Virus record (IMG/VR): IMGVR_UViG_3300034062_002410
Location: 1-64,000 of that record
Direction: 5' to 3' (one strand)
Length of the DNA stretch: 64,000 nucleotides
Source of the DNA: a virus
Shown here: positions 1 to 64,000 of the stretch, one piece after another
Position numbering within the stretch: the first letter of the stretch is position 1
How the letters are laid out: each line of letters opens with the position of its first letter
Made by a program: the position numbers and the translations under genes
The notes under the pieces: model-generated
Seen by the model: only the letters and a program-made list of their open reading frames with translations
Databases searched by the model: none
What the model was told of the DNA's origin: nothing

Positions 1-1
1 T

Positions 2-262
2 ATTGTTGTTGATGCGCTAAATGAAGGCGTTTGGGTTTTGCAGCTTAGTTTTGGTAGTATTTCTATTTATTACAGCATTGATGTTTTAGATGGTGAAACA
101 GTTATTTTTACAATGACAAACCTAAACGAAAATTACACATATACTGGCCAGATAATTGACCCTAACGGTGAAGTAGTTAAAATTGAAGTTGATGGCATCG
201 AATACGATTGCATTGAATTTAGTACTAAAGTAGGATTATATAATAATCAAATAAACTTATAA
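2..262 (+). CDS. hypothetical protein, 5'-truncated by the window edge (probable virion/tail-associated)
   Basis: Frame is open from position 2 to the TAA at 260-262; the ORF track start at 38 is a TTG inside this open frame. Confidence 0.6.
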   Translation: MVVDALNEGVWVLQLSFGSISIYYSIDVLDGETVIFTMTNLNENYTYTGQIIDPNGEVVKIEVDGIEYDCIEFSTKVGLYNNQINL

Positions 263-265
263 AAA

Positions 266-940
266 ATGATAGACATAGTAAAACTCGCTAACGGTAATGT
301 CGCTTTGTATGATACAACAAGCGGTGATTTTTTAAGCAGTTTAAGTCCTGATATTGTAGAAATACAATGCAATATTAACGGAACTGTTAAAGTTATTCAA
401 GATAACGGTAATGTTGAATACTTTGACCCTGCAAACATTTCTAATACACAGGTTTTGCCAGCTGCCGCAATTGCGTTTTCAGGTAATTGCGCTGACCTTG
501 CTTTACTACTAAGTACAGATTTTTTTTTTGTAGTTAGTGGTGGCGGTGTTAGTGATTTAGCTACGGTTTTAGCAGCGGGTAATTCAGCAGGTGCGAACGA
601 TATTGATTTGAATGGCAATGATTTGTTAAATGTTGCACAGATAACAGATAGCTCTGGTAATTTTGGCAATTATGGCGATTATTTACAAAGCACAGGAACA
701 GCAATTGAATGGCAAGGCATTGTTTATACTGTTGAACTTATGGATGCCTTAACGGTGGATTTTTACGCTCCATACGACCTAAAAATAAATACAACTACAA
801 ATATTAAAAACGCTCCGACCATTACAATTCAAGACGATGGAGCTGCTTATACACTTACAAATACCATTTCAGTAGGTAGTAAAATAACGATAACAGCATC
901 GGTTGCAGGGGTTACAAATCTTAACATAACAAAAGCATAA
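266..940 (+). CDS. putative tail fibre/baseplate-associated structural protein
   Basis: 224 aa, rich in G/S/T/N and beta-like segments; contains DLATVLAAGNSAG, a segment type seen in phage fibre proteins; sits next to a lectin-like gene. Confidence 0.5.
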   Translation: MIDIVKLANGNVALYDTTSGDFLSSLSPDIVEIQCNINGTVKVIQDNGNVEYFDPANISNTQVLPAAAIAFSGNCADLALLLSTDFFFVVSGGGVSDLATVLAAGNSAGANDIDLNGNDLLNVAQITDSSGNFGNYGDYLQSTGTAIEWQGIVYTVELMDALTVDFYAPYDLKINTTTNIKNAPTITIQDDGAAYTLTNTISVGSKITITASVAGVTNLNITKA

Positions 941-942
941 TT

Positions 943-1536
943 ATGATAGGGAACTATATAAAAGCGGTTGCCGCTGCGGTAAGTAGAACAACGGCACAGC
1001 TAATGAAAACAGGGCAAACAACAAGTTACGCAACTGGGGATGATGGTGACTTGGAAAGAGGTAGAGGTGTAAGTTTTACGATACTTGCTGAAAATAATGT
1101 TTTTGGGAATACTAACAGATTTACTGATGAATTAGGCACACAAACATACACAAAAAATATTGTTATTGATTGGTCAACGTATAATGGAAGCACAGTTTTA
1201 GGATGGCGTAGAACATCATCTACAGCCCCTTGGGCGAGTGCAGTTAGCGCAGCTTTATTAGTAAGCATTGCACCTTTTACAACTGGGTGGAGGCTTCCAA
1301 ATGTTATGGAATATTTATCTATTTTTAATTGGCAATTAACAGCAAGGTTAAATTATTCGCCTTTTAATTTAGCGTCTAACCAATACCATACATCTAATAC
1401 AGATATGGCAACTACAACAAATAATCTTTATGTATGGACTGGTAGTAGTGCTCCTATAAATAGCGCATCAAAATCAACAAATAATGCTTATTTAGTTTGT
1501 CGCACTTTCACCGTAACTGGAACAACATTATCCTAA
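943..1536 (+). CDS. DUF1566/Lcl C-terminal (C-type-lectin-fold) protein, probable receptor-binding/adhesion protein
   Basis: Motifs KTGQTTSY-x-TGDDG, NRFTD, GWRLPNVMEYLSI and terminal LVCR match my recollection of DUF1566 proteins. Confidence 0.7.
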   Translation: MIGNYIKAVAAAVSRTTAQLMKTGQTTSYATGDDGDLERGRGVSFTILAENNVFGNTNRFTDELGTQTYTKNIVIDWSTYNGSTVLGWRRTSSTAPWASAVSAALLVSIAPFTTGWRLPNVMEYLSIFNWQLTARLNYSPFNLASNQYHTSNTDMATTTNNLYVWTGSSAPINSASKSTNNAYLVCRTFTVTGTTLS

Positions 1537-1552
1537 TTAAAAAAATAATACA

Positions 1553-1786
1553 ATGACATACAGTTTCCCACAATTTAATGTACAGATTGTAAACCCTACA
1601 ATTTTTATAAATCTTAATACAATACAAGATAAAGCAATTGACAAATTATTGTCTGTTTTAGTTGTATTATCAACAGACACAGCACAATTTGGAGTAATTG
1701 CAGAAGACATGCCATATGTAAATACATGGGATGATGATGATATTCCTGCAATGGTAAATAATTGGTTGATTCAATTTGAAGTATAA
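1553..1786 (+). CDS. hypothetical protein (possible fibre chaperone)
   Basis: 77-aa ORF, coupled to the next gene by a TAATG overlap. Confidence 0.55.
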   Translation: MTYSFPQFNVQIVNPTIFINLNTIQDKAIDKLLSVLVVLSTDTAQFGVIAEDMPYVNTWDDDDIPAMVNNWLIQFEV

Positions 1787-2412
1787 TGAAAAAATTCCAA
1801 CAAATACTCAAAGACAAAGGCTATTATAGCTTAGCTATAGATGGCATCATTGGACCTAAATCATTAGAAGGTGCTCATTACTTTGTACTTGATGAACTTA
1901 ACAAACGTAGTTGGGTACATCCTAAAAATGATATTGTGTTTATCAGAACAGACCAAGTACTTGATAATAAGTTTGCTGATTATGCTGTTAGGTTTTATAA
2001 TGGTAAAGCAGATATGATAGTTCCTTGTAGTACAACATCAGGTGATTATTATGTATTTAATCCTTTAACTGTAGGTGGTATTACTGGTACAGCAATAGCT
2101 TGTGAGCAACAAGTAATAGGTTCACATACATTTACAACTAGTTCTAATTGGAAATCATTATGGTTAGGTGCTCCTTACTTTATGCAGACTGGTGCTATTG
2201 AAATATATAGAGATGGAACTAAAGATAGAAAAATTGATACTGCTATAAAAACACGAGGTTGGTATGGAATTAACTGGCATAAAGGTGGATGGGGTTCATG
2301 GGTTGATGGTTGGAGTGCAGGATGTTGTGTTGTTCCTGATAAACATTGGTTTGAAATGATTAAGATATTTACTAATAAACAAATTTGTAACTTTACATTA
2401 TTTGAAATATAA
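1786..2412 (+). CDS. putative endolysin: N-terminal peptidoglycan-binding domain plus YkuD/L,D-transpeptidase-like catalytic domain
   Basis: N-terminal FQQILKDKGYY...IDGIIGPKS resembles PG_binding_1; C-terminal GINWH...WSAGC resembles the YkuD His/Cys motif; a holin-like gene lies downstream. Confidence 0.7.
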   Translation: MKKFQQILKDKGYYSLAIDGIIGPKSLEGAHYFVLDELNKRSWVHPKNDIVFIRTDQVLDNKFADYAVRFYNGKADMIVPCSTTSGDYYVFNPLTVGGITGTAIACEQQVIGSHTFTTSSNWKSLWLGAPYFMQTGAIEIYRDGTKDRKIDTAIKTRGWYGINWHKGGWGSWVDGWSAGCCVVPDKHWFEMIKIFTNKQICNFTLFEI

Positions 2413-2600
2413 TGCTTGGTGGATTACTTGATGAAGAAGAATTTAAATACCTTTTAGATAAACATTATCTTGAAGGTCATATTTTTACTCCATTAAGGAT
2501 GACAAATGGAGATTGGATATTACCCTTGTATCAAATACTTAATAACGAAAACATTGATTGTTGGTGGGTTAAATATTTACCTTTAATAGAATACAAATAA
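2412..2600 (+). CDS. hypothetical protein
   Basis: 62-aa ORF with TAATG coupling to the lysin gene. Confidence 0.55.
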   Translation: MLGGLLDEEEFKYLLDKHYLEGHIFTPLRMTNGDWILPLYQILNNENIDCWWVKYLPLIEYK

Positions 2601-2612
2601 AATTTTTACAAA

Positions 2613-2915
2613 ATGAACTCTTTATTTTTACAAGTACCTCAAGAGGTAAGCTACTTAACAAATTATGGCATTTTAGGTGTATTTGCTATAATTATGATTG
2701 GCATTATTTACTTTATGGGCAAGCAGTTTTTTGTGCTTCATAAAAAAAATGAAACAAGGTTAAAAGAAATAGAAGACCAACTATTAAAATATGTTACAGA
2801 AGACAGAGCTACACTTATGGAAACAGTTAGTTCTAACAATCACGTTATAGAAAACAATACAGCACTAATGAAAAAGTTACTTGCATTAGTTGAAAGATTA
2901 GAAAAGAATAATTAA
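2613..2915 (+). CDS. putative holin (single TM helix plus coiled coil, BhlA-like architecture)
   Basis: YGILGVFAIIMIGIIYFMG hydrophobic helix followed by a charged coiled coil; close to the lysin. Confidence 0.55.
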   Translation: MNSLFLQVPQEVSYLTNYGILGVFAIIMIGIIYFMGKQFFVLHKKNETRLKEIEDQLLKYVTEDRATLMETVSSNNHVIENNTALMKKLLALVERLEKNN

Positions 2916-2943
2916 GATTAAATTGAAACTCTCAATAATTTTT

Positions 2944-2979
2944 AAGATATTTGTTACTTAAACAAATATCTTTTCTTTT
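2944..2979 (+). terminator. intrinsic terminator candidate after the lysis cassette
   Basis: AAGATATTTGTT-ACTTA-AACAAATATCTT 12-bp stem followed by TTCTTTT. Confidence 0.55.
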
Positions 2980-3705
2980 ATGAGCAAGAATGTAATAGAT
3001 ACTATTAGTGATTCATTTTCTAAACTTTTTTTTCAAGAAGATAAACACATATATACAGTAAATGAAAAAGTACTTCCTTCAGTTTCTGCTTTGGTTAAAT
3101 CTCATTGTGAAGCTTTTGATGAGTTGTATTGGGCTGAAAAAGAACAACAAAAAGGTAAAGAGAGTCTTCAACAAATCCTTGAGAGGTGGGAAACAAAAAG
3201 AAATGTTGCAGCAACCAATGGCACTTCAGTACATGTATATGCAGAGAAATGGTGGCAAAGCAAAAACTCCATACCCCAAAATAATCAACAAAAAGCGGTA
3301 AAAGATTTTTTAGAAAATCTAACAGAATCAGGAAGATATACTTTAGTAAGTACTGAGTTACAAATGTATTCTGAAAAATATAAATATGCAGGTACTTGTG
3401 ATTTATTGATGTGGGATAATTTAAATGATACTGCTGTTATACTTGATTATAAAACAAATGAAAACTTAGATAAGCAATATGGATTTTTATTAGAACCATT
3501 TTCTTATAGTGCTAATACATCATTTAATAAATATCAGATTCAATTAAGTTATTATCAATTAATTTTAGAAGAGATAGATATAGAAGTTAAAGAAAGGTTT
3601 ATAGTATGGTTAAAACATGATGGAACTTATGAAGTAAGACCATGTTTTGATTTCACAAATGTTTTAAAAGAATATTTAAATACAAATATCAATGAAAGTT
3701 GTTGA
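2980..3705 (+). CDS. PD-(D/E)XK nuclease (lambda-exonuclease/Cas4-like)
   Basis: PSVS, GTSVH, E...YAGTCDLL...ILDYKT and YQIQLSYY motifs. Confidence 0.8.
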   Translation: MSKNVIDTISDSFSKLFFQEDKHIYTVNEKVLPSVSALVKSHCEAFDELYWAEKEQQKGKESLQQILERWETKRNVAATNGTSVHVYAEKWWQSKNSIPQNNQQKAVKDFLENLTESGRYTLVSTELQMYSEKYKYAGTCDLLMWDNLNDTAVILDYKTNENLDKQYGFLLEPFSYSANTSFNKYQIQLSYYQLILEEIDIEVKERFIVWLKHDGTYEVRPCFDFTNVLKEYLNTNINESC

Positions 3706-4387
3706 AGCTATACAAAGAGTTCAATCTTTATATTCTAAAGGTGTTGCTGCTGATGACAGAAGATTAACTAATAGACATATTTATAGTAAGTTAAAAACTG
3801 TAAGGTCAAGATTACTATATGAAAAAGTAGTTAAAAAACAATTTATAGCCAGTACTAATTATCAAGTATTAAATTGTGTTGAGTTAATAAAAGCACCTAT
3901 ACATGAATGTCCTTGTATTCCTCCATTAGGTTGCTGTATATATAGAACTAAATATCAATTACCTACTCCTGTAAGTGGAATTAGTGGACACATAATAAGG
4001 AGTGTTACATCTTTAGATGGCAGTATAGTATTTTCAGAAATAACTTGGCAAGATAAAAAATATAAACAGTATGATAAATATACTGCTACAAAACCTGATT
4101 ATTTTATTTCTGATGAATACTTATATGTTACTGCTAAAAATGAAACTGAAGTAATCAGAATAGAAATATTATTAGATGACCCTGTTGAAGGATATAATTT
4201 TCCATCATATTGTCCTAATCCTCAAGATGCATGTATTTCTATATATGATAGAGAATTTCATTTAGATAATTCTATGTTTGATGCAATGATAGAACTTACA
4301 GTTCAAAGTCTATTACAAGTATTTTTAACAAATGTAGAAGATGAATCTAATAACTCTAAAGATAATCCATCACAAGCAAACAAGTAA
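3692..4387 (+). CDS. crAss-like conserved structural protein (probable tail ring protein)
   Basis: Position immediately before the IHF-like and tail-tube genes matches the crAss-like gene order; Cys-rich CVELI...CPC...CC segment. Confidence 0.6.
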   Translation: MKVVEAIQRVQSLYSKGVAADDRRLTNRHIYSKLKTVRSRLLYEKVVKKQFIASTNYQVLNCVELIKAPIHECPCIPPLGCCIYRTKYQLPTPVSGISGHIIRSVTSLDGSIVFSEITWQDKKYKQYDKYTATKPDYFISDEYLYVTAKNETEVIRIEILLDDPVEGYNFPSYCPNPQDACISIYDREFHLDNSMFDAMIELTVQSLLQVFLTNVEDESNNSKDNPSQANK

Positions 4388-4388
4388 T

Positions 4389-4916
4389 ATGAGTAAAGGA
4401 AAGAAGTTAGAAACATTTATTACATCTTATAAATATTATTGTCAAGAAGCTGAAAACAAAGTAAATAAGAAAGTATATTTATCTGTACTAAATGGATTTG
4501 CTGAATATTTGATGGATGCAATATTAGATGGAGAATGTGTACATTTACCAAGTAAATTAGGAGCAGTAGAAATAATAGGTAAGAAATTAAAACCAAGAGT
4601 AACAGATAATGGAATTGAAGGATTAACTATTAATTGGCAAGCAACTAAAAAGTTATGGAAAGAATGTAAACCTTGTGAAGAAAGACAACAAAGAGTATAT
4701 TATTTTAATGAGCATAGTGATGGAGTAAGGTATAGATATATGTGGAGTAGAAACTCTATATTAATAACTAATAAGTATTTATATACTTATGTTCCTAATA
4801 GAAAAAGTAAAGCTAAATTATTTAAAAAAATATTAGAGGGTAAGGAGTATTATGTGTTAGAAGGTAAGTTTGCTCCTCATTCAAGAAAAATTAAAAATAC
4901 TACTAAAGATGAGTAA
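4389..4916 (+). CDS. IHF/HU-like DNA-binding protein (crAss-like)
   Basis: Basic protein with an HU-like VHLPSKLGAVEIIGKK segment; likely start is MSKG at 4389 just after the upstream stop, not 4341. Confidence 0.7.
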   Translation: MSKGKKLETFITSYKYYCQEAENKVNKKVYLSVLNGFAEYLMDAILDGECVHLPSKLGAVEIIGKKLKPRVTDNGIEGLTINWQATKKLWKECKPCEERQQRVYYFNEHSDGVRYRYMWSRNSILITNKYLYTYVPNRKSKAKLFKKILEGKEYYVLEGKFAPHSRKIKNTTKDE

Positions 4917-5913
4917 TGAAGTTACACCTTATGCATCAGTAAATAGGATATTTGGTAAGATAAGAAGAGATTTAGGTTCAGTTCAAGGCATTAATGAATC
5001 TGATATGATAGAGTGGGCAGCAGAAGCTTTAGAAGCTATTGGTGCCATTACTATTTATGAAGAAGCTGTTGCTTTTATTGAAGTTAGAAATCATCAAGCA
5101 GAGTTACCTAATGGACTACATGCTATTATTCAGATAGCTAGAAATACTTGTTGGGATGATATTACAGGGTGTGGTGCTTGTCCATCAGATGTTATAGCAT
5201 CTGCTATTGCTTCTGACCAAACTACATCTCAAAATACTAATCCTATTCCTGTTGCTCTTGATTGTGATGGTCAACCTATTAATGAATATGAGTTAGCATA
5301 TTATAGACCTTACTATGATATGAGAAATGAAACTGGATATTACTCTAACTCATATCTTTTTAATAATTGTTTTTCAGTAGTAAGGTTAACTAATCATAGT
5401 TTCTTTAATTCATTAGTGTGCCAACATCCTGAAGGAGAAAAACTTTACTCTGAAGGTTCAGGTATGTTTAATGAATACACTATTATTAATGGTGATACTT
5501 TAAGATTGAGTTTTGAAAAAGGACAAGTAGCAGTATCTTATGTAAGACAACAAGTAGATGACCAGGGTTATCCAATGATACCTGACCATTATGCTTATAC
5601 TACTGCACTTACAAAGTATATTACTTATAAATTAATGGAAAGAGATTTCTATTCAGGTAGAGAAGGTAGTAATGGTAGATTACAGAAAGCAGAACAAGAT
5701 TGGCATTGGTATTGTAAACAAGCTCGTAATAGAGCTATGATGCCTAAAGGTGTTGACCAACTACAAAATATAATGGAACAAAGACAATACTTGTTACCAA
5801 GAAATACAAGATACTATGGATACTTTGGTAAAATGTCTAGACCTGAATCTCGTAAATTTGATGACCCAGATTTCAGAAACTATTTTAGAGGTTATTATAA
5901 TAGATATATCTAA
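4909..5913 (+). CDS. tail tubular/ring protein (P22 gp4-like, crAss-like)
   Basis: IEWAAEAL, ELPNGL and DDQGYPMIPD motifs; lies between the IHF-like and muzzle genes; likely start MSNEV at 4909. Confidence 0.7.
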   Translation: MSNEVTPYASVNRIFGKIRRDLGSVQGINESDMIEWAAEALEAIGAITIYEEAVAFIEVRNHQAELPNGLHAIIQIARNTCWDDITGCGACPSDVIASAIASDQTTSQNTNPIPVALDCDGQPINEYELAYYRPYYDMRNETGYYSNSYLFNNCFSVVRLTNHSFFNSLVCQHPEGEKLYSEGSGMFNEYTIINGDTLRLSFEKGQVAVSYVRQQVDDQGYPMIPDHYAYTTALTKYITYKLMERDFYSGREGSNGRLQKAEQDWHWYCKQARNRAMMPKGVDQLQNIMEQRQYLLPRNTRYYGYFGKMSRPESRKFDDPDFRNYFRGYYNRYI

Positions 5914-8900
5914 TGGAAAAAAATGTAAACAGACCAAATAAAGGTATGGTGCAGGATAATAATCCTGTTGACCAACCTAAAGAAACTTATAGGTATGCAT
6001 TAAATGCTGTCAATGAAACTAATGATGGTAATAGAAATCTATTAAATAATGAAAAGAGTAATGAACAATGTTGGGAGTTACCTTTAGGATTTTATCCAAT
6101 AGGTTCTTGCTATACTATTAATAATGAGATATTAATTTTTTCTGTTAGTGGAATTACAAGTGCAATAGGTATAGTTAAAGACTGCACTTATACTGAAATA
6201 TTAAATTCAGAATGTTTAGGATTTTCTATTGAACATCAAATAGATTGTACTTATAGAATTAAAAATGGATGTGAAAGAATATTTTATTTTACTGATGGGT
6301 TAAATCCTGTAAGACAAGTAAATATAGATACATTAGATTCTTATTATAGTGATGCATACATAGCTTGGTTAGCTAATCCTATTGGACCATTTGTAGGTGA
6401 AAAATATAATTGTGATTTATTTGCATTACTTTCTCCATATCAAATACCTTGTTTTGCTGATGTTCAAGTATTAAATGGTGGGCAACTATTATCAGGTTCT
6501 TATAATTTTGCTATACAATATGAAGATGATAATGGTAACTCTACTAACTGGGTTACTATATCAAGACCTGTTAACATATATTTAGATAGTCAGTATTTAC
6601 CTTACTTAAATATATTTGGTTCATCTAATTTAGAATCTGATGCATTAGGTGGTACAGCAGTAGTTACTAATAAAGCTATTCAATTAAGCATTAGTAATTT
6701 AGATACATCATTTGTTGTATATAGAGTAGCATGCATTAGAGCTACATCATTTACAGGATTAGTTACTGCAGCAGTAGTTTCTCCTAATATACCTATAACT
6801 CAAAACACATTTATATATAATGGCAATCCTAATGGATTTACAGAATTAGAACCTAATGATATAACATTAGGTAGATTAAATCTTGAATATGCTGAACATA
6901 TAGAGCAATTAGAAAATAGATTATTAGTTGCAAACACTAAAGGCAAACAAGTAAACTTCTGTGGATTTCAAAAATATGCATCTAAAATAGCATCTCATTA
7001 TATTATTAAAGATGTAACAGATACAAATGCATTAGATGAAGGTAATCCTAAAAATCCATTATCTCCTTTTGAGTGTGTAGGATTTATGGGTGGTGAAGTA
7101 TATGCATTTGGCATTGTATATGTATTTAAAGATGGATTTGAATCTCCTGCTTATCATATTCCTGGACCACCAGTAAATAAAAGATGGGATTGGAATACTA
7201 ATAATTGTGTAGATATAGTAACTGAATATGGAGTTACACCTGATAATGAATATGTATTTCCTTGGAATCAAGATATAGAACATATAGTTCCATTAGCATT
7301 AGCAGCAAATTATGATTTAGGATTATTACCTAAAGTAGAAAAGTGGAGAGTATATGAAACTGCTATTGATGTTAATCCTGGTGATTCAGGACAAATGGCA
7401 TACTGGCAATGTTTAAATAATTACTATCCTGAATTAGAATCATGTGATAGTGGAGAATATTGGGGAGTAGATTTCTGTGGTGATGCAATAGTAAATAATC
7501 CTATTAGACATCATAGGTTTCCTTCTCGTACTTTAGAACCACATGTAGATAATGATGCAGGTGTAGAAACATATTATGCTATACAAGTTACAATAGAGAT
7601 AGTAACTGCATGGCCTGTAGGAGTACCTGATATAAATTTAACTACTGGTTATGAAGTTAATCTTGTTCCTCAAACTCCTATAATTACTAATGTAGAAGAA
7701 GCAGATTTTATAAGTGGAGTTTATACTACTAACATTGTAACTATTAATGCAGATAGTCCTACTGATATTAGTGCTATTTTAGGTTCAGGTGATTTCTTTA
7801 CTACTTATGCTGCTGATTTTACTGTAACTTATAGTGTAGTATTTGCTTATGATGTTCCATATAATGGTTCTACTTTAAAAGTATTAGGTGTTAAATTTGA
7901 TAATGTAGAATATCCTCATCCTGATATTGTAGGTCATTACTTTGTTAGAGCTGAAAGAGATGATTTTAACAGAACAATATTAGATTCAGGTATAGCAGGT
8001 AGAATGAGAGGTACTGCTACTGATGCATTTTCCTATATTACCTTTTCATACTTTACAAGAAACAATACTGGTGGTGGTGATTATCATTATGCATTTACTC
8101 CTAAGTTTTTATATCAAAGACAAAACTTAAGACCTGAGTACACTAAAGTAGAGTTAGAATTTTTATTTGATAGAAAAGCATTATCTTATATTAAAGAAGA
8201 TGGTGTAGGTTCTTTTATTGTAGATACTGATACAATAATAGAATGTAGAGGTCAGTTTTATTCAGGTACTGATGATACTAATGGAGGAACTAATCATGCT
8301 ACTTATAATATAATGACTTTAAATGGAGCATCTTTTGAAGACACTTTTGCTCCAGGTAATAGAATATATAATACTTCATTAATAAATAATATTCAAGTAC
8401 TTAAAACAAGACAACTACCAAGAAATAATAATGACATTCCATACATTACTTATAGAGTAGAAAGAGATGTGCATTCTAATTTAGACTCTATTAGTTATTA
8501 TAAAATGCATAATTGTGTTATCAATAGTGAAACTGTTCAACCTAATATATTTGCAGGTGATGTATATATAACTCAGTTTAAACTAACTAATACTTTATAT
8601 AGAGAATTTTTTAATGGTATTATAGGTGGTATTCTTGGAGTATTAGCTATTGCTGTTGCAGCTACATTAACAATATTAACTTTTGGTGCAACTACTCCTT
8701 TGTTAATAGGAGCAATAGTTTTAGCAAGTATAGGTATTACAGCAACAGCTATTGGTAATACTGTTAATGCAATGAAAGAAACTAACTTAGACCAAACTGT
8801 TACAGATAATGAATTAGATGGTTTAGTTAGTAGTGCAGATAGTTTTACTGCTTATGCTAATGAATATTTATTAGGAGTATATGTAGAGTCAGAAATTAAT

Positions 8901-10610
8901 ACTGCATTAAGACAAAGTACTAATAATGAATGTGGTGCATTGTTTTCTGAAGCTATTCCTGCTGCTGAATACTTTAGGTCTAAGATAATGTACTTTAGTT
9001 ATGATGAAGAAAAATGGTTACCTAGAGGTGCACCATGTCCAGAACCTTATCATTATAATGTAGACTTTTCAAGAATGGCTAAAGAAAAAATTTACTTTCC
9101 TTTAGTTAGTAATTATAATTGTTGTTCAGAATGTTTAGAAAGTTTTCCATCAAGAGTATATTATTCTGAACAAAGTTTCTCTGAAGAAAATGGAGATAAT
9201 TTTAGAGTTATACTCCCTAACAATTACAGAGATATAGAAGCTCAACATGGTGGCATTACTGATTTATTAAGAAAGAATAATAACCTTTTAATCTTTACTG
9301 AAGAATGTTTATGGAACTTACCACAAAATGTACAACAACAAACTGTAAATGAAATAGTTACATTTTTAGGTACTGGTAGTTATTTTTCTATACCACCAAG
9401 AAAATTAGTAGATTCAGATATGGGTAGTGCAGGTACTAGACATAAATGGTCAGTAACTAAATCACCATTAGGAGTAGTTTATGTATCTGAAATAGAAAAA
9501 GCAGTTTACTTAATTGGAGGACAAGAAGGAATACAAAATATTTCTAATCAAGGAATGTATAATTGGTTTACTGAAAATACTTTATCTTATTTAGCTACTC
9601 AATTTTTTAATCTTACTGATGAAGTATTTCCTAATCTTAACAATCCTAATAATCCTAATGGTATAGGTATTCATGGCATATATGACCCAAGACATCAAAG
9701 GATTATTTTAACTAAGAGAGATTACTTAATTAACCCTAATTATGTAGATACTTTTCAAACAATAAGTATTGAAGCAGGTTATTTAGGATTAGTGTCTGGT
9801 AAGTTATACTTTGATATTGATGACAATAGGTTTGTGAGATACAATGGTGGTTTAAGTTTTACTACTGTATCATTTACAAATGATATATTTTTTGAAGATA
9901 AATCTTATACTATTAGTTTTTCATTATTGAGTAATTCATGGGTGTCATTTCATTCTTATTTACCATTGTTTTATTATAGTGACCATTATACTTTTTACTC
10001 TTCTATATCTAATTCAATCTATAAACATAATATAATAGGTAGTCATCAAAAGTATTATGATGTATTGTATTCTCATATTATTGAAACTGTATCAGTATCT
10101 AATCCTATGACAACAAGATTATGGTCAGATATACTTTTAGAAACTTATGCAAGAACATGGAATGTTGTAACTCAAGATTATTATGACATTAGAAATGTAA
10201 CATTTAACTATCTTACTTTGTATAATAGTAGACAAGTATCAGGAGAATTAAATATGGTAGTTAAAGATACTCAAGCTAATCCTCAAGATTATTATGAGCA
10301 ACAAACTACTAATTCTAATACATCAATAGTTATAGATAGAAAAGAAAGAGATTGGCATATCAATGATTTTAGAGATATGAGAATTAATTATTTAATATCA
10401 ATGTTTACTAAAGCATGGACTAGTATAGCATCTCAATATCCTATTGATAAAGTAGTTAATCCTCCAGTAATAAATATTAATAAAGATTGGTATCAACAAG
10501 AAAGTTTTAGAGATAAATATTTAATTATAAGATTAAGATTTACTAATTTTGAGGATGTAGAATTAACTACTAACTTTGTTATTGAAACTGAACAACAATC
10601 TTTCAGATAA
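5913..10610 (+). CDS. tail stabilization/muzzle protein (P22 gp10-like, crAss-like)
   Basis: 1565 aa; N-terminal KGMVQD...YRYALNAV, YFTDGLNPVR, GEVYAFGIVY, IRHHRFP and WVSFHSYLP motifs; canonical position in the block. Confidence 0.8.
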   Translation: MEKNVNRPNKGMVQDNNPVDQPKETYRYALNAVNETNDGNRNLLNNEKSNEQCWELPLGFYPIGSCYTINNEILIFSVSGITSAIGIVKDCTYTEILNSECLGFSIEHQIDCTYRIKNGCERIFYFTDGLNPVRQVNIDTLDSYYSDAYIAWLANPIGPFVGEKYNCDLFALLSPYQIPCFADVQVLNGGQLLSGSYNFAIQYEDDNGNSTNWVTISRPVNIYLDSQYLPYLNIFGSSNLESDALGGTAVVTNKAIQLSISNLDTSFVVYRVACIRATSFTGLVTAAVVSPNIPITQNTFIYNGNPNGFTELEPNDITLGRLNLEYAEHIEQLENRLLVANTKGKQVNFCGFQKYASKIASHYIIKDVTDTNALDEGNPKNPLSPFECVGFMGGEVYAFGIVYVFKDGFESPAYHIPGPPVNKRWDWNTNNCVDIVTEYGVTPDNEYVFPWNQDIEHIVPLALAANYDLGLLPKVEKWRVYETAIDVNPGDSGQMAYWQCLNNYYPELESCDSGEYWGVDFCGDAIVNNPIRHHRFPSRTLEPHVDNDAGVETYYAIQVTIEIVTAWPVGVPDINLTTGYEVNLVPQTPIITNVEEADFISGVYTTNIVTINADSPTDISAILGSGDFFTTYAADFTVTYSVVFAYDVPYNGSTLKVLGVKFDNVEYPHPDIVGHYFVRAERDDFNRTILDSGIAGRMRGTATDAFSYITFSYFTRNNTGGGDYHYAFTPKFLYQRQNLRPEYTKVELEFLFDRKALSYIKEDGVGSFIVDTDTIIECRGQFYSGTDDTNGGTNHATYNIMTLNGASFEDTFAPGNRIYNTSLINNIQVLKTRQLPRNNNDIPYITYRVERDVHSNLDSISYYKMHNCVINSETVQPNIFAGDVYITQFKLTNTLYREFFNGIIGGILGVLAIAVAATLTILTFGATTPLLIGAIVLASIGITATAIGNTVNAMKETNLDQTVTDNELDGLVSSADSFTAYANEYLLGVYVESEINTALRQSTNNECGALFSEAIPAAEYFRSKIMYFSYDEEKWLPRGAPCPEPYHYNVDFSRMAKEKIYFPLVSNYNCCSECLESFPSRVYYSEQSFSEENGDNFRVILPNNYRDIEAQHGGITDLLRKNNNLLIFTEECLWNLPQNVQQQTVNEIVTFLGTGSYFSIPPRKLVDSDMGSAGTRHKWSVTKSPLGVVYVSEIEKAVYLIGGQEGIQNISNQGMYNWFTENTLSYLATQFFNLTDEVFPNLNNPNNPNGIGIHGIYDPRHQRIILTKRDYLINPNYVDTFQTISIEAGYLGLVSGKLYFDIDDNRFVRYNGGLSFTTVSFTNDIFFEDKSYTISFSLLSNSWVSFHSYLPLFYYSDHYTFYSSISNSIYKHNIIGSHQKYYDVLYSHIIETVSVSNPMTTRLWSDILLETYARTWNVVTQDYYDIRNVTFNYLTLYNSRQVSGELNMVVKDTQANPQDYYEQQTTNSNTSIVIDRKERDWHINDFRDMRINYLISMFTKAWTSIASQYPIDKVVNPPVININKDWYQQESFRDKYLIIRLRFTNFEDVELTTNFVIETEQQSFR

Positions 10611-13600
10611 TGAGTAAGCAAAAGAAAAAAAATAGTAATAATAAATTTAATACTAAATTAAATCCATTAGAGTTTGAAAGTTTTAATAAACATGCAGGAT
10701 TATTTTCTTCATTATTAAATGATAAAATAGATTATGATACTCAAGGATTTTACAAAGATATTTATAATACTTACAAAGGAGATTTTAATGCAATAACAAC
10801 TGCTTTAACTCCTGGTTCTGAAACTGAACATATAGGATTTGATAAATATAAAAAACCTAATCATCCTACATTTTCAAAAGAATCTAAATATTACATTCCT
10901 TTATTAAGAAATGCAGGTACTTGGGAAGATAATTATTTTAATGCTGCTAATAGAAATATTAGAAACATGAATAAAGGATATGGTTCTCCAATGAATTATA
11001 TGCAATGGGCAGAAGATTATGATGCTAATGGTATTCCTGATGTAGGATTAAAACAAAGAGGTAAAATATTAATTCAACCTGAACAAAAAGCTATGGGTGG
11101 TATGATTAAAAGAAAAGATGGTTCATATTCTCAAAGAGGTCTTTGGGATAATATTAGAGCAAATAAAGGTTCAGGTAAAAAGCCTACTAAGGAAATGCTT
11201 GCTCAAGAAAAGAAAATTAAAAAGAAAATGGCTGTTGGTGGAGTAATAAATCCTAATCCAATTGACCCACCAAATTATAAAGATAGACTTCAACAATATT
11301 TATCTTTATCTCCTGAATATAGAAATATGTTTACAGCAAGGTCACCATTAGAATATGGATTATCAACTAATGGACTTGATGCAGGAATGTATTTTAATCC
11401 AATGACAAATATGCCAGGAATGTATGGAGCATTGAACTTAAATAAAAAAGGATTTAATCTTGGTGCAGAAAAAAGAATTGGATTAGGAGAAAATACTACT
11501 GACATAAATGCAGGATATGGTAATGATAAATTTAATGTAAGTGGTAATTTAAAAAGAGGTACACAAGGAAATGAGTTTGGATTTTCAGCAGGATACAATA
11601 CTCCTAATTTAAATATAGATGCATCTTATTCTAATGCTGGAGGAATGCCTAATGTAAATGCTAATGTAGGTTTTAACAAAAATAATTTTAGAGGTGGATT
11701 AGGTTATGAATATAGTGGTGGTAATAGATTAACAGGTAATGTTGGATATTCTAAAGATGCTTATGATTTTGGAGTATCAGGAATGTATTCTCCAACAGAT
11801 TCTAATATTAATGCTAATCTTAATTATAAACTTGGTACAAGAAAAAAACAAAAAACAGAACCAATACCTTTAGCATTTAATACTCCTGAAGAAATTCAAA
11901 TGATAAAAGAAAGTGTAAATATAGATTCTAAGGAAGCTGCTGGACCTCCTAAAAAAGCTAATGGTGGTAAAATAACTAATAATATGAAAAAGAAAAAAAC
12001 TAAAACTCTACCTTTAGATAATAATTTACCTAAAGCATTTCTTGGTGCTATACTTGGTGGATTACCAACAGGTGCAGCTGGTGGATTATCAGGAGCTAGT
12101 GGTGCAGGAGGTGGAGTAGGTAGTTTATCAAATATGAATAACATGTCTTTATCAACTGCAGGTGGTCCATTAGGAGGAGTAATGAAAATGTTAAATGGTC
12201 CATTATCTCCATTGATGGGTATGACAATGAATGCTGTTACTAATATGACTGATGCTATAGTTAATCCTGAAAGAGAAAGAAGACCTGTATTACAAAATGC
12301 AGCAAGTTATACTTTTGATAATGGTGGAATAGTAGGTGGTCCAAAGAAAAAATATGTTAAAGTAAAAGGTAAAAGACTTGCAACAGATAGTCCTGAGTAT
12401 AAAGAATATTATGACCAAATGATGGCTGATAGAGCACAAGGTATTTATTATAATGCTGAAGCTCCAGAGGTAACTATTGGTGCAAAAAAAATGACAAAGA
12501 AAGAAAAGAAAAAAGCACAAGAAGAAAGATATAAAATGCTTGAAGCAGGATTTCAAGCAGGAACATTTGATGGACTTGATAATCAAGGAAATTATATTCC
12601 TTTTGAAGGAGGAAAACCTGGTATAGATGGTGCATTAAATATGGCAGTATTAGATTTTATAAATATGGGCAGAGAAGATTATGTTGATGGTCCTTTAGAA
12701 AATGTGGCTGAATATATTCCTTTACTTGGTTCAGCATTAAGTGTTGATGATTATACTTTAGCAAAAAGAGATTTAAAAGGAGAGAATAAAGAAGGTACAT
12801 TTAATAATGCAATTGATATGGCAGGAATTTTACCAATTGGTAAATATGGTAATTTATTTAAAATTCCAAAATATATTGAAATGGCTGCTGATGCTGCAGG
12901 TTTGTATGGTACAGCTAAAGATTTATATCAAGATAATATATCTCCAATGTTATTACCAAATGAAACTGCTAGAATACCTAAAGATTATGATATGAATCAA
13001 AAATTATTTGATTATCAAAAAAATCAATCTAAAACACCTCAAATTCCTATGGTAGGTTTAGAAGATGAATATGCTTATGGTGGTATGATAGACCCATCAA
13101 TGTATATGCAACAAATGATGTATGGTTCTTATGCACAAGGTGGACAAGTACCTCAAAATATTCCTGTTGAAGTAGAGGGACAAGAAATGTATGAAATGCC
13201 TAATGGACAGATGGGAGAGTTTCAAGGACCAAGTCATGAGAATGGTGGAATACCTGTTGCATTACCTGAGGGTACTAAAGTATATTCTGATAGACTTAAA
13301 GTAAATGGTAAAACTATGGCTGACAGAAAAGATAAAAGAGAAAGAAATATTGCTAAGCTTGAAAAGCTTCTTACTAAAAATCCTAATGATAAGTTTGTAA
13401 AAGAAGCATTAAAAAGACAACAGGAAACTGCATCTTTAGAAGAGCAAAGTGATATGGCTATGCAAGAACAAGCTAATCAACAACAAGCTCAACAAGAACA
13501 GGCTATGATGCAAGAACAAATGATGGCTGGTTTAATGCAAGACCCTGCTATGATGCAACAAATGGGAATGATGATGTATGGTGGTAAACTTAATAAATAT

Positions 13601-14767
13601 GCTTATGGTGGAGAACCATGTGAACCTGGTTTTGTAAAAGATGCAAGTGGTAATTGTGTTCCTGCTCCTCGTGAAGTTAGTGGAGTAGATATTAATAAAG
13701 CATTTAGAAAAGGTGGTACTGGACAAATAGAACCTCCAGGTGTAAATCCTTATGATGTAATGAGTGATATAATGGGAAATACATTTGGAAATATTTCTCG
13801 TTCAAAAGACCCATATATTAATACTAAAGGTGGACTAATTCCTAATCCACTTTACAATGAAGTAATTAGTGATAAACTAATGCCTAATGAAGACCCTAAG
13901 AAACCTAAGAAACCTAATAAGTTTATGAATTGGTTAAACAATGCATTAGATGATACAGGTGATTTCTTTACAGGAATGTTTAGTGGAAATGGTAAACCTA
14001 AAAAAGAAAAAAGTGCTAAAACTGCAATTAATCCAGAAGATACTTATAATTTAACTGAAGGAGATAGAACAGGTATGTTTGGAACTTCAGTAGGTATGTA
14101 TGGGCCTGCAGCTATGACAATGTTAAATAGAATGGAAACTCCTAAAAATATAAACTTTTTTAGTACCTTTGGGCAAGATGCTTTAAGAACTCAAGAAGAA
14201 GCTGAAGGATTAGCAGGTATATCAAAAGATGAAGCTTATAGAAAAAATCTTATGAGAGCTAATGCTTTAAGAAAACAATTAGCAAATTCTGCTAGAGGAG
14301 TAGGTGATATTAGAAGTGGACAATTGAGTGCAGAGTTAGCTGAACAAGAAGGAGCAAGAGGAATATTAACTAACTACTTACAAGGTATGTCAGGATTAAA
14401 AGGTCAAAGAGCACAACTACAACAACAAATTGACCAAACAAGAATGGGTGGTGAATACCAAAGAGATTTGGCTGATAGACAAGATATTGACCAGTACTAT
14501 ACTAATCTTGCTGAGAATGTTGCTAATGCTTCTAACATGATACAAAAACAAGGTAGAGATTTAAATGTAGTACAATATAATAAAGATATAATGGCATTAT
14601 CTAAAGCTTATTCTAAGTATGGTGTATATGCAGTTAGGGACCCAAGAACAGGACTTTTAAATTTAGCACAAAAAGATGCTAATGGTAATGTAGTATATCT
14701 TTCTGAAGATGAAGTAAAACAACTACCTAAAGGAACTCAAACAACTACAGTAAAAGAAGATAAATAA
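10610..14767 (+). CDS. virion cargo/ejection protein (crAss-like C1-type)
   Basis: Follows the muzzle gene; EVEGQEM...GPSHENGGI motif, repeated x-x-x-GG motifs, Q/M-rich low-complexity tract and C-terminal coiled coil. Confidence 0.7.
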   Translation: MSKQKKKNSNNKFNTKLNPLEFESFNKHAGLFSSLLNDKIDYDTQGFYKDIYNTYKGDFNAITTALTPGSETEHIGFDKYKKPNHPTFSKESKYYIPLLRNAGTWEDNYFNAANRNIRNMNKGYGSPMNYMQWAEDYDANGIPDVGLKQRGKILIQPEQKAMGGMIKRKDGSYSQRGLWDNIRANKGSGKKPTKEMLAQEKKIKKKMAVGGVINPNPIDPPNYKDRLQQYLSLSPEYRNMFTARSPLEYGLSTNGLDAGMYFNPMTNMPGMYGALNLNKKGFNLGAEKRIGLGENTTDINAGYGNDKFNVSGNLKRGTQGNEFGFSAGYNTPNLNIDASYSNAGGMPNVNANVGFNKNNFRGGLGYEYSGGNRLTGNVGYSKDAYDFGVSGMYSPTDSNINANLNYKLGTRKKQKTEPIPLAFNTPEEIQMIKESVNIDSKEAAGPPKKANGGKITNNMKKKKTKTLPLDNNLPKAFLGAILGGLPTGAAGGLSGASGAGGGVGSLSNMNNMSLSTAGGPLGGVMKMLNGPLSPLMGMTMNAVTNMTDAIVNPERERRPVLQNAASYTFDNGGIVGGPKKKYVKVKGKRLATDSPEYKEYYDQMMADRAQGIYYNAEAPEVTIGAKKMTKKEKKKAQEERYKMLEAGFQAGTFDGLDNQGNYIPFEGGKPGIDGALNMAVLDFINMGREDYVDGPLENVAEYIPLLGSALSVDDYTLAKRDLKGENKEGTFNNAIDMAGILPIGKYGNLFKIPKYIEMAADAAGLYGTAKDLYQDNISPMLLPNETARIPKDYDMNQKLFDYQKNQSKTPQIPMVGLEDEYAYGGMIDPSMYMQQMMYGSYAQGGQVPQNIPVEVEGQEMYEMPNGQMGEFQGPSHENGGIPVALPEGTKVYSDRLKVNGKTMADRKDKRERNIAKLEKLLTKNPNDKFVKEALKRQQETASLEEQSDMAMQEQANQQQAQQEQAMMQEQMMAGLMQDPAMMQQMGMMMYGGKLNKYAYGGEPCEPGFVKDASGNCVPAPREVSGVDINKAFRKGGTGQIEPPGVNPYDVMSDIMGNTFGNISRSKDPYINTKGGLIPNPLYNEVISDKLMPNEDPKKPKKPNKFMNWLNNALDDTGDFFTGMFSGNGKPKKEKSAKTAINPEDTYNLTEGDRTGMFGTSVGMYGPAAMTMLNRMETPKNINFFSTFGQDALRTQEEAEGLAGISKDEAYRKNLMRANALRKQLANSARGVGDIRSGQLSAELAEQEGARGILTNYLQGMSGLKGQRAQLQQQIDQTRMGGEYQRDLADRQDIDQYYTNLAENVANASNMIQKQGRDLNVVQYNKDIMALSKAYSKYGVYAVRDPRTGLLNLAQKDANGNVVYLSEDEVKQLPKGTQTTTVKEDK

Positions 14768-14769
14768 TT

Positions 14770-17322
14770 ATGGGAAGATTTTATAAAACAGCAAGTCCAC
14801 AAATGGTGGACTTTATGTATAAGATTCCTGAACAAGCTTTATATAAAGCAATTGAAGGAGTTGATAAACAAATAGATACTGAATATTTATATAAAACAGA
14901 AGCTGAAAAGTTACTGCAAAAGAAAGCTTTATCTCCTGATGAACAAGAACAAAAAGAGATTCTTGAAGGTTACCAAAAAGGAATTGATGAAGTATCTCAA
15001 TTGCTTTCTACAAGTTCTTTAAGTGCCTTAAAAGATAAACAAAGAATTAGAGATTTACAATCTAAAATATATCAGGATGTAACAAGAGGTAAACTTGCTG
15101 CACAATATGCTAATTATGATATAAGGGCAAAGCATTATGCAGAAGAATTAAAAAGAGCTACTGATAAAGATGGTAATATCAGAATAGAAGATGTAAATAG
15201 AGCAATGGCAGAATTTGACAGAAAATATGCTGAAGAAAAAAAAGATGAACAAGGAAATATAATTGAAAAAGGTGGAGTAAACTATAACCCTGTTACTGGT
15301 AAATACAGAAGTTATAGTCCTGAAAAACTTGTAAACTTTTATGATAAAAAAGAAGAATTTGAAAAAATAGCAAAAGATTGGAAACCAAGTACTGATACTG
15401 ATATAACAAAAGAAAAACTAGTAGGTAATTATTATGTTACTACAAGAGAAAAAGATAAATTGTTACCAATAAATGAATTAACTTGGGGTATTTATAACAC
15501 AGCGTTATATGACCAAAAAGCTACAAGTTATAATGACCAACAAATTAAACTTCTTGGACAAGGTAATGAAAAACTAACACAAGAAGCTTTTACTAGATTA
15601 TATGGTGAAAGAGTAGACCCTATGAATAGATTTTCTCCATTTAAAATGGAAGAAGTAAAAGATGCTGAAGGTAAAACTGTAATGCAGAAAGTTAAAAAAA
15701 TAAAAGATGGAAAAGAAGTAGAAGAAGAAGTACCTGTAACAAGAATGGCTAATCCTGGTGAATTATTTTTAGCTGCTCAAGCTGCTGCTGATAAACAAGA
15801 TATTAAAGAAATAGTAAGAAGTGAAACATTAGACTTGACTGAAGCAGCAAAAATGCAACTTGATATTAGTAAAGAAAAACAATTAAGAGATGATGAAGAA
15901 AGAAGAAAAGCTTTAGAAAAAGTTACATTTAATAATAACAATGCAGAAGTAAAAGAAATAGTAATTGCACAAAAAAATAATAAAGAAGCAAGAGCAGCAT
16001 TAGATGATATGAAGAGTAATACTATAAAAAGTGTTACTGATAAAGGTTTAGAATTAATAAATGTAATTAATAATAGTAATAAACCTGCTAAAGAAAAAGA
16101 AAGGTTACTTGAACAACTTAAAAACATAATGAAACCTTTAGAAGCTGAAGCAAAAGATTTAAAGACATTAGATTTTTCTGCATTGAAAAACTTCCTTGTA
16201 AGTAATAAAATAACAGGGGCAGGAGATGTTGCTACTGGTATTGATGGTCTTAGTGAAAGTTATAATCAATCAGCTATTGATTATAAAAATAAAAATGAAC
16301 ATTATATGGCATTATATAATATATCAAAACCTAAAGATTTTAATAAATCAGAACAAGGCATAAAAGATATTGAAGCAGAGGTAATAAAATTATACAATGA
16401 ATATGAAAGACTAAGTAAAAAATCTAATAACCTTCGAACAGTTGCAGATACAAGAGCAATAAAAGATGCTTTTAAAAAGTATGAAGAAGAAAAGAAAAAA
16501 TTAGAAACTGCAAAAACAAAACATCAAGAATTAATATCAACATGGAATAAAGATTTTGATGCTAAGTTAGATTACAATAATAAAGATGGTGGAAATAGCA
16601 ATACAACAGTTATATTTTCTTCTGGAGGAAGTGGGTTAGATAAAGTATTACCTCAAAATGTATTTACAGGATTTGTTAATGCATTAACAAGTATTACTGC
16701 TGGTAATTTATTTCCTCACTTATTAAGTGGAACAAATTCAGTAGTAGTTACAAAAGGAAAATCTGAACCAATTAGTTTTAATAAATTATTAGAAAATAAT
16801 AATATAAATACAGAACTGTTTAGTACTTTAAAAGATGGAGAAAAAATTGAAATTGAAGGTGGAAAAACTATGACACTTAATTTAGGCTCAACAAGAGTAG
16901 TTCCAGGAGATGCAAAGTTTATGGTTAAAGATAATAATGGTCAAGTTCAAGAGAAAAAAATAGGTAGAGGTTCTCTTCAAGTAACATTGACTATTTATAA
17001 TCCAAAAACAGAAAAAACTGAAATTAGTGAAATTTATATTCCAAAAGATGAAGTAAGTAATGATAATTTAAGAGCAGGTTCAAATTATCTTGAAAAACAT
17101 TATGAACCTAATGATATTAAAAATAAAGCTCATACTCAATTTGGAGCTTTAAGTAAGCAACAAAATTGGACAGAAGAACAAAAAGAAAATTACAAATTTA
17201 CATTTAATGGTGGTTTATATTATCCTCATAAAGATAAATGGGTATTTGATAATGACCCTACTGTACCAAAATATGATGAAGCTGCTCTTGCATATTATAG
17301 AAATATAAAAGGTTATAAATAA
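14770..17322 (+). CDS. virion cargo/ejection protein
   Basis: 850 aa, helical and charged, MGRFY N-terminus, located between cargo 1 and the RNAP gene. Confidence 0.6.
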   Translation: MGRFYKTASPQMVDFMYKIPEQALYKAIEGVDKQIDTEYLYKTEAEKLLQKKALSPDEQEQKEILEGYQKGIDEVSQLLSTSSLSALKDKQRIRDLQSKIYQDVTRGKLAAQYANYDIRAKHYAEELKRATDKDGNIRIEDVNRAMAEFDRKYAEEKKDEQGNIIEKGGVNYNPVTGKYRSYSPEKLVNFYDKKEEFEKIAKDWKPSTDTDITKEKLVGNYYVTTREKDKLLPINELTWGIYNTALYDQKATSYNDQQIKLLGQGNEKLTQEAFTRLYGERVDPMNRFSPFKMEEVKDAEGKTVMQKVKKIKDGKEVEEEVPVTRMANPGELFLAAQAAADKQDIKEIVRSETLDLTEAAKMQLDISKEKQLRDDEERRKALEKVTFNNNNAEVKEIVIAQKNNKEARAALDDMKSNTIKSVTDKGLELINVINNSNKPAKEKERLLEQLKNIMKPLEAEAKDLKTLDFSALKNFLVSNKITGAGDVATGIDGLSESYNQSAIDYKNKNEHYMALYNISKPKDFNKSEQGIKDIEAEVIKLYNEYERLSKKSNNLRTVADTRAIKDAFKKYEEEKKKLETAKTKHQELISTWNKDFDAKLDYNNKDGGNSNTTVIFSSGGSGLDKVLPQNVFTGFVNALTSITAGNLFPHLLSGTNSVVVTKGKSEPISFNKLLENNNINTELFSTLKDGEKIEIEGGKTMTLNLGSTRVVPGDAKFMVKDNNGQVQEKKIGRGSLQVTLTIYNPKTEKTEISEIYIPKDEVSNDNLRAGSNYLEKHYEPNDIKNKAHTQFGALSKQQNWTEEQKENYKFTFNGGLYYPHKDKWVFDNDPTVPKYDEAALAYYRNIKGYK

Positions 17323-17340
17323 TTAAATAAATATATAAGT

Positions 17341-20300
17341 ATGTGTCCATATCCTGATGATAATTCAATAGTAAATCAAAATACTAATCCAGTTGTTCCT
17401 TTAACTGATGAACAATTTGCAGCAAGATATAAAGAAGGTAGTTTACCAGGTCAAGAATTAAATTTTCCAGAAGGAAGGTTTACAAATTCAGGTGAAACTT
17501 TTTCTGAAATTACTTCAGGTTCTACATCAGCATTTGATGATGTTTATGAACAAAGAATGAAAGAACTTGAAAAAGAAGTTGTCAAAGAAGATTATGATAA
17601 TCTTCTTACTGGTGGTGGTAAATTAGCAGGACAATTACTTTATAATGTTGCAGCAATGGTAGGAGATTTTGTAGGTCTTGTAACTGACCCTGGAGATATT
17701 AGACTTCCTACCCTTGGTGGAACTGCTGATTTTCTTACAGGATTATTTGGATATAAAACAGATGTTGGAGCATATACTGATTATTTTGACCCATTTGCAA
17801 CTGCAAATGAAGTTTTTAAAGCAATAGATAATTACACATTTTGGGGAGATGGAGAAGATGAAACAGGAAATATGTGGACAAGAGATGCCCAAAGTTTAAG
17901 AGATAAATCTCAACACTTTTTTCAAATAAATACTTCTAATGATTATTTTGATGTAGCAGCTAATTTTACTATTCCTATTATAGGAAGTGTTTTAGGTGCT
18001 GCAAGAACTGGGCAATTTACAGCTGCTGCAGGACAAATAGCAGGGTTATCTAAAGGAGCTAATGCAATGATGAATTCATTTATAATGACTGAATCTACTG
18101 GATTATCTATTGCACAAGGAGTTCATAATGAAGTATATAGAGAGGTGTTAAATAAACTTTCAAATGGTGAATTACAAAAATTAGAAGATAAAGCTTATTC
18201 AGAAGCTTTTGATAAAGCTGTAGCTGATGGGTATAATAAAAAAGATGCAGAGTGGTTAGGCATACAAGCAACTAAACAAGCAAGAACTGACTTTGCAACA
18301 GCTAATCCTGAACTTGGTAAAGAAGCTTCTAAAAATGCAGGTAAAGGTGCTGATGTAGCTTTAAAATCTATGGCTCCTTCTTTTGCATTGAATATGATTA
18401 CTGGTAACATGTATACTAGAAGTTTGTATTCTCCAAAGAATATATTGTCTAAACCAAAATGGATTCAGCCAATTGACGTATTAAAAGAAATAAGAAATGA
18501 AGTCTTAGAAGAATCTGGTATTGAGCAAATTGCAGAAAAAGCAGGTATTGCCTATGGTACTAAAGGAACTTATAACTTTGAAGATTTAAAAAATACTATA
18601 GTTAGTTATGATGCTTTATACTCAGGAATAGGTGCAATTATAGGTGGTGGTGGAGGTGCAGTATTTAGTAGCTTACCTTACATAGGAGATTTTAATGAAA
18701 GAAAAAAACAATATGATGAGCAGCAAGAAGTATTAGTAAAACAAAATAGAATAGGTAATTCAGCAGGACTCAAAGACATGATTGATAATGCTACTACTTT
18801 AACTATGGATTTAGGTCAAGTAGTTAGACTTGGAAAAGAAGCTGCTATATTAGAGCAATTGGGGATGAAAGAAGAAGCTAACATGATAAAAGATAAGATG
18901 TTATCTATCCAAGCTCATGAAGCATTTAAATCAGGTACAACTAAAAACTTAATTGAGAATTATGAAAAGATAGCATCTAACCCAAATGCTGGTCCTGAAG
19001 TACAATTAAAAGCAAGAGAAGCTGTTGCTGAGATTAAACAAATGGGGGAAATTTATGAAAAAACAAAAGATAAATACATTAATGACCAAGAAGTTTACAG
19101 TAATAAAATTAATGAACATAACCTTAATAAAGTTGAAAGACAATTAGAAACTGAAATTATTCAAAAAAAATTAGAAGCTGATATTGCTATTAAGTTAGAA
19201 TTAGAATCAGGTAGAACATCTTTGACTAGTGGTGAAGAAACTATTATAGATAATGAAACAGGAAATGTAGTTACTCAACCATCACAATTAAATTATAATG
19301 TAGCAAACTTAAAAGTTAATCCTTATGTAGGTGTTGATAAAGATGCTGAAGTATATAGAAATTTTAGTGAGTATGTAACTAATAATGTTCAAGCAGTAAG
19401 AGAACTAAATGAATTAGAGCAAAGACTTGGTAATGTTAAACAATTTAAAAAAGATAATTTTGAAAGATATAATAAAATAACCTCTAAAGCATATCAAAAA
19501 TCTTTAAGATATGAACAGAAGTTAGCTAGAGTATTTGATGCAGGTGAAAAAGAACTTGAAGAATTAAAAGGTACTAATCAATATATGCCTTTAGTAGATG
19601 CCATAATGGAAAAATACAAAGGTAAAATAGATGAGCAACAATTTAAAAGTATAAGAAAATATTATGAAAATCAAAACAATACTAAAAAGGTAGCAGAAGA
19701 TATAGCTAAAGAAGAAATTAAAAAGAATGAGTTTGCTAAATCTGAAACTGAAGAAACTGAAGTTACACCTACTGATGAAACTTCAGCAGTTAAACCTGAA
19801 GGTAGTAAAGCTATGTTAGAAAATATAGCTCGTAAATTATCATCAGGTGAAGCAAGGTCTATTAAAAAACTTACTAAAGAAGAACAAGATTTCTACATGA
19901 ACAATCAAAGTTTAGTAGATAAAAGAACATCAGAATTAAAAAATGAAATTGATAGTCAATCTCAAACAGAAATAACTGAAGATGAAGAGTTAAGTCAAGA
20001 ATTACAAAATGTAAGTAATGAAGTAAGTTCTGAACTTGATGGTATATTAGGAAGTAAAGAAGAAGAAACTGAAAGTAAACCTTTATCTAATACTGAAGTA
20101 AAAAATGCATTACAAACTCCTCAACAAATACTTGATAATAAAATACAAGCATTAGAAAATGAGAAACAAATATTAGAAAATAAAAAAGAAGAAGAAATTA
20201 AAAACTTACCTAAGCAAAATGAAGTATTAGCTAAAGGATTAAAAGATTTTAATCTTACAACATTTGATGAACAAGTTAAATTTTTTGAAGATGCAATTGA

Positions 20301-23300
20301 ACGTAGAAAAAAAGAAATAAAAGAACTTCAAGAAAGAATTAAAAAAGATAAAGATATTATTACAGATTATGCATTAAACGTACTTTATAGTAAATTATCT
20401 AGAGCAGTAGATGGATTAAATACTAATCAAAAAAACTTAGATGCATTATTAGCTGAAACTAAGATTAATGAAAAATATGATAAACAAATAGAAACTTTAA
20501 ATGCACAAATATCAGAATTAAAATCTGAACCTATATCTAAAGGTGAAGTAAAAGATGTATTAGGAACTAGTTCAAGTGCAATAACAGCATTAGAGGAAGA
20601 AAGAAAACAAGCACATCTTGAGGTTGAAGAAATGGGAATAGAAGGAAGTGGACATAGAACAAAATCAGCAGCTCATGCATACATAGATAAAATGTATGAT
20701 GAAAAAAGAAAACAATTAGAAACTAAAACTTCTACATCTCAAGAATCTAATGCAGAAGCAATAGCTGAATTAAAAAGAAAACAACAAGAAGAAATAGATA
20801 AAAATGCACAAAATATAATAGTAAAAAAAGAACAAATTACATGGAAGGATGATGAGGGAAAAAATAGAAAAGTGTTAATTACACATTACGCTGATGGGAA
20901 AAGGGTAGTTGAGTTTATGGATGAAGATGGAACTGTAACACATAAAGAAAGAATACAAAAAGATAGAGAAATAGAGTTTGCTATCGGAGCTTTTAATTAT
21001 AATACAAATGAAAAATTAACTGTACAAAAAGAAGATATTGTTTTTAAAAGTACATTATTAGATAAAATCAATGCTAAATATAATGCACAAATTACAGTAT
21101 TAGAAGGTAAACCTGTAAGTCAAGAAACTAATGTAGCACAAGAAATAGAAAAATTTATTAATAGAGTTATACCAAACCAAGAAAAAAGATTATTAAATGC
21201 ACAAGAAATAGCTTCTAATGGAAAAACTTTCAATGAAGCTATTGATAATCTTATAAAAAAATCTGAAAATGCTAGAAATAAAGCTAATGAACGGCTAAAA
21301 AAAGAAGCTGCTAAAGAAGGTGTTAAACCTCTTGACATTCAAGAACGATTAGCTGAATATAAAGAAACAAAAGAAGCAGATAGATATGATTATTTAATAG
21401 AACAAATAAATGAAGTTTATGCAGTTGAAACTGAAAACTTTAACAATTCTACACAAGAAGCTATTGATTATGAACAAGGACAACTTGATATAGCTAATAA
21501 AAGATTATCTACATTAGAAAGTCAACCTACAGAAGTAAAACCTGATATAATTTTATCAGGACTTGCTGGAGGATTTAAAGGAGTTTCTAAAAATTCTTTT
21601 GATGTAAGAAATTCAACGGAAGTAATGAATAATGTAAACTCTGGTAAATCATTTTCTGAAATAGTAGAGTATAAAGGTAAAAAATATGTTGTTGTTGGAC
21701 TTAGGTTAGATACTGCAAGATTTTCTACAACAGTTGGAAGAGATAACTATTCTTTTGCTGTTGCTGAGCTTAATGAGAATACACCAAATAATATTGTAGA
21801 AATACTTGAAACAAGTGCAAAAGAAAATTTTAAAAATATATATTCTGATTTTAATAACAATGATGTTATTAGACCTATTACAGAACAAAACAAAGAATTA
21901 TCTGCTTTAAAAAGTAAACCTACAGTAGAACAAAAACAAACTAAAGCTGTCAAGCCCTTAAACTTTGTCATATCAGGGATAGGTGGAATAGGTAGAGGAG
22001 GGTTTAGAGTTTGGAAATCTCAAAACTATAATGTTGAGGCAGGTGGCAATGAGGCTCAAGATAATAGGAGTAAACAAGAAGTAAGCGAGCTTACTAATCC
22101 AACTGATAAGACAAGACTAATAGGTAGGTTCTACTCAGTTGACCAAGGTGATAAAGTAACTTATTATGCAAACACTAACGAAGTTGCTTTTGATAATGAG
22201 TTTAAAAGATTGACAGATGCTGTTAATAGAGGCGCAAGTGTCCAAGTAAGTGTTACTGTAAATAAGTCAGACAATGTCAATGAGGCAGACATACAGAAGG
22301 CACTACTAGAAAAGCTAACTCAAGTTGTTGAGGTATCTGTAGATAAGAATACTTTCAAAGCTAATCCTCAAGCTGACTTCTCAGGAATAAGTTTAAATGA
22401 GATTAATCCCACTAAACAACAAGAACAAGTTACTTTATCTCAAAAAGAACAAGAAATATTAAACTCATTTAAAGATAATAAAGCATCTAAACCTTTACTT
22501 AATAGAAAGTTTGCAGCTAATAAATCTGAAATAGAAAGTTTATTAGCTAAAGGTATAATCAAAGAAGATGGTAATAACTATGTAATTGCAGGCAGAGAAG
22601 CTCAAGAAGTAACTCTTACAGTACAAAAAACTAAAGCAGAACAAGTTGCTGATAATTTATTAGCAAAACAATTTACTCGTAATGCTGAAGGAACTTATAA
22701 CTTACAGATAAATTTAAAAGCATTATCTCCTGAAGAAAAAGCAGACATTGAAGATGCTGTTAAAGTTATTAAAGAAAGAATTAAAAATAATCAACTTGAT
22801 GGTTGGGAAATAAATAAAGTTAGTAATCCATTATTTGAAGTAGTTACAATAACTAAACCTAATCTTACTTCTAATCAACCAATGGAAGAAGGTGATGTAT
22901 CTTATCAACCTGATGAAATACCAACACTAACTAAGGAGCAAGAAGAGAAGATTAAAGACCTTATAGAGAGTTATGTTAATACAATGGAAATTGACAATAA
23001 TAAATTTCCAACATTTGAAGAACTTGTAAAAAGTTATATTAGAACAGTAGGTAAAGAAAAAGCAGAAAAACATTTAAAATTATTAGGTACAGGTTGGGAA
23101 CTAAATGGTTATGGTACTATTAGTGATTACAATGCTATACTTAGAAAGCTATTTGGAAAAAGGGAAGACATAGCTTTAGGTATATCAGCAATGAGTGAAG
23201 AGTTATCTCAAAGTGTAGCTGCTCCTGAAGAAGTAGAAGTAAAACAAGATGAGTTAATTAAGAAAGAAGAAATCAAAGATAGTGCAGAACCAATAGATGT

Positions 23301-26300
23301 AACTCCTGATAAACAAGTTGTATACTCTACTGAAACTGATATTGTAAGTGATACAAGTCCTAAGTTAGGTTATTCAGTATTTGATTTTTCAATCTCTCAA
23401 AAAGTAAGAGGTAAAGATGGTAAAATAATAGTAACTACTGATACTATAAATGAAGGATTGAAAAAGAAACAAGATGGTCTTGTAAAAGCTATTAAGACAG
23501 CAAACTTTGAAAATGTTAAAGTTGGTGCTAAATTAACTGTATCAGTTAATCCTTTAAATGAACTTAATAGAGTAAAGTCATGGGTTATACCAGCAAGAGT
23601 AGAGGATAAAAACAGTCCATTATATGGTACTGATGTATTAGAAAATGGGAAAGTTAAAACTATAAAGTTTGGTGAATGGTTAGACCAAAAAGTAAAAGAG
23701 TCAGGATTACCTGTAGAAGAATTTATGGAAACTCAAGAATTTTGGGATAGAGTTCCTATTCTTGTTTCTGATGAACAAGGAGATTTCATTGCACAAGTAC
23801 ATGACATAGGATGGTATACTCCTGCAAAATTTAATGGTGACATTAAAGAAGCAAAAAGAAATGTCAATGAAATTAGAAAGTTAATAAAGGAAGCTTTTAA
23901 AAGAGGTGAGAATTCAGTATTTGAAATTACTAATATTACTGGTGGTAAAACTGATGGATTAAAACTTACTGAACTTGTACCATTAAAAAAAGCTAATCCT
24001 CAAGCAATGATGGGATTAATTGTTAAGGATAAAGATGGTAACTTTCAAACATTTATTTATGAAAATGGAAAAAGAAAAGAAGTAAAAGTTGAAAATCTTA
24101 GTGTTATCACAGGAGCAGAACAAAATAAAACTAAGTCTATGATGAAAGTAGACATTAGAAGATGGGGAACTGATGCTGATGGTAAACCTACTTATAAAGC
24201 ATTTTACTCTACTAGTCCTAAGTTATCTGCAAGTCAAGTTAATACTGTTAAGAATATTATATACTCTAAACTTATTGTTGCTAATAATAATTTATCAACT
24301 TCACAAAATAATAAGTTTGGTAAATTACTAAATGCAATTAATTCTACAATAGGTTCTGATATAACTAACAATGAATCATTTACAGATTTATTAAAAAGAT
24401 TTGTTTTTATTTCTCCAGTTAAAAATGTAAGTCAGGAATATAGACAAGGTCTTATCAATAAAGTAAATGAAGGAAATATATCTGAAGTTGAAAATACATT
24501 AGCAACTTCATACTTTAAAAATATTAATAAATTAGAACCTGGGCAAACAACTATATTATCTTTAGCTCCTGATATTTTAGTTGTTGCTAAGAATGGCAGT
24601 AATGGAATAGAAGTAAAAATTATCAATAAGAATACTATTCCTGTAGAGAATAATGAAATTGTAAATAATCAAGAGTTCTTACAAAGAGATGCACTACTAC
24701 AAGAAGCATTGCAAAACTCATTATTAAATGGTTATGCTCAAGTTGGTAATTATAAACAACCAGTAATACAAGTAAATAATGATTTTACTTTAACTACTGT
24801 TGCAAATAATTATCCAGAGTTTGTACAGAATAATGTACTAACTAATCTAATGTCTGTAAATGTAGGCACTAATGATAAACCTGTATATGCTACAAGACTA
24901 CAATCTAATATTTATTACAAACCTGTAGGAACAGCACCTGGTAAAAGTGTAAGTAGAAAAGAAGGACAGACTATGGTTAGTGATAGCAAAGTAACTGAAA
25001 AAGATAAACAAGCTATAACTAATGTAGTAGAGTCAACTTCTGATGAAGCATTTGAAGAAGCAGTAGAAGGGGTAGAACAAGATGGCTTTGAATTATTTGG
25101 AGATACAGTAGAAGAGAAAGCTGAAGACTTAAAAGAAGTAGTTAAACAAATGAGTAATGAATCTAAAGAGATTGTAGAAAATCATTTAGAAGCAGGACCT
25201 AACTTAGATAATATAAGTGAATACAATGAGTTTTTAAACCAAGCAAGTAATAAAGTAAAATGGGTTAATGAATATTTCAATGAGGATAATACTGAATCAG
25301 CAGAGTCTTTAGAATCTAATCAACCTAGAGAAATAGGTGAAGAAGATGTTGAAGATATGGCTATTAATTTATTGAGAATTAATGGTGTCAGTAGTAGACA
25401 TCAATCTCAATTGGCTAACTATGCTTCTGTTAAACTTGGTGATATACTTTCTACTAAAGAAATAAATCAACAAGAGGTTAGAGATAAAGTAGTAGAGGAT
25501 ATTACTAACACATTGAATGCTAACAAAGAATCATTACAAGAAACTCTTGCTCAATTAAAAAGCATACCTCAGTATCAGGATAGACCAAAGGTAATGGAGC
25601 TTGTTGTTAAATATGAAACTGCACTTAATAAAATAAACCTTGTATTAGATAATATAGATGTTATTTATAAACAAAGTGTAGCTATAGCTTTAAAAGATTT
25701 AAATGGTAAAGTCATTGAAAATGATGAAATAGAAGTTGGTGATGACCCTAATGACAATGACCTTGATAACCAAGAGAATGAAGAAGATGTAGATGATGAA
25801 TTGAGTGAAGAAGAAGATAGACATTTAGGAACTGAAAACTATTCTAAGACTTCATTAGAGGTAAATCCTAAAGCAAGTATTACTTCTACTCTTAGAAGAT
25901 TTATGAGAGGTATTCCTGATATTAGTCCCACTACTGGATTACCCAAATCAGGTGCAATGGGTGTAACTACTTATGTAGACTTTGATACTGTATATGATGT
26001 AGTTCAATCTTTGTTAGCTGATGCTCCTGTTGATTTCAACATGATGATGGATATACTTGAAGTCAATAAAAATAAACAACCTTGGCTTCCTATACTTATT
26101 AATAAATTAAAAGAATCAAGTTCTGAAGTTAAAAATCAGTTTACTACTACAATGGGTAAACATGCTTTAACTATGGAGTTCTTAATGTATTCTTTTGACA
26201 AAGAAGGTAATGCAACTTTTAAAATTGTCAATACTAACTTATCAAGTATTAATCGTAAAATAAAAGATGAGTGGTCAAATAATCTTACTTCATCTAATGT

Positions 26301-29300
26301 TCTTATAGATGAATATGGTAATGTAAGTAGAGATACTGTTGATGAGTTACTTAATGAATATAACTCATGGATGAAAACTCCAAGTGTTTTAAGTTCTGTA
26401 CATCAAAGATTTATCAAAGAAAGATTAAAACTAGGTGAAACATCTTTTAATGCTGATGAAAATAATAAAACTTTAAATATAAGTGTTGAATTAGCACAAC
26501 AAAAAACTAATTCTAAAATTACAAATATTGATGGTAAAGAATATTTAGTTTCAATAGGTAGTGATGATGTTGTTTATGTAACTCCCTATGAAAGAAATAT
26601 AGTTTCTAAAGCATTGGTTGATTATGCTAGTCTTACTCCTGCTGAATCCAAAGAAGCTATTGAAAAGATTAAAGATTGGTTTGATGCCTTTGGTATTGAA
26701 TTAACTGATAATGCTATTGATGGATTATTTAAAAATCCAAAAGTATCAGCATCTCAATTTTTTGAGCAAAGTAATAACTTTGCAGTAGGTAGTCTTGTAA
26801 AATGGTTAGATACTACTAGAAAAGCTTTTTCACAAGATAAAGAAGTAACAATTACAGAAGGTAGTAAAAATAATCCATTAGATAATTCTGCTGTTAGTGA
26901 CCTTGCATACCATCAATCTAAATACTCATCAGGTATTGTAACTTCTTCATTTAGAGATGGTAAAAAATCTATTTATGGATTTACTGCATTTAAATTTATT
27001 ACTGATAGAGCTAATGAGATTAAAAATAAACCTGAGTTTAGAGATAACCTTAGAAAATTATCTTTTTCTAAAAATTCATTTTGGTTACAATTATTTGAAG
27101 ATGGTATTGATTTACCAGTATATAACTTTAAAGAAAGATTTAATGTTACTCACTTAGGTTTAACTGCACTAAAAGAATTTGCTAAGAAGTTATACAGAGA
27201 TAATGGTATTACTTCACTTGGTGATGTTGACCATGAATTAGTTAAAGTAGGTATGCATCAAGCTGACCAAGGTGCATTATCAAAGCCATTTACTGTATTT
27301 GGACAACAGATAAGTTTAAGAAATATAACTGCTTTGTTTCCAACAATGTCAGATAAATCTACAATGACATTAGTTAAAACATTAGGATTAAATCTTACTG
27401 ATAAAAAATACTTTGATAAAACTGAAAATGGTAAACTTGTACCTAATAAAAGCATAGCTGAATTTATTTTTGAACAAACTGTATTACCTGAAATAGAAAG
27501 AGTTATAAACTTTAATGCAAAGAATCCTAATGGTACTGACATTAAGAATTATGACAAGGGTGCTAAGATGCTTTTGTTAATGCCACATCTTAATGATTTA
27601 GTTATCTTTGAAAAAGATGGTAAGAAGATTACTTTGAATGAAGCAATAAATACTAAGAATGCAAAATTACAAAAAGTCTTAAGTAAGAAAGATGTTATCC
27701 TTGCTGAAGTACAAAATTATGTTTCTGCATTAGTAGAGGAGAAAATGAAAGTATGGGCAGCTAATGGATATTATACAGTAGAAGAAAAAGATGGAAAAAC
27801 TAAAGTAACCAATAACTTACTTGATAAAAAATACATGGAGGGAGTTGTAGCTGATAGTCAATTAGAAAAAATTGAACTAGCTGCAATGGATTTTGAAATC
27901 AATCAAATGTTATCTAATGCTAATGCATTTATGACAATGATTGGTGACCCTGCTATTTATTATAAAGCTGATTCTTCTAAATCTTTTATTCAGCAAAGTA
28001 AAGAAACCTTTACTAATGTTGGTAAGAGATTAGCTTTAATGATTGCTCCTGGTTCTAAGTTAGCTGATTCTGAAACTGAACAATACACTCAGGTAATGCT
28101 AGAAGACAGAGTTGCTATGTCTGAAAACATTAGTTTTTTAACTGAAGTATTAGATAATAAAAAGTTTGATTGGAAAGAATACAATAGAATAAAAAGTCTT
28201 AATACTAAATCTGATGACCCAGTAAAAGCTAAAGAACTTAAAGATGAGCAGAAAAAACAATTTGAAGAGTTTTATGATAAGTATCCTAACTCAAATGGTT
28301 ACTTTAATATAGAAGGAACTGATGCTCAGGAATATACTACATGGCAAGAACATCTACATATCTTAGAAAAGTTAGGTAGATTAAATGATGCTACTGTGAG
28401 TATTACTCCTGAAGAGATAAGAGAAGCAAAAGAAATGTTTGCTAATAATACTCCTTATTCTCAAATGTCAGATAAACAAAAAGGTATTCTGAAGAAAGTT
28501 CTTCAACCTATTAAACCAGTTTATACAGGTCAAATATTTGATGAAGCACAAGATGTAATGAGGACTGTATATATTAAGTCATCTTCATTCCCATTAATTC
28601 CTCAAGTAACTGAAGGTACTGAACTTAATAAACTAAAAGAAGCATTAGAGGCTTTACAGAAAGAAGGAGCAGGTCCTAACCCATCACCATATAAATATGT
28701 AAGAGCTTCTTACCAATCTGCTAATAAAGTAGGTGCTAAAGCTAAAGCATTAAATATGTATGAAGATGATGGTTCTATTAAAGACCTTAAAGTAGAAGAC
28801 TTAAAAGCTTCATCACTTACTCTTAATAGAAAAGACTTTAAGATTCAGTTAGATGTACCTTATAAGTCATTTAAGAAAAAAGAAGATACAGTTAGTTTAG
28901 GTACTCAGCTTACTAAGATATTATTTGGTAATGGTGTCATGGATGCTACTGGATTTATGTATAATGGTAAACCTATAGATGGAGTAGAACTTGAAAAAGA
29001 ATACACTAAAGCATTTATAGAGTTAGTTAATTATAAAACTCAACAGCTTTATGATGAATTAGGTATAGATATTAAAACTAACAAGCCTATTGATGTTAGA
29101 GCAACTGCTGCTAAACTTCAAAACATTTTAAAGACTGAAGCTATAAATAGAGGTTACTCTAAACAAGATGTTGAAGCTCTTGAAGTTATCATTAAAGAAG
29201 TAAATGGAGAAGAAGATTTAACTTTTAAATTACCATTGTGGTTAGCAGCTAATGCTAATAGATTTGAATCTCTTTTAAATGCTGTTGTAAACAATAGAAT

Positions 29301-32300
29301 AGTTAAACTTAAGTTTCCTGGTAGTTCATTTGTAGCAGGTTCTGAAGAAGGATTTAAAATTCAAAAAGATTTTAAAGGTGTAGATAAGAACAAAATAGTA
29401 TGGACTAAAAACTGGAATGGAAAAGAATTACAAGCAGCTAAATATGATGCTGATGGTAACTTACAATATGCTCAAGTAATTGCTCCATCTAAATTTAGAA
29501 AGAAAGATGGTACTCTTATTGATTTGTTAGAAAGAAAAAATAATAAATATGTCTATGTAACTGAAACCAAACAAGGTTTTAAACTTAAAGAAGACATGAT
29601 TGACCCTGAGTTGAGAAACATTACTGCATTCAGGATTCCAACTTCAGGTCACATGTCAGCAGCTCAAGTAGAGATAGTTGGTTTCTTACCTAATGAGCAA
29701 GGGGATTTAATGATTGTACCAAAAAACCTCACTAAACAAAAAGGTCTTGACTTTGACGTAGATAAAGAAAACACTTATAGTCTATGGCATGAAACTGATG
29801 AGAATGGTAAGATTACTGTATTGAAAGAAGGTGATAAAGAAAAGCTATTACAAAATGAAATTATTAAAATTCATACTGCAGTATTAAGTAATCCAGATAA
29901 AGAAGTACAGAAGAAAATTAATAATATTCTATCTATTGACTATGCTAAAGAACAAGCAGAGAATATAGATAGTATGATTTCTTCTTCTAAAGATGAAACT
30001 TACTTTACTCCATTAGGTTCTGAGTATCAGAAAAATAAAATGTTCTTAGGAGCAAGTGGTAAAATAGGTATTGGTGCTTACTCTTTAGATGTAACCACAC
30101 ATTCATTATTTGAACAAGCTAAAGCTAAAGGAAACCAAGTATCATTAAACTATACTGATATTGATGAAAAAGGTAAAACTATTGCCAATCCTTTTAATAT
30201 GTCTTTTGAAGGAGAAGGAAGAACTGATGGAACTTTAGGTAATCAACAAACAATAGATGGTCAAAGAACTATTGCACAAGTATTATCTGAATTACAAAAC
30301 ATTGCTACAGATAATGAGAAAGAGCAAGTAATGGGTAGAGTAAATCTAAACTCTTATACTCTTGATGTATCTAAGATATTAGCAATGTTAGGATTTGACA
30401 AAGCTAAAAATGGTAACTCAATTCAGTTTACATTCTTATCTCAACCTATTATTAGAGAGTATGTAAAAGAAATGGATAATGTCAATTCTAATGTTGCAAA
30501 GTTTAATCCTAATAAAGAATCTGCAGTAATTAATAAGCTATTAGAAAAGTATGGTAATAAGAATTATGAGTTAGGATATGATGTTGATGTTCAGAATACT
30601 AAGAACTTCACTATGGATAAGATGGAGAATCAGTTAAGAGGTGAAGTAGATAATGATTTTCAATTAGCTGTTTTAAATAGATTCTTAGAATTAAAGAAAC
30701 TTGGACTTGCTGTAAGAACATTACAAGGTGCAATTAATACAGATTCAAAAGGATTAGGTAAATCTATATTAGATAATTCTCAAAAGATTGAGAGTATAAA
30801 TAACCTATTGAGTAATCCAGTAATAACTAATGCAGGTGAGTTGTTAGGTAACTTTATTCCAATAGTAAAATATGAAAAAGGTAAGAGAATTAAAGCATTA
30901 AGTGATGCAGAATATCAATCTTATATAAATGATGGTTATGTAAAATTTGGTGATAACTTATTCTTACCTACTACTGTTAGTGGTGTATTTACTGCTAGAG
31001 CATTAGTAACTGCTACTTCATTATGGGATAGGCATTTTCCATATAACTCTAAGTTATTCAATTCTATTTTTGAAAATCTAATGCCTTTGATATCTAAAAG
31101 TGAAGCAAGTGATGCTAAGAAAGTAGAAAAGAAATCAATGGTTATTAAAGAAATCAAAAGATTCTTAAACTCTTATTCTGCTTCTAATACATTATTTGAT
31201 AATATAAATGCACAAGCAGAAAGAGAAAGATTATTCTTTGATAGACCAAGTACTGGTAAAGTATCTTTAGCAACTTACATTAAAGAACTTAAGAAAGCTA
31301 ATAGTTCATTAGCATCTAATAAGTTAATAGAAAGACTTGAGTTAGTAGCAAATACTCAAGGTGAACCATCATTGATAAAATTCAATAATACATCAGCAGG
31401 ATTCTATGATGAGAATGGATTAAATAATGCACTACTTGAACTAATGGAGTTAAATCTTAACTTACCATCATTTAATAATGAACCATATACAAGTAGAAAA
31501 TTAGCACAAGATTTAATTACCTATTCTTATCTTGAAGGAGGAGTACAAGAAGCAACTCAATTTGTTAAATTTATTCCATTGTCTTATCTTAATAAGATGG
31601 GATTCACTTTTGGGTTATCAAATATTGATTTTGATTCAATGGGTGCATACTCAATATTTGATATTAATCCTGATTTACTAAATACTAACTCAAAATTCAT
31701 AACTCAGTTTGTTCAACATAATCCTGGTATCTTACCTAAGTTAGATAACTACATTCCTAAAATTGGAGATATCAAAAACATAAGTGAGGTAACTGAGTTT
31801 AACATTGAAAAAATGTTAAATGCTATTGAGTATCAAGGAATGACTGCAGCAGAGTTTTATGACTATTATAAAATGGATGCAAAACAAATTGAAGAATTTA
31901 AAATTGCACTTGCTAATAAAGTCAGTAATTTTTCAATGCCTGAGTTTGTAGCATTAAGAAAAGATGGTGAATACTTATTATGGAAAAGTGCAGGTAATGG
32001 AAATTATGTACAAGTTCCTGTAGTTCAATCAGGTATATCAGAATATGATAGTAATGTACAACAAATTACTCCATTATCATCTGAAATAGTTACTCCTCAA
32101 AATCCTGTTAAAGAGCAACCATTAAGTCCTTCATCAGATGAATCTAAAGTAACTAATGAAACAAGATTTGGATTAGGTACTGATGCTTCATTAACTGATA
32201 TAGTTACTAACTTAGCAAACTCTACAAGTATAGATGAATACTTAATAACTTTAGCTAAACAATTATTACCTGCCATTAACCCAACTACTAGTATTACAGT

Positions 32301-35300
32301 AGATAATATTAAAACAAGAGGTAAATATAAAAGAGCTGAAAATGCTATAACTATTAGTGCTAGTCAAGCTAAAAATGCTACTGATACTGAATTAGCAAGA
32401 ACTATTCTTAAAGAGTTAATGCATTCTATTACTGATAATGAACTTGGTAAACATGTATATAGAAGCTCAGGAGATAATAAATACTATTTAAAATCAAGTG
32501 ATGCACCTAAGCATATTTCAGTACTCATTAATTTATTCAACCAAGTATCTAAAATACCTGAGTTTGAAAATGCAATAGAGTCTATTAAAAAGAAATTAGC
32601 AATAGAGGGGCAAGAGCAAGCACTTACACCAGAAGAAAATAGAATTTATTATGGTGCCTATGATGTATATGAGTTTGTTGAAATGATGATGACTCAACCT
32701 GAGTTTCAACAAGAGATGGCTAAGATTAAAACTGGTAATGGTAAATCAGTATTAGACTTATTTAAAAACTTCTTAAATACTTTATTTAAAAATTTAGGAA
32801 TACAATTTGAAACAGGTACTGTTGCTTCAGAAGCTATTGAAAATATATTAATCCTTGTTGATGAAAAAGGTAGACTTAAACAACAACCTACTCAAACTCA
32901 ACTTATTGCAAGTACTCAAACTGAATCTAATTTATTTTCAAAAGATGAAATAGATGCTATAAAAGGAAATTATTTAAATGCTGATGATTTAAGTATTGAG
33001 CAATTAAAAACTGTAGGTTCACCTTTAAGTTTAAAATTAGCAAAATTAAAAGAAGATATAAAATCTGCTTCACCATTTAATAAAGCAGATATGAAATTAA
33101 AAGCAATGGATTTTTTAATTAATAATGAAGAAAAATTAATTAAAGAATTACAAATCTTTATACAACAAACTCCTGAAGTTAAACCTACTACAACATCTAG
33201 TTTACCTGGACCAGAAACTAAAATTAATATTTATGCAGGTACAAGAGAAAATGCTGAGTTAAGTAATTTTGCTATTAGACCTTTTACTATAGATTATGCA
33301 AGAATAGGAGAATATGGCTTAGGTAAAATAAAATTTCAATCGGTAGAACAAGCTTTTCAATATATTAAATTTGAAGATTTACCTTATACTGAAGAAAATG
33401 TAAAAACTGCTAATGAAATTCTTAAAACTGTTGATGGAGCAAAATTAAGACAACTAGGTAAACAGTTTAAAGGATTAAATAAAAGTTCTTGGGACAATAT
33501 TTCATCTCCTATGATGAAACAATTAATTCAAAGGTCTTTTGAACAAAATCCTGATGCTCTTCAAAAACTTCTTGCTACAGGTAATGCTACTCTTACTCAT
33601 AAAAGTCCTTATAAAGATGACAAATGGACTACAGAGTTTCCTAAACTACTTATGGAAGTAAGAGAAGAACTTAAAGGTCAACAACCTACTACAACTACTC
33701 AACCTAGTACTCAAGAAATACAGATGCCTAAACCTACAGGTGTTTTTACAGAAAGATTAAATGAAATTAGAAAAATATATAGCGGTAATAAATCTTATAT
33801 AAACACTAATGTTAGTGGTGCAGAAGCTTGGGAACAAATAAATGCACAGCAAGGAAATGTTAAACCAGAAGATATTTATAATATTAAAGATGAAATAGGA
33901 GGTAATTTGTTTGAATATTTTAATAGAGCATATCAATATATAACAGGAAATAAATTAGTACAAGATAAAAATTTTGTAATACCAATAAATCAATCTTCTA
34001 AATCTACTACAACTACTCAACCTATTGTTACTCAAGAAGTTAGTAAATCTGATTTAGAAAAATTAAAACAAACTCCTGAAGGTAAAAAAATAGAAAAAGA
34101 AAGACAAGAAGAATTAAAACCTTATTTAGTAACATCTATTGATGATAAGATTAATATTATAAATGAAAATCTTGGAAAAATGGGATTTGCAGGCTTAGCT
34201 AATTCGCCATCCATTATTTTTACATTTAATGAAAGAGAACCTTCTACAAGTTTTTTACAAAAACCTATAACAAAAGAAGGAAGTAATTATCGAATAATTA
34301 CAAGTAGATATAATGTACTTGTAGATAAAGATTTTAATATTATTAGTACAACAAATGTTGATACAGGAAAAACTTATAAATATAAAGAATCTGAAATAGG
34401 AAATTCAATAGTTGAAATAGGAAGAGTTCCTGATAATTTTAAAGTATCTCAATTAATAGAGCAACTATTTAATGAGAATACTGCTTATAAACAAAACAAA
34501 CAAGAAGAAATTAATAAAAAATATGATGAAGAATTAATTGCTGAATATAGAAAACAAGAAGTCAAACCTACACCTACTGTATCTAATTCTATTAAGAATG
34601 ATTTGTTGAATATCCTTGAAGATATAAAAAGAGAAACTGATGATGAAAGTTTAAATGATAACTTAGAGTTTCCTGTTGTAAATGCAAGTGAGTTTTCAGG
34701 TTACCCTAATATTCAAAAATATCTTAATACTGAATATGGTATAGAACAAAGAGAATATGAATTTTTTAAGTTACATAAAGATGTAGTAGAAGATTTGTTA
34801 TCAAGTATGAAAGAAGTTAATCCTACTAACTTACTTGAAAAACTTAAATCTGTAACTGATACTAATGATACAGGAGTTGACTCTAATATTAAACCTATTA
34901 TTACTTCTGATACTAAAAAGGACCAAGAATTAATTAAAAAAGCTAATGAACAAATAAAGAATACTAAGTATGAATTATTTCCTGGTGTAGGTGCTAATGT
35001 AAAACAAACAGAAGCATTAGATAAATTAACAGATTTCTTAAAAGCACCAATAGATAAATCAGAAAAAACTCAATCTACTTTTGTATTAGTAGGTAGAGGT
35101 GGTACTGGTAAAACTACTATTGTTAAAAAGATTGTAGATGAATTTCCTGGTAGTAAAGTAGTAGGTGGTGCTATATCTCATACTGCTAAAAATAATTTGC
35201 AAAAATCATTAAGAGGTAAAACAGTAAGGACTATTGCTTCATTGACAGGCATAGGAGTATTTGATGATTTAAATGATTTTAAAGATACAACATTGTCAAG

Positions 35301-37014
35301 AGCTGATATTATCATTATAGATGAATGTTCTATGATTGATACAGCTACTATGAATAGAATTTATCAATTAGCTAATCCTAATGCTAAAATTATATTCATG
35401 GGTGATAATGTACAGTTACCACCTATTGAAAAAAATACTAAAGAATCTCCTACTTTTAATGCAGCTACTAAACCAGAAAATAATGCTAAGTTAACTAAAA
35501 GAATGCGTCAAGGTGAAGATTCTCCTATTGTACCTTTATCTGATATTGTAGCAGAAAATATTGAAAGGTCTGAAAAAGAAATAGAAAGAAAAGTTATTAA
35601 AAGAAGAGATAGTAACTTTAATCCTGTAACTAATAAAGGTGTAATCTTTACAGATAACAATGCTGAACTAATGAGTAATCTTGAAAGAGATTTTAAAGCT
35701 GATGTTCAAAACACTAAGATTATAACTTACACTAATGATGAAGGTAAAACTGGTAATCCTGGTAATAAAAAAGAAATGAATGGAGTAGTAAGAAAAATAC
35801 TATGGGGTGCAGATGCTAAAAATGAATACAATGTAGGAGAAATATTAGTAGCTGATAATATTATTTATGATGCAAATATTCTTAATGGTGAATATTATGA
35901 AGTTCAAGGGATTAAACCAATAAATGATGCAGTTAGTATTACTGCTGTTGAATTAATTCCAGGAAAAGGTATAGTTACTAATCAAAAAAAGTTTCCTGGT
36001 TATTCTTTAAAAGTAAAAGTAATTTCTGAAACTGATAACTTTAATAAAATAATAACTTTAAATTTGCCTTCTGCTGATTCAAAACAAAAAATAGATGAAA
36101 TTCAAGAAGGTTTAAAAACAGCTAATAAATCATTATTTTATCAAAATAAAAAAATAATACCTGATGTTAATTATGGTTATGCTATAACTTCTCATAAAGC
36201 TCAAGGTTCTACTTTTAACAATACTTATGTAATGGAGGATAATATTATTAACTCAGGGATGAGTAATAAAGAAGCTAATCAAGCATTATATGTAGCAATG
36301 ACAAGACCAAGAAATAAATTGGTAATGTTCTCTGAATTAAAAGAAGGTGAGTTTTTAACTGAGAAGCAAAAGGAAAATATGGTTCCTACTGGTGAATCAT
36401 TACAACCTGAAGAAATAAAATTAGGAGTAGAAGAACTATTTAATTCTAATTCTGAATTATCTTCTATTGGAACTCCTCAACAATACTCTCAATACTTAAA
36501 TACTATATTTCCTGATAGTCAAGTAAAAGATATTGTTTATCATGGCACATTAAATAAGTTTGAATTTTTTGATAAGTCAAATCTTGGAATAAACACTTTT
36601 AAAGATAGACCTAAAGGATTTTATTTTACTAGAAAGAATGTAGCTGAATATCTTTATGGTACTTTTAAGCAGATATCGCAAGAAACAGGAAAAGAAGAAT
36701 TTGTAAAAGGTAATTTAATTAGTGCAGTTATTAATACTAAAGAACAATATCAATTAGTCCAAGAAAAAGATGATATTAGCGGTTATGGAGATTTTGTTGA
36801 ATATGAATCTCATGTAGTATTTGAACCAGAACAAATACATATATTAGGAAGTAAAGATGATATAAAAGGATTTAAAGAGTTTGTAGAAAAGCAATCTACT
36901 CAAGAAGTAAAAGAAAAAGTTCAAGAAACTAAAAAAAATACAGTATCTTCAGCAATTGAAAATCAAATTGAAGAACTTATCAAAAAAGGTATTATTAAAT
37001 CTAAATGTGATTAA
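17341..37014 (+). CDS. giant polyvalent virion protein containing the crAss-like virion RNA polymerase plus zincin-like, NADAR, SF1B helicase and ART-like domains
   Basis: RIPTS (~29632) and catalytic DFDVDK (29749-29766); KELMH (32410-32424); NADAR motifs LSNF, FQSVEQAFQ and LLATG (33214-33678); helicase motifs GRGGTGKT, IIDECSM, GDNVQLPP, SHKAQGST and YVAMTR (~35000-36330); VYHGT...GFYFT...VVFEPEQI (~36420-36890). Confidence 0.9.
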   Translation: MCPYPDDNSIVNQNTNPVVPLTDEQFAARYKEGSLPGQELNFPEGRFTNSGETFSEITSGSTSAFDDVYEQRMKELEKEVVKEDYDNLLTGGGKLAGQLLYNVAAMVGDFVGLVTDPGDIRLPTLGGTADFLTGLFGYKTDVGAYTDYFDPFATANEVFKAIDNYTFWGDGEDETGNMWTRDAQSLRDKSQHFFQINTSNDYFDVAANFTIPIIGSVLGAARTGQFTAAAGQIAGLSKGANAMMNSFIMTESTGLSIAQGVHNEVYREVLNKLSNGELQKLEDKAYSEAFDKAVADGYNKKDAEWLGIQATKQARTDFATANPELGKEASKNAGKGADVALKSMAPSFALNMITGNMYTRSLYSPKNILSKPKWIQPIDVLKEIRNEVLEESGIEQIAEKAGIAYGTKGTYNFEDLKNTIVSYDALYSGIGAIIGGGGGAVFSSLPYIGDFNERKKQYDEQQEVLVKQNRIGNSAGLKDMIDNATTLTMDLGQVVRLGKEAAILEQLGMKEEANMIKDKMLSIQAHEAFKSGTTKNLIENYEKIASNPNAGPEVQLKAREAVAEIKQMGEIYEKTKDKYINDQEVYSNKINEHNLNKVERQLETEIIQKKLEADIAIKLELESGRTSLTSGEETIIDNETGNVVTQPSQLNYNVANLKVNPYVGVDKDAEVYRNFSEYVTNNVQAVRELNELEQRLGNVKQFKKDNFERYNKITSKAYQKSLRYEQKLARVFDAGEKELEELKGTNQYMPLVDAIMEKYKGKIDEQQFKSIRKYYENQNNTKKVAEDIAKEEIKKNEFAKSETEETEVTPTDETSAVKPEGSKAMLENIARKLSSGEARSIKKLTKEEQDFYMNNQSLVDKRTSELKNEIDSQSQTEITEDEELSQELQNVSNEVSSELDGILGSKEEETESKPLSNTEVKNALQTPQQILDNKIQALENEKQILENKKEEEIKNLPKQNEVLAKGLKDFNLTTFDEQVKFFEDAIERRKKEIKELQERIKKDKDIITDYALNVLYSKLSRAVDGLNTNQKNLDALLAETKINEKYDKQIETLNAQISELKSEPISKGEVKDVLGTSSSAITALEEERKQAHLEVEEMGIEGSGHRTKSAAHAYIDKMYDEKRKQLETKTSTSQESNAEAIAELKRKQQEEIDKNAQNIIVKKEQITWKDDEGKNRKVLITHYADGKRVVEFMDEDGTVTHKERIQKDREIEFAIGAFNYNTNEKLTVQKEDIVFKSTLLDKINAKYNAQITVLEGKPVSQETNVAQEIEKFINRVIPNQEKRLLNAQEIASNGKTFNEAIDNLIKKSENARNKANERLKKEAAKEGVKPLDIQERLAEYKETKEADRYDYLIEQINEVYAVETENFNNSTQEAIDYEQGQLDIANKRLSTLESQPTEVKPDIILSGLAGGFKGVSKNSFDVRNSTEVMNNVNSGKSFSEIVEYKGKKYVVVGLRLDTARFSTTVGRDNYSFAVAELNENTPNNIVEILETSAKENFKNIYSDFNNNDVIRPITEQNKELSALKSKPTVEQKQTKAVKPLNFVISGIGGIGRGGFRVWKSQNYNVEAGGNEAQDNRSKQEVSELTNPTDKTRLIGRFYSVDQGDKVTYYANTNEVAFDNEFKRLTDAVNRGASVQVSVTVNKSDNVNEADIQKALLEKLTQVVEVSVDKNTFKANPQADFSGISLNEINPTKQQEQVTLSQKEQEILNSFKDNKASKPLLNRKFAANKSEIESLLAKGIIKEDGNNYVIAGREAQEVTLTVQKTKAEQVADNLLAKQFTRNAEGTYNLQINLKALSPEEKADIEDAVKVIKERIKNNQLDGWEINKVSNPLFEVVTITKPNLTSNQPMEEGDVSYQPDEIPTLTKEQEEKIKDLIESYVNTMEIDNNKFPTFEELVKSYIRTVGKEKAEKHLKLLGTGWELNGYGTISDYNAILRKLFGKREDIALGISAMSEELSQSVAAPEEVEVKQDELIKKEEIKDSAEPIDVTPDKQVVYSTETDIVSDTSPKLGYSVFDFSISQKVRGKDGKIIVTTDTINEGLKKKQDGLVKAIKTANFENVKVGAKLTVSVNPLNELNRVKSWVIPARVEDKNSPLYGTDVLENGKVKTIKFGEWLDQKVKESGLPVEEFMETQEFWDRVPILVSDEQGDFIAQVHDIGWYTPAKFNGDIKEAKRNVNEIRKLIKEAFKRGENSVFEITNITGGKTDGLKLTELVPLKKANPQAMMGLIVKDKDGNFQTFIYENGKRKEVKVENLSVITGAEQNKTKSMMKVDIRRWGTDADGKPTYKAFYSTSPKLSASQVNTVKNIIYSKLIVANNNLSTSQNNKFGKLLNAINSTIGSDITNNESFTDLLKRFVFISPVKNVSQEYRQGLINKVNEGNISEVENTLATSYFKNINKLEPGQTTILSLAPDILVVAKNGSNGIEVKIINKNTIPVENNEIVNNQEFLQRDALLQEALQNSLLNGYAQVGNYKQPVIQVNNDFTLTTVANNYPEFVQNNVLTNLMSVNVGTNDKPVYATRLQSNIYYKPVGTAPGKSVSRKEGQTMVSDSKVTEKDKQAITNVVESTSDEAFEEAVEGVEQDGFELFGDTVEEKAEDLKEVVKQMSNESKEIVENHLEAGPNLDNISEYNEFLNQASNKVKWVNEYFNEDNTESAESLESNQPREIGEEDVEDMAINLLRINGVSSRHQSQLANYASVKLGDILSTKEINQQEVRDKVVEDITNTLNANKESLQETLAQLKSIPQYQDRPKVMELVVKYETALNKINLVLDNIDVIYKQSVAIALKDLNGKVIENDEIEVGDDPNDNDLDNQENEEDVDDELSEEEDRHLGTENYSKTSLEVNPKASITSTLRRFMRGIPDISPTTGLPKSGAMGVTTYVDFDTVYDVVQSLLADAPVDFNMMMDILEVNKNKQPWLPILINKLKESSSEVKNQFTTTMGKHALTMEFLMYSFDKEGNATFKIVNTNLSSINRKIKDEWSNNLTSSNVLIDEYGNVSRDTVDELLNEYNSWMKTPSVLSSVHQRFIKERLKLGETSFNADENNKTLNISVELAQQKTNSKITNIDGKEYLVSIGSDDVVYVTPYERNIVSKALVDYASLTPAESKEAIEKIKDWFDAFGIELTDNAIDGLFKNPKVSASQFFEQSNNFAVGSLVKWLDTTRKAFSQDKEVTITEGSKNNPLDNSAVSDLAYHQSKYSSGIVTSSFRDGKKSIYGFTAFKFITDRANEIKNKPEFRDNLRKLSFSKNSFWLQLFEDGIDLPVYNFKERFNVTHLGLTALKEFAKKLYRDNGITSLGDVDHELVKVGMHQADQGALSKPFTVFGQQISLRNITALFPTMSDKSTMTLVKTLGLNLTDKKYFDKTENGKLVPNKSIAEFIFEQTVLPEIERVINFNAKNPNGTDIKNYDKGAKMLLLMPHLNDLVIFEKDGKKITLNEAINTKNAKLQKVLSKKDVILAEVQNYVSALVEEKMKVWAANGYYTVEEKDGKTKVTNNLLDKKYMEGVVADSQLEKIELAAMDFEINQMLSNANAFMTMIGDPAIYYKADSSKSFIQQSKETFTNVGKRLALMIAPGSKLADSETEQYTQVMLEDRVAMSENISFLTEVLDNKKFDWKEYNRIKSLNTKSDDPVKAKELKDEQKKQFEEFYDKYPNSNGYFNIEGTDAQEYTTWQEHLHILEKLGRLNDATVSITPEEIREAKEMFANNTPYSQMSDKQKGILKKVLQPIKPVYTGQIFDEAQDVMRTVYIKSSSFPLIPQVTEGTELNKLKEALEALQKEGAGPNPSPYKYVRASYQSANKVGAKAKALNMYEDDGSIKDLKVEDLKASSLTLNRKDFKIQLDVPYKSFKKKEDTVSLGTQLTKILFGNGVMDATGFMYNGKPIDGVELEKEYTKAFIELVNYKTQQLYDELGIDIKTNKPIDVRATAAKLQNILKTEAINRGYSKQDVEALEVIIKEVNGEEDLTFKLPLWLAANANRFESLLNAVVNNRIVKLKFPGSSFVAGSEEGFKIQKDFKGVDKNKIVWTKNWNGKELQAAKYDADGNLQYAQVIAPSKFRKKDGTLIDLLERKNNKYVYVTETKQGFKLKEDMIDPELRNITAFRIPTSGHMSAAQVEIVGFLPNEQGDLMIVPKNLTKQKGLDFDVDKENTYSLWHETDENGKITVLKEGDKEKLLQNEIIKIHTAVLSNPDKEVQKKINNILSIDYAKEQAENIDSMISSSKDETYFTPLGSEYQKNKMFLGASGKIGIGAYSLDVTTHSLFEQAKAKGNQVSLNYTDIDEKGKTIANPFNMSFEGEGRTDGTLGNQQTIDGQRTIAQVLSELQNIATDNEKEQVMGRVNLNSYTLDVSKILAMLGFDKAKNGNSIQFTFLSQPIIREYVKEMDNVNSNVAKFNPNKESAVINKLLEKYGNKNYELGYDVDVQNTKNFTMDKMENQLRGEVDNDFQLAVLNRFLELKKLGLAVRTLQGAINTDSKGLGKSILDNSQKIESINNLLSNPVITNAGELLGNFIPIVKYEKGKRIKALSDAEYQSYINDGYVKFGDNLFLPTTVSGVFTARALVTATSLWDRHFPYNSKLFNSIFENLMPLISKSEASDAKKVEKKSMVIKEIKRFLNSYSASNTLFDNINAQAERERLFFDRPSTGKVSLATYIKELKKANSSLASNKLIERLELVANTQGEPSLIKFNNTSAGFYDENGLNNALLELMELNLNLPSFNNEPYTSRKLAQDLITYSYLEGGVQEATQFVKFIPLSYLNKMGFTFGLSNIDFDSMGAYSIFDINPDLLNTNSKFITQFVQHNPGILPKLDNYIPKIGDIKNISEVTEFNIEKMLNAIEYQGMTAAEFYDYYKMDAKQIEEFKIALANKVSNFSMPEFVALRKDGEYLLWKSAGNGNYVQVPVVQSGISEYDSNVQQITPLSSEIVTPQNPVKEQPLSPSSDESKVTNETRFGLGTDASLTDIVTNLANSTSIDEYLITLAKQLLPAINPTTSITVDNIKTRGKYKRAENAITISASQAKNATDTELARTILKELMHSITDNELGKHVYRSSGDNKYYLKSSDAPKHISVLINLFNQVSKIPEFENAIESIKKKLAIEGQEQALTPEENRIYYGAYDVYEFVEMMMTQPEFQQEMAKIKTGNGKSVLDLFKNFLNTLFKNLGIQFETGTVASEAIENILILVDEKGRLKQQPTQTQLIASTQTESNLFSKDEIDAIKGNYLNADDLSIEQLKTVGSPLSLKLAKLKEDIKSASPFNKADMKLKAMDFLINNEEKLIKELQIFIQQTPEVKPTTTSSLPGPETKINIYAGTRENAELSNFAIRPFTIDYARIGEYGLGKIKFQSVEQAFQYIKFEDLPYTEENVKTANEILKTVDGAKLRQLGKQFKGLNKSSWDNISSPMMKQLIQRSFEQNPDALQKLLATGNATLTHKSPYKDDKWTTEFPKLLMEVREELKGQQPTTTTQPSTQEIQMPKPTGVFTERLNEIRKIYSGNKSYINTNVSGAEAWEQINAQQGNVKPEDIYNIKDEIGGNLFEYFNRAYQYITGNKLVQDKNFVIPINQSSKSTTTTQPIVTQEVSKSDLEKLKQTPEGKKIEKERQEELKPYLVTSIDDKINIINENLGKMGFAGLANSPSIIFTFNEREPSTSFLQKPITKEGSNYRIITSRYNVLVDKDFNIISTTNVDTGKTYKYKESEIGNSIVEIGRVPDNFKVSQLIEQLFNENTAYKQNKQEEINKKYDEELIAEYRKQEVKPTPTVSNSIKNDLLNILEDIKRETDDESLNDNLEFPVVNASEFSGYPNIQKYLNTEYGIEQREYEFFKLHKDVVEDLLSSMKEVNPTNLLEKLKSVTDTNDTGVDSNIKPIITSDTKKDQELIKKANEQIKNTKYELFPGVGANVKQTEALDKLTDFLKAPIDKSEKTQSTFVLVGRGGTGKTTIVKKIVDEFPGSKVVGGAISHTAKNNLQKSLRGKTVRTIASLTGIGVFDDLNDFKDTTLSRADIIIIDECSMIDTATMNRIYQLANPNAKIIFMGDNVQLPPIEKNTKESPTFNAATKPENNAKLTKRMRQGEDSPIVPLSDIVAENIERSEKEIERKVIKRRDSNFNPVTNKGVIFTDNNAELMSNLERDFKADVQNTKIITYTNDEGKTGNPGNKKEMNGVVRKILWGADAKNEYNVGEILVADNIIYDANILNGEYYEVQGIKPINDAVSITAVELIPGKGIVTNQKKFPGYSLKVKVISETDNFNKIITLNLPSADSKQKIDEIQEGLKTANKSLFYQNKKIIPDVNYGYAITSHKAQGSTFNNTYVMEDNIINSGMSNKEANQALYVAMTRPRNKLVMFSELKEGEFLTEKQKENMVPTGESLQPEEIKLGVEELFNSNSELSSIGTPQQYSQYLNTIFPDSQVKDIVYHGTLNKFEFFDKSNLGINTFKDRPKGFYFTRKNVAEYLYGTFKQISQETGKEEFVKGNLISAVINTKEQYQLVQEKDDISGYGDFVEYESHVVFEPEQIHILGSKDDIKGFKEFVEKQSTQEVKEKVQETKKNTVSSAIENQIEELIKKGIIKSKCD

Positions 37015-37025
37015 ATTTATATAAC

Positions 37026-40000
37026 ATGGGATGTACTTATGAATTTATGGGTAAACTTTATACTAAGGAGCAACTAACTCAGTTGCTCCAAGATAAAGGC
37101 ATTCAGAATAAAATAAAAGTATTAGAAAGTAATATTAAACAAGATTATGGAGTATCTAATTCTCCTGAAGAAATATCTTATGAGTTTTCAGAAGATGATT
37201 TTGTAGCTTTTGATGATACTATAGCTACTAATGATGATAACATAAACTTTGATGCTGCTCAAGAAACTGATGCAGATATGGTATTAGATTATGATAAACT
37301 TGTAAAGTTTAAAAAGAATCTACTTAATACACTTAACAATAGAATTGCTAATCTTAAAAGTTTTATAAATACATTAACTGATAAAAATAAAGTAAAAGAG
37401 AACACTAAGTTATTAGAAGAGTTACAAGAAAGAGCTAATGTATTAGACCAGGAAATATATAATGAAAAAAATGCAGGTGAAACATCTTTGCAGAAATTAA
37501 AGTTTCAAGCTGAAAGAGATTTACAAAGACTTGAAAAACTATTAAGTCCTAATGAAGGATTAACAGATGATTATGAAAACTTACAAGAAGCTAGAAAAAT
37601 ACTTAACTTTTATAAAGCATTAGAATTAGTTAGGAATAAAGTTGATGTAGATAATAATGCATTTAGTGTTCATCCATTTTTTAATATTGAAGAAATATTA
37701 GGACCTGATGGTAATCCTATTCTATCTGATGAAGTAGCTGCTGTATTTAATAATATAGCAGCAGAATTTAAGAAAAGAGAGAAGCCATATAATGATAGAC
37801 AAAAAGTATTATTAGAGAGAATAATTAATTCTAATCCTAAAGTAAGAGAAATAATAGGAGAAAAAACCTATGATGAATTAATGGAAAATCTTGATGATGC
37901 TCATTATGTTGATATGTGGATGATGGAAGCTAATAGAGGTATATTTTCTAAAAATGGTTTAATACCACAAGTAGCATTAGAAATAATACAAGATAATGAT
38001 ACTGAAGCTTTAAGTAAACATAAAACATTTGAAGAAAAACATAATGAACTTTTACCTAAAGTAAGAGCAGCATTGAAAAGATTAAACACAGGATTACTTT
38101 CAGGACTTAAAGGAGTATCATATAAAATATTTTTTCAACAACTATTGCCTGGAAAAACAGGAAATAAAATAGTAAATAGATTTTCACAAGATTACTTTGA
38201 TAAACTTAGTGATGTACTATTTAGATTTAAAGAATCATTGTTAAAAGCTCAAGCATTATCTCCAACAGAATTAAATGAAGAAGGAGATGAAGTAAGAAAG
38301 AAAGCTATAAATAGTGCTTATGAAGCTAAACAAAAATGGTTTAGAGAAAATACAATGATGCTTGATGTTAGGAAATTACCTGAAATTGCAGCTATATTTC
38401 CTGAATTTGAATTACAATATCAAGATGATGGAGGTAAACATAAAAAAGAGTTAATAGCACAATTAGGTCAAATAGGATATAAAGAGCAATTAAATAAACA
38501 GGTTAATGAAATTAAAAAATATATAGCCTGGAGAGATTCAATTCAAGAAATGTTTCTTGAACAAAAAAATGCAGAAAGTATAGGTGACCTAACTAAAGAA
38601 GAGTTAAATGAACTTAAGCTTACATTAGGAACTCATAATCCATTTAATGCAGCTGCTTATTTTTATGATAATGAAAAACTTAAAATAGGAGGTAAGTTTG
38701 AAAATAGTTCAATGAACTACAACATAACTGTTCCAAGAAAATATACTGTTGAAGCATTAATAAATGCAAATGGTAAACTTACTATTAGTCCAACTCAAAA
38801 TGAAACAGGATTTTATGATAAAAATTATGAAACTATAGAATCTGATAAAGATTTAAAAGCTTACTATGATTTGATTAGTGAAAGAATGGAACAAGTAAGT
38901 GAAATATTTCCTGAAGAAATTAGAAAGAATTTATTTTCAGGTTCTTTGTCTATGATTAGAAAAACAGTAGCTGAAATATTAACTGACCCTAATATTCCAA
39001 TTCTTAAAAGAATATCTAAAGCACTTAATCAAATATATGAAAATATTAAATTAGGATTTGGAGTAAATCCTAATGAGAGTATTCATCAAGATACCTTAGA
39101 TGTTATTACTAATAGGGCAGAACCTAAAGTAAATTCATCATTTTTAAATAATAATAAAGAAGCTATATCAGAAAGATTTGATATTGTAAGAAGAAAATTA
39201 AATAATGAATTAAGAAAAGCAGGATTACCTTTAAGAGTAAATAAATATACTGAGATATTAACTGATGCCTTACCTTATCCTGTAGTAAAGTTATTAGCTG
39301 AAAAATTAGGAATACCTGCAACTACTAATGCATTAAAAGCAAAGTTTGGTGAAAAGATAAAAGTAGGTGATGTATTATATAAACTAACCATATCAGATAT
39401 AGTTGAGGAAAACTCATTAGACTTACCTAAGATTGTAAAATATTATTCAATGATGGGTGCTGAATATGAAGCAAGACAAAAATCATTACCATTAATATCA
39501 ATACTTAAACAACACTATAATCAAATTAAAACTTCATTAAAAGCAGGGCAAACTTTAAGAACAAGAGCTAATACTCAATTTGAGTCTTGGTTTAATAGAG
39601 TAGTTTTAGGTAATCAATTTGAAGAAAAATATGGAGTTGAAAGTCAAAGTACACTTGAAGAAAAGAAAACTGTTAAAGATAAAGTAAATGCATTTTTTAA
39701 AGGTAGACTTCTTTCAGGTCAAGAAGAAACTATGAGAAGAGATATTAACTCTTTAATTAATGATATAGATAAACAAATTGTTGAGTTATTACAAGAAGGC
39801 ACATTAGAATCTCAAGTAAAAATTAATAAATTACAAGATGAAAAAGCAGAATTAATTACTAAAAGAGAAGGATTAGGAAAAAGAAGAGCATTGTCAAAAG
39901 GTATTGATTCATTATTAGGTCATGTTAGATTTTTAGGATTAGGTTATAAACTTAGTTCTATGGTAACTAACTTTTTAGAAGGTCAAATAGCTAATATGAC

Positions 40001-41663
40001 GATTGCTGCAACAGGAGATTATTTTGAACCTAAACATTATTATAGAGCATTGCATATTGTTAAAGGTAGTATATTTAAAAATGCTACTCTTGGTGGATAT
40101 GCAACTAAAGGTGCAAAGAAAACAAGAATATTTGCTGATAGATTTGATATACTTCAAGATTCAACTAATGAATTACAAAAAGCATCTCAAAAAACTGCAT
40201 TAAGTTATGTAGATTATGTAACTCCATATACAGGTAACAAAAGAGTAGAGTATTTAAACCAAACTCCACTTATGGATGCAATAATGTTGAATACTGAAAT
40301 TACAGGATTAAATGGTGAGAAAAGTAGTTTATGGGATGCATTAGATGAAAATTGTAAATTACTACCTAAATTTAGAACTAAAGAAAATATTGAAGCATGG
40401 GAACAAGGAAAAGGAGAAAAAGCTCAAGAATTTAAAAAGAATGTTAGTAATGCTATTACAACTGCTCATGGTAACTATGATAAGTTAAGAGGTATTATGG
40501 CTAAAGAATCAGTAGCAGGAAAAGTAATATTAATGTTTAAAACCTGGATGGGTTCTCAATTATACCAAAGACTTGCTATTGAACAAGATGATTTATCAGC
40601 AAATGCTAAAGGATATAAAGGTAGATATAGGTCACATACTAAAGCATCAGCATTTTTACATGGAGCAATGATAGGTGGAGTTTTTGCAGGATTACCAGGT
40701 GCAGCTATTGCTGGTGGATTTGGTCTTGTACTTGCTTCATATAAAGGTAAAGCTATCAGTAAAACAGAAATGCAAGAAGGTGTAATAGGTGGATTAAAAG
40801 AAACAGCATTTTTACTTAAATCGTTAGTTAGAAAAACAATAGGTACACCTATTAACCTTTTAGCAGGTAGAGAACTTATAAAAGAATATGGTAATTATGA
40901 TAAGTTAGTAGGTGAAAATTTTACAGAAAGAGATAAGAAAAACATGAGAGCATTAATTGCTGAAATGTCAATTCAATTATCATTACTTGGACTTGGATTA
41001 TTAGTAAAACAATTATATTGGGATGATGATGACGATGAAGAAGACCCTAAAAGAATACAACATAATATCTTAATGAACTATGTAAATCAATTACAAGAAT
41101 CAGCAGCAGGGTATATTATATTACCTAATAGTTATGAAACATTATTTGGTAGAGTAGGTTTATTTGACTTTGCTAATAATGTTGGTAAAGTAGTAGTTGA
41201 ATTAGAAGGATTACAAAGTGACAATGATATAGCAACTACTGGTTCTAATAAAGGAGAATCTAAATTATTAAAAGCACTTAAAAAAGTTACATTACCTGCT
41301 ATTTTAACTCAAGATGCATTTGGATTTGAAACTCTTGGCTCAAGACAATTTTCTCCTACATTTTATGATGATTGGTTTTGGGATGATGAAAAGAAAGCTA
41401 AAAAAATAATAGAACAAAAAAGAGCAGTAGTAAGAACTGAATTAGAAAAAGAAGGAATACCTGAAAAAGAAATACAAAAGTTATTAGATAAAAGTTTAAA
41501 ACTACCTAAGGACATTAAAGACCCTAACAGTAGAACTGCTACTGAAAGCATTAAAGAAAAGAAACAAAAACTAACTCCTGAACAAAAGAAAAGATTAAAA
41601 GAGTTAGGAAAAGAATTAGAAGAAGAAGAAAAATCTAAAGAAGAAGATGAAGAGGAAAATTAA
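37026..41663 (+). CDS. large virion cargo protein downstream of the RNAP gene
   Basis: 1545 aa, helical, with late hydrophobic segments (GAMIGGVFAGLPGAAIAGGFGLVL); canonical last gene of the crAss-like cargo block. Confidence 0.7.
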   Translation: MGCTYEFMGKLYTKEQLTQLLQDKGIQNKIKVLESNIKQDYGVSNSPEEISYEFSEDDFVAFDDTIATNDDNINFDAAQETDADMVLDYDKLVKFKKNLLNTLNNRIANLKSFINTLTDKNKVKENTKLLEELQERANVLDQEIYNEKNAGETSLQKLKFQAERDLQRLEKLLSPNEGLTDDYENLQEARKILNFYKALELVRNKVDVDNNAFSVHPFFNIEEILGPDGNPILSDEVAAVFNNIAAEFKKREKPYNDRQKVLLERIINSNPKVREIIGEKTYDELMENLDDAHYVDMWMMEANRGIFSKNGLIPQVALEIIQDNDTEALSKHKTFEEKHNELLPKVRAALKRLNTGLLSGLKGVSYKIFFQQLLPGKTGNKIVNRFSQDYFDKLSDVLFRFKESLLKAQALSPTELNEEGDEVRKKAINSAYEAKQKWFRENTMMLDVRKLPEIAAIFPEFELQYQDDGGKHKKELIAQLGQIGYKEQLNKQVNEIKKYIAWRDSIQEMFLEQKNAESIGDLTKEELNELKLTLGTHNPFNAAAYFYDNEKLKIGGKFENSSMNYNITVPRKYTVEALINANGKLTISPTQNETGFYDKNYETIESDKDLKAYYDLISERMEQVSEIFPEEIRKNLFSGSLSMIRKTVAEILTDPNIPILKRISKALNQIYENIKLGFGVNPNESIHQDTLDVITNRAEPKVNSSFLNNNKEAISERFDIVRRKLNNELRKAGLPLRVNKYTEILTDALPYPVVKLLAEKLGIPATTNALKAKFGEKIKVGDVLYKLTISDIVEENSLDLPKIVKYYSMMGAEYEARQKSLPLISILKQHYNQIKTSLKAGQTLRTRANTQFESWFNRVVLGNQFEEKYGVESQSTLEEKKTVKDKVNAFFKGRLLSGQEETMRRDINSLINDIDKQIVELLQEGTLESQVKINKLQDEKAELITKREGLGKRRALSKGIDSLLGHVRFLGLGYKLSSMVTNFLEGQIANMTIAATGDYFEPKHYYRALHIVKGSIFKNATLGGYATKGAKKTRIFADRFDILQDSTNELQKASQKTALSYVDYVTPYTGNKRVEYLNQTPLMDAIMLNTEITGLNGEKSSLWDALDENCKLLPKFRTKENIEAWEQGKGEKAQEFKKNVSNAITTAHGNYDKLRGIMAKESVAGKVILMFKTWMGSQLYQRLAIEQDDLSANAKGYKGRYRSHTKASAFLHGAMIGGVFAGLPGAAIAGGFGLVLASYKGKAISKTEMQEGVIGGLKETAFLLKSLVRKTIGTPINLLAGRELIKEYGNYDKLVGENFTERDKKNMRALIAEMSIQLSLLGLGLLVKQLYWDDDDDEEDPKRIQHNILMNYVNQLQESAAGYIILPNSYETLFGRVGLFDFANNVGKVVVELEGLQSDNDIATTGSNKGESKLLKALKKVTLPAILTQDAFGFETLGSRQFSPTFYDDWFWDDEKKAKKIIEQKRAVVRTELEKEGIPEKEIQKLLDKSLKLPKDIKDPNSRTATESIKEKKQKLTPEQKKRLKELGKELEEEEKSKEEDEEEN

Positions 41664-41688
41664 GACATTAATAGTTGGCTATAGAAAT

Positions 41689-41719
41689 AAAAAAGCAACC
41701 CATTACAGGTTGCTTTTTT
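41689..41719. terminator. bidirectional intrinsic terminator between the convergent genome arms
   Basis: AAAAAAGCAACC-CATTACA-GGTTGCTTTTTT, giving a U tract on either strand. Confidence 0.85.
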
Positions 41720-41766
41720 CATGGAAACACACAAATTAATAACACACAAGGAACACAAAAACTTTA

Positions 41767-42477
41767 TTAAAACTTAAATAAGTTATAAGAAATTCCTACA
41801 CCAATATATGGTACAGGTCTAAAATTTATAAGGTCTAACCCATATCCTCCTGTTATTCCAACTCCAAAATGTTTAGGTTTAGGTTGGGTTACTTTATAAG
41901 CCATAATTTCTGAAACTTTAGAATATGGATTTTCATTAGTGACTAAAACTTCCATTTTCTTAGTCTTCTTGTTTCTAATAAAAGCTACTGAGTATTTGTT
42001 ATTAAATTCTATTGAAATGTCAGAGCTTTGAAAATTGACTTTTCCTTTTAAATTTACCCAATCATTATTAAATTTTACAAGAAACTCTTCTCTTTCTTTT
42101 CCTGTACTATCAATATAAATTATAGTACTATCAGTTTCAAAAATAGTATCAAATTTTATTTTTTCCTGGAATACTGTTATTACTTCAGGTTTTTTGTTTT
42201 TGTATTTTTGAATTTCTGTTTGTAATGCTTTTACAATTTCTCTATCAGATTTAATTTCTAATACTTGTTTTGCATTTTCAACTTCCAATACTCCTATTTT
42301 AGATACTGCTCTACCATATTTATCTTTATAATGAATAACAGTATCTAAAACTAAAAGTTGAGATTGATATTTAGCTTTGTATTTAGTAACTAATACTTTG
42401 TTACCACAATTACTGATTAACAATATAATAATTATAGTGATAAGAGTAATTATCAATGTTGTGTTGATGTTTTTCAT
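41767..42477 (-). CDS. membrane-anchored coiled-coil protein, spanin candidate
   Basis: N-terminal TM/signal segment ending ISNC, then a coiled coil and a C-terminal beta-hairpin FGVGITGGYG...YIGVGISYNLFKF. Confidence 0.5.
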   Translation of the reverse strand: MKNINTTLIITLITIIIILLISNCGNKVLVTKYKAKYQSQLLVLDTVIHYKDKYGRAVSKIGVLEVENAKQVLEIKSDREIVKALQTEIQKYKNKKPEVITVFQEKIKFDTIFETDSTIIYIDSTGKEREEFLVKFNNDWVNLKGKVNFQSSDISIEFNNKYSVAFIRNKKTKKMEVLVTNENPYSKVSEIMAYKVTQPKPKHFGVGITGGYGLDLINFRPVPYIGVGISYNLFKF

Positions 42478-42493
42478 AATAATAAATTTTAAT

Positions 42494-42525
42494 AAAAAAG
42501 TGAGATATTCCTACCTCACTTTTTT
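42494..42525 (-). terminator. terminator-like hairpin after dUTPase
   Basis: AAAAAAGTGAG-N10-CTCACTTTTTT inverted repeat. Confidence 0.55.
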
Positions 42526-42552
42526 CCCTAAAAAACCAAAACTATATAAAAA

Positions 42553-43056
42553 CTATAAAAGACCTGTGCTGCCAAAACCATCCATGTTTCTATTTGTATT
42601 GCCAAGTTCATCAACTATTAAAAAAGAAACTACCTCATATTGAGTTAATACACCTTGTGCAATTCTTTCACCTATTGATACTTTAGATAAAGATTGAGTC
42701 ATATTACAAAGTATAATTCCAATTTCTCCTCTATAATCTGAGTCTATAGTTCCAGGAGAATTAAATACTTTAAGTCCTTTCTTTAAAGATACTCCACTTC
42801 TATCTCTTATTTCTAATTGATAACCTTCAGGTATATCCATAAATAATCCTGTACCTATTAATACTCTTTCAAAAGGTCTTAATACTATATAACCTTTTTG
42901 AATACTATGTTGTAAATTATCATCTAAAGATATTTCTTGAAGTCCTTTATATAGTTTTAAAAATGAATCTGCATATAAGTCAAATCCTGCTGCTACTTTA
43001 GTTGCATAAAATGGTAATTCAACTCCATCATTCTTTCTTTTTACTTTTACTATCAT
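42553..43056 (-). CDS. dut: trimeric dUTPase
   Basis: Motifs AAGFDL, RSG, GTIDSDYRGE, RIAQ and GFGSTG. Confidence 0.95.
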   Translation of the reverse strand: MIVKVKRKNDGVELPFYATKVAAGFDLYADSFLKLYKGLQEISLDDNLQHSIQKGYIVLRPFERVLIGTGLFMDIPEGYQLEIRDRSGVSLKKGLKVFNSPGTIDSDYRGEIGIILCNMTQSLSKVSIGERIAQGVLTQYEVVSFLIVDELGNTNRNMDGFGSTGLL

Positions 43057-43094
43057 TGTATATATTAAATTTTATACAAAAATAAAACTTATTT

Positions 43095-43562
43095 TTAAAT
43101 ATCAAATTTATAAAGTTTATAAATTTGAATAATTTTTCCTATATGTTGCCAATAATAAGGTGATTCACCATATCCTTTACAATTTTCAATCCAATATTTC
43201 CAATCTTTACCTACTGCATTACTATAATGATAAGCTAAAAATTCAGCATGGTCTATGTATCCTTCTTCTAATGTATCATATTTTCTAAATGCTAGGTACT
43301 TATTTGCTCTATAAACATCTCCTTTCCAATTTGAAAATGCTACAATACCAAAATGATTATTAGATTGTTTAGCAACATTAGATATACCACCTCCAGATTC
43401 TGCAATTGCTTGAGCTAACTGAATACTTGTAGGAACTCCACATTTATATTGTAAATTCATACATATTACAGGAGCAATAGTAGTATAAAGATATTTTTCA
43501 TGAACATTTAATTCATTGTAATGCCCTATTGATGTAAACATCATAAATAAAAAGTAAAACAT
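43095..43562 (-). CDS. GH73 glucosaminidase (FlgJ-like)
   Basis: SIQLAQAIAESG, NNHFGI and FRKYDT motifs. Confidence 0.85.
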   Translation of the reverse strand: MFYFLFMMFTSIGHYNELNVHEKYLYTTIAPVICMNLQYKCGVPTSIQLAQAIAESGGGISNVAKQSNNHFGIVAFSNWKGDVYRANKYLAFRKYDTLEEGYIDHAEFLAYHYSNAVGKDWKYWIENCKGYGESPYYWQHIGKIIQIYKLYKFDI

Positions 43563-43580
43563 AATTTATAATTTAATGTG

Positions 43581-43614
43581 AAAAAAAATGTGAGTCAATT
43601 ACTTAACCCACATT
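43581..43614 (-). terminator. intrinsic terminator candidate
   Basis: Minus strand AATGTGGGT-N10-ACTCACATT followed by a T run. Confidence 0.55.
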
Positions 43615-43646
43615 ATTAACTTACTTAAAACTAAAAAAACCAAAAC

Positions 43647-44066
43647 TTACAAATTATCAAACCAAGATTCATTTTTAATAGTCATAATAAACTTTATTAT
43701 GTCATTAGCATAAATCTCAGCATTACTAACTATTTCTTCTTCTTTGTTATTTATATCCCAATCATTATTAAGTAATGATATATGAATAGTTTCATGCATA
43801 ATGCCTGTATAGTCTTTATATGTACCATCTAATCTTGTAGAATTGATAAATACAAATCCTGGGTCACCAAATTTATATTCTCCTGATTTTTTAGGAATAT
43901 AATTAGCCATACCATAAATGTATGCTTGTTGACTATTTTCTTTATGTTTTAAAGCATCCTTTTTAGTTAAACCATGTAACTCATCTACTTTAAAATAGTT
44001 AAATAAATCAACAGATTTTTCACCTAAAATAAATAAAAAATCTTTAAACTGTTTTGTGTAAATCAT
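43647..44066 (-). CDS. small zincin-like (HExxH) protein
   Basis: IMHETIH motif with downstream EEE; the likely start is MIYTK at 44066 because the longer ORF runs through the tRNA-like element. Confidence 0.6.
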   Translation of the reverse strand: MIYTKQFKDFLFILGEKSVDLFNYFKVDELHGLTKKDALKHKENSQQAYIYGMANYIPKKSGEYKFGDPGFVFINSTRLDGTYKDYTGIMHETIHISLLNNDWDINNKEEEIVSNAEIYANDIIKFIMTIKNESWFDNL

Positions 44067-44090
44067 ATTAGTTTGTTTTAAGTTAAAAAA

Positions 44091-44169
44091 TAGTCCTGAC
44101 AGGATTCGAACCTGTAACTTGTTCTTTCGGTTTATCCTTTCACACACGTTACTATTACGCCACAGGACT
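44091..44169 (-). tRNA. tRNA-like element/pseudo-tRNA with an unassignable anticodon
   Basis: Acceptor stem AGTCCTG/CAGGACT, D arm GCGT-AATAGTA-ACGT and T arm ACAGG-TTCGAAT-CCTGT; 30 nt lie between the D and T stems with no canonical anticodon stem; no encoded CCA. Confidence 0.7.
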
Positions 44170-44257
44170 ATAAAATAAAACATCTTGTTCAGGGTAGGTA
44201 GGAGCCCGTTACCTTTATCTGAACCCTTTTGCCATCATTTTCTTTACAGGTGATGTT

Positions 44258-44509
44258 TTATTTTTTATAGGTTTCATTGTAGTATTGTTCGGGTTCATTC
44301 TCCACATAAGGATGAAAAAACTTATACTGAAATGCATCCATTATCTGCTGCTTTTCCATTTCAAGGGCTTTGTTGAAAAGTTTATTAACATCTTCTAATG
44401 CAACATTATAACCTTCTTGCCATTCAGATATTGTATCGTTTAAGTGAGTTTTATGAATTGTCATATCACTTGTTTTTTCCTTTAACCATTCTACTGCTGT
44501 CTGTTTCAT
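44258..44509 (-). CDS. small hypothetical protein (MKQTAVEWL type)
   Basis: N-terminal KQTAVEWL and C-terminal EKQQIMDA...EQYYNETY motifs, which I recall recurring in aquatic Bacteroidota phage proteins. Confidence 0.7.
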   Translation of the reverse strand: MKQTAVEWLKEKTSDMTIHKTHLNDTISEWQEGYNVALEDVNKLFNKALEMEKQQIMDAFQYKFFHPYVENEPEQYYNETYKK

Positions 44510-44802
44510 AAATTATCTTTTTTAAATTGTTCATACAATTCTTGTGTGGTGTAATATTCCATATTTAAACCAATCCATTTATTTCCTGTTGCTGTTTGAA
44601 AATCTTTAATCCTAATCCATTCAGCAAACTCAATAGCATCACTATACATTCTTAGAATGTATAATGCACTATACATTCTTTCAGATTGCCATTTAGCACC
44701 TTCAATAAATCCTAATTGATAAAATTCTGATTGTTGTCCAAAAGCGTAGTGATGTTTTTCCGATAATCTTTCAGCAGCTTCTTCAAGTGTTTCTTGTTTC
44801 AT
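44506..44802 (-). CDS. small hypothetical protein (MKQETLEEAAE type)
   Basis: ETLEEAAE...FIEGAKWQ-x-ERMYS motif; overlaps the next gene by 4 nt. Confidence 0.7.
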   Translation of the reverse strand: MKQETLEEAAERLSEKHHYAFGQQSEFYQLGFIEGAKWQSERMYSALYILRMYSDAIEFAEWIRIKDFQTATGNKWIGLNMEYYTTQELYEQFKKDNL

Positions 44803-44812
44803 ATTATTTTAT

Positions 44813-45676
44813 TTAAAAAATGTAACGAATTTTATTCCAAGGTATTATCTCATCATGTAGTTTTACAAAATCAGATATGTATCTATTCTTTAACTGCCAT
44901 TTATATCTAATGTTTTTAGAACCATAAGATGATACTTTATCTTCTTGTACTTCAGGATTCCATAACAATTCTTCTACTTTAGGATTATGTTCTAAATTAT
45001 ATTCATGCATACTTTTATTATGAGTTAGCATAATACATTCTGCAAGTATATCATTTTTAATTTTATCATCCACATAGTAATCAATCTTTTTAAACAAATC
45101 TTCATATAAAAATTTAGCTCCAGGAATAATTATAATAGGACTAAAATTAATATGAACATCATAACCTGCATAGTAGAAATCATTTATAGCTTCAATTCTT
45201 TCTGAAATTAATGAAGTGTTTGGTTCTAATATATCTGAAAGTTTTTGTGGCATTAGTGAAAATCTAATCCTAATCTTTTTATCAGGATTGTAATCTAACA
45301 ACTTATCATTTACATATTTAGTTGCAAATGTACCCATTATAGGTAAATCAGATTGAGTAAAGAAATCAAATATCTTTTCCCAATCGTGGTACTTAGCATG
45401 TAGTGCAAAATCTTCATTACAAGAAATATCATAAGTCCATAAATCTTCATGTGTTTGATTAGGTATTTTAACACCTAATCTTTGAGCATGATTATATACA
45501 GTCTGTAATATTTCATCAGTATTTGTAGCTATTGATATACCTTCAGGCTTATTTCTTCTCATATAACAATAACCACATTTAAATAAACAACCATGAATAA
45601 AAGAAGGAGTAATGTAATCACTACTCCTTCCTGATGGTTTTATATCTAATGCTTTTCTAACTGTTTGAGTTATCAT
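44813..45676 (-). CDS. spore photoproduct lyase (SplB)-like radical SAM protein
   Basis: CLFKCGYC (CxxxCxxC) cluster motif, a further Cys in YDISCNED, plus ATKYVN, RIRFSL and C-terminal IRY...YIF motifs. Confidence 0.8.
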   Translation of the reverse strand: MITQTVRKALDIKPSGRSSDYITPSFIHGCLFKCGYCYMRRNKPEGISIATNTDEILQTVYNHAQRLGVKIPNQTHEDLWTYDISCNEDFALHAKYHDWEKIFDFFTQSDLPIMGTFATKYVNDKLLDYNPDKKIRIRFSLMPQKLSDILEPNTSLISERIEAINDFYYAGYDVHINFSPIIIIPGAKFLYEDLFKKIDYYVDDKIKNDILAECIMLTHNKSMHEYNLEHNPKVEELLWNPEVQEDKVSSYGSKNIRYKWQLKNRYISDFVKLHDEIIPWNKIRYIF

Positions 45677-45690
45677 ATTAGTTTTTAAAA

Positions 45691-46164
45691 TTAGTAAATA
45701 TACTCACCTACCCATTGAGATTTAACTAAAACTCCATTTTGAATATGTGTATCTTTAGCTTCAAGACTAAATCCAATAGGCATTTTTGGTTGTTGGAGGG
45801 ATTGTATGATATGGTCTTGTGTGTATCTAAATTCATCATACCCATCCTCTTCTATCAATTTATTAAATTCTCTTGCCATTTTAATAGCCTTCATAATATC
45901 CTCCTCTGTGTATTGAAATTCATCAAAACCTATTGGTTCAAGTGGTGGTAGCAAATCAACACCTTCAAGTGTAGGTGCATTATTGAGTGGTAAATGTGCA
46001 ACTATATTTTTACAACCTTTACAAATATCATACTTAGTAGATTCATCTGTAAATCTTGCTTCTAATGGATATTCAGGATAAGTACAAGTGTGCCAGCTTC
46101 CTAACTCAATTTTTGAATCATCTACAATTAGTAAATAATTGGGTGTTTTAATTATATTATGCAT
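45691..46164 (-). CDS. hypothetical protein
   Basis: 157-aa ORF within the co-oriented gene run. Confidence 0.65.
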   Translation of the reverse strand: MHNIIKTPNYLLIVDDSKIELGSWHTCTYPEYPLEARFTDESTKYDICKGCKNIVAHLPLNNAPTLEGVDLLPPLEPIGFDEFQYTEEDIMKAIKMAREFNKLIEEDGYDEFRYTQDHIIQSLQQPKMPIGFSLEAKDTHIQNGVLVKSQWVGEYIY

Positions 46165-46352
46165 ACTCTATTAAATGAAATGTTATTTAATACTTTTACA
46201 TCTTTGTTTTGCCATTCCCATATTTCACCAGTATCTTGTATAACAGTAAAGAGTTTAGATGTTTCAGTACCATATTCTGTTACTAACCATATAAACCCTT
46301 TACCTTCAGGTGTAAGCACCTCTATTCTGTTTTGTGGTTCAAATATTGTCAT
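46152..46352 (-). CDS. hypothetical protein
   Basis: 66-aa ORF overlapping both neighbours. Confidence 0.6.
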   Translation of the reverse strand: MTIFEPQNRIEVLTPEGKGFIWLVTEYGTETSKLFTVIQDTGEIWEWQNKDVKVLNNISFNRVCII

Positions 46353-46549
46353 TAGTCTTCTTCGTGTTCTTCTATCTTATTTAAACAATATTCTTTTGTA
46401 GCAAGATATCCTTCTCTTTTTTGCTTAAGATATTGGATAGTTTCAAATGACATATTTAGTTCTGTTTTTAACAATGTAAAATCAATAAACTCAATAAGTC
46501 CTTTTGCTCTTTCAAGTTGTCTATAATAATGCTCTCTCATTGCTTTCAT
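46352..46549 (-). CDS. hypothetical protein
   Basis: 65-aa ORF with TAATG coupling to the next gene. Confidence 0.55.
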   Translation of the reverse strand: MKAMREHYYRQLERAKGLIEFIDFTLLKTELNMSFETIQYLKQKREGYLATKEYCLNKIEEHEED

Positions 46550-46560
46550 TTTTATTAGGT

Positions 46561-47139
46561 TTAAACATCATATTTATATAATTTATACTGCTTGATTATA
46601 CTAATTAAGCATTTAGCATAATGTGGAGCAGTAGCATATCCACATTTTTTAAGTTGTCTTGCCCAACACTCATAATCTCTGTTACATTTTCTACAAGGTT
46701 TATATCTTTGTAACATTAACAATTTAGAATGGTCACGATAACTCCACCAAGCAGATTTATATACTACAAACTTATCTGTGGGAGAATCATCAGCATATAT
46801 TGCATACTTTTCTTTTCTACCTTTAATCCATTTCATTCCAAAATGATTATTGCATTTTGCTGATAAGCTACTTTGACCTGCATTAGATTCTAAAATACCT
46901 TGAGCTAAAGTAATAGATGCAGGAATACCATATAATTTTTGTTCTTTAATAGCAACTCTTTTATATTTTTCAATATATTGATTTACTAATTCTACTTTGG
47001 TAATTTTACTTTTCTTAGCTAACTCTTGTTTCTCTTTCTTAGTGAAACCATTACCTGTTGCTGTTGCAGGATTTGCAGCTCTTTTAAAGCTAAATGAAAT
47101 AAATCCTACTATAAGGATTAAAATTAATACTTTTTTCAT
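46561..47139 (-). CDS. GH73 glucosaminidase with N-terminal signal peptide
   Basis: MKKVLILILIVGFISF leader; IPASITLAQGILES, NNHFGMK and GYATAPHYA motifs. Confidence 0.9.
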   Translation of the reverse strand: MKKVLILILIVGFISFSFKRAANPATATGNGFTKKEKQELAKKSKITKVELVNQYIEKYKRVAIKEQKLYGIPASITLAQGILESNAGQSSLSAKCNNHFGMKWIKGRKEKYAIYADDSPTDKFVVYKSAWWSYRDHSKLLMLQRYKPCRKCNRDYECWARQLKKCGYATAPHYAKCLISIIKQYKLYKYDV

Positions 47140-47159
47140 ACTTTCTAATTTTTTAGTTT

Positions 47160-47417
47160 TTAAATTAATTGACTTTTAAGGTAAATATTAAATTGCATAT
47201 CTACCTCTACTTCCCATTCACTATTGTCATTATCTTCTAAAATATGTAAATCTATATTGTTAATTTCTAATAACTTAAGATTTTCAGCCTCTTCTAATTT
47301 CTTAGTTGCTGCTAATATTGACATAGTGTAAGTGACAGACTTTTCATCTTCTGTTACTATTTTTGATGCACCATCAGTTAAAACGTAAAAATCACTAATC
47401 TTTAATAATTTGAACAT
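47160..47417 (-). CDS. hypothetical protein
   Basis: 85-aa ORF in the co-oriented run. Confidence 0.6.
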   Translation of the reverse strand: MFKLLKISDFYVLTDGASKIVTEDEKSVTYTMSILAATKKLEEAENLKLLEINNIDLHILEDNDNSEWEVEVDMQFNIYLKSQLI

Positions 47418-47433
47418 AGTTTTAGATTTTAAA

Positions 47434-47459
47434 ACAAAAGGGTATTTCTACCCTTTTGT
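47434..47459 (-). terminator. GAAA-loop hairpin (terminator or processing site)
   Basis: ACAAAAGGGTA-GAAA-TACCCTTTTGT on the minus strand, followed by TTT. Confidence 0.6.
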
Positions 47460-47470
47460 GTGTTACAAAA

Positions 47471-48037
47471 TTATAAATCAATAAAAAATTCTTTTTCATC
47501 AATATTGGGTGGTAATTCTAATTCAGCTTCTTCTTTTAATTCTTCAACTTTTAAGTCAGATTTAAAATATTCATTTATTTTTTTAACAAACTTTATCTTA
47601 TAGTTATTATCTTTTACTATTATTGCCTTATCATCATCTGTTAGAGAATCAAGAATTTCTTCATCATTATACATTTTACTATACTTACCTGATAAAAACA
47701 TATTAAGGTCTATAATATTAGGTAATCTGATTACAATCATGTGTAGTCTACCATTTAGTAAATTATCTACTGCATAATCATTTTCATAGTATTCTTGTTC
47801 TCTTACCCATTCAATAACTTCTATAAATTTATTAGTGCATTTCTTAGTATCTATAAGTATGAATATATGTTTTTTATATTCTTCATTAATATAATTGTCA
47901 CTTATACCATAGGCTAATTTAAATACACTACTTAATTTTTTAACACATTCCTCACCATAATATCTTAAACAAGGTTTTACAAATCTTGCTGTTTTATTTA
48001 TAGTGATTTTGCCAAGCTGAATTTTTATCCCTTCCAT
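47471..48037 (-). CDS. hypothetical protein
   Basis: 188-aa ORF downstream of the nuclease; no motif recognised with confidence. Confidence 0.7.
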   Translation of the reverse strand: MEGIKIQLGKITINKTARFVKPCLRYYGEECVKKLSSVFKLAYGISDNYINEEYKKHIFILIDTKKCTNKFIEVIEWVREQEYYENDYAVDNLLNGRLHMIVIRLPNIIDLNMFLSGKYSKMYNDEEILDSLTDDDKAIIVKDNNYKIKFVKKINEYFKSDLKVEELKEEAELELPPNIDEKEFFIDL

Positions 48038-48042
48038 GTAGT

Positions 48043-49101
48043 TTAACTTCTTTGGTAATCTGAATCAATAGTAAATATACCATTGTGAATTTCTATTTCA
48101 TAATCTTTATCCCAGCCATTTTCTTCTTGCCATTTATAGATTTGTAATAGATTTTTCCAACCATACATTTTTATTACTGATTCTTGTGTCCCACTAGCAT
48201 CATTAACATAGTATTGCCTTATTTTAGATGAGCCATATTTACCTGCATTTATAAACTCATTAGTAGTGTTAAATACAATTGGGTCACATTGTTTAGTAGT
48301 AGAAGCAACAATAAATTTAAAATTATCAACTTGATAATCTTTAAGGTTATCATCTCTCCATTTTTCTAAACCTTGTAAGTACCAAGATGCTTGTATATCA
48401 TATCTTCTTCTAAGGCATTGATAATCAAAGAATTTAGTATAATCTCCAATAGTTTTAATATCTATTGGTGTTATAGTTTTAGTTTGAAAATCAACAATTA
48501 CCATATCTAATAATGCTTTACATTCTACATTATTTTCTGTAAAATAAATAGGTAACTGATAGTAAATATTTATATGCTCCTTTGCTATAAAGTAGTCTTT
48601 AGTAAATCTGTGTTCTAATAATTGACTTACAATACTATCTATCTTAAGTATTTGTTCTTTATCTAACACAATTTTACCTTCACTCTGTAATAGTTCATTC
48701 CAATAACTTTCACCTTCTACTGAAACTTTAGTAATCTTAGTGTCAGGTTTCCAATTTGGTTGATAGTTATGTGCTTCAATTGCAGCTAATAGATTATTAT
48801 CAAAGAAATTATCTGATTCTCTGGATTGAAATACCTGTTGTACTATTGACATAATAGTATCACTTGGTTTTACAATGTCAGAAACATAATAATTCTCATC
48901 AAAATAATCTTCTCCCATAGTAATAAAATCATCTACTGCTTTACCAATCAAGAAATGTTCTTTTTCTTCAAAGAATAAATCAGGTTCCTTAACTTCTTGA
49001 AATGCTTGTGCACTTATACTTAGAAGTTTTAACTTACTCTGATTCATTGCAGGTGAATTTATATACTCCTGTATTTGTTCTTTACTACTTCTTATTATCA
49101 T
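48043..49101 (-). CDS. PD-(D/E)XK exonuclease (RecE/DUF3799-like)
   Basis: NQSKLK, CKALLDMVIVD...PIDIKT and RYDIQASWY motifs. Confidence 0.8.
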   Translation of the reverse strand: MIIRSSKEQIQEYINSPAMNQSKLKLLSISAQAFQEVKEPDLFFEEKEHFLIGKAVDDFITMGEDYFDENYYVSDIVKPSDTIMSIVQQVFQSRESDNFFDNNLLAAIEAHNYQPNWKPDTKITKVSVEGESYWNELLQSEGKIVLDKEQILKIDSIVSQLLEHRFTKDYFIAKEHINIYYQLPIYFTENNVECKALLDMVIVDFQTKTITPIDIKTIGDYTKFFDYQCLRRRYDIQASWYLQGLEKWRDDNLKDYQVDNFKFIVASTTKQCDPIVFNTTNEFINAGKYGSSKIRQYYVNDASGTQESVIKMYGWKNLLQIYKWQEENGWDKDYEIEIHNGIFTIDSDYQRS

Positions 49102-49453
49102 AAACTAATTTTAATAATGTGAAAAAATCCTCAAAAGTCATAGTTACCAATGAACTATAATCATCCCTTTTCTTTCCTGGTTTACCTTGCTTATGATGTA
49201 TAAGCACTTTAGGAAATTGTTCTGAAAGTTTAGGAAGCTTAGTATCAATGTTCTTTAAGACCTCTTCAGGTTTCATTCCTTTATGTACTCCTGCTTTAAT
49301 TTGTACAAGTAAAGGAATATTTGCTAAATCTACTCCACCATCATCTAACATTCTTGATGCATATCTGCTTGTTTGACAATCAGGGAATAATTCCTTAAAC
49401 TTTTGGGCATAAAACCTTTCAGCGTTATGCCCTTTGTTTCTATTTTGATTCAT
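49085..49453 (-). CDS. small PD-(D/E)XK nuclease, Holliday junction resolvase-like
   Basis: RNKGHNAER...GVDL...VQIK motif pattern. Confidence 0.65.
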   Translation of the reverse strand: MNQNRNKGHNAERFYAQKFKELFPDCQTSRYASRMLDDGGVDLANIPLLVQIKAGVHKGMKPEEVLKNIDTKLPKLSEQFPKVLIHHKQGKPGKKRDDYSSLVTMTFEDFFTLLKLVYDNKK

Positions 49454-49928
49454 TAATAACTAGTTGTAATTTATCCTGTGATACAATGTAGGTGTCAACA
49501 TACTTACTCAAAGATAAGAGATAATTCATAATTTTAGAATACTTTTTATCAGCTACATATTTCTTATCAATATATAATGCTAAACAAGAATTTCTATAAT
49601 ACTGATACTCTCTTAACTTGATAAAATATTGCTTCTTGTGTTTATTAACTACTTGAGCTACTATATTTAATGTTAAAGAATCAACTATAATGCCTTTAGT
49701 AATAAACAAATCTTCTTTTGGTAAATAAGCTACTTTAGGAGTAGTTGTAAAAAATGCTGTTAATACTTTATCAGTAGATGTTTTATTAGCTTTTACTAAA
49801 TAAATAGTTGTGCCATTATTTCCATTAATGTTATTTGCACTACTAAAAAACTTATCTATATAAATTGTACTACCACTTACATAAGTATCATATCTTGGAA
49901 ATATAACATTGAAATCATCGTGCTTCAT
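49440..49928 (-). CDS. hypothetical protein overlapping the E1 gene
   Basis: 162 aa; overlaps the E1 gene by 14 nt and the downstream nuclease gene by 14 nt. Confidence 0.6.
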   Translation of the reverse strand: MKHDDFNVIFPRYDTYVSGSTIYIDKFFSSANNINGNNGTTIYLVKANKTSTDKVLTAFFTTTPKVAYLPKEDLFITKGIIVDSLTLNIVAQVVNKHKKQYFIKLREYQYYRNSCLALYIDKKYVADKKYSKIMNYLLSLSKYVDTYIVSQDKLQLVINESK

Positions 49929-50673
49929 AATTTTCAGTTAGTTTATTGAATGGTATAATGTAATCCCACATATAAGGAATCTTGAATACATTATCATCCC
50001 ACTCTGTAACATTAGAAATAATGTTTGTGACAAAACCTGTAATATGAGTAGCAATCATAGCTGCACCATGAGATACTTGTTTCATTGTACACATTAAATC
50101 TTCAACATCTGAATCTGCAAATAAATGATTATCAATATAATCCATATGAAACTGTTGATTATCACCAGGAATACAATAAATTCTCATTTGTTCCATCAAT
50201 AATCTACCATCTACAAACCAAATTTTATCTGGAGTTACAGAAGAATATTCATTGTTACAAACAGCAAGAAACTTTTCAAATAATAATTTTCTAGCTTCCA
50301 TATTGTCAAATGCAGAAATAATTATGATTGGAGATTCTCTACTTGCATAACCTCCTCTGGTATTAATCAAATTATATAGATTAGTTTCTTGAACAAGTTT
50401 CTCATTTCTATATGTAAATGAATAATCATTATCGTTAAATAAAGCAATAGTATTATGCAAAGCAATAACTTTAGATTCACCTATATCCTGATGTAAAAAC
50501 ATTTGTCCACCAAGATTATGTTCTTCTACTAAGTCATAATCTACACTTAATACATTAAAACCTGCTCTTGTTAAAAAGAAACTTGTCCAAGAACCTATAC
50601 CACCTGCACCAAATACTAATATTCTTGCTGGCTTGTTATACCACAATGCATCTTTGAACCTATCTTTACTCAT
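49915..50673 (-). CDS. ThiF/MoeB/E1-like adenylating enzyme
   Basis: GAGGIG nucleotide-binding loop, DYDLVEEHNLGGQ, SAFDNMEARK, VDGR and a candidate catalytic Cys in DLMCTMKQ. Confidence 0.9.
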   Translation of the reverse strand: MSKDRFKDALWYNKPARILVFGAGGIGSWTSFFLTRAGFNVLSVDYDLVEEHNLGGQMFLHQDIGESKVIALHNTIALFNDNDYSFTYRNEKLVQETNLYNLINTRGGYASRESPIIIISAFDNMEARKLLFEKFLAVCNNEYSSVTPDKIWFVDGRLLMEQMRIYCIPGDNQQFHMDYIDNHLFADSDVEDLMCTMKQVSHGAAMIATHITGFVTNIISNVTEWDDNVFKIPYMWDYIIPFNKLTENYEAR

Positions 50674-50674
50674 A

Positions 50675-51739
50675 TTACAATGTGTTTTCTTCTGTTAACA
50701 ATTCTATCAATTCACTCAACACAACAAATTCATCAGCACTAAATATTAACTCCTCAATAAACTCTTCCCAAGTATCATCTAATTCAGATTTAAGAATAAA
50801 TGGTTTTCCATAATACTCACCCATCCATTTCTTAAAATTAGATTTTATAGAAGCAGCATAATCATGTAGATTAAAATCTTGAAATTGAGTTACTGAATTT
50901 TCTAAATCTTCTAATGCTTGTTCTAAATTATCATTTGGAACATCCATACCTAATCTTAGAATTTTACAAAACAATGGTTCTGATGCATTAAACAAACTAA
51001 CTCCTTCAGAAGGCATTGCACTTGTATCTTGCCACCAAGTAGCTTCATCAAATAACTCTGTCTGAGTATATTTAGAATTAGATTTAGGTTTATAAAATTC
51101 AATCTTTGGAACAGGTTTAGGCTTGTTAATAGCTGTAAACTGATTTAAGAATGTTTCATCTACATTCCAAGTAGTTTCAGGTAGAACTATTTTACAATTA
51201 TAATTACCTACATATTCATCTTCTTCTGTTGATGATAATGTAGTTATAGAATTATCAATATTTTGAAACTCAAATGTTGTAGGTGTAACTGTTTTAATTC
51301 TAAATGCAATCTTTGCAGAAAACTCATGTCTATTATTTACAATAATACTTAGATAAGGCTTAATGTGTTCAGAGTTTTCTACAACTTCATCTGTATCTGT
51401 ACCTGAAAAGAATGTTTTCATGTTGTGATGTGAATGAAGATGTCCTATCTTTAAATGAAAATAATCTTTTTCCATCATATAAGATAATACTCTTTGGTCA
51501 AAAGAATACTCAGTAAATCCTGCACTACCTTTATCTAATGGAATCATATCCTCCACTTTAATATAGACAGTTTCAGGTTTTGCAAGGTCACCTTCAATTG
51601 AATAAAATGTACAACCACTCCATTCTACTTCATTGATGTAAGAACATAAGTATTGTATCTTTTCCCAAACTAAATGGGATAATTTTACAGGAATTATGTA
51701 CTCAAAATCATACAGTTTCAACTTTTTTATATTTTTCAT
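50675..51739 (-). CDS. JAB/MPN+ metallopeptidase (deubiquitinase-like)
   Basis: N-terminal EWSG glutamate and GHLHSHHNMKTFFSGTD (HxH...SxxD JAMM motif); acidic C-terminal extension. Confidence 0.85.
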   Translation of the reverse strand: MKNIKKLKLYDFEYIIPVKLSHLVWEKIQYLCSYINEVEWSGCTFYSIEGDLAKPETVYIKVEDMIPLDKGSAGFTEYSFDQRVLSYMMEKDYFHLKIGHLHSHHNMKTFFSGTDTDEVVENSEHIKPYLSIIVNNRHEFSAKIAFRIKTVTPTTFEFQNIDNSITTLSSTEEDEYVGNYNCKIVLPETTWNVDETFLNQFTAINKPKPVPKIEFYKPKSNSKYTQTELFDEATWWQDTSAMPSEGVSLFNASEPLFCKILRLGMDVPNDNLEQALEDLENSVTQFQDFNLHDYAASIKSNFKKWMGEYYGKPFILKSELDDTWEEFIEELIFSADEFVVLSELIELLTEENTL

Positions 51740-52931
51740 TTGCTAAATAATTTAGAATTTTATTATAATAATGATTTTCATTCAACTTGTTATAAATATA
51801 ACAAAGTGCTGGTTTAGTAATTTTAACTTCAAAGTTATCAGTTAATGATGCATTAGTTAATATTACAGGTCTTCTAGTTTTTTTAAATAAAACATACTTA
51901 CCTTCAATTTTATATTTCAAATCTACTGAACCAAGTTTGTTTACTACTTCTCCATTAGAATAGATAATAAAACTAAATGGATAACTTGAAAAAGAAAAAC
52001 CAGCTGAAATAAGTAACCCAACTAAAATCTTTTCAAAATAATCATCTTTAAATACTAATTCATTATTAATTAAGAAAATAGCATTCTCTTTAACTAGTCC
52101 ATCTATTAATAAATAAAGATACTTATTGTCAAAACTCCTAGTAATGTACTTAGTCAAATTAAACAATTCAATTACTGATGATTTAACTACTGTATTATCT
52201 GTAAGATATGACATTTTGATATATGGACCACCCTCTAATGACTCATACTGCAAATATGCTTTAAGATTGAGAAGAAATAAGTTAAATACATTTGGTATTT
52301 CTTCTTTATTCTTATTCAATATTTGTTCATATAACATCATCATTGACATAGTAATATCAGTACCTGAACCTAAACAAAAATTAGTAAAACCAACTGTAGC
52401 AGAAGAAGGTAAATGAGAATGACTATAATTCTTTTCAAGTTGTAATTCTGTAAAACTACCTCTCCTACCTAATAATCCTTTGTTATGTATATCACCTTGT
52501 TGAGTAATATGAAATTGTACATACATATCTGTTATGTGAATAGACCTATTAAGTTTATTAGTAACTTTTAATTCAGGATAATGTATTACAACAGTTAATC
52601 TAGGATAATAATGCATTATTTCAAAGTATAAATCACCATTATATGTAGTATTTATATATTCAAAATAGTTAAATGGAATTTTAGCATTAGTTTGATGATT
52701 TAAAATTCCAAAAGTATCAGATAATGCATGTACATTACAATCATAAGATAAATATATATCATAATCATATCCTTGTTTGTCTAACTCAGTTTTAATGATA
52801 TTGTAAAACCAAAATATGCTTGATAAATTTTTATTTAATGTTTTGTAATACAGCAAGTTATTGATTCTGTTTAAATCTACATTACGTTTTTGATTATTTT
52901 GATTATAAAACAATGATGCTATTCCTAACAT
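51708..52931 (-). CDS. prokaryotic E2/UBC-like conjugating enzyme
   Basis: YSHSHLP...FTNFCLGSG resembles the E2 HPN/HPH...C active-site pattern; lies between the Ubl and JAB genes. Confidence 0.65.
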   Translation of the reverse strand: MLGIASLFYNQNNQKRNVDLNRINNLLYYKTLNKNLSSIFWFYNIIKTELDKQGYDYDIYLSYDCNVHALSDTFGILNHQTNAKIPFNYFEYINTTYNGDLYFEIMHYYPRLTVVIHYPELKVTNKLNRSIHITDMYVQFHITQQGDIHNKGLLGRRGSFTELQLEKNYSHSHLPSSATVGFTNFCLGSGTDITMSMMMLYEQILNKNKEEIPNVFNLFLLNLKAYLQYESLEGGPYIKMSYLTDNTVVKSSVIELFNLTKYITRSFDNKYLYLLIDGLVKENAIFLINNELVFKDDYFEKILVGLLISAGFSFSSYPFSFIIYSNGEVVNKLGSVDLKYKIEGKYVLFKKTRRPVILTNASLTDNFEVKITKPALCYIYNKLNENHYYNKILNYLANEKYKKVETV

Positions 52932-52944
52932 ATAGATATAAATT

Positions 52945-52975
52945 AAAAAGAGCCTGATTGTTAGTCAGGCTCTTT
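52945..52975 (-). terminator. terminator/attenuator hairpin between the Ubl and E2 genes
   Basis: Minus strand AAAGAGCCTGACT-AACA-ATCAGGCTCTTTTT. Confidence 0.65.
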
Positions 52976-52989
52976 AGTTAGAAAATAAT

Positions 52990-53637
52990 TTAAATCTTTC
53001 CTTTCATCTTACTAATCCACTCATTTTCTGCATCTGTAAGTAAATCTGACTTTGTATTCATAGACTCACAAATAGTAGCAGCAGATACATGACCATTAAT
53101 AAGGTCAAATGCAAGTTCAAAATCATCTTTTCTTGCTTTATACTCATTACTAAAACGTAATGTATTTATAGCAGATTCTAAAAGGTGAGATTCATCTTCT
53201 TCATCCTCATTGTCATAATTATCTTCAACATACTCTTCTTCATAATCATCATCTTCACTTTCATTTTTCCAAGATAACAAAAGAGCTTCTAACTCATCTT
53301 TAGATTTGTTAGTGTAGTTTTTGTTACCTGCATTAAAATGCTCGTGTGCAGCTTTTTTGTCATCTTCAAATGCTTGTTTGATTTGTAGTCTTATCTCACT
53401 ATAAGATAATCCACCACTCTTAGTTTTCTTAGGAGCTAGCATTAGTACAAATTCGCCATCAGGAAGAACAGCTTCATCTAACTCTAAGTTAGAATTGTTT
53501 TTGTTCTCTACTGCTGTCATATCAGATACTGAATAACCTTTATTAGTCAATTCATTTTTAAGTTGACCCCAGTTAGTTGCATTAGAGTCTACTACTGCGA
53601 TACCTGTTGCAGTAGAATAAATTTTAATTTTTCTCAT
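52990..53637 (-). CDS. ubiquitin-like (beta-grasp) protein precursor with C-terminal extension
   Basis: Residues 1-76 follow a strand-strand-helix-strand pattern (RKIKIYS; IAVVDS; TNWGQLKNEL; FVLMLAP) and end KKTKSGG; a helical and acidic tail follows. Confidence 0.65.
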   Translation of the reverse strand: MRKIKIYSTATGIAVVDSNATNWGQLKNELTNKGYSVSDMTAVENKNNSNLELDEAVLPDGEFVLMLAPKKTKSGGLSYSEIRLQIKQAFEDDKKAAHEHFNAGNKNYTNKSKDELEALLLSWKNESEDDDYEEEYVEDNYDNEDEEDESHLLESAINTLRFSNEYKARKDDFELAFDLINGHVSAATICESMNTKSDLLTDAENEWISKMKGKI

Positions 53638-53649
53638 TGTCTTAATAGT

Positions 53650-54624
53650 TTAAAATAAAAAATTGATTAATTCTTGTTTTTTTCCTGCTTTAATAATGTC
53701 TGCAGGATCTTTTTCATCAAATGGTAATACTACACTTATAGCTTTAGAACTATAATGATTGTTAATATATTTTACTACTTTGTTAGATGCAGGTATACCA
53801 GCTTTATCATTGTCAAATAATACTATTACTTGATTAAATACTGAAATATACATTGATAATATTGATATATCAGGTAACATACCTTCATTTTGAAAATATA
53901 TAGCATCTTTACCAAGATTAGTTAACACTCTCCAATCTTTATAACTCTTAGTTATATATAATGTATCACCTACAAATGGAAGATTCTTTGTACCACCAAT
54001 AGTATTTTTAGTAGTATTAGTTATCCATTTATATTCTTTAGATTTTGGCTTACATATTTTAATACCTTCACTTTTATATGAAATAGTGTAGGTAGTTTCT
54101 TGTGGAAAAGGTGTAAATATGTTTCCATTAACTTTAAACCATTTGGTAGCAAATATATTATCTGCTATAAGTTGGGAACTTGTTATCTCATATTGTGACC
54201 AATATGTTTTATGATAATCATCAAATGGCTTAGGACAAAACTCTAACAATTTAGATGAAGATGTGGTAGATACAATGGATTGTGATTGTGATTTATAATC
54301 TACATATTCTGATTTACCTTTAAATGAATTGTTATCCATTATATAAGTTATAGCATCTTTTAATGATAAGTTATAATACTCTTGTATTATACCAATAGCA
54401 TCTAAATTTACTACACCATAAGTACTTGCAAAATCAGTAAAATATAATTTACCATTTCTCCATTGTATCCAACATCCAGGGCTATCATCAATTCTAAAAG
54501 GACTTTTTATATATACATTAGTTTCAAATTGACCAAAAACATGATTAAATATTTGTTCTTGGTTAATGTATTTAAATACATCTTCTATTGATGAAAATGT
54601 AAAATCATCTTGATAGCCATACAT
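53650..54624 (-). CDS. DnaG-family primase (crAss-like)
   Basis: SPFRIDDSPGC N-terminal region; TOPRIM motifs ITKSYKD, FDNDKAG and KDPAD. Confidence 0.85.
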   Translation of the reverse strand: MYGYQDDFTFSSIEDVFKYINQEQIFNHVFGQFETNVYIKSPFRIDDSPGCWIQWRNGKLYFTDFASTYGVVNLDAIGIIQEYYNLSLKDAITYIMDNNSFKGKSEYVDYKSQSQSIVSTTSSSKLLEFCPKPFDDYHKTYWSQYEITSSQLIADNIFATKWFKVNGNIFTPFPQETTYTISYKSEGIKICKPKSKEYKWITNTTKNTIGGTKNLPFVGDTLYITKSYKDWRVLTNLGKDAIYFQNEGMLPDISILSMYISVFNQVIVLFDNDKAGIPASNKVVKYINNHYSSKAISVVLPFDEKDPADIIKAGKKQELINFLF

Positions 54625-54651
54625 GGGTTAATGTTTATTGGTTAAATAAAA

Positions 54652-55437
54652 CTAGTCCCAAGAACTTTGAATTGGTTCTGTTCCATCAGTAGCTTTAGCA
54701 AAATTAGAAGTCATAAACCAATCAGTTCTTGTTACTGGGTGAAGTACAAAGTTACCATTATCTTCTTTTACATAAATCAAACCTTTATTAGAATCTACTG
54801 TTATAGTAGCATCTCCAATACTAAGATTAAATTTCTTAGCTCCACCATTAGTTACAGGATAATCTGTACCTCTAAATGTAAAAGTCATAGCTTTACCATC
54901 AATAGTGATAGGCTCATAGTTACCTTCTTCAGCAAATACAAATACTTTACCTTGTTTTACATTAGATGGGATTTCTACATACTTAGTACCATTGTCATTC
55001 TTAGAAGTCCATTGATATTGACAAAATACATCTAAGTTAATAGAACTAAAATCAGTAGGTAATAACTTAGCAAGAGCATTACAGTAAGATTTAAAGTTAG
55101 ATACTCCCAATAATCCTTGTTTTAAATCTTCTTCAGTTATAAAACATTTCATTAATTGAGAAATCTTAGCATTAAATTCATTAAATGCAGCTCTCATTTC
55201 ATTACTGCGAGGGTCAGTAATTTTGTTGCCATTTTTATCAATAGCTTGAGTTACAGGAAATTGACGCCAGTTTTTAACTGCTCCTCCTGAAAATTCAAAT
55301 GCAATATCAATACATTCCTGAGCAGCACCATCTTTGCCACCATTAGGATTAAACTCAAACTTCGTCATCTTAACTCCTTGGTTAAGACCAAAATTCATTG
55401 AACTTGATGATTTCTCATCATTTGCATATCCATACAT
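54652..55437 (-). CDS. hypothetical replication-module protein (SSB-like candidate)
   Basis: Located between the AAA ATPase region and primase; beta-rich N-terminus; the function is inferred from context only. Confidence 0.45.
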   Translation of the reverse strand: MYGYANDEKSSSSMNFGLNQGVKMTKFEFNPNGGKDGAAQECIDIAFEFSGGAVKNWRQFPVTQAIDKNGNKITDPRSNEMRAAFNEFNAKISQLMKCFITEEDLKQGLLGVSNFKSYCNALAKLLPTDFSSINLDVFCQYQWTSKNDNGTKYVEIPSNVKQGKVFVFAEEGNYEPITIDGKAMTFTFRGTDYPVTNGGAKKFNLSIGDATITVDSNKGLIYVKEDNGNFVLHPVTRTDWFMTSNFAKATDGTEPIQSSWD

Positions 55438-55494
55438 AATTATAAGATTTACTTATTATAAAGGGTTATAAAATTACAAATTAATATTTAAAAG

Positions 55495-55521
55495 AAAAAG
55501 GGAAAAGGGTTACTTTTCCCT
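55495..55521 (-). terminator. terminator-like hairpin
   Basis: AGGGAAAAG-TAACC-CTTTTCCCT followed by TTTT on the minus strand. Confidence 0.55.
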
Positions 55522-55529
55522 ATTATTCT

Positions 55530-55814
55530 TTATTCGAATACAGCTAATGTAGAATCTATTACTGGTGTTTCTTCTACATTTTCTACAGGATTAGTGATTT
55601 CACTAATTACCTTTTGAGTTACAATTACTTCTTGAGTAACATCATCCAACAAATCAATAGGTTGTTCTACTTTTTTAGTCTTTCTACCTTTAAGAAGTGG
55701 GTGATTAAATACAGATTTAAGTTGAGCAGTACTAAGGTTGTACTTTTCCTTAATCTGTTGTCTTGTTTGACCATTAGTTAGGTCATTGAGGATTTCTGAA
55801 ATTTTGATTTGCAT
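55530..55814 (-). CDS. small HTH-like DNA-binding protein
   Basis: GQTRQQIKEKYNLSTAQLKSVF resembles a helix-turn-helix. Confidence 0.5.
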   Translation of the reverse strand: MQIKISEILNDLTNGQTRQQIKEKYNLSTAQLKSVFNHPLLKGRKTKKVEQPIDLLDDVTQEVIVTQKVISEITNPVENVEETPVIDSTLAVFE

Positions 55815-55915
55815 TGTTTAAAAAATTAAAATAGTTAAAAAATTATTGTTTAGTTGGTTGTACACTATATACTAGTGTATATTGTTTCTTTTCAATTTTG
55901 ACTCTTGGTCTTTTC

Positions 55916-56620
55916 TTATTCTCCTTCATAATATTTGTTTACTTGTTTAATTACATAACCTAAGTCATTTGGAATATAGAGTGAAAACATACCTGCTGCA
56001 GATTTAGCAGGATATCTACCATCAAAGTTTGTGACAAATTGCTTAATAGCTTTTTTATTCTTTGAATCAAAATCTTGAGTGCCATAAAGGACAATGTCAA
56101 ACTTACCCTCTAATGAAATATATTGGTCAATCATTTTGCCAACAGTTTTGGCTTTATATGAAGTACCAAAAGTATTTTGAATTTCCTCAGGATGAGTAAG
56201 CACTATTACATTGCCTTTAAACTTCTGTATTGCTTTAAAGATTTGACCAATGAAATAGCCAATGTCAGAAAATTTATCAAAGCCACTAGTCTTGGCTTTA
56301 TCCATATAATAATCTGCCATTAGATATTGAAAATCATCAATTACTAAGTTCTTAATCTCAGGTTTTTTATCATTAAGAATACCAATAAGACCTGCTATTG
56401 CCATACCATCATTAGTATCTACATAATTACCAGTAGATAAATCTTTACCTTCTATTGCTTTATAAAGTTTCTTCCAACCTCTTGATGGAAAATCTTTACC
56501 ACTTACATTTACAATAAAAGTTTCTTTAGGGTCTAAACCCTTAATTCCAAGTTCCTCACTTGGGCAGATAGCAGTACTTTTGCCGAAACCTGATTCAGCA
56601 ATTACCATAATTTTTGCCAT
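55916..56620 (-). CDS. AAA ATPase (AAA_24/Sak4-like)
   Basis: AESGFGKST Walker A, LVIDD Walker B, KTVGKM and EGKFDIVLY motifs. Confidence 0.85.
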   Translation of the reverse strand: MAKIMVIAESGFGKSTAICPSEELGIKGLDPKETFIVNVSGKDFPSRGWKKLYKAIEGKDLSTGNYVDTNDGMAIAGLIGILNDKKPEIKNLVIDDFQYLMADYYMDKAKTSGFDKFSDIGYFIGQIFKAIQKFKGNVIVLTHPEEIQNTFGTSYKAKTVGKMIDQYISLEGKFDIVLYGTQDFDSKNKKAIKQFVTNFDGRYPAKSAAGMFSLYIPNDLGYVIKQVNKYYEGE

Positions 56621-56636
56621 TGTTTTGTTTTTAAAA

Positions 56637-56888
56637 TTAAGATTTGAAATAGAGTTCTCCTGGTCTTAAATAACCATTTGAGTTTTGATTTTCTACAATA
56701 GTAATCATCAGACCTCTTTTTAATCCATCAAGATAATATGGTGCATACTCATCTTGAGATTTTTCAAGTTCATTCATTACTTTAGAAGAATCTACTACTG
56801 TACATCCATAAATAGGTGTATGAGTAAATGCTATTCTGATATTAGAATCAGAAATTAAATTGCGATAATAACCTTTTGGTGCTGTCAT
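56637..56888 (-). CDS. hypothetical protein
   Basis: 83-aa ORF in the replication operon. Confidence 0.6.
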   Translation of the reverse strand: MTAPKGYYRNLISDSNIRIAFTHTPIYGCTVVDSSKVMNELEKSQDEYAPYYLDGLKRGLMITIVENQNSNGYLRPGELYFKS

Positions 56889-56890
56889 AA

Positions 56891-57985
56891 TTAAATTGAT
56901 TTAAAATGTTTAATATTACCATACATTTGTACTCCCAAATGCATTGGACACTCAGTATCACGAGATTCTACTAAGTGTATTGACCTATAATTTGGATATT
57001 CATGTAATGGATAACCAAAATGAACTGATAATCCATATTTCTCATCAGTAGGATTAAAAAGAGTTAGTAGGTAATCACATTCTTCTGATAAATTACCTGA
57101 ATCTTTTACATCCTCACCTGTAGGATATATGTACTCACCATTGAATTTTAATCTTTCTATATTAGATATAGACCTGTTTAGATGCACAATATGTACAAAT
57201 GTAAAATGACAGAAGTTTCTGAGTTCTACTGTGTATTCTATCCATTTGTCCATATTCTCTTTCATACTGTAACCTCTTTCTCTCTTGAGTTTACGAATGT
57301 GGTCAGTAATGATAATAGTTCTCTTTTGCTTATTAGCAATGTTGTAACCTATCAATCTTTTCTTAGTAACTTTCTTACCTTCTTCTGTAGTTTCATAATC
57401 TTGATATACAAACTCACCATTCTTTTTAGCATAAGCAAGAATAGTATTTCTCATACCAGTAGGATTATCTCTGTCTTCTAAGAATTGTATTATGCCTTCT
57501 TTTATCTGATGACCTCTATAGTCATATTCACCAAAGAATGGAATTATCCTATTGGTGTATATATCTTGGAGGATAGTTTTATGTTCATCAGATAATGGAA
57601 TGATATTACCTTCTCTGTCTTGTAATTTACCTAACAGATATCTACTTGACAAAGGATACTCTTCATCATTATGATAAATAGATTTTATACCATAGTCATG
57701 ATAAAAGAAGAATGATGCAAAGTCAAATTCTTTTTTGACTCTATCAATCTCATAAGAAAAATAGATTACAGTAATAGGAATGTTTTCTTTAATACAATGT
57801 AATATAGGATGAATAACAAAACCAAAGTCTACTAATGTAGATTTACCAACTTTTGGACCAGCAGCTACACCATAAATAGCTTTCTTTTGAACACCATCTA
57901 TTGCTCTATCCAATGGTGGTAAACCTGTTGGTAATCCTTTATTTTCTCCTTCCTGACCCTGCTTTAATGCCTCAAGGAAATTCAT
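56891..57985 (-). CDS. DnaB-like replicative helicase
   Basis: GLPTGLPPLD, AGPKVGKST, SYEI, IITDH, HLNR and DVKDSG motifs. Confidence 0.9.
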   Translation of the reverse strand: MNFLEALKQGQEGENKGLPTGLPPLDRAIDGVQKKAIYGVAAGPKVGKSTLVDFGFVIHPILHCIKENIPITVIYFSYEIDRVKKEFDFASFFFYHDYGIKSIYHNDEEYPLSSRYLLGKLQDREGNIIPLSDEHKTILQDIYTNRIIPFFGEYDYRGHQIKEGIIQFLEDRDNPTGMRNTILAYAKKNGEFVYQDYETTEEGKKVTKKRLIGYNIANKQKRTIIITDHIRKLKRERGYSMKENMDKWIEYTVELRNFCHFTFVHIVHLNRSISNIERLKFNGEYIYPTGEDVKDSGNLSEECDYLLTLFNPTDEKYGLSVHFGYPLHEYPNYRSIHLVESRDTECPMHLGVQMYGNIKHFKSI

Positions 57986-58518
57986 TATTTCATGAGTTTA
58001 TTATTGGGGTCAATCTTGTTTTTAGATTTAGCTTCTAAAACTCTATCTACCCATTGTGAAAGCATAGACATTTTATAATTACCTTGCCCATCATAAATGA
58101 ATCTCTCAGCAGTTTTAACATACTGTGATTCTACATTTCTAAGATAAAGTGTAGTAGCTTCTAATACATCTTCTTTTCTAACATGAGGATTTTCAGAAAA
58201 GAATAATTTCATTCTCATTACACATGTTTTTTTAGAACCAGACCTTTCTTTGTTTTTAGATGCAAATAATTCTCTATACTGATTAACCCATTCCCATACT
58301 GAATCTACATTTTGACCATCATAGAGAGGTAAATGCCATTCTATAGTATTTGTTTTGTAATCTCTTTCAACTATTCCAAGATTATTTACAGTTCTTATAG
58401 TTTTTTCAGATATACAAGTAGATTCAATATTGTGAAATATAGATAAAAGATAAAGTACACCTTCACTTTCTACATCATGCTCTTCAAGTAGTTTAAATAT
58501 TTCTTGATTAATTTTCAT
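57985..58518 (-). CDS. putative replication initiator/helicase loader
   Basis: Coupled directly upstream of the helicase (TAATG); helical, with a C-terminal YVKTAERFI segment; the call is by context. Confidence 0.5.
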   Translation of the reverse strand: MKINQEIFKLLEEHDVESEGVLYLLSIFHNIESTCISEKTIRTVNNLGIVERDYKTNTIEWHLPLYDGQNVDSVWEWVNQYRELFASKNKERSGSKKTCVMRMKLFFSENPHVRKEDVLEATTLYLRNVESQYVKTAERFIYDGQGNYKMSMLSQWVDRVLEAKSKNKIDPNNKLMK

Positions 58519-58864
58519 GCTCTAAGTTTTTAAAAGATTGTATAACTAATTTATTTATTTCTTGTGACATCCAATCTATTTGATTTTCAGGAACATAGGA
58601 CAATAAAGCAAATACTTCAGCCATTAATCCTATACTATCAAATGTATAAGAATGTAATAATTCTTTATCTGCTGCAGTTGCTGAATTAGAAATTGTATAC
58701 ATAAAATTTCTAATATTACTCCTAATATTTAAAAATCTTACTTTGTTTTGTCCCTTCATTTTATCAGGTTCTAATTCAGCAATAGCATATAAAGTACCAT
58801 TTAACATAGTTAAAAGTAAATAAATCTTACTTGCTGTGACTGTATCTAAATTCTCAATTCGCAT
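58508..58864 (-). CDS. hypothetical protein
   Basis: 118-aa ORF overlapping both neighbours. Confidence 0.6.
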   Translation of the reverse strand: MRIENLDTVTASKIYLLLTMLNGTLYAIAELEPDKMKGQNKVRFLNIRSNIRNFMYTISNSATAADKELLHSYTFDSIGLMAEVFALLSYVPENQIDWMSQEINKLVIQSFKNLEHEN

Positions 58865-59168
58865 ACTCTTGTTTTTTAATTAAAATGTCATAATCTAATT
58901 GGAATTCTTTAGTTTCATTTTTACTTTTTACCATTTCTATAAGCTTCTTATAGTTTTCTTCAGTAAAAGCAAATCTTTTAGCTAAAAAGAACTTATAAGG
59001 ATAACATGTTGCATCTAAAGTTATTTCAGCTAATGTTACCCCTAACTCATTTTGTGGCAATACAGTAACAACATCAATAATATGATATTCTTGCTCTTCC
59101 TTAATCCATTTACTTAAAGGAAAATCTGAAGGTTTTCCTTTATCATCAATACAAATACATAGTATCAT
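58854..59168 (-). CDS. hypothetical protein
   Basis: 104-aa ORF with an N-terminal LCICIDD. Confidence 0.65.
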   Translation of the reverse strand: MILCICIDDKGKPSDFPLSKWIKEEQEYHIIDVVTVLPQNELGVTLAEITLDATCYPYKFFLAKRFAFTEENYKKLIEMVKSKNETKEFQLDYDILIKKQEYAN

Positions 59169-60256
59169 AATGATAAGATTTTAATTTTATCAGGGTCTAA
59201 TCCTTCTAATGCTTTTTTAATCCACTCTTCATCAACAGTATTTGCATAATAGGTAATGAATATTTGAGCAATAGCATCATCTTCCATATTACACATTCTC
59301 ATAACTTTTTGGATAGCAGATTCTTCAGAACTTTTCATCTGATGAAATATGCCAACTTTAAGATTAGGGAATGTGATGCCCATATTAGTCATCTCACATA
59401 CTGCAAGCTTATTTATTGTACCTGACATAAAAGATTCTAATACTTCAGGAGTAGATTTAGAATGGTAACCTGAACCTAATTGGTCAGCAATTTCTGTTCT
59501 TGCAGTAAATATTAAGCATCTGTCAAATTTAGCAATAATTTTTGATACTGCTTCTAATTTTGTTTTAGAATTATAAATTAAATTAGCTCTTTTAGAAGCA
59601 TATTGCATTTTAACTGCATTCATTTTAGGATTATTCCATGCTGCTCTTTTAAATTTAGTAAATTGTTCTGTAAGATATTGATAATTAAGATATTCTGTAG
59701 TTTTAAATGTAGTAGTTTTATTACCTGCATCTATATATTTATCTTTATTGTCAAGAGTTACAGGAACTAAATTAATTTCATAGTTAGCAACAATACCATC
59801 TTTAACAGCTTCTTCTAAAGTATATTTAAAGATAGTTTTTAATCCTAATTCTTGTCGCAATTGTTTTTCAGTTTCTTTAGAAATAGAACCTGATACACCT
59901 AATATAGGACCATCAAAATTTTGTAATACTTGTATTTGAGCATTAGATAATGTATGTATCTCATCACAAATAATAATGTCATACATATTTAAATCACTTT
60001 CTTTAGCTAAACTTCTTTGATTTATGATAGCTATTGGAATATTTACACCCCATTTGTTTAATTCTGTTGTCCAGGATTCTTGAATAGAATTATATGGTAC
60101 AGTAATAAGTATTGTCTGAGGAACTTTAAATATTTTAATAGCATCACATACAATTTTAGATTTACCAACTCTTGGTGCAACATTAATAATACCTCTAAAA
60201 TTATGAAGGTGTATCTTCTGTGTTGCTTGCTGCTGTATTTGATTTCTCAACTCCAT
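59165..60256 (-). CDS. superfamily 2 helicase (DExH)
   Basis: APRVGKS, IICDEIH, GVSGS and QKVMR motifs. Confidence 0.85.
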   Translation of the reverse strand: MELRNQIQQQATQKIHLHNFRGIINVAPRVGKSKIVCDAIKIFKVPQTILITVPYNSIQESWTTELNKWGVNIPIAIINQRSLAKESDLNMYDIIICDEIHTLSNAQIQVLQNFDGPILGVSGSISKETEKQLRQELGLKTIFKYTLEEAVKDGIVANYEINLVPVTLDNKDKYIDAGNKTTTFKTTEYLNYQYLTEQFTKFKRAAWNNPKMNAVKMQYASKRANLIYNSKTKLEAVSKIIAKFDRCLIFTARTEIADQLGSGYHSKSTPEVLESFMSGTINKLAVCEMTNMGITFPNLKVGIFHQMKSSEESAIQKVMRMCNMEDDAIAQIFITYYANTVDEEWIKKALEGLDPDKIKILSL

Positions 60257-62147
60257 TGATTATTTTTTTAATTTGAATTAAGTAATATTCTAAATTTAAA
60301 TTTTCTATGATTTCTGTAGTGTTTATTTGAGATAAATTATTACATACTGTACATTTCCATCCTGATTCAATTTCAGTTTCTCTCCATTTTTCAGGATTCT
60401 TAGGAAGTGGTGGCATTATTTTAATAAGAGATACACCAGTATTAGTAACTACATATCTTACAAGTTTTTGTAATGTAGTATCTTCTATATCTCTTGCTAC
60501 AAGTCTATGACCTTTTTGTACTTTAGCTCTCATAAAGAAATTTTGTAATCCATTCTGTTCTAAATCCTGCATCATAAATTGAACTGGGTCTGTATTGTGT
60601 ATAAAATATGCAGATATAGCTTCATTAACAATTAAAGCTGAATGATTCTCATGTAGTTCTAATTCTTTGTAAGTTTTAAATGCTGCACCTTTTCTTTTAA
60701 CTTTATTATCAGTAGATATAGCCATATAATTAGATACATCTTTGATAATCATTTTAGAATAAAATACATATTCTAATTTGAGTTTAGTTAATTCTTCCCA
60801 CCAATCTATAATAGCAAATATTTTAGGTAAATCTCCTCTTAATAATTTTACAGTTACACCATCAGTATTAGCTTGTAAAAGAGTAGAAGTATTCATAAGA
60901 GCTTCAGCTAACATACAAATTAGAAGTTGACCATTAACAGTAATAGCCATAGTATATTTAGGGTCATAGAATGCAGAATGTTCTGAATTAGATTTACCAT
61001 ATACACCATTCAATTCAAGTTTTATAGAACCATTCCATACACTACCTTTAGGATATTGACCTCTTTCATTATATCTATATTCATATACATCACAAAATTC
61101 TTCACCTAAATGCTCAGGATATAATCTATTTTTTATTGCTAAATTAGGATAATATGAAGATACATCAATATCTATAATGATATAGTCTTCATCAGATTCA
61201 TAAATACCAGGTTCAGTACATGCATGAAGTCCACCAGTACCAAATACAAATTCTATATCTTTATAGAGTATATTCAGATTCTTTTGAACTCCTTTAGTTT
61301 TATGAAGATTATAATGATTTTCAATTACAGAGAGTTCTTCAAATGGTATTTCTGAGAATACTTTATAAGTTCCTTTAATGATTTTGGATTTAAAATATGT
61401 AAGGAGTTTTTGAAATCCTTCAGTTTCAAATTGTACATAAGGAAATATAATTTCAGATAGGTTAATAGTATCTCTGTAAGTTTTTTGAGTAAGTTTATGA
61501 GAACCTATTTCTTTAGCTAATTTAAATGCAAAACTCTTCTCACCAATTTTAGGAGAGTTCCAAGACATCATATCTATATTATATTCATTAGAAAGAGATT
61601 CACGAAGTTGTATAGCTTCTTTAGAGTAGTTATATAGTCTAAAAGTTGCTTCAATATCATTCCAACAATATTCTGATACTAATTGCATTTGAGATTCTGT
61701 AAGAATGGTAGTATGTTCAAATGGTAACTCTTGTATGTTAGTCATTTGAAATGCAAATTCTAATTGTTTTAATGATGCTCTTCTTGCATCATTATCAAAA
61801 TGATGCATTAGCATTAAATCTACATTAGGACATAATGTAAATCTTTTTTGAAACATATTGTATCTTTCATCTGTAATGAGTTTATCAGAGTGTTGTTTTA
61901 ATGTAGGAATTAAAACTTTACCTTTTAGATGAGTTAGGTTTAGTAATTTTTGTAGTACTTTACCATCATAGTTAATACAATTAAATCCAAATAATCTTAT
62001 ATCAGATTTTAGAAATTCTATCAATTGTATTCTTTCATCTTTTCTTGGAGATATTTCAAATGATACTTTTTCATTAGTATGTACATTTAGTGCACATAAT
62101 AGAAAAAAGTTAGGAAATATCTCAATGTCATACACAAAGTCTGTCAT
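60201..62147 (-). CDS. family B DNA polymerase with 3'-5' exonuclease
   Basis: YDIE, FNCINYD and YCWNDI exonuclease motifs; DIDVSSYYPN, KLELNGVYG and NTDG polymerase motifs. Confidence 0.92.
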   Translation of the reverse strand: MTDFVYDIEIFPNFFLLCALNVHTNEKVSFEISPRKDERIQLIEFLKSDIRLFGFNCINYDGKVLQKLLNLTHLKGKVLIPTLKQHSDKLITDERYNMFQKRFTLCPNVDLMLMHHFDNDARRASLKQLEFAFQMTNIQELPFEHTTILTESQMQLVSEYCWNDIEATFRLYNYSKEAIQLRESLSNEYNIDMMSWNSPKIGEKSFAFKLAKEIGSHKLTQKTYRDTINLSEIIFPYVQFETEGFQKLLTYFKSKIIKGTYKVFSEIPFEELSVIENHYNLHKTKGVQKNLNILYKDIEFVFGTGGLHACTEPGIYESDEDYIIIDIDVSSYYPNLAIKNRLYPEHLGEEFCDVYEYRYNERGQYPKGSVWNGSIKLELNGVYGKSNSEHSAFYDPKYTMAITVNGQLLICMLAEALMNTSTLLQANTDGVTVKLLRGDLPKIFAIIDWWEELTKLKLEYVFYSKMIIKDVSNYMAISTDNKVKRKGAAFKTYKELELHENHSALIVNEAISAYFIHNTDPVQFMMQDLEQNGLQNFFMRAKVQKGHRLVARDIEDTTLQKLVRYVVTNTGVSLIKIMPPLPKNPEKWRETEIESGWKCTVCNNLSQINTTEIIENLNLEYYLIQIKKIINGVEKSNTAASNTEDTPS

Positions 62148-62272
62148 AAGATTATTTATAAGGTTATCTAAAAAAGCAATAATAAAGAAATGGCTATAGA
62201 AAAAAAAGAGAAAACCCTAAAATATTATTCCATAGGAATTTTATTCTAAGATTTTCTCAATTTATTCACTTT

Positions 62273-62878
62273 TTACATCCCTTGGTCAAAGAACACACTT
62301 GCTCCTTGAACTTCCATTTCAATTTCTCTGCTCATGTAAACATTTCCATTGCCTCTATAATCCTCATCTGCTTTTACTTCCTTAGAGAAGAAAGTTCTAC
62401 GATATTGGACATTGTCATCAGCATCAAGAATTAGTTGACCTGCATTTTCATGAGAGTCACCATATCTCACTACTTGGCTATTAGCAAAATCAGCTTTAGT
62501 CTTTAGACCTGAAGATATACTCTGCTTTTGATTTTCATCAAGTATTGGCTCATTAGACAATACTTTGTAAATACAAGCATTAGGTAAATTGTTAAGCATT
62601 AGCTTAATTTCAGTTTCTGTTTTGTTTTCCGGTACAAGAATCCAAGCCACTCTTGTTTCTTCTTGAGTGTATTCATTGGTTTCTGCACCGAAATCAGATT
62701 CTGTAAATAATCCATCTTGAAGAGATGAATTATATTTTTTAGAAGCATAGTAAGAAGTAGTAGTAATAAGTTGTTTTACTTCTAATGTCTTACTTCCTGC
62801 TTTTTGATAAGAAGCCTTATAAAGTCTTGAGAAAGAAATTTTGCTTCTTTTTACTGTTACATTTTGTGCGTTGCTCAT
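62273..62878 (-). CDS. hypothetical protein upstream of the polymerase
   Basis: 201-aa ORF flanked by hairpins; function not recognised. Confidence 0.7.
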   Translation of the reverse strand: MSNAQNVTVKRSKISFSRLYKASYQKAGSKTLEVKQLITTTSYYASKKYNSSLQDGLFTESDFGAETNEYTQEETRVAWILVPENKTETEIKLMLNNLPNACIYKVLSNEPILDENQKQSISSGLKTKADFANSQVVRYGDSHENAGQLILDADDNVQYRRTFFSKEVKADEDYRGNGNVYMSREIEMEVQGASVFFDQGM

Positions 62879-62966
62879 AATAAATAATGTTTTAAAAAAT
62901 TGATAAAATAGTTAATAAATAAAATAATTGATAATCAGTAAATATATAGAGTTGATTGTTTGAATG

Positions 62967-62994
62967 AAAAAGGTTGAGTATTTCTACTCAACCT
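62967..62994 (-). terminator. GAAA-loop intrinsic terminator
   Basis: AGGTTGAGTA-GAAA-TACTCAACCT followed by TTTT on the minus strand. Confidence 0.7.
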
Positions 62995-63025
62995 AACTGA
63001 CATTATTAACAAAACATACAAACTA

Positions 63026-63160
63026 TTATTTTGTGTCTTCATGGTAATCATTATCTTTTTTATAAATTGAATCATAAATCATCACGTAAAGTGAACCTGC
63101 TATTATGAATAATAATATAAAAATAAGTAATGATAATGGAAGGATTAGTTCTAAATTCAT
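63026..63160 (-). CDS. 44-aa single-TM membrane peptide (below the ORF-track cutoff)
   Basis: Translated by hand: MNLELILPLSLLIFILLFIIAGSLYVMIYDSIYKKDNDYHEDTK*. Confidence 0.45.
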   Translation of the reverse strand: MNLELILPLSLLIFILLFIIAGSLYVMIYDSIYKKDNDYHEDTK

Positions 63161-63386
63161 GGTGAAAAGTTGTAAAGTGAAATAAAACGTAATACTATAT
63201 TTATAATGTAATATAATTTATTTAATAAAGAAAATATAAAAGTATTTTTCTTTTCTTTTTTGTCGAACTTTTTTCTTTTCTTTTTAAAGGTATTTTGCAA
63301 GAGTTGCAATGATATATAGAAGCCGAGTTTTTACACAACAGATTTTCTACGTGTTCGTCATTACAACTCAATGCAAAATGTATAAT

Positions 63387-63680
63387 TTAAAAATTGTATC
63401 TATAATCATCATAATATCCATTATGGGCATCATGTTGATGATTATTAAATTCTTCTGCCATATCTCCATTGAGAGATATATTACTTCGTTTTTTAGTGAA
63501 TTTGTCTAAAGCTATATATAGATAGCCAATACAAGATGATTTATCTTGTAAATTTACTTCCATACCTAAATTAGACATTTGTTCACTCAGCCATGTGTTT
63601 TCTCTCCAAAGCATTTTGATAATGTTTTGGAGATGTGAGTGGTCTAAGGTGTTGATTGGTTTATAATTCCAAGTTTTCAT
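63387..63680 (-). CDS. hypothetical protein
   Basis: 97-aa ORF, co-oriented with the arm. Confidence 0.6.
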   Translation of the reverse strand: MKTWNYKPINTLDHSHLQNIIKMLWRENTWLSEQMSNLGMEVNLQDKSSCIGYLYIALDKFTKKRSNISLNGDMAEEFNNHQHDAHNGYYDDYRYNF

Positions 63681-63750
63681 GTTGTTATGTTGTTAAAATG
63701 AAAAATAATGTCAAAAATGAGAAAGAGTTAAAAAAGAAGAACAAAAAAAA

Positions 63751-63776
63751 TAAAAAAGAGATTTCTCTCTTTTTTA
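63751..63776 (-). terminator. GAAA-loop terminator
   Basis: TAAAAAAGAGA-GAAA-TCTCTTTTTTA followed by a long T tract on the minus strand. Confidence 0.6.
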
Positions 63777-63962
63777 TTTGAATATGACAAAATATTCTTG
63801 AATTCCTAAGTTATTGTAATAACCTTGTAATTCTTTTTTATCTTCTGTCCATTCTGTAATTTGGAGTTTTTTTTCTCCAAATGTAATAGCATCAGCTAAT
63901 GTAGCAAACTTATAATTTGCTGCTACAATACCATCCATGTTATAACTCTGTGCTTTAATCAT
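63774..63962 (-). CDS. hypothetical protein
   Basis: 62-aa ORF with an A-rich leader. Confidence 0.55.
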   Translation of the reverse strand: MIKAQSYNMDGIVAANYKFATLADAITFGEKKLQITEWTEDKKELQGYYNNLGIQEYFVIFK

Positions 63963-64000
63963 AGTTTTTGTTTGTTTAGTTATTAATCCTTTATCTCATA

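Follow-up and report, generated by a model that had tools for sequence, protein, structure and literature searches.

A phage-encoded cassette of candidate ubiquitin-like tag, Cys/His, JAB and E1-like proteins adjoining the primase gene of a crAss-like phage

The window, here meaning the whole 64,000 nt stretch of DNA that was analysed, comes from a freshwater crAss-like phage. Within the replication module, and adjoining the gene for a DNA primase, is a cassette with the following features.

53650..54624, minus strand: DnaG-type DNA primase (PHROG 12622 DNA primase, 1.1e-46; Toprim_2, 2.7e-4; TIGR01391, 8.3e-8)
53413..53637, minus strand: candidate ubiquitin-like tag domain, residues 1-75 of a 215 aa protein, ending in an invariant K73-S74-G75
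52990..53412, minus strand: tail of the tag precursor, residues 76-215, with nearly invariant N107, T109, L116 and E204
52937..52975, minus strand: terminator-like hairpin (11 bp stem with five G-C pairs, plus a T-run) between the tag gene and that for the 407 aa protein
51708..52931, minus strand: 407 aa conserved Cys/His protein, a candidate carrier or transfer enzyme (PHROG 15310, unknown function)
50675..51739, minus strand: JAMM/MPN+ (JAB) metallopeptidase, 354 aa, with the catalytic domain at residues 1 to about 165
49915..50673, minus strand: ThiF/MoeB-type E1-like adenylyltransferase, 252 aa, a single adenylation domain (Pfam ThiF, 4e-16)
49440..49928, minus strand: fifth gene, 162 aa, fast-evolving, overlapping the E1 stop by 14 nt

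The original prediction was of a complete operon encoding a ubiquitin-like protein (Ubl), an E2, a JAB peptidase and an E1, and the four-gene set and its motifs are confirmed at the positions claimed. The ORF coordinates agree that the first ATG, that of the 215 aa protein (52990-53637), lies 12 nt from the stop codon of its upstream neighbour, the primase gene; that the genes for the 407 aa and 354 aa proteins overlap by 32 nt; and that a single nucleotide separates the latter from the gene for the 252 aa protein. A synteny survey, which had been put forward as a check, found the order primase, tag, 407 aa protein, JAB and E1 in 16 IMG/VR loci, four GenBank phages and nine of ten MAG contigs, a count that covers all fetched loci of sufficient length; it is kept in crAss001, DAC15 and FpV4 as well as in metagenomic relatives, and the cassette genes abut or overlap at every locus examined. 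Because this order recurs across loci, the cassette is not a chance arrangement. No published description of it was found in a literature search.

The tight coupling of the four genes is as claimed, but the description 'complete operon' needs qualifying, since there is a conserved terminator-like element after the first gene, here a hairpin with its T-run at 52975..52947, and a fifth gene coupled to the last. Of 19 distinct loci, 13 have an equivalent hairpin 3' of the tag gene according to one detector, whose background rate would predict 0.42, and the count rises to 15 when two scans are pooled; the hairpin sequences differ from lineage to lineage. At the other end of the cassette, a co-oriented ORF starts between -60 and +200 nt from the end of the E1 gene in 29 of 30 loci. 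Homology between these fifth genes across lineage groups is weak (hhalign P 0.004-0.008, best probability 8.8%), and that of the window has no match in Pfam, NCBIfam or PHROG.

Profile comparison bore out the predicted identities of the ThiF and JAMM proteins, but gave no link between the 407 aa protein and E2 enzymes, and no Ubl match for the tag. The 252 aa protein can be firmly identified, on sequence, as a ThiF/E1 adenylating enzyme. The GAGGIG noted originally (residues 22-27) corresponds to G22-x-G24-G25-x-G27, which is accompanied by D123, R128 and C195, and both the ATP-site residues and C195 are invariant among the relatives aligned. The closest named families are NCBIfam ThiF PRK08644 (7.6e-20) and TIGR02354 (1.6e-13), whilst UBA5 (1.6e-13), UBA6, UBA1, MccB (6.1e-11) and PaaA (7.3e-11) are among the best matches in the PDB profiles. 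The candidate catalytic cysteine, C195, aligns with C187 of E. coli MoeB and C184 of ThiF, as D123 does with D130 and D127 respectively, and the canonical crossover-loop position of C195 in the ThiF fold is supported by these alignments. Likewise, the 354 aa protein is firmly identified, from its residues, as an active-looking JAMM/JAB peptidase: the full motif that had been described is complete (E39...H102-x-H104-x7-S112-x2-D115), with E39, H102, H104, S112 and D115 invariant in 15 of 15 sequences. Profile matches include CSN5 (0.004, across the motif) and Prok-JAB (0.008), with a weak PRTRC_A match in 11 of the 15 members, and Gp77, the homologue in crAss001, carries a metalloprotease annotation. 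The C-terminal domain of around 190 aa matched no known family.

The sequence of the 215 aa protein fits a tag precursor whose N-terminal domain, some 75 aa long, ends in Gly. It was originally proposed that the first 76 aa end in KKTKSGG; this motif is indeed present at residues 70-76, but within it only K73, S74 and G75 are invariant, so the conserved boundary is G75 and not a di-glycine. P-x-K-[TIV]-K-S-G is found in all 61 distinct relatives, followed by a variable linker, and all 17 diverse loci compared keep S74 and G75, whilst residue 76 may be G, A, S, N, K, T or V and the linker beyond it varies in length. With one invariant glycine and a variable residue 76, the tag would hence end in a single Gly. 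After the linker, the tail consists of a conserved helical block containing H-F-N..G-K-N-Y-T, an acidic tract and a C-terminal helix; its only family match is PHROG 15560, of unknown function. Two homologues, of 82 aa (locus L036) and 90 aa (locus L037), end one residue past the conserved Gly and so represent natural stand-alone forms: the tail is absent from L037 and replaced by a separate 77 aa ORF in L036, with the Gly-ending domain and all three enzymes retained in both. Sequence and profile searches, including Pfam and NCBIfam, revealed no similarity of the tag domain to Prok_Ub or any solved Ubl, and neither profile searches nor hhalign detected a ThiS, MoaD or Prok_Ub signal. The structural neighbours of its ESM Atlas model, itself of low confidence (pLDDT 0.58), include two ubiquitin-like clusters (TM 0.35-0.36), a weak lead towards a beta-grasp fold.

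The HSH...FCLG motif reported in the 407 aa protein lies at residues 171-173 and 185-188 and is conserved. The core of the protein, residues 105-250, comprises Y169-x-H171-S172-H173, C186-x-G188 and E230-S231..G234-x-P236; among these residues, H171, S172, H173, C186, G188, E230, S231 and G234 do not vary across the 148 representatives aligned. At E<=1e-3 the family extends to 3378 representatives, and in the loci compared the gene always lies between those for the tag and JAB proteins. Pfam, including its Prok-E2 families, matched none of 54 members even at E<=1, and no link to E2 or any other known family emerged from NCBIfam, PADLOC or PDB profiles. When aligned to Prok-E2_D by hhalign, only 13-21 columns were matched, at 1.4-2.1% probability, and against PRTRC_B/Prok-E2_D the Cys motif alone was aligned (P 0.023-0.036). 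In classical E2s the spacing from HPN to Cys is fixed; in this family, by contrast, the loop from H-S-H to Cys varies in length. The protein may be the enzyme passing the tag on.

On balance, we lean towards the reading that the phage uses this cassette, set within the replication module, to activate, process and probably conjugate a ubiquitin-like tag. We infer a cycle in which the 215 aa protein would be made as a precursor, with a tag domain of about 75 aa ending in K-S-G joined to a tail, and would be cut after G75 by the JAMM peptidase to leave a free Gly carboxylate. The 252 aa ThiF-type E1, probably a homodimer like ThiF and MoeB, would adenylate this Gly and may load the tag onto Cys195. 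Transfer to Cys186 of the 407 aa protein, acting as both carrier and ligase, would then allow attachment to lysines of phage or host proteins, and the JAMM enzyme could strip the tag as well. Attenuation at the hairpin would yield tag in excess of the enzymes, which would be expressed through read-through.

All 148 representatives of the 407 aa family have an invariant Cys with His residues upstream of it, which counts in favour of this reading, as do the Bil-like gene order, the abutting or overlapping genes, the recurrent hairpin and the absence of sulfur-pathway genes described below. Chambers et al. (PMC10557695) report that in type II BilA up to nine residues lie beyond a conserved Gly and are cut off by BilC; the variable residue and linker after the invariant K-S-G, along with the two stand-alone forms, match this and support the tag reading. 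There is also precedent for a Ubl made as a fusion and cut by a JAB enzyme in the BubAB/BubCD proteins (PMC11601596). Counting against this explanation are the negative E2 searches and variable loop of the 407 aa protein and the lack of Ubl similarity in the tag domain. In addition, the conserved tail may be the functional product and the N-terminal domain only a pro-domain, and the hairpin may place the tag gene in the transcription unit of the primase, separate from the enzyme genes.

An unlikely alternative is a sulfur-carrier pathway, in which the tag is ThiS/MoaD-like, JAB exposes its Gly, E1 adenylation leads to a thiocarboxylate, and the 407 aa Cys/His protein uses the sulfur, for instance to thiolate a nucleotide, DNA or tRNA during replication. 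Such nucleic acid modification would suit the replication-module setting; the E1 has ThiF sulfur-carrier adenylyltransferases as its closest named families, is single-domain and of ThiF/MoeB size, and has its Cys aligned to ThiF C184; and operons combining ThiS/MoaD, JAB and E1 for sulfur transfer are catalogued by Iyer et al. (PMC1779556). However, the lack of sulfur-pathway partners first noted in the window extends to the whole 85 kb record (92% complete), in which no ThiG, MoaE, rhodanese, PP-loop ATPase or cysteine desulfurase was found, although the host could supply them. Furthermore, the E1 has no rhodanese domain, the tag gives none of the ThiS, MoaD or Prok_Ub signals sought above, a conserved 140 aa tail would be unusual for a sulfur carrier, and the gene order is that of conjugation operons.

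Still less likely is maturation or activation with no conjugation: JAB would free the tail, and perhaps the N-terminal domain, as in ubiquitin-ribosomal protein fusions; the E1 would make a nucleotide adduct or cyclised C terminus in the manner of MccB or PaaA; and the 407 aa protein would be an unrelated Cys/His enzyme or metal-binding partner. MccB and PaaA are among the E1 profile's best solved matches, the tail is conserved over distant lineages, and the 407 aa protein has no E2 relationship detectable in the profile searches, its invariant H, H, C and E being equally able to bind metal. MccB has an N-terminal peptide-clamp domain, however, for which there is no counterpart in the 252 aa E1, its Rossmann motif beginning at residue 22; L037 dispenses with the tail and L036 has it split off, whilst both keep the Gly-ending domain and three enzymes; and the Cys at the E1 thioester position is invariant.

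No more probable is a device mainly for counter-defence, rather than a housekeeping replication part, that strips or out-competes host Ubl marks (Bil-like, CBASS Cap2 or 6d/PRTRC-like) on phage proteins, or tags and disables host defence proteins: Bil is described as attaching a Ubl to phage tail proteins, and such marks as being reversed by JAB enzymes (PMC10557695, PMC11601596), and a sub-threshold PRTRC_B match occurs in a Bacteroides thetaiotaomicron control genome, but distant crAss-like lineages, whether from gut, freshwater or other sources, all have the cassette at a fixed spot next to the primase, and the family has thousands of representatives, as would be expected more of a core function than of an accessory gene against defence, and a pure deconjugase would not need the phage's own tag and E1.

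Among known systems, those most similar in architecture are the uncharacterised plasmid PRTRC/'6d' cassette and Bil, although membership tests place the phage cassette in neither. PRTRC, the ParB-related, ThiF-related cassette, corresponds to the operons classed as type '6d' by Iyer, Burroughs and Aravind 2006 (PMC1779556), and its parts are Prok_Ub (protein C), alpha-hel2 (F), Prok-E2_D (B), DUF2016+Prok-JAB (A) and ThiF; a literature search found no function for it. Both cassettes are on mobile elements beside replication genes, those near PRTRC being replication/partition genes (ParB, SSB, pol III beta and helicases), and both have the order small Gly-terminated tag, Cys protein, JAB and terminal single-domain ThiF of around 250 aa, with the JAB and ThiF genes abutting or overlapping. 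Protein C ends in T/A-K-G, with a C-terminal extension in two of ten copies, where the phage tag ends in T-K-S-G followed by a tail; the Cys motifs are similar in shape (..P..N....C-x-G-S against H-L-P....F-C-L-G-S-G); the ThiF and E1 cysteines occupy the same aligned column; and hhalign gives probabilities of 99% for the E1 against PRTRC ThiF and 68.6% (E 4.6e-5) for the JAB against PRTRC_A. NCBIfam PRTRC models nevertheless score below cut-off for ThiF (34.5 bits against 144.75) and protein A (13.6 against 101.8), and those for B, C, E and F have no match in the phage cassette. Unlike PRTRC, the phage cassette has no ParB, protein E or alpha-hel2 gene, its tag and 407 aa protein have no profile similarity to Prok_Ub or Prok-E2_D by hhalign, and its JAB has a C-terminal domain instead of the N-terminal DUF2016. 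The 6d E2-like protein is described by Iyer et al. as having a His downstream of the Cys; in the 407 aa protein it is upstream.

Bil comprises the BilA-BilB-BilC-BilD bacterial anti-phage ubiquitination operons, types I and II (Chambers et al., PMC10557695; summarised in PMC11601596). As described there, its order of Ubl, E2, DUB (JAB) and E1 is that of the phage genes, its conserved Gly is likewise followed by non-conserved residues, which in Bil the JAB removes, and both systems lack an E3 gene and have a Cys in the E1 and the (candidate) E2. However, BilB/CEHH has the order Cys...Glu...His...His, whereas His-x-His precedes the Cys in the 407 aa protein; the phage cassette lies in a replication module, not a defence island; and its tag has a conserved 140 aa tail. 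In PADLOC, only the Rossmann region of the E1 was matched, by 22 'E1-E2' models, with nothing for the other three proteins.

Type I Bub (BubAB/BubCD/BubE, formerly 6E.1; Ye et al. 2024, PMC11601596) resembles the phage cassette in that the tag is the N-terminal part of a longer protein, being freed in Bub by a JAB-family peptidase encoded beside the E1. In that account the Bub E1 and E2 use an oxyester route with no catalytic Cys, whereas the phage E1 and 407 aa protein each have an invariant Cys; the phage precursor tail is not an E2, and Pfam scans of the cassette found no DUF6527/BubE family. In lambdoid and T1 tail assembly, TAPI (a Ubl plus C-terminal domain) is paired with TAPK (JAB plus NlpC/P60), a system set out by Iyer et al. 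(PMC1779556) with no E1 or Cys carrier and located in a tail-assembly module rather than a replication module. Nevertheless, TAPI resembles the proposed tag precursor in that its Ubl domain, likewise encoded by a phage, has a conserved Gly at its C terminus and is joined through a linker to a second domain, and TAPK, encoded alongside, is predicted to cut at that Gly, as is proposed for the JAB of the cassette.

The source record is 85,292 bp long and rated 92% complete, the window being its first 64 kb, and the same DNA was found again in lake and freshwater metagenomes. The features relevant to the cassette are as follows:

56891-57985, minus strand, DnaB-like helicase
55916-56620, minus strand, AAA_24 ATPase
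53650-54624, minus strand, DnaG-type primase, directly upstream of the four cassette genes
52990-53637, minus strand, 215-aa tag precursor (candidate ubiquitin-like domain, residues 1-75; tail, residues 76-215)
52975..52947, minus strand, terminator-like hairpin with an 11-bp stem and a T-run, between the tag and 407-aa genes
51708-52931, minus strand, 407-aa Cys protein
50675-51739, minus strand, JAB (354 aa)
49915-50673, minus strand, E1 (252 aa)
49440-49928, fifth gene, just 3' of the E1

The coordinates of the original prediction, the 12 nt, 32 nt and 1 nt spacings and the motifs it quoted were all correct when re-checked. Downstream of the cassette are more replication/recombination-type open reading frames (ORFs), a glucosaminidase and an SPL-family radical SAM gene; the last encodes a 287 aa protein (44813-45676, minus strand; Pfam SPL, 6.3e-27) and belongs to the same strand block as the cassette, 4 kb further downstream.

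A tblastn search with the E1 matched 74 phage records, consisting of Flavobacterium FpV-type phages, Bacteroides phages (crAss001-like and DAC15) and uncultured crAss-like phages. The order of a primase followed by the four genes recurs in crAss001 (Gp79-Gp76), DAC15 (genes 91-88), a rodent-gut virus and FpV4 (gp53-gp50), where a UDG gene is inserted after the primase. In these phages only two products carry an annotated name: the E1 is labelled 'thiamine biosynthesis protein' or 'E1 enzyme family protein', and the JAB of crAss001 is labelled 'metalloprotease domain'. The 16 IMG/VR loci retrieved via the E1 have identical neighbours wherever the contig is long enough, as do nine of ten MAG contigs from a species-genome collection, the tenth having a weak E1 match only. 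Since these MAG contigs also bear the same phage replication genes, no clearly cellular copy of the cassette was seen. One of them, L034 (DASYBV010000020.1, positions 282285-296950 of 373,651 bp), is binned as a Puia sp. (Chitinophagaceae) and carries a crAss-like replication module with the full cassette: DnaB-like helicase, primase, tag, Cys protein, JAB, E1, exonuclease and DNA polymerase. Its position inside a 373-kb contig may be due to integration of the element, to a chimeric assembly or to mis-binning.

We found no paper describing the cassette in crAss-like phages, though supplementary gene or operon tables (PMC7886860, PMC10557695, PMC11601596) may list its genes; the main text of Yutin et al. 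2021 (PMC7886860) contains none of the terms ThiF, ubiquitin, JAB, MPN or metalloprotease. A passage in a preprint (10.64898/2026.03.05.709809) notes a structural match to UBA5 for one family of gut-phage proteins, which may be a phage homologue of ubiquitination-like proteins of bacteria; it mentions no cassette.

The E1 scores 59.3 bits on Pfam ThiF (PF00899) against a cut-off of 28.1. Amongst solved structures, its family profile matches UBA5 (1.6e-13), UBA6, MccB, PaaA, UBA1, NAE, ThiF and MoeB. Thirteen cassette E1s have in common R5, G22-x-G24-G25, D45, D47, N53, Q57, K68, D123, R128 and C195, and so retain the Rossmann-type ATP site (GxGxxG) and the Mg/ATP Asp expected of the superfamily. 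When MoeB and ThiF of E. coli and four PRTRC ThiFs are aligned with them, D123 pairs with MoeB D130 and ThiF D127, and R128 with MoeB R135. The invariant C195 (13/13) lines up with MoeB C187 and ThiF C184, which we take to be the crossover-loop cysteines, at the thioester or acyl-disulfide position. The E1 lacks the Zn-binding CxxC pairs evident in MoeB and ThiF. It is a minimal single-domain enzyme of ThiF/MoeB size, rather than a multi-domain E1 of the Bil type. In gut Steigviridae-type phages (L002:6545-7702, which is crAss001 Gp76, and loci L003 and L004) the E1 has an N-terminal extension of ~50-150 residues, which is missing from this phage and FpV4.

The nearest named families of the E1 would also suit a sulfur-carrier (ThiS/MoaD-like) pathway. 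However, ThiG, MoaE, rhodanese, cysteine desulfurase and PP-loop ATPase were each found 0/1 in the phage record, by searches that had positive controls in 11-14 of 14 genomes and covered the phage record's own genes; furthermore, the gene order of the cassette is that of a conjugation operon. We consider such a pathway unlikely, and likewise a cassette that is MccB-like, MccB being amongst the structures matched by the E1, or that serves maturation only.

The JAB carries a complete JAMM/MPN+ motif (E39...H102-x-H104-x7-S112-x2-D115), invariant in 15 of 15 sequences. A profile over the motif region matched CSN5 at 0.004, and alignment with PRTRC protein A using hhalign gave a probability of 68.6% (E 4.6e-5), while the score on Pfam Prok-JAB, 16.5, was under the cut-off of 25. 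The C-terminal 190 residues did not match anything.

The 407-aa protein, which had been called an E2, belongs to a large family, with 3378 representatives at E<=1e-3 in a library of 1.84 billion proteins, 2552 of these at E<=1e-30; the best 150 of the 3378 were full-length family members, and provided no bridge to other families. Eight residues are invariant in 148 representatives (H171, S172, H173, C186, G188, E230, S231 and G234), with the loop between the H-S-H and the Cys being of variable length. All 148 therefore have a conserved Cys with a nearby His, a feature that is not specific to E2s; the invariant Cys, with His residues 13-15 positions upstream, looks E2-like, but no other feature connects the protein with E2s. 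Homology searches did not bear out the E2 identity. None of 54 members matched Pfam Prok-E2 (A to E) or UQ_con even at E<=1, the same 54 had no NCBIfam match, PADLOC gave no match for the protein, and PDB profile searches with alignments of 54, 148 and 18 (core-only) sequences found nothing; in PHROGs, it falls into one family only, of unknown function. Against ten PRTRC protein B sequences, of which two were confirmed as Pfam Prok-E2_D (3.2e-51 and 1.2e-29), hhalign aligned only 13-21 columns, at P 0.023-0.036 and 1.4-2.1% probability. These columns, which pair H-L-P....F-C-L-G-S-G with ..P..N....C-x-G-S of PRTRC B, were the best of the comparisons made with this query, but are not significant. 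The ESM Atlas model has a pLDDT of 0.30, and its structural neighbours are meaningless. Clan CD/CE peptidases, sortases and L,D-transpeptidases were set aside as identities on motif spacing only. The gene overlaps that of the JAB by 4 to 158 nt in 19 of 19 distinct loci. We term the protein a candidate carrier because of this overlap, because its gene keeps a constant position between those for the tag and the JAB, and because its Cys is invariant; if it is a true carrier, this family of several thousand representatives with no detected relatives would be a new enzyme family.

Every one of 61 distinct relatives of the tag has the motif P-x-K-[TIV]-K-S-G, followed by a variable residue and then by a linker that also differs in length. 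Just five positions within residues 1-76 are invariant across 17 diverse loci, S74 and G75 being two of them. The tag thus shows a feature of Ubl modifiers, a conserved Gly closing a domain of ~70-80 aa; in such modifiers this Gly is either exposed or followed by a removable extension. The KKTKSGG ending originally proposed is indeed present, but the GG at 76 is particular to this lineage, the conserved feature being a single Gly. Two homologues stand alone: one of 82 aa on a Chitinophagales-binned contig (L036:3993-4474), and one of 90 aa on an archaeon-binned contig (L037:4198-4570), both of which end one residue past the Gly. In the former, a separate, unrelated-looking 77-aa ORF begins at the stop codon of the tag homologue; in the latter there is no tail, and 99 nt with a hairpin separate the homologue from the next gene. 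These forms therefore place a natural domain boundary exactly at the Gly. Both came from MAG contig loci, and a word-indexed sequence search found no short (<118 aa) homologues. The tail is dispensable, as neither of these tags has one fused to it, yet it is probably functional where present; an H-F-N..G-K-N-Y-T block, an acidic tract and a C-terminal helix are kept from this phage to crAss001.

No sequence or profile match between the 215-aa protein and any Ubl was found using Pfam, NCBIfam, PDB profiles or hhalign. A match to a designed Kelch repeat protein in the PDB profile search (1.1e-4) was rejected as a repeat artefact, at 2.8 bits per stretch. The ESM Atlas model of the tag has a pLDDT of 0.58, and two ubiquitin-like clusters are found among its structural neighbours, with TM of 0.35-0.36 over residues 1-134; the feature matches of 0.83-0.84 are under the level taken as meaningful. 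A beta-grasp fold is accordingly a lead only, suggested by the model. Precursors of this layout have been described: in type II BilA, according to Chambers et al. (PMC10557695), BilC cleaves off as many as nine residues that lie beyond a conserved Gly, and Ye et al. report a Ubl-E2 fusion cut by a JAB-E1 fusion (PMC11601596).

The hairpin between the tag and 407-aa genes starts 14 nt past the tag stop codon, and its T-run stops 16 nt short of the next ATG. In the same gap of FpV4, crAss001, DAC15 and most metagenomic relatives, RNAfold predicts a hairpin and T-run of differing sequence. A detector allowing G-U pairs and one mismatch found a post-tag site in 13 of 19 distinct loci, where its own background rate on the coding strand (0.233 sites per kb) would give 0.42; a strict detector, restricted to perfect stems, found one in eight of the 19, and pooling both gave 15/19. 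The L037 hairpin has a long branched loop that is seen by RNAfold only and missed by both detectors, and the remaining three loci that lack a site show an 8-nt gap, an overlap or an extra ORF instead. A sigma-70 scan returned sites at chance level (52 found, 51.7 expected), and the Bacteroidota-type -7 motif TAnnTTTG was not enriched (92 found, 118 expected), with none between the hairpin and the start of the 407-aa gene. The tag gene would close a primase-tag unit, with the enzymes made by read-through past the hairpin, which would leave the tag in excess of them. Another terminator-like hairpin, whose palindromic sequence can be read on either strand, is located at 55499-55521, upstream of a 261-aa gene and the primase; the two hairpins would bracket a three-gene unit encoding the 261-aa protein, the primase and the tag.

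At the other end of the cassette, 29 of 30 loci have a co-oriented ORF of 148-362 aa that begins at the E1 stop or close to it. These copies constitute ten groups, between which similarity is weak at best (top hhalign probability 8.8%), and jackhmmer searches from the window's fifth gene reached only 11 of its 29 positional partners. It is therefore counted as positional, rather than as homologous across lineages.

Our tentative reading, which we advance as a joint possibility and would put at rather less than even, is that crAss-like phages, crAss001, DAC15 and FpV4 included, run their own Ubl conjugation cycle as a core part of replication; that the 407-aa protein represents an unrecognised Cys carrier or ligase family (H-S-H...C-x-G...E-S), not detectably related to E2s; that the tag is made as a precursor, in a dose set by the conserved attenuator after its gene; that PRTRC is the counterpart on cellular mobile elements; and that the two point to a general, as yet unstudied use of Ubl tagging by mobile elements in the control of proteins for replication or partition. 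A purely counter-defence function is a poor fit, being at odds with the fixed core position of the cassette.

To our knowledge, the bacterial systems so far shown to conjugate Ubls (Bil, Bub and CBASS Cap2/Cap3) are all cellular and directed against phages; a set owned by a phage, if true, would reverse that picture. Some of the most abundant viruses of the human gut belong to the crAss-like phage order, and a cassette fixed beside the primase would open the tractable question of what a phage must tag in order to replicate. The idea is testable at the bench, because the cassette is borne by cultured phage-host pairs: crAss001 with B. intestinalis, DAC15 with B. thetaiotaomicron and FpV4 with F. 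psychrophilum. The parallel with the widespread plasmid PRTRC cassette provides a second route to the function of both.

Comparison with known operons places the cassette apart from each of them. It shares with Bil the gene order Ubl-E2-JAB-E1, as given in PMC10557695, and a tag in which the Gly is followed by an extension. However, Bil has a multi-domain E1 (IAD-AAD-CYS), whereas this one is 252 aa with one adenylation domain; and the E2 of Bil is of the CEHH type (C...E...H...H), according to the same source, whereas the motif order in the 407-aa protein is H-x-H...C...E. In Bub (6E) the E1 and E2 are without a catalytic Cys, while here both have an invariant Cys, and Pfam scans of the cassette and its neighbours found no DUF6527 serine protease of the Bub type. 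For PRTRC, we compared the four cassette families with alignments of proteins C, F, B, A and ThiF, each from 6-10 plasmid loci, and hhalign was positive for the E1 and JAB only. Amongst the NCBIfam models (TIGR03734-03742), scores were below the cut-offs for ThiF (34.5 vs 144.75) and protein A (13.6 vs 101.8), and nothing in the cassette matched proteins B, C, E or F. The ten plasmid cassettes (L022, L023 and L026-L033) adjoin genes for ParB, SSB, DNA polymerase III beta, a replication initiator and a helicase; three of them (L029, L031 and L032) have no separate protein A (JAB) gene listed between B and ThiF, and in another (L028) the ThiF gene is upstream of protein C. The association with ParB and protein E does not extend to the phage, where the neighbours are the primase, DnaB-like helicase and AAA_24 protein, with no ParB. 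Hence, on the sequence features tested, membership fails in each case, and the cassette appears to lie outside PRTRC, Bil and Bub. By architecture, it comes closest to the PRTRC cassette of plasmids and ICEs (type 6d of Iyer et al. 2006), where genes for replication and partition adjoin those for a small Gly-ended Ubl that is sometimes extended, a Cys protein resembling E2s, a JAB and, in last place, a single-domain ThiF of ~250 aa.

Follow-up and report, generated by a model that had tools for sequence, protein, structure and literature searches.

The window analysed here is a 64,000-nt stretch of crAss-like phage DNA (positions 1–64,000 of IMG/VR virus record IMGVR_UViG_3300034062_002410), and all coordinates refer to it. 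Its minus strand carries a gene, here called pro-Ubl, for a predicted ubiquitin-like (Ubl) domain with a long tail, together with genes for an E2-like protein, a JAB peptidase and a minimal E1-type enzyme (Table 1). Replication and nucleotide genes surround the cassette, and SSB-like and primase genes stand upstream of pro-Ubl. The 215-aa reading frame described in the initial annotation is present, with K73-S74-G75-G76 in place and codon 76 ending at nt 53410, and the layout past KSGG is as it described: helices, an acidic tract at residues 126–150 and then C-terminal helices. These observations were confirmed as a whole, and the interpretation built on them, that the JAB releases both an activatable Ubl and a second product acting perhaps as a DNA mimic or adaptor, is partly supported.

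Table 1. Features of the pro-Ubl cassette, in coordinates of the 64,000-nt window
Feature	Position	Strand	Basis
pro-Ubl gene	52990..53637	(-)	215 aa + stop; ORF list
Predicted ubiquitin-like beta-grasp domain, residues 1–75, end K-T-K-S-G	53413..53637	(-)	AlphaFold2 model and fold matches
Codons of Gly75 (invariant) and Gly76 (variable), predicted cut between	53410..53415	(-)	conservation; JAB fold contacts
Tail, residues 76–215, predicted second product	52993..53412	(-)	length variation; separate ORF in short-tail loci
Conserved tail module, residues 97–122 (H-F-N, K-N-Y-T-N-K-S, E-L)	53272..53349	(-)	nearly invariant columns
Acidic low-complexity tract, residues 126–150	53188..53262	(-)	low pLDDT, low identity
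C-terminal helical part, residues 151–215	52993..53187	(-)	AlphaFold2 helices 148–214
Terminator-like hairpin directly past pro-Ubl stop	52947..52975	(-)	11 pairs, 5 G-C, then T-rich run
E2-like protein, 407 aa, invariant Cys186	51708..52931	(-)	conservation; model; VIA
JAB/JAMM metallopeptidase, 354 aa	50675..51739	(-)	JAMM motif; Prok-JAB matches
Minimal ThiF/E1-type adenylating enzyme, 252 aa	49915..50673	(-)	Pfam ThiF 4e-16

The gene order Ubl, E2-like, JAB, E1 is kept in 62 of 79 loci, and in the remaining 17 the sequence stops within or just past the last cassette gene found. Cultured crAss-like phages (crAss001, which infects Bacteroides intestinalis; DAC15; and FpV4, which infects Flavobacterium psychrophilum) carry the gene set, where annotation goes no further than hypothetical, ‘metalloprotease domain’ or ‘thiamine biosynthesis protein’; in crAss001 the precursor is gp79 and the JAB is gp77. 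A literature search, with subscription papers and supplementary gene tables outside its scope, found no paper in which a ubiquitin-like system is tied to crAss-like phages. Cassette genes may already be named in the operon tables of PMC11601596 or in gene tables from crAss-phage genomics studies.

Residues 1–74 of pro-Ubl are predicted to fold as a ubiquitin-like beta-grasp. In the AlphaFold2 model of the 215-aa protein (mean pLDDT 76.8), residues 2–69 form a strand-strand-helix-strand-strand arrangement and residues 73–75 are floppy (pLDDT <50). Foldseek matched ubiquitin, NEDD8 and SUMO in the PDB (target-normalised TM 0.6–0.71, rmsd 2.4–3.3, 74–83 columns), and in a wide VIA structure search all 50 of the 50 matches listed were beta-grasp folds aligned over model residues 1 to about 74, the best with Z 8.1 and rmsd 1.9 over 68 aligned residues. 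Sequence comparison gave no counterpart to these matches: none of 35 Ubl-family members matched any Ub-type family of Pfam at E <=0.01, and the Ubl profile found no Ubl structure in the PDB. A match of that profile to Legionella Lpg2149 (E 0.043) was taken as noise.

The family is large, with 51 pro-Ubl homologues in one search and 2,417 cluster representatives at E <=0.001, and its most consistent feature at the end of the Ubl domain is a single glycine. Gly75 is kept in 52/52 distinct relatives and in 144/144 further cluster representatives, within a conserved K-x-K-S/A-G ending (K71 in 49/52, K73 in 51/52, S74 in 47/52 with Ala in the other five); P69, close by, is also conserved. The next position is free: glycine occupies it in 12 of the 52 (S 9, A 6, L 5, K 5, N 4, I 4, V 3) and in 11 of the 144 (A 55, L 17, V 12). 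A di-glycine is therefore not a family feature, and 75 aa would be the length of the mature tag; the di-glycine end and the ubiquitin-like length of 76 residues, to which the initial annotation had drawn attention, are a coincidence. Its proposed processing site at KSG(G) survives in its first glycine, which is invariant, but not in its second, so that the predicted site falls after Gly75 rather than after a Gly-Gly pair. The accompanying expectation that conservation ends at K-S-G and the tail varies holds for the Ubl; in closer relatives, however, conservation does not simply end at Gly75, because tail residues 97–122 are kept and exceed the Ubl in identity.

The length of what follows Gly75 differs widely among the 52 distinct sequences (1–5 residues in 7, 59–75 in 11 and 87–209 in 34), and the JAB, E1 and E2-like genes are retained whatever the tail length. 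At all seven distinct short-tail loci, a 48–74-aa helical, acidic ORF lies between the Ubl stop codon and the E2-like gene, ahead of the same terminator. In L054 and L060 its ATG overlaps the Ubl stop codon; in L069, L076 and L079 the ORF shares the 3' end of the Ubl gene, read in a different frame; and in L062 and L052 its start lies 9 or 45 nt further downstream. Over its whole length the L069 ORF can be aligned with the entire fused tail of L051 (score 67, z 6.9, 0/200 shuffles), and the L076 ORF resembles the fused tail of L061 (z 5.9), whereas the remaining five show weak likeness to fused tails (z <=5.7 among 315 pairs). A profile of long tails retrieved the L069 and L076 ORFs at E 0.18–0.19 only, and a profile of medium-length tails found no small ORF at E <=10. 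Common descent of small ORF and tail thus appears supported for L069 and L076 only, by pairwise alignment with shuffles. A word-indexed protein search returned no stand-alone short homologues, so the short forms are known from IMG/VR contigs only, and no stand-alone form was found among close relatives of pro-Ubl. Gene fission or fusion falls exactly at the invariant glycine.

Fused or split, the Ubl and its partner end at a conserved terminator hairpin. Such a hairpin is present in 51 of 56 distinct spacers between the Ubl and E2-like genes, as compared with 4/54, 1/49 and 0/46 at three control junctions. Given this conserved terminator, production of the tag and its partner probably exceeds that of the three enzymes.

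Within the tail, the AlphaFold2 model predicts helices over residues 79–130, disorder over 128–145 (pLDDT <50) and helices again over 148–214. The segments evolve very differently. Residues 97–122 show 65–72% identity to the window protein in mid and far relatives, against 55–59% for the Ubl (65% and 55% in the far group alone). The acidic tract, a 25-residue stretch enriched in Asp, Glu and Tyr, has the lowest identity of all segments (14.5–21%, with indels), and the C-terminal part shows 16–25% over residues 149–200 and 33–44% over 201–215. The pN/pS ratios are 0.15 for the Ubl, 0.22 for residues 76–127, 0.66 for the acidic tract and 0.70 for residues 151–215. The better-kept residues 97–122 of tail-bearing relatives would also suit an uncut two-domain protein.

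A DNA-mimic role for the acidic tail, suggested at the outset, is unsupported because the tract is the least conserved part of the protein, and relatives have Pro/Thr/Val-rich or Lys-rich linkers at its position; we rejected it as a family feature. We also set aside the idea that the tail opens with a SAP/HeH-like DNA-binding motif, an impression gained by eye and prompted by one HeH match (E 0.0056, 1/35 members); searches for SAP, HeH and Rho_N found no match in 33 tails at E <=1 or, at E <=10, in another 10 proteins or tails. More broadly, the tail matched no recurrent Pfam family, and a protein atlas offered no usable neighbour by features and nothing above TM 0.37 by structure. In the VIA search of the whole model every match fell on residues 1–91, so the tail was barely probed there.

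The JAB peptidase that the initial annotation placed beside the Ubl is a candidate processing enzyme. Its JAMM residues E39, H102, H104, S112 and D115 (Glu, then H-x-H-x7-S-x2-D) are all invariant (37/37). The window protein itself matches Pfam Prok-JAB at E 0.0081 (16.5 bits, below the cut-off of 25), and 23 of 37 family members match at E <=0.01, the best at 1.7e-4. When JAB was folded together with the full precursor, ipSAE reached 0.62, 0.62 and 0.64, the best of three controls scoring 0.00, with contact agreement of at least 71% between runs and partner pLDDT of at least 69. Of 80 solved complexes 58 attain this mark, as do 2 of 110 mismatched pairs, a calibration that holds roughly because our own alignments were used. 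In the predicted complex, Ubl residues 68–75 contact E39, H102, H104, S112 and D115, and no confident contacts occur past residue 75. Memory of solved JAMM–ubiquitin complexes may be reflected in the score.

The E1-type protein has a single ThiF match (residues 16–134) and matches UBA5 at 3.7e-9. Its ATP site and Cys195 are intact, and G22, G24, D45, D47, K68, D123, N124, R128 and C195 are invariant across 37 sequences. The designation of the 407-aa protein as E2-like rests on middling structural scores. In its VIA search, UBC, UEV and RWD folds dominate (about 30 of the 50 matches listed, by title), among them BubB (Z 6.0), the Tsg101 UEV (5.8), UbcH7 (5.6) and Cap2 (4.5), with a highest Z of 6.7 and all scores below 8. 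Invariant across 43 sequences are N125, S172, H173, C186, G188, E230, S231, G234 and P236; H171, S172, H173 and C186 vary little or not at all, and a model helix begins at residue 192. Foldseek returned nothing for this protein at E <=0.001, none of 43 members matched an E2 family in Pfam, and the JAB and E2-like profiles found no JAB and no E2 in the PDB; for the E2-like, JAB and Ubl proteins alike, searches gave no sequence-level link to solved structures.

We consider it probable that pro-Ubl is a pro-protein, which the JAB would cut after Gly75 into a 75-aa tag and a helical protein, and that a tagging relay operates on the tag. Here K-T-K-S-Gly75 would be the flexible business end of the Ubl, and the neighbouring JAMM peptidase would cut the Gly75–Gly76 bond, leaving a tag that bears a C-terminal glycine. 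We infer that the minimal E1 would then adenylate this glycine and carry the tag on Cys195 as a thioester, from which it would pass to Cys186 of the E2-like protein and on to targets by conjugation. The same cut would free a 140-aa helical protein, which seems to have its own gene in some related phages.

The tail might instead be a disposable pro-peptide that merely caps Gly75 until the cut and has no activity of its own. Tails are highly diverse in length and sequence, 1–5 residues are enough in 7 of 52 relatives, no recurrent Pfam family or usable atlas neighbour was found for the tail, and the acidic tract and residues 151–215 evolve fast. We nevertheless regard this as unlikely: short-tail loci keep a similar-sized small ORF beside the Ubl and ahead of the same terminator, the pN/pS of the small ORFs is 0.46–0.53, and residues 97–122 are strongly conserved.

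A second alternative is a sulfur-carrier function. JAB trimming of sulfur carriers has precedent in QbsE/QbsD and CysO/Mec+, and a ThiS/MoaD-type Ubl, trimmed by the JAB and adenylated by the ThiF-type enzyme, could yield a thiocarboxylate for phage thio-modification of nucleotides, DNA or tRNA, with the 407-aa Cys protein as a sulfur-transfer or insertion enzyme. Among NCBIfam models, those for ThiF and MoeB match the E1 best (7.6e-20 and below, each under its cut-off), MoaD-type chains stand at ranks 6, 16 and 36 among the VIA fold matches of the Ubl, the setting is one of replication and nucleotide genes, and the 407-aa protein has no sequence match to E2 families. We judge this improbable all the same. 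The best alignments of the 407-aa protein's core are to UBC, UEV and RWD folds, BubB among them, and its order of H-S-H, loop, Cys and helix suits an E2 layout. A Pfam scan of nine neighbouring proteins (among them the cassette and three genes past the E1, 48043–49928) found no rhodanese, cysteine desulfurase or ThiG/MoaE-type partner. ThiS and MoaD end in Gly-Gly, whereas the Ubl ends in Ser-Gly.

Least probable of all is an uncut two-domain protein, in which the beta-grasp would be a fixed interaction domain of a replication-associated adaptor and the JAB, E1 and E2-like proteins would act on something else, or only on stand-alone forms in other phages: residues 97–122 are conserved above the Ubl, pN/pS over residues 76–127 is near that of the Ubl, SSB-like and primase genes precede the gene and close relatives have no stand-alone form, but the domain closes on an invariant glycine, past which the following residue and the linker are free to vary, fission falls exactly at that glycine, the C-terminal strand and tail of the Ubl occupy the JAMM site in the predicted fold, and the three enzyme genes are kept regardless of tail length.

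Returning to the pro-protein with a cut after Gly75, we can also imagine, as a possible but doubtful extension, that a timed cut frees two active products: a tag that the phage E1 and E2-like proteins would place on host or phage proteins during DNA replication, and a conserved helical partner (residues 76–215, or the small ORF product in other phages) that would direct or restrain tagging as an adaptor or inhibitor. Bacterial ubiquitin-type tagging has been studied as anti-phage defence (Bil, CBASS Cap2/Cap3 and probably Bub), whereas here the phage itself owns the tagging kit; if the proposed reading is right, this would be a bacteriophage-owned ubiquitin-type cascade, widespread in crAss-like phages whose Bacteroidota hosts live in gut, freshwater and marine settings. 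The precursor offers an experimental handle: its glycine never varies, a cut is predicted there, and the second product has been split off or fused on repeatedly in evolution. Because Lys73 lies two residues ahead of Gly75, tagged lysines should keep a Ser-Gly remnant after trypsin digestion, which would make tag targets findable by mass spectrometry.

Several known systems resemble parts of this arrangement. The NCBIfam model PRTRC_ThiF matches the E1 (1.3e-8, 34.5 bits, far under its curated cut-off of 144.75) and PRTRC_A the JAB (0.037, 13.6 bits, far under its curated cut-off of 101.8). We take the PRTRC cassette to be operon type 6d. As described by Iyer et al. 2006 (PMC1779556), that operon type likewise combines a small Ubl with a C-terminal Gly, an alpha-helical protein, a Cys-bearing E2-like protein, a JAB and an E1, and is found on mobile DNA. 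The same paper describes the tail assembly proteins I and K of phages lambda and T1, in which a linker fuses a phage Ub-like domain, its C-terminal Gly conserved, to a small C-terminal domain, beside an adjoining JAB peptidase predicted to cut at the Gly (PMC1779556). In that account, lambda and T1 have no E1 or E2, the genes belong to a tail assembly cluster and the JAB is fused to an NlpC/P60 peptidase (PMC1779556), whereas the genes described here sit in a replication module beside an E1 and an E2-like gene.

BilABCD has the same four parts, Ubl, E2, JAB and E1, and its JAB pre-processes the Ubl, BilC cleaving BilA between Gly97 and Ala98, according to Chambers et al. (10.1101/2023.09.26.559546). 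The E. aridi Ubl described there has one residue past the reactive Gly, resembling our short-tail forms (10.1101/2023.09.26.559546). The E1 of the window, with 252 aa and one ThiF domain, differs from the Bil E1 architecture as outlined in PMC11601596, no PADLOC model matches the Ubl, E2-like or JAB proteins, and Bil acts against phages whereas the present set is phage-owned.

In Type I Bub, as described by Ye et al. (PMC11601596), a Ubl is likewise fused at its C terminus to another protein, a JAB cuts right after a conserved glycine (BubCD cleaves the Ubl-E2 fusion BubAB directly past Gly229), as we predict here, and a minimal enzyme resembling UBA5/ThiF serves as the E1. BubB also ranks second among the structural matches of the E2-like protein, with rmsd 3.9 over 116 aligned residues and 16% identity at the Z of 6.0 given above. 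Bub differs in combining a Ubl-E2 fusion with a JAB-E1 fusion and a DUF6527 serine protease, and in working through Ser and Tyr oxyesters, with Ser replacing the E2 Cys (PMC11601596). In the phage cassette, by contrast, the four genes are separate, the partner fused to the Ubl is a helical protein without a known family, Cys186 of the E2-like protein and Cys195 of the E1 are invariant, and DUF6527 has no Pfam match among the nine neighbouring proteins scanned. Ownership differs as well: Bub is a bacterial locus thought to be defensive, whereas the genes described here belong to a phage.

The initial annotation had described a 76-residue ubiquitin-like (Ubl) domain that ends in di-glycine, is followed by an acidic helical tail and would be cut by the adjacent JAB. 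Its reading of the open reading frame stands: K-S-G-G occupies residues 73–76 of the precursor, codon 76 ends at nt 53410 and the 25-residue Asp/Glu/Tyr tract covers residues 126–150. The AlphaFold2 model (mean pLDDT 76.8, alignment of 23 homologues) arranges residues 2–69 as strand-strand-helix-strand-strand, leaves residues 73–75 floppy (pLDDT <50) and, past the Ubl domain, predicts helices at 79–130 and 148–214 with disorder at 128–145. Foldseek against the PDB matched ubiquitin, NEDD8 and SUMO (target-normalised TM 0.6–0.71, rmsd 2.4–3.3, 74–83 columns), and all 50 rows listed in a wide VIA search were beta-grasp structures aligned to precursor residues 1 to ~74, the best with Z 8.1 (rmsd 1.9, 68 residues aligned). 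On these matches, the N-terminal domain is ubiquitin-like by predicted fold; by sequence, none of 35 members of the precursor family matched a curated ubiquitin family.

Features of the Ubl cassette and its flanks in the window
Feature	Position (nt)	Strand	Description
Pro-Ubl ORF	52990..53637	-	215 residues
Terminator-like hairpin	52975..52947	-	11 pairs then a T-rich run, directly past the precursor stop codon
E2-like gene	51708-52931	-	407 aa; N125, S172, H173, C186, G188, E230, S231, G234 and P236 invariant in 43 sequences
JAB gene	50675-51739	-	JAMM motif E39, H102, H104, S112, D115 invariant in 37 of 37 sequences
E1 gene	49915-50673	-	Pfam ThiF, 4e-16
162-aa ORF	49440-49928	-	directly past the E1 gene, which it overlaps by 14 nt

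Homologues were gathered by a word-indexed protein search (51 homologues of the precursor), tblastn of phage records (32 records, of which 29 belong to FpV4-group Flavobacterium phages and 3 to the Bacteroides crAss-like phages DAC15 and DAC17) and an IMG/VR pattern scan (77 loci); 55 non-duplicate loci and the window gave 52 distinct Ubl proteins. Gly75 is kept in all 52; K71 occurs in 49, K73 in 51 and S74 in 47, the remaining 5 having Ala there, while residue 76 is variously G (12), S (9), A (6), L (5), K (5), N (4), I (4) or V (3). Searched exhaustively with a profile, 1.84 billion cluster representatives yielded 2,417 proteins at E ≤0.001, 1,725 at 1e-10 and 275 at 1e-30. Among the best 150 of the 2,417, a list skewed to long tails because tail columns were included in the search profile, 144 proteins were new; all 144 have Gly at the last Ubl-profile column, followed most often by A (55), L (17), V (12) or G (11). 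Gly75 is thus invariant while residue 76 varies, so the di-glycine and the 76-residue length, which the initial annotation had pointed out, are features of the window's lineage only. The family signature is K-x-K-S/A-Gly, which would give a mature tag of 75 residues.

What follows the glycine differs greatly in length, from 1–5 residues (n = 7) through 59–75 (n = 11) to 87–209 (n = 34, one ended by a contig edge). In the long-tail class, the conserved module lies at residues 97–122 (H-F-N, then K-N-Y-T-N-K-S, then E-L), where mid-distance and far relatives are 65–72% identical to the window, against 55–59% in the Ubl domain, 14.5–21% with indels in the acidic tract and 16–25% in residues 149–200. 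Comparison with three close relatives, in which counts are small and pairs non-independent, gave pN/pS of 0.15 in the Ubl domain and 0.22 in residues 76–127, rising to 0.66 in the acidic tract and 0.70 in residues 151–215. The acidic tract is a fast-changing linker rather than the tail's conserved or functional core, and the suggestion that it serves as a DNA mimic therefore lacks support as a family function.

Two-product organization is suggested by loci in which the Ubl gene keeps almost no tail. In 7 of 7 distinct short-tail loci, the interval from the Ubl stop to the E2-like gene contains a small ORF (48–74 residues) encoding a helical, acidic protein, and the summed length of Ubl and small ORF approximates that of the medium fused forms. 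Among these related phage loci, the small-ORF ATG overlaps the Ubl stop codon in L054 and L060, the small ORF and the 3' end of the Ubl gene overlap in different frames in L069, L076 and L079, and it starts 9 nt downstream in L062 and 45 nt downstream in L052. Assembly error is disfavored as the source of the split, because near-identical arrangements recur in contigs of different samples (L068/L069, L075/L076 and L053/L054); pN/pS between paired small ORFs is 0.46 and 0.53. Over their full lengths, the L069 small ORF and the fused 64-residue L051 tail align with a score of 67 (z 6.9, 0 of 200 shuffles), and the L076 small ORF aligns with the L061 tail (z 5.9); the remaining five have weak likeness to fused tails (z ≤5.7; 315 pairs, median z 0.34), and searches with tail profiles retrieved none of the small ORFs. 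We read the arrangement as fission or fusion of the gene precisely at the invariant Gly; among the comparative arguments, it is the strongest for two halves that function as separate polypeptides.

Hairpins resembling the one past the precursor gene occur in 51 of 56 distinct Ubl-to-E2-like spacers, compared with 4 of 54 primase–Ubl, 1 of 49 JAB–E1 and 0 of 46 E2-like–JAB control junctions. In short-tail loci the hairpin is 3' of the small ORF, not of Ubl. Tag and partner, fused or split, therefore share a transcript end apart from the enzymes, and plausibly the phage produces more of the substrate and partner than of the catalysts. Elsewhere in the window, a perfect 9-bp hairpin (55499-55521), terminator-like on both strands, separates a 94-aa ORF (55530-55814) from the SSB-like gene (54652-55437).

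When JAB was folded with the full precursor (alignments of 37 and 35 rows), ipSAE reached 0.62, 0.62 and 0.64, with none of three controls scoring above 0.00; at least 71% of contacts were shared between runs, and partner pLDDT was at least 69. In the tool's calibration, 58 of 80 solved complexes attain this mark, as do 2 of 110 mismatched pairs; these rates are approximate here because we supplied our own alignments. The confident interface joins Ubl residues 5–13, 36–50 and 64–75 to JAB residues that include E39, H102, H104, S112 and D115, and precursor residues past 75 make no confident contact with JAB. The predicted complex fits a cut after Gly75. JAMM–ubiquitin complexes have already been solved, so the pass may reflect likeness to them rather than binding by this pair.

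Overall, the proposal is supported in part: the precursor with two products stands, but the cut moves from after Gly-Gly to the single invariant Gly75, and the acidic tract is no longer the core of the tail. Cleavage after Gly75 to yield an activatable Ubl is likely, and the tail may then act independently.

Across 79 loci, iterated searches covering every ORF recovered the gene order SSB-like, primase, Ubl, E2-like, JAB, E1. The four-gene cassette is complete in 62, the available DNA in the other 17 stopping in or just past the last cassette gene found, and short-tail loci retain all three enzyme genes. The primase gene of L027 is in two pieces (4764-5720); a frameshift or faulty assembly could explain this. 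Pfam Prok-JAB matches weakly (window JAB, E 0.0081; 23 of 37 members at E ≤0.01). JAB residues ~200–354, outside the JAMM domain, are poorly conserved and absent from the confident interface with the precursor. The best solved relatives of E1 are UBA5 (3.7e-9), then PaaA, MccB and MoeB, and its glycine-rich loop, D45, D47, K68, D123, N124, R128 and C195 do not vary across 37 sequences. The E2-like model (pLDDT 78.8, pTM 0.75) had no Foldseek match at E ≤0.001; UBC, UEV and RWD folds dominate its wide VIA list, with Citrobacter BubB at Z 6.0 (rmsd 3.9, 116 aligned), Tsg101 UEV at 5.8, UbcH7 at 5.6 and Cap2 at 4.5. Because these Z values are all below 8, its identity as an E2 is probable, not proven.

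Several gene-structure features accompany the cassette. In the window the E2-like ORF shares 32 nt with the JAB ORF (51708-51739), and in most related loci the overlap as called is roughly 10–290 nt, which may be part early-called start codons and part translational coupling. In some related phages the JAB gene (pieces ~0.9–1.1 kb apart) and the E1 gene (pieces 0.3–1.2 kb apart) are each split in two, the loci concerned being L039 (7884-10271), L061 and L063 (7713-11939) and the E1 genes of L047 and L048; introns, inteins or inserted homing-endonuclease genes could account for these interruptions. E1 has 383 aa in crAss001 (gp76; L080, 6191-7342) and 336 aa in DAC15 (L002, 10108-11118), versus 252 aa in the window, both carrying an extra region. 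The 162-aa ORF matched nothing in Pfam, PHROG, PADLOC or NCBIfam; an iterated search found only 12 related ORFs in the 79 loci, 11 directly downstream of E1.

With JAB as the query, tblastn found 74 phage records, including crAss001, the PhiCrAssBcn series, Kehishuvirus, Kolpuevirus and uncultured cr-phages. In crAss001, gp79 is a Ubl with the same K-x-K-S-G end and a similar tail motif, followed by gp78, gp77 ('metalloprotease domain containing protein') and gp76 ('thiamine biosynthesis protein, ThiF'); the set is gp048–gp051 in DAC15 and gp53–gp50 in FpV4. Full-text literature searches, with subscription papers and supplementary tables outside their reach, found no description of a crAss-like phage Ubl/ThiF/JAB set, papers on crAssphage and ubiquitin being judged by title or abstract, and one on phage-borne Ubl, E1-like, E2-like and JAMM sets returned bacterial and archaeal systems only.

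JAB-mediated Ubl processing at a glycine has established precedents: BilC-mediated maturation cuts BilA between Gly97 and Ala98 (10.1101/2023.09.26.559546), and BubCD cuts the Ubl–E2 fusion BubAB just past Gly229 (PMC11601596). Iyer et al. 2006 (PMC1779556) predicted a JAB cut at the conserved Gly of lambda/T1 tail assembly protein I, in which a phage Ub-like domain is fused to a C-terminal domain and has a JAB next to it. They also described cassettes on mobile elements that combine a Ubl, a helical protein, an E2-like protein, a JAB and an E1. The phage cassette lacks the defining architectures of Bil and Type I Bub (for Bil, an E1 with tandem domains and a Cys domain; for Type I Bub, fusions, Ser chemistry and DUF6527), and it scores far below the cut-offs of PRTRC models. 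It is phage-owned, with four separate genes, Cys-based enzymes and a helical second product, fused to the tag or encoded alongside it.
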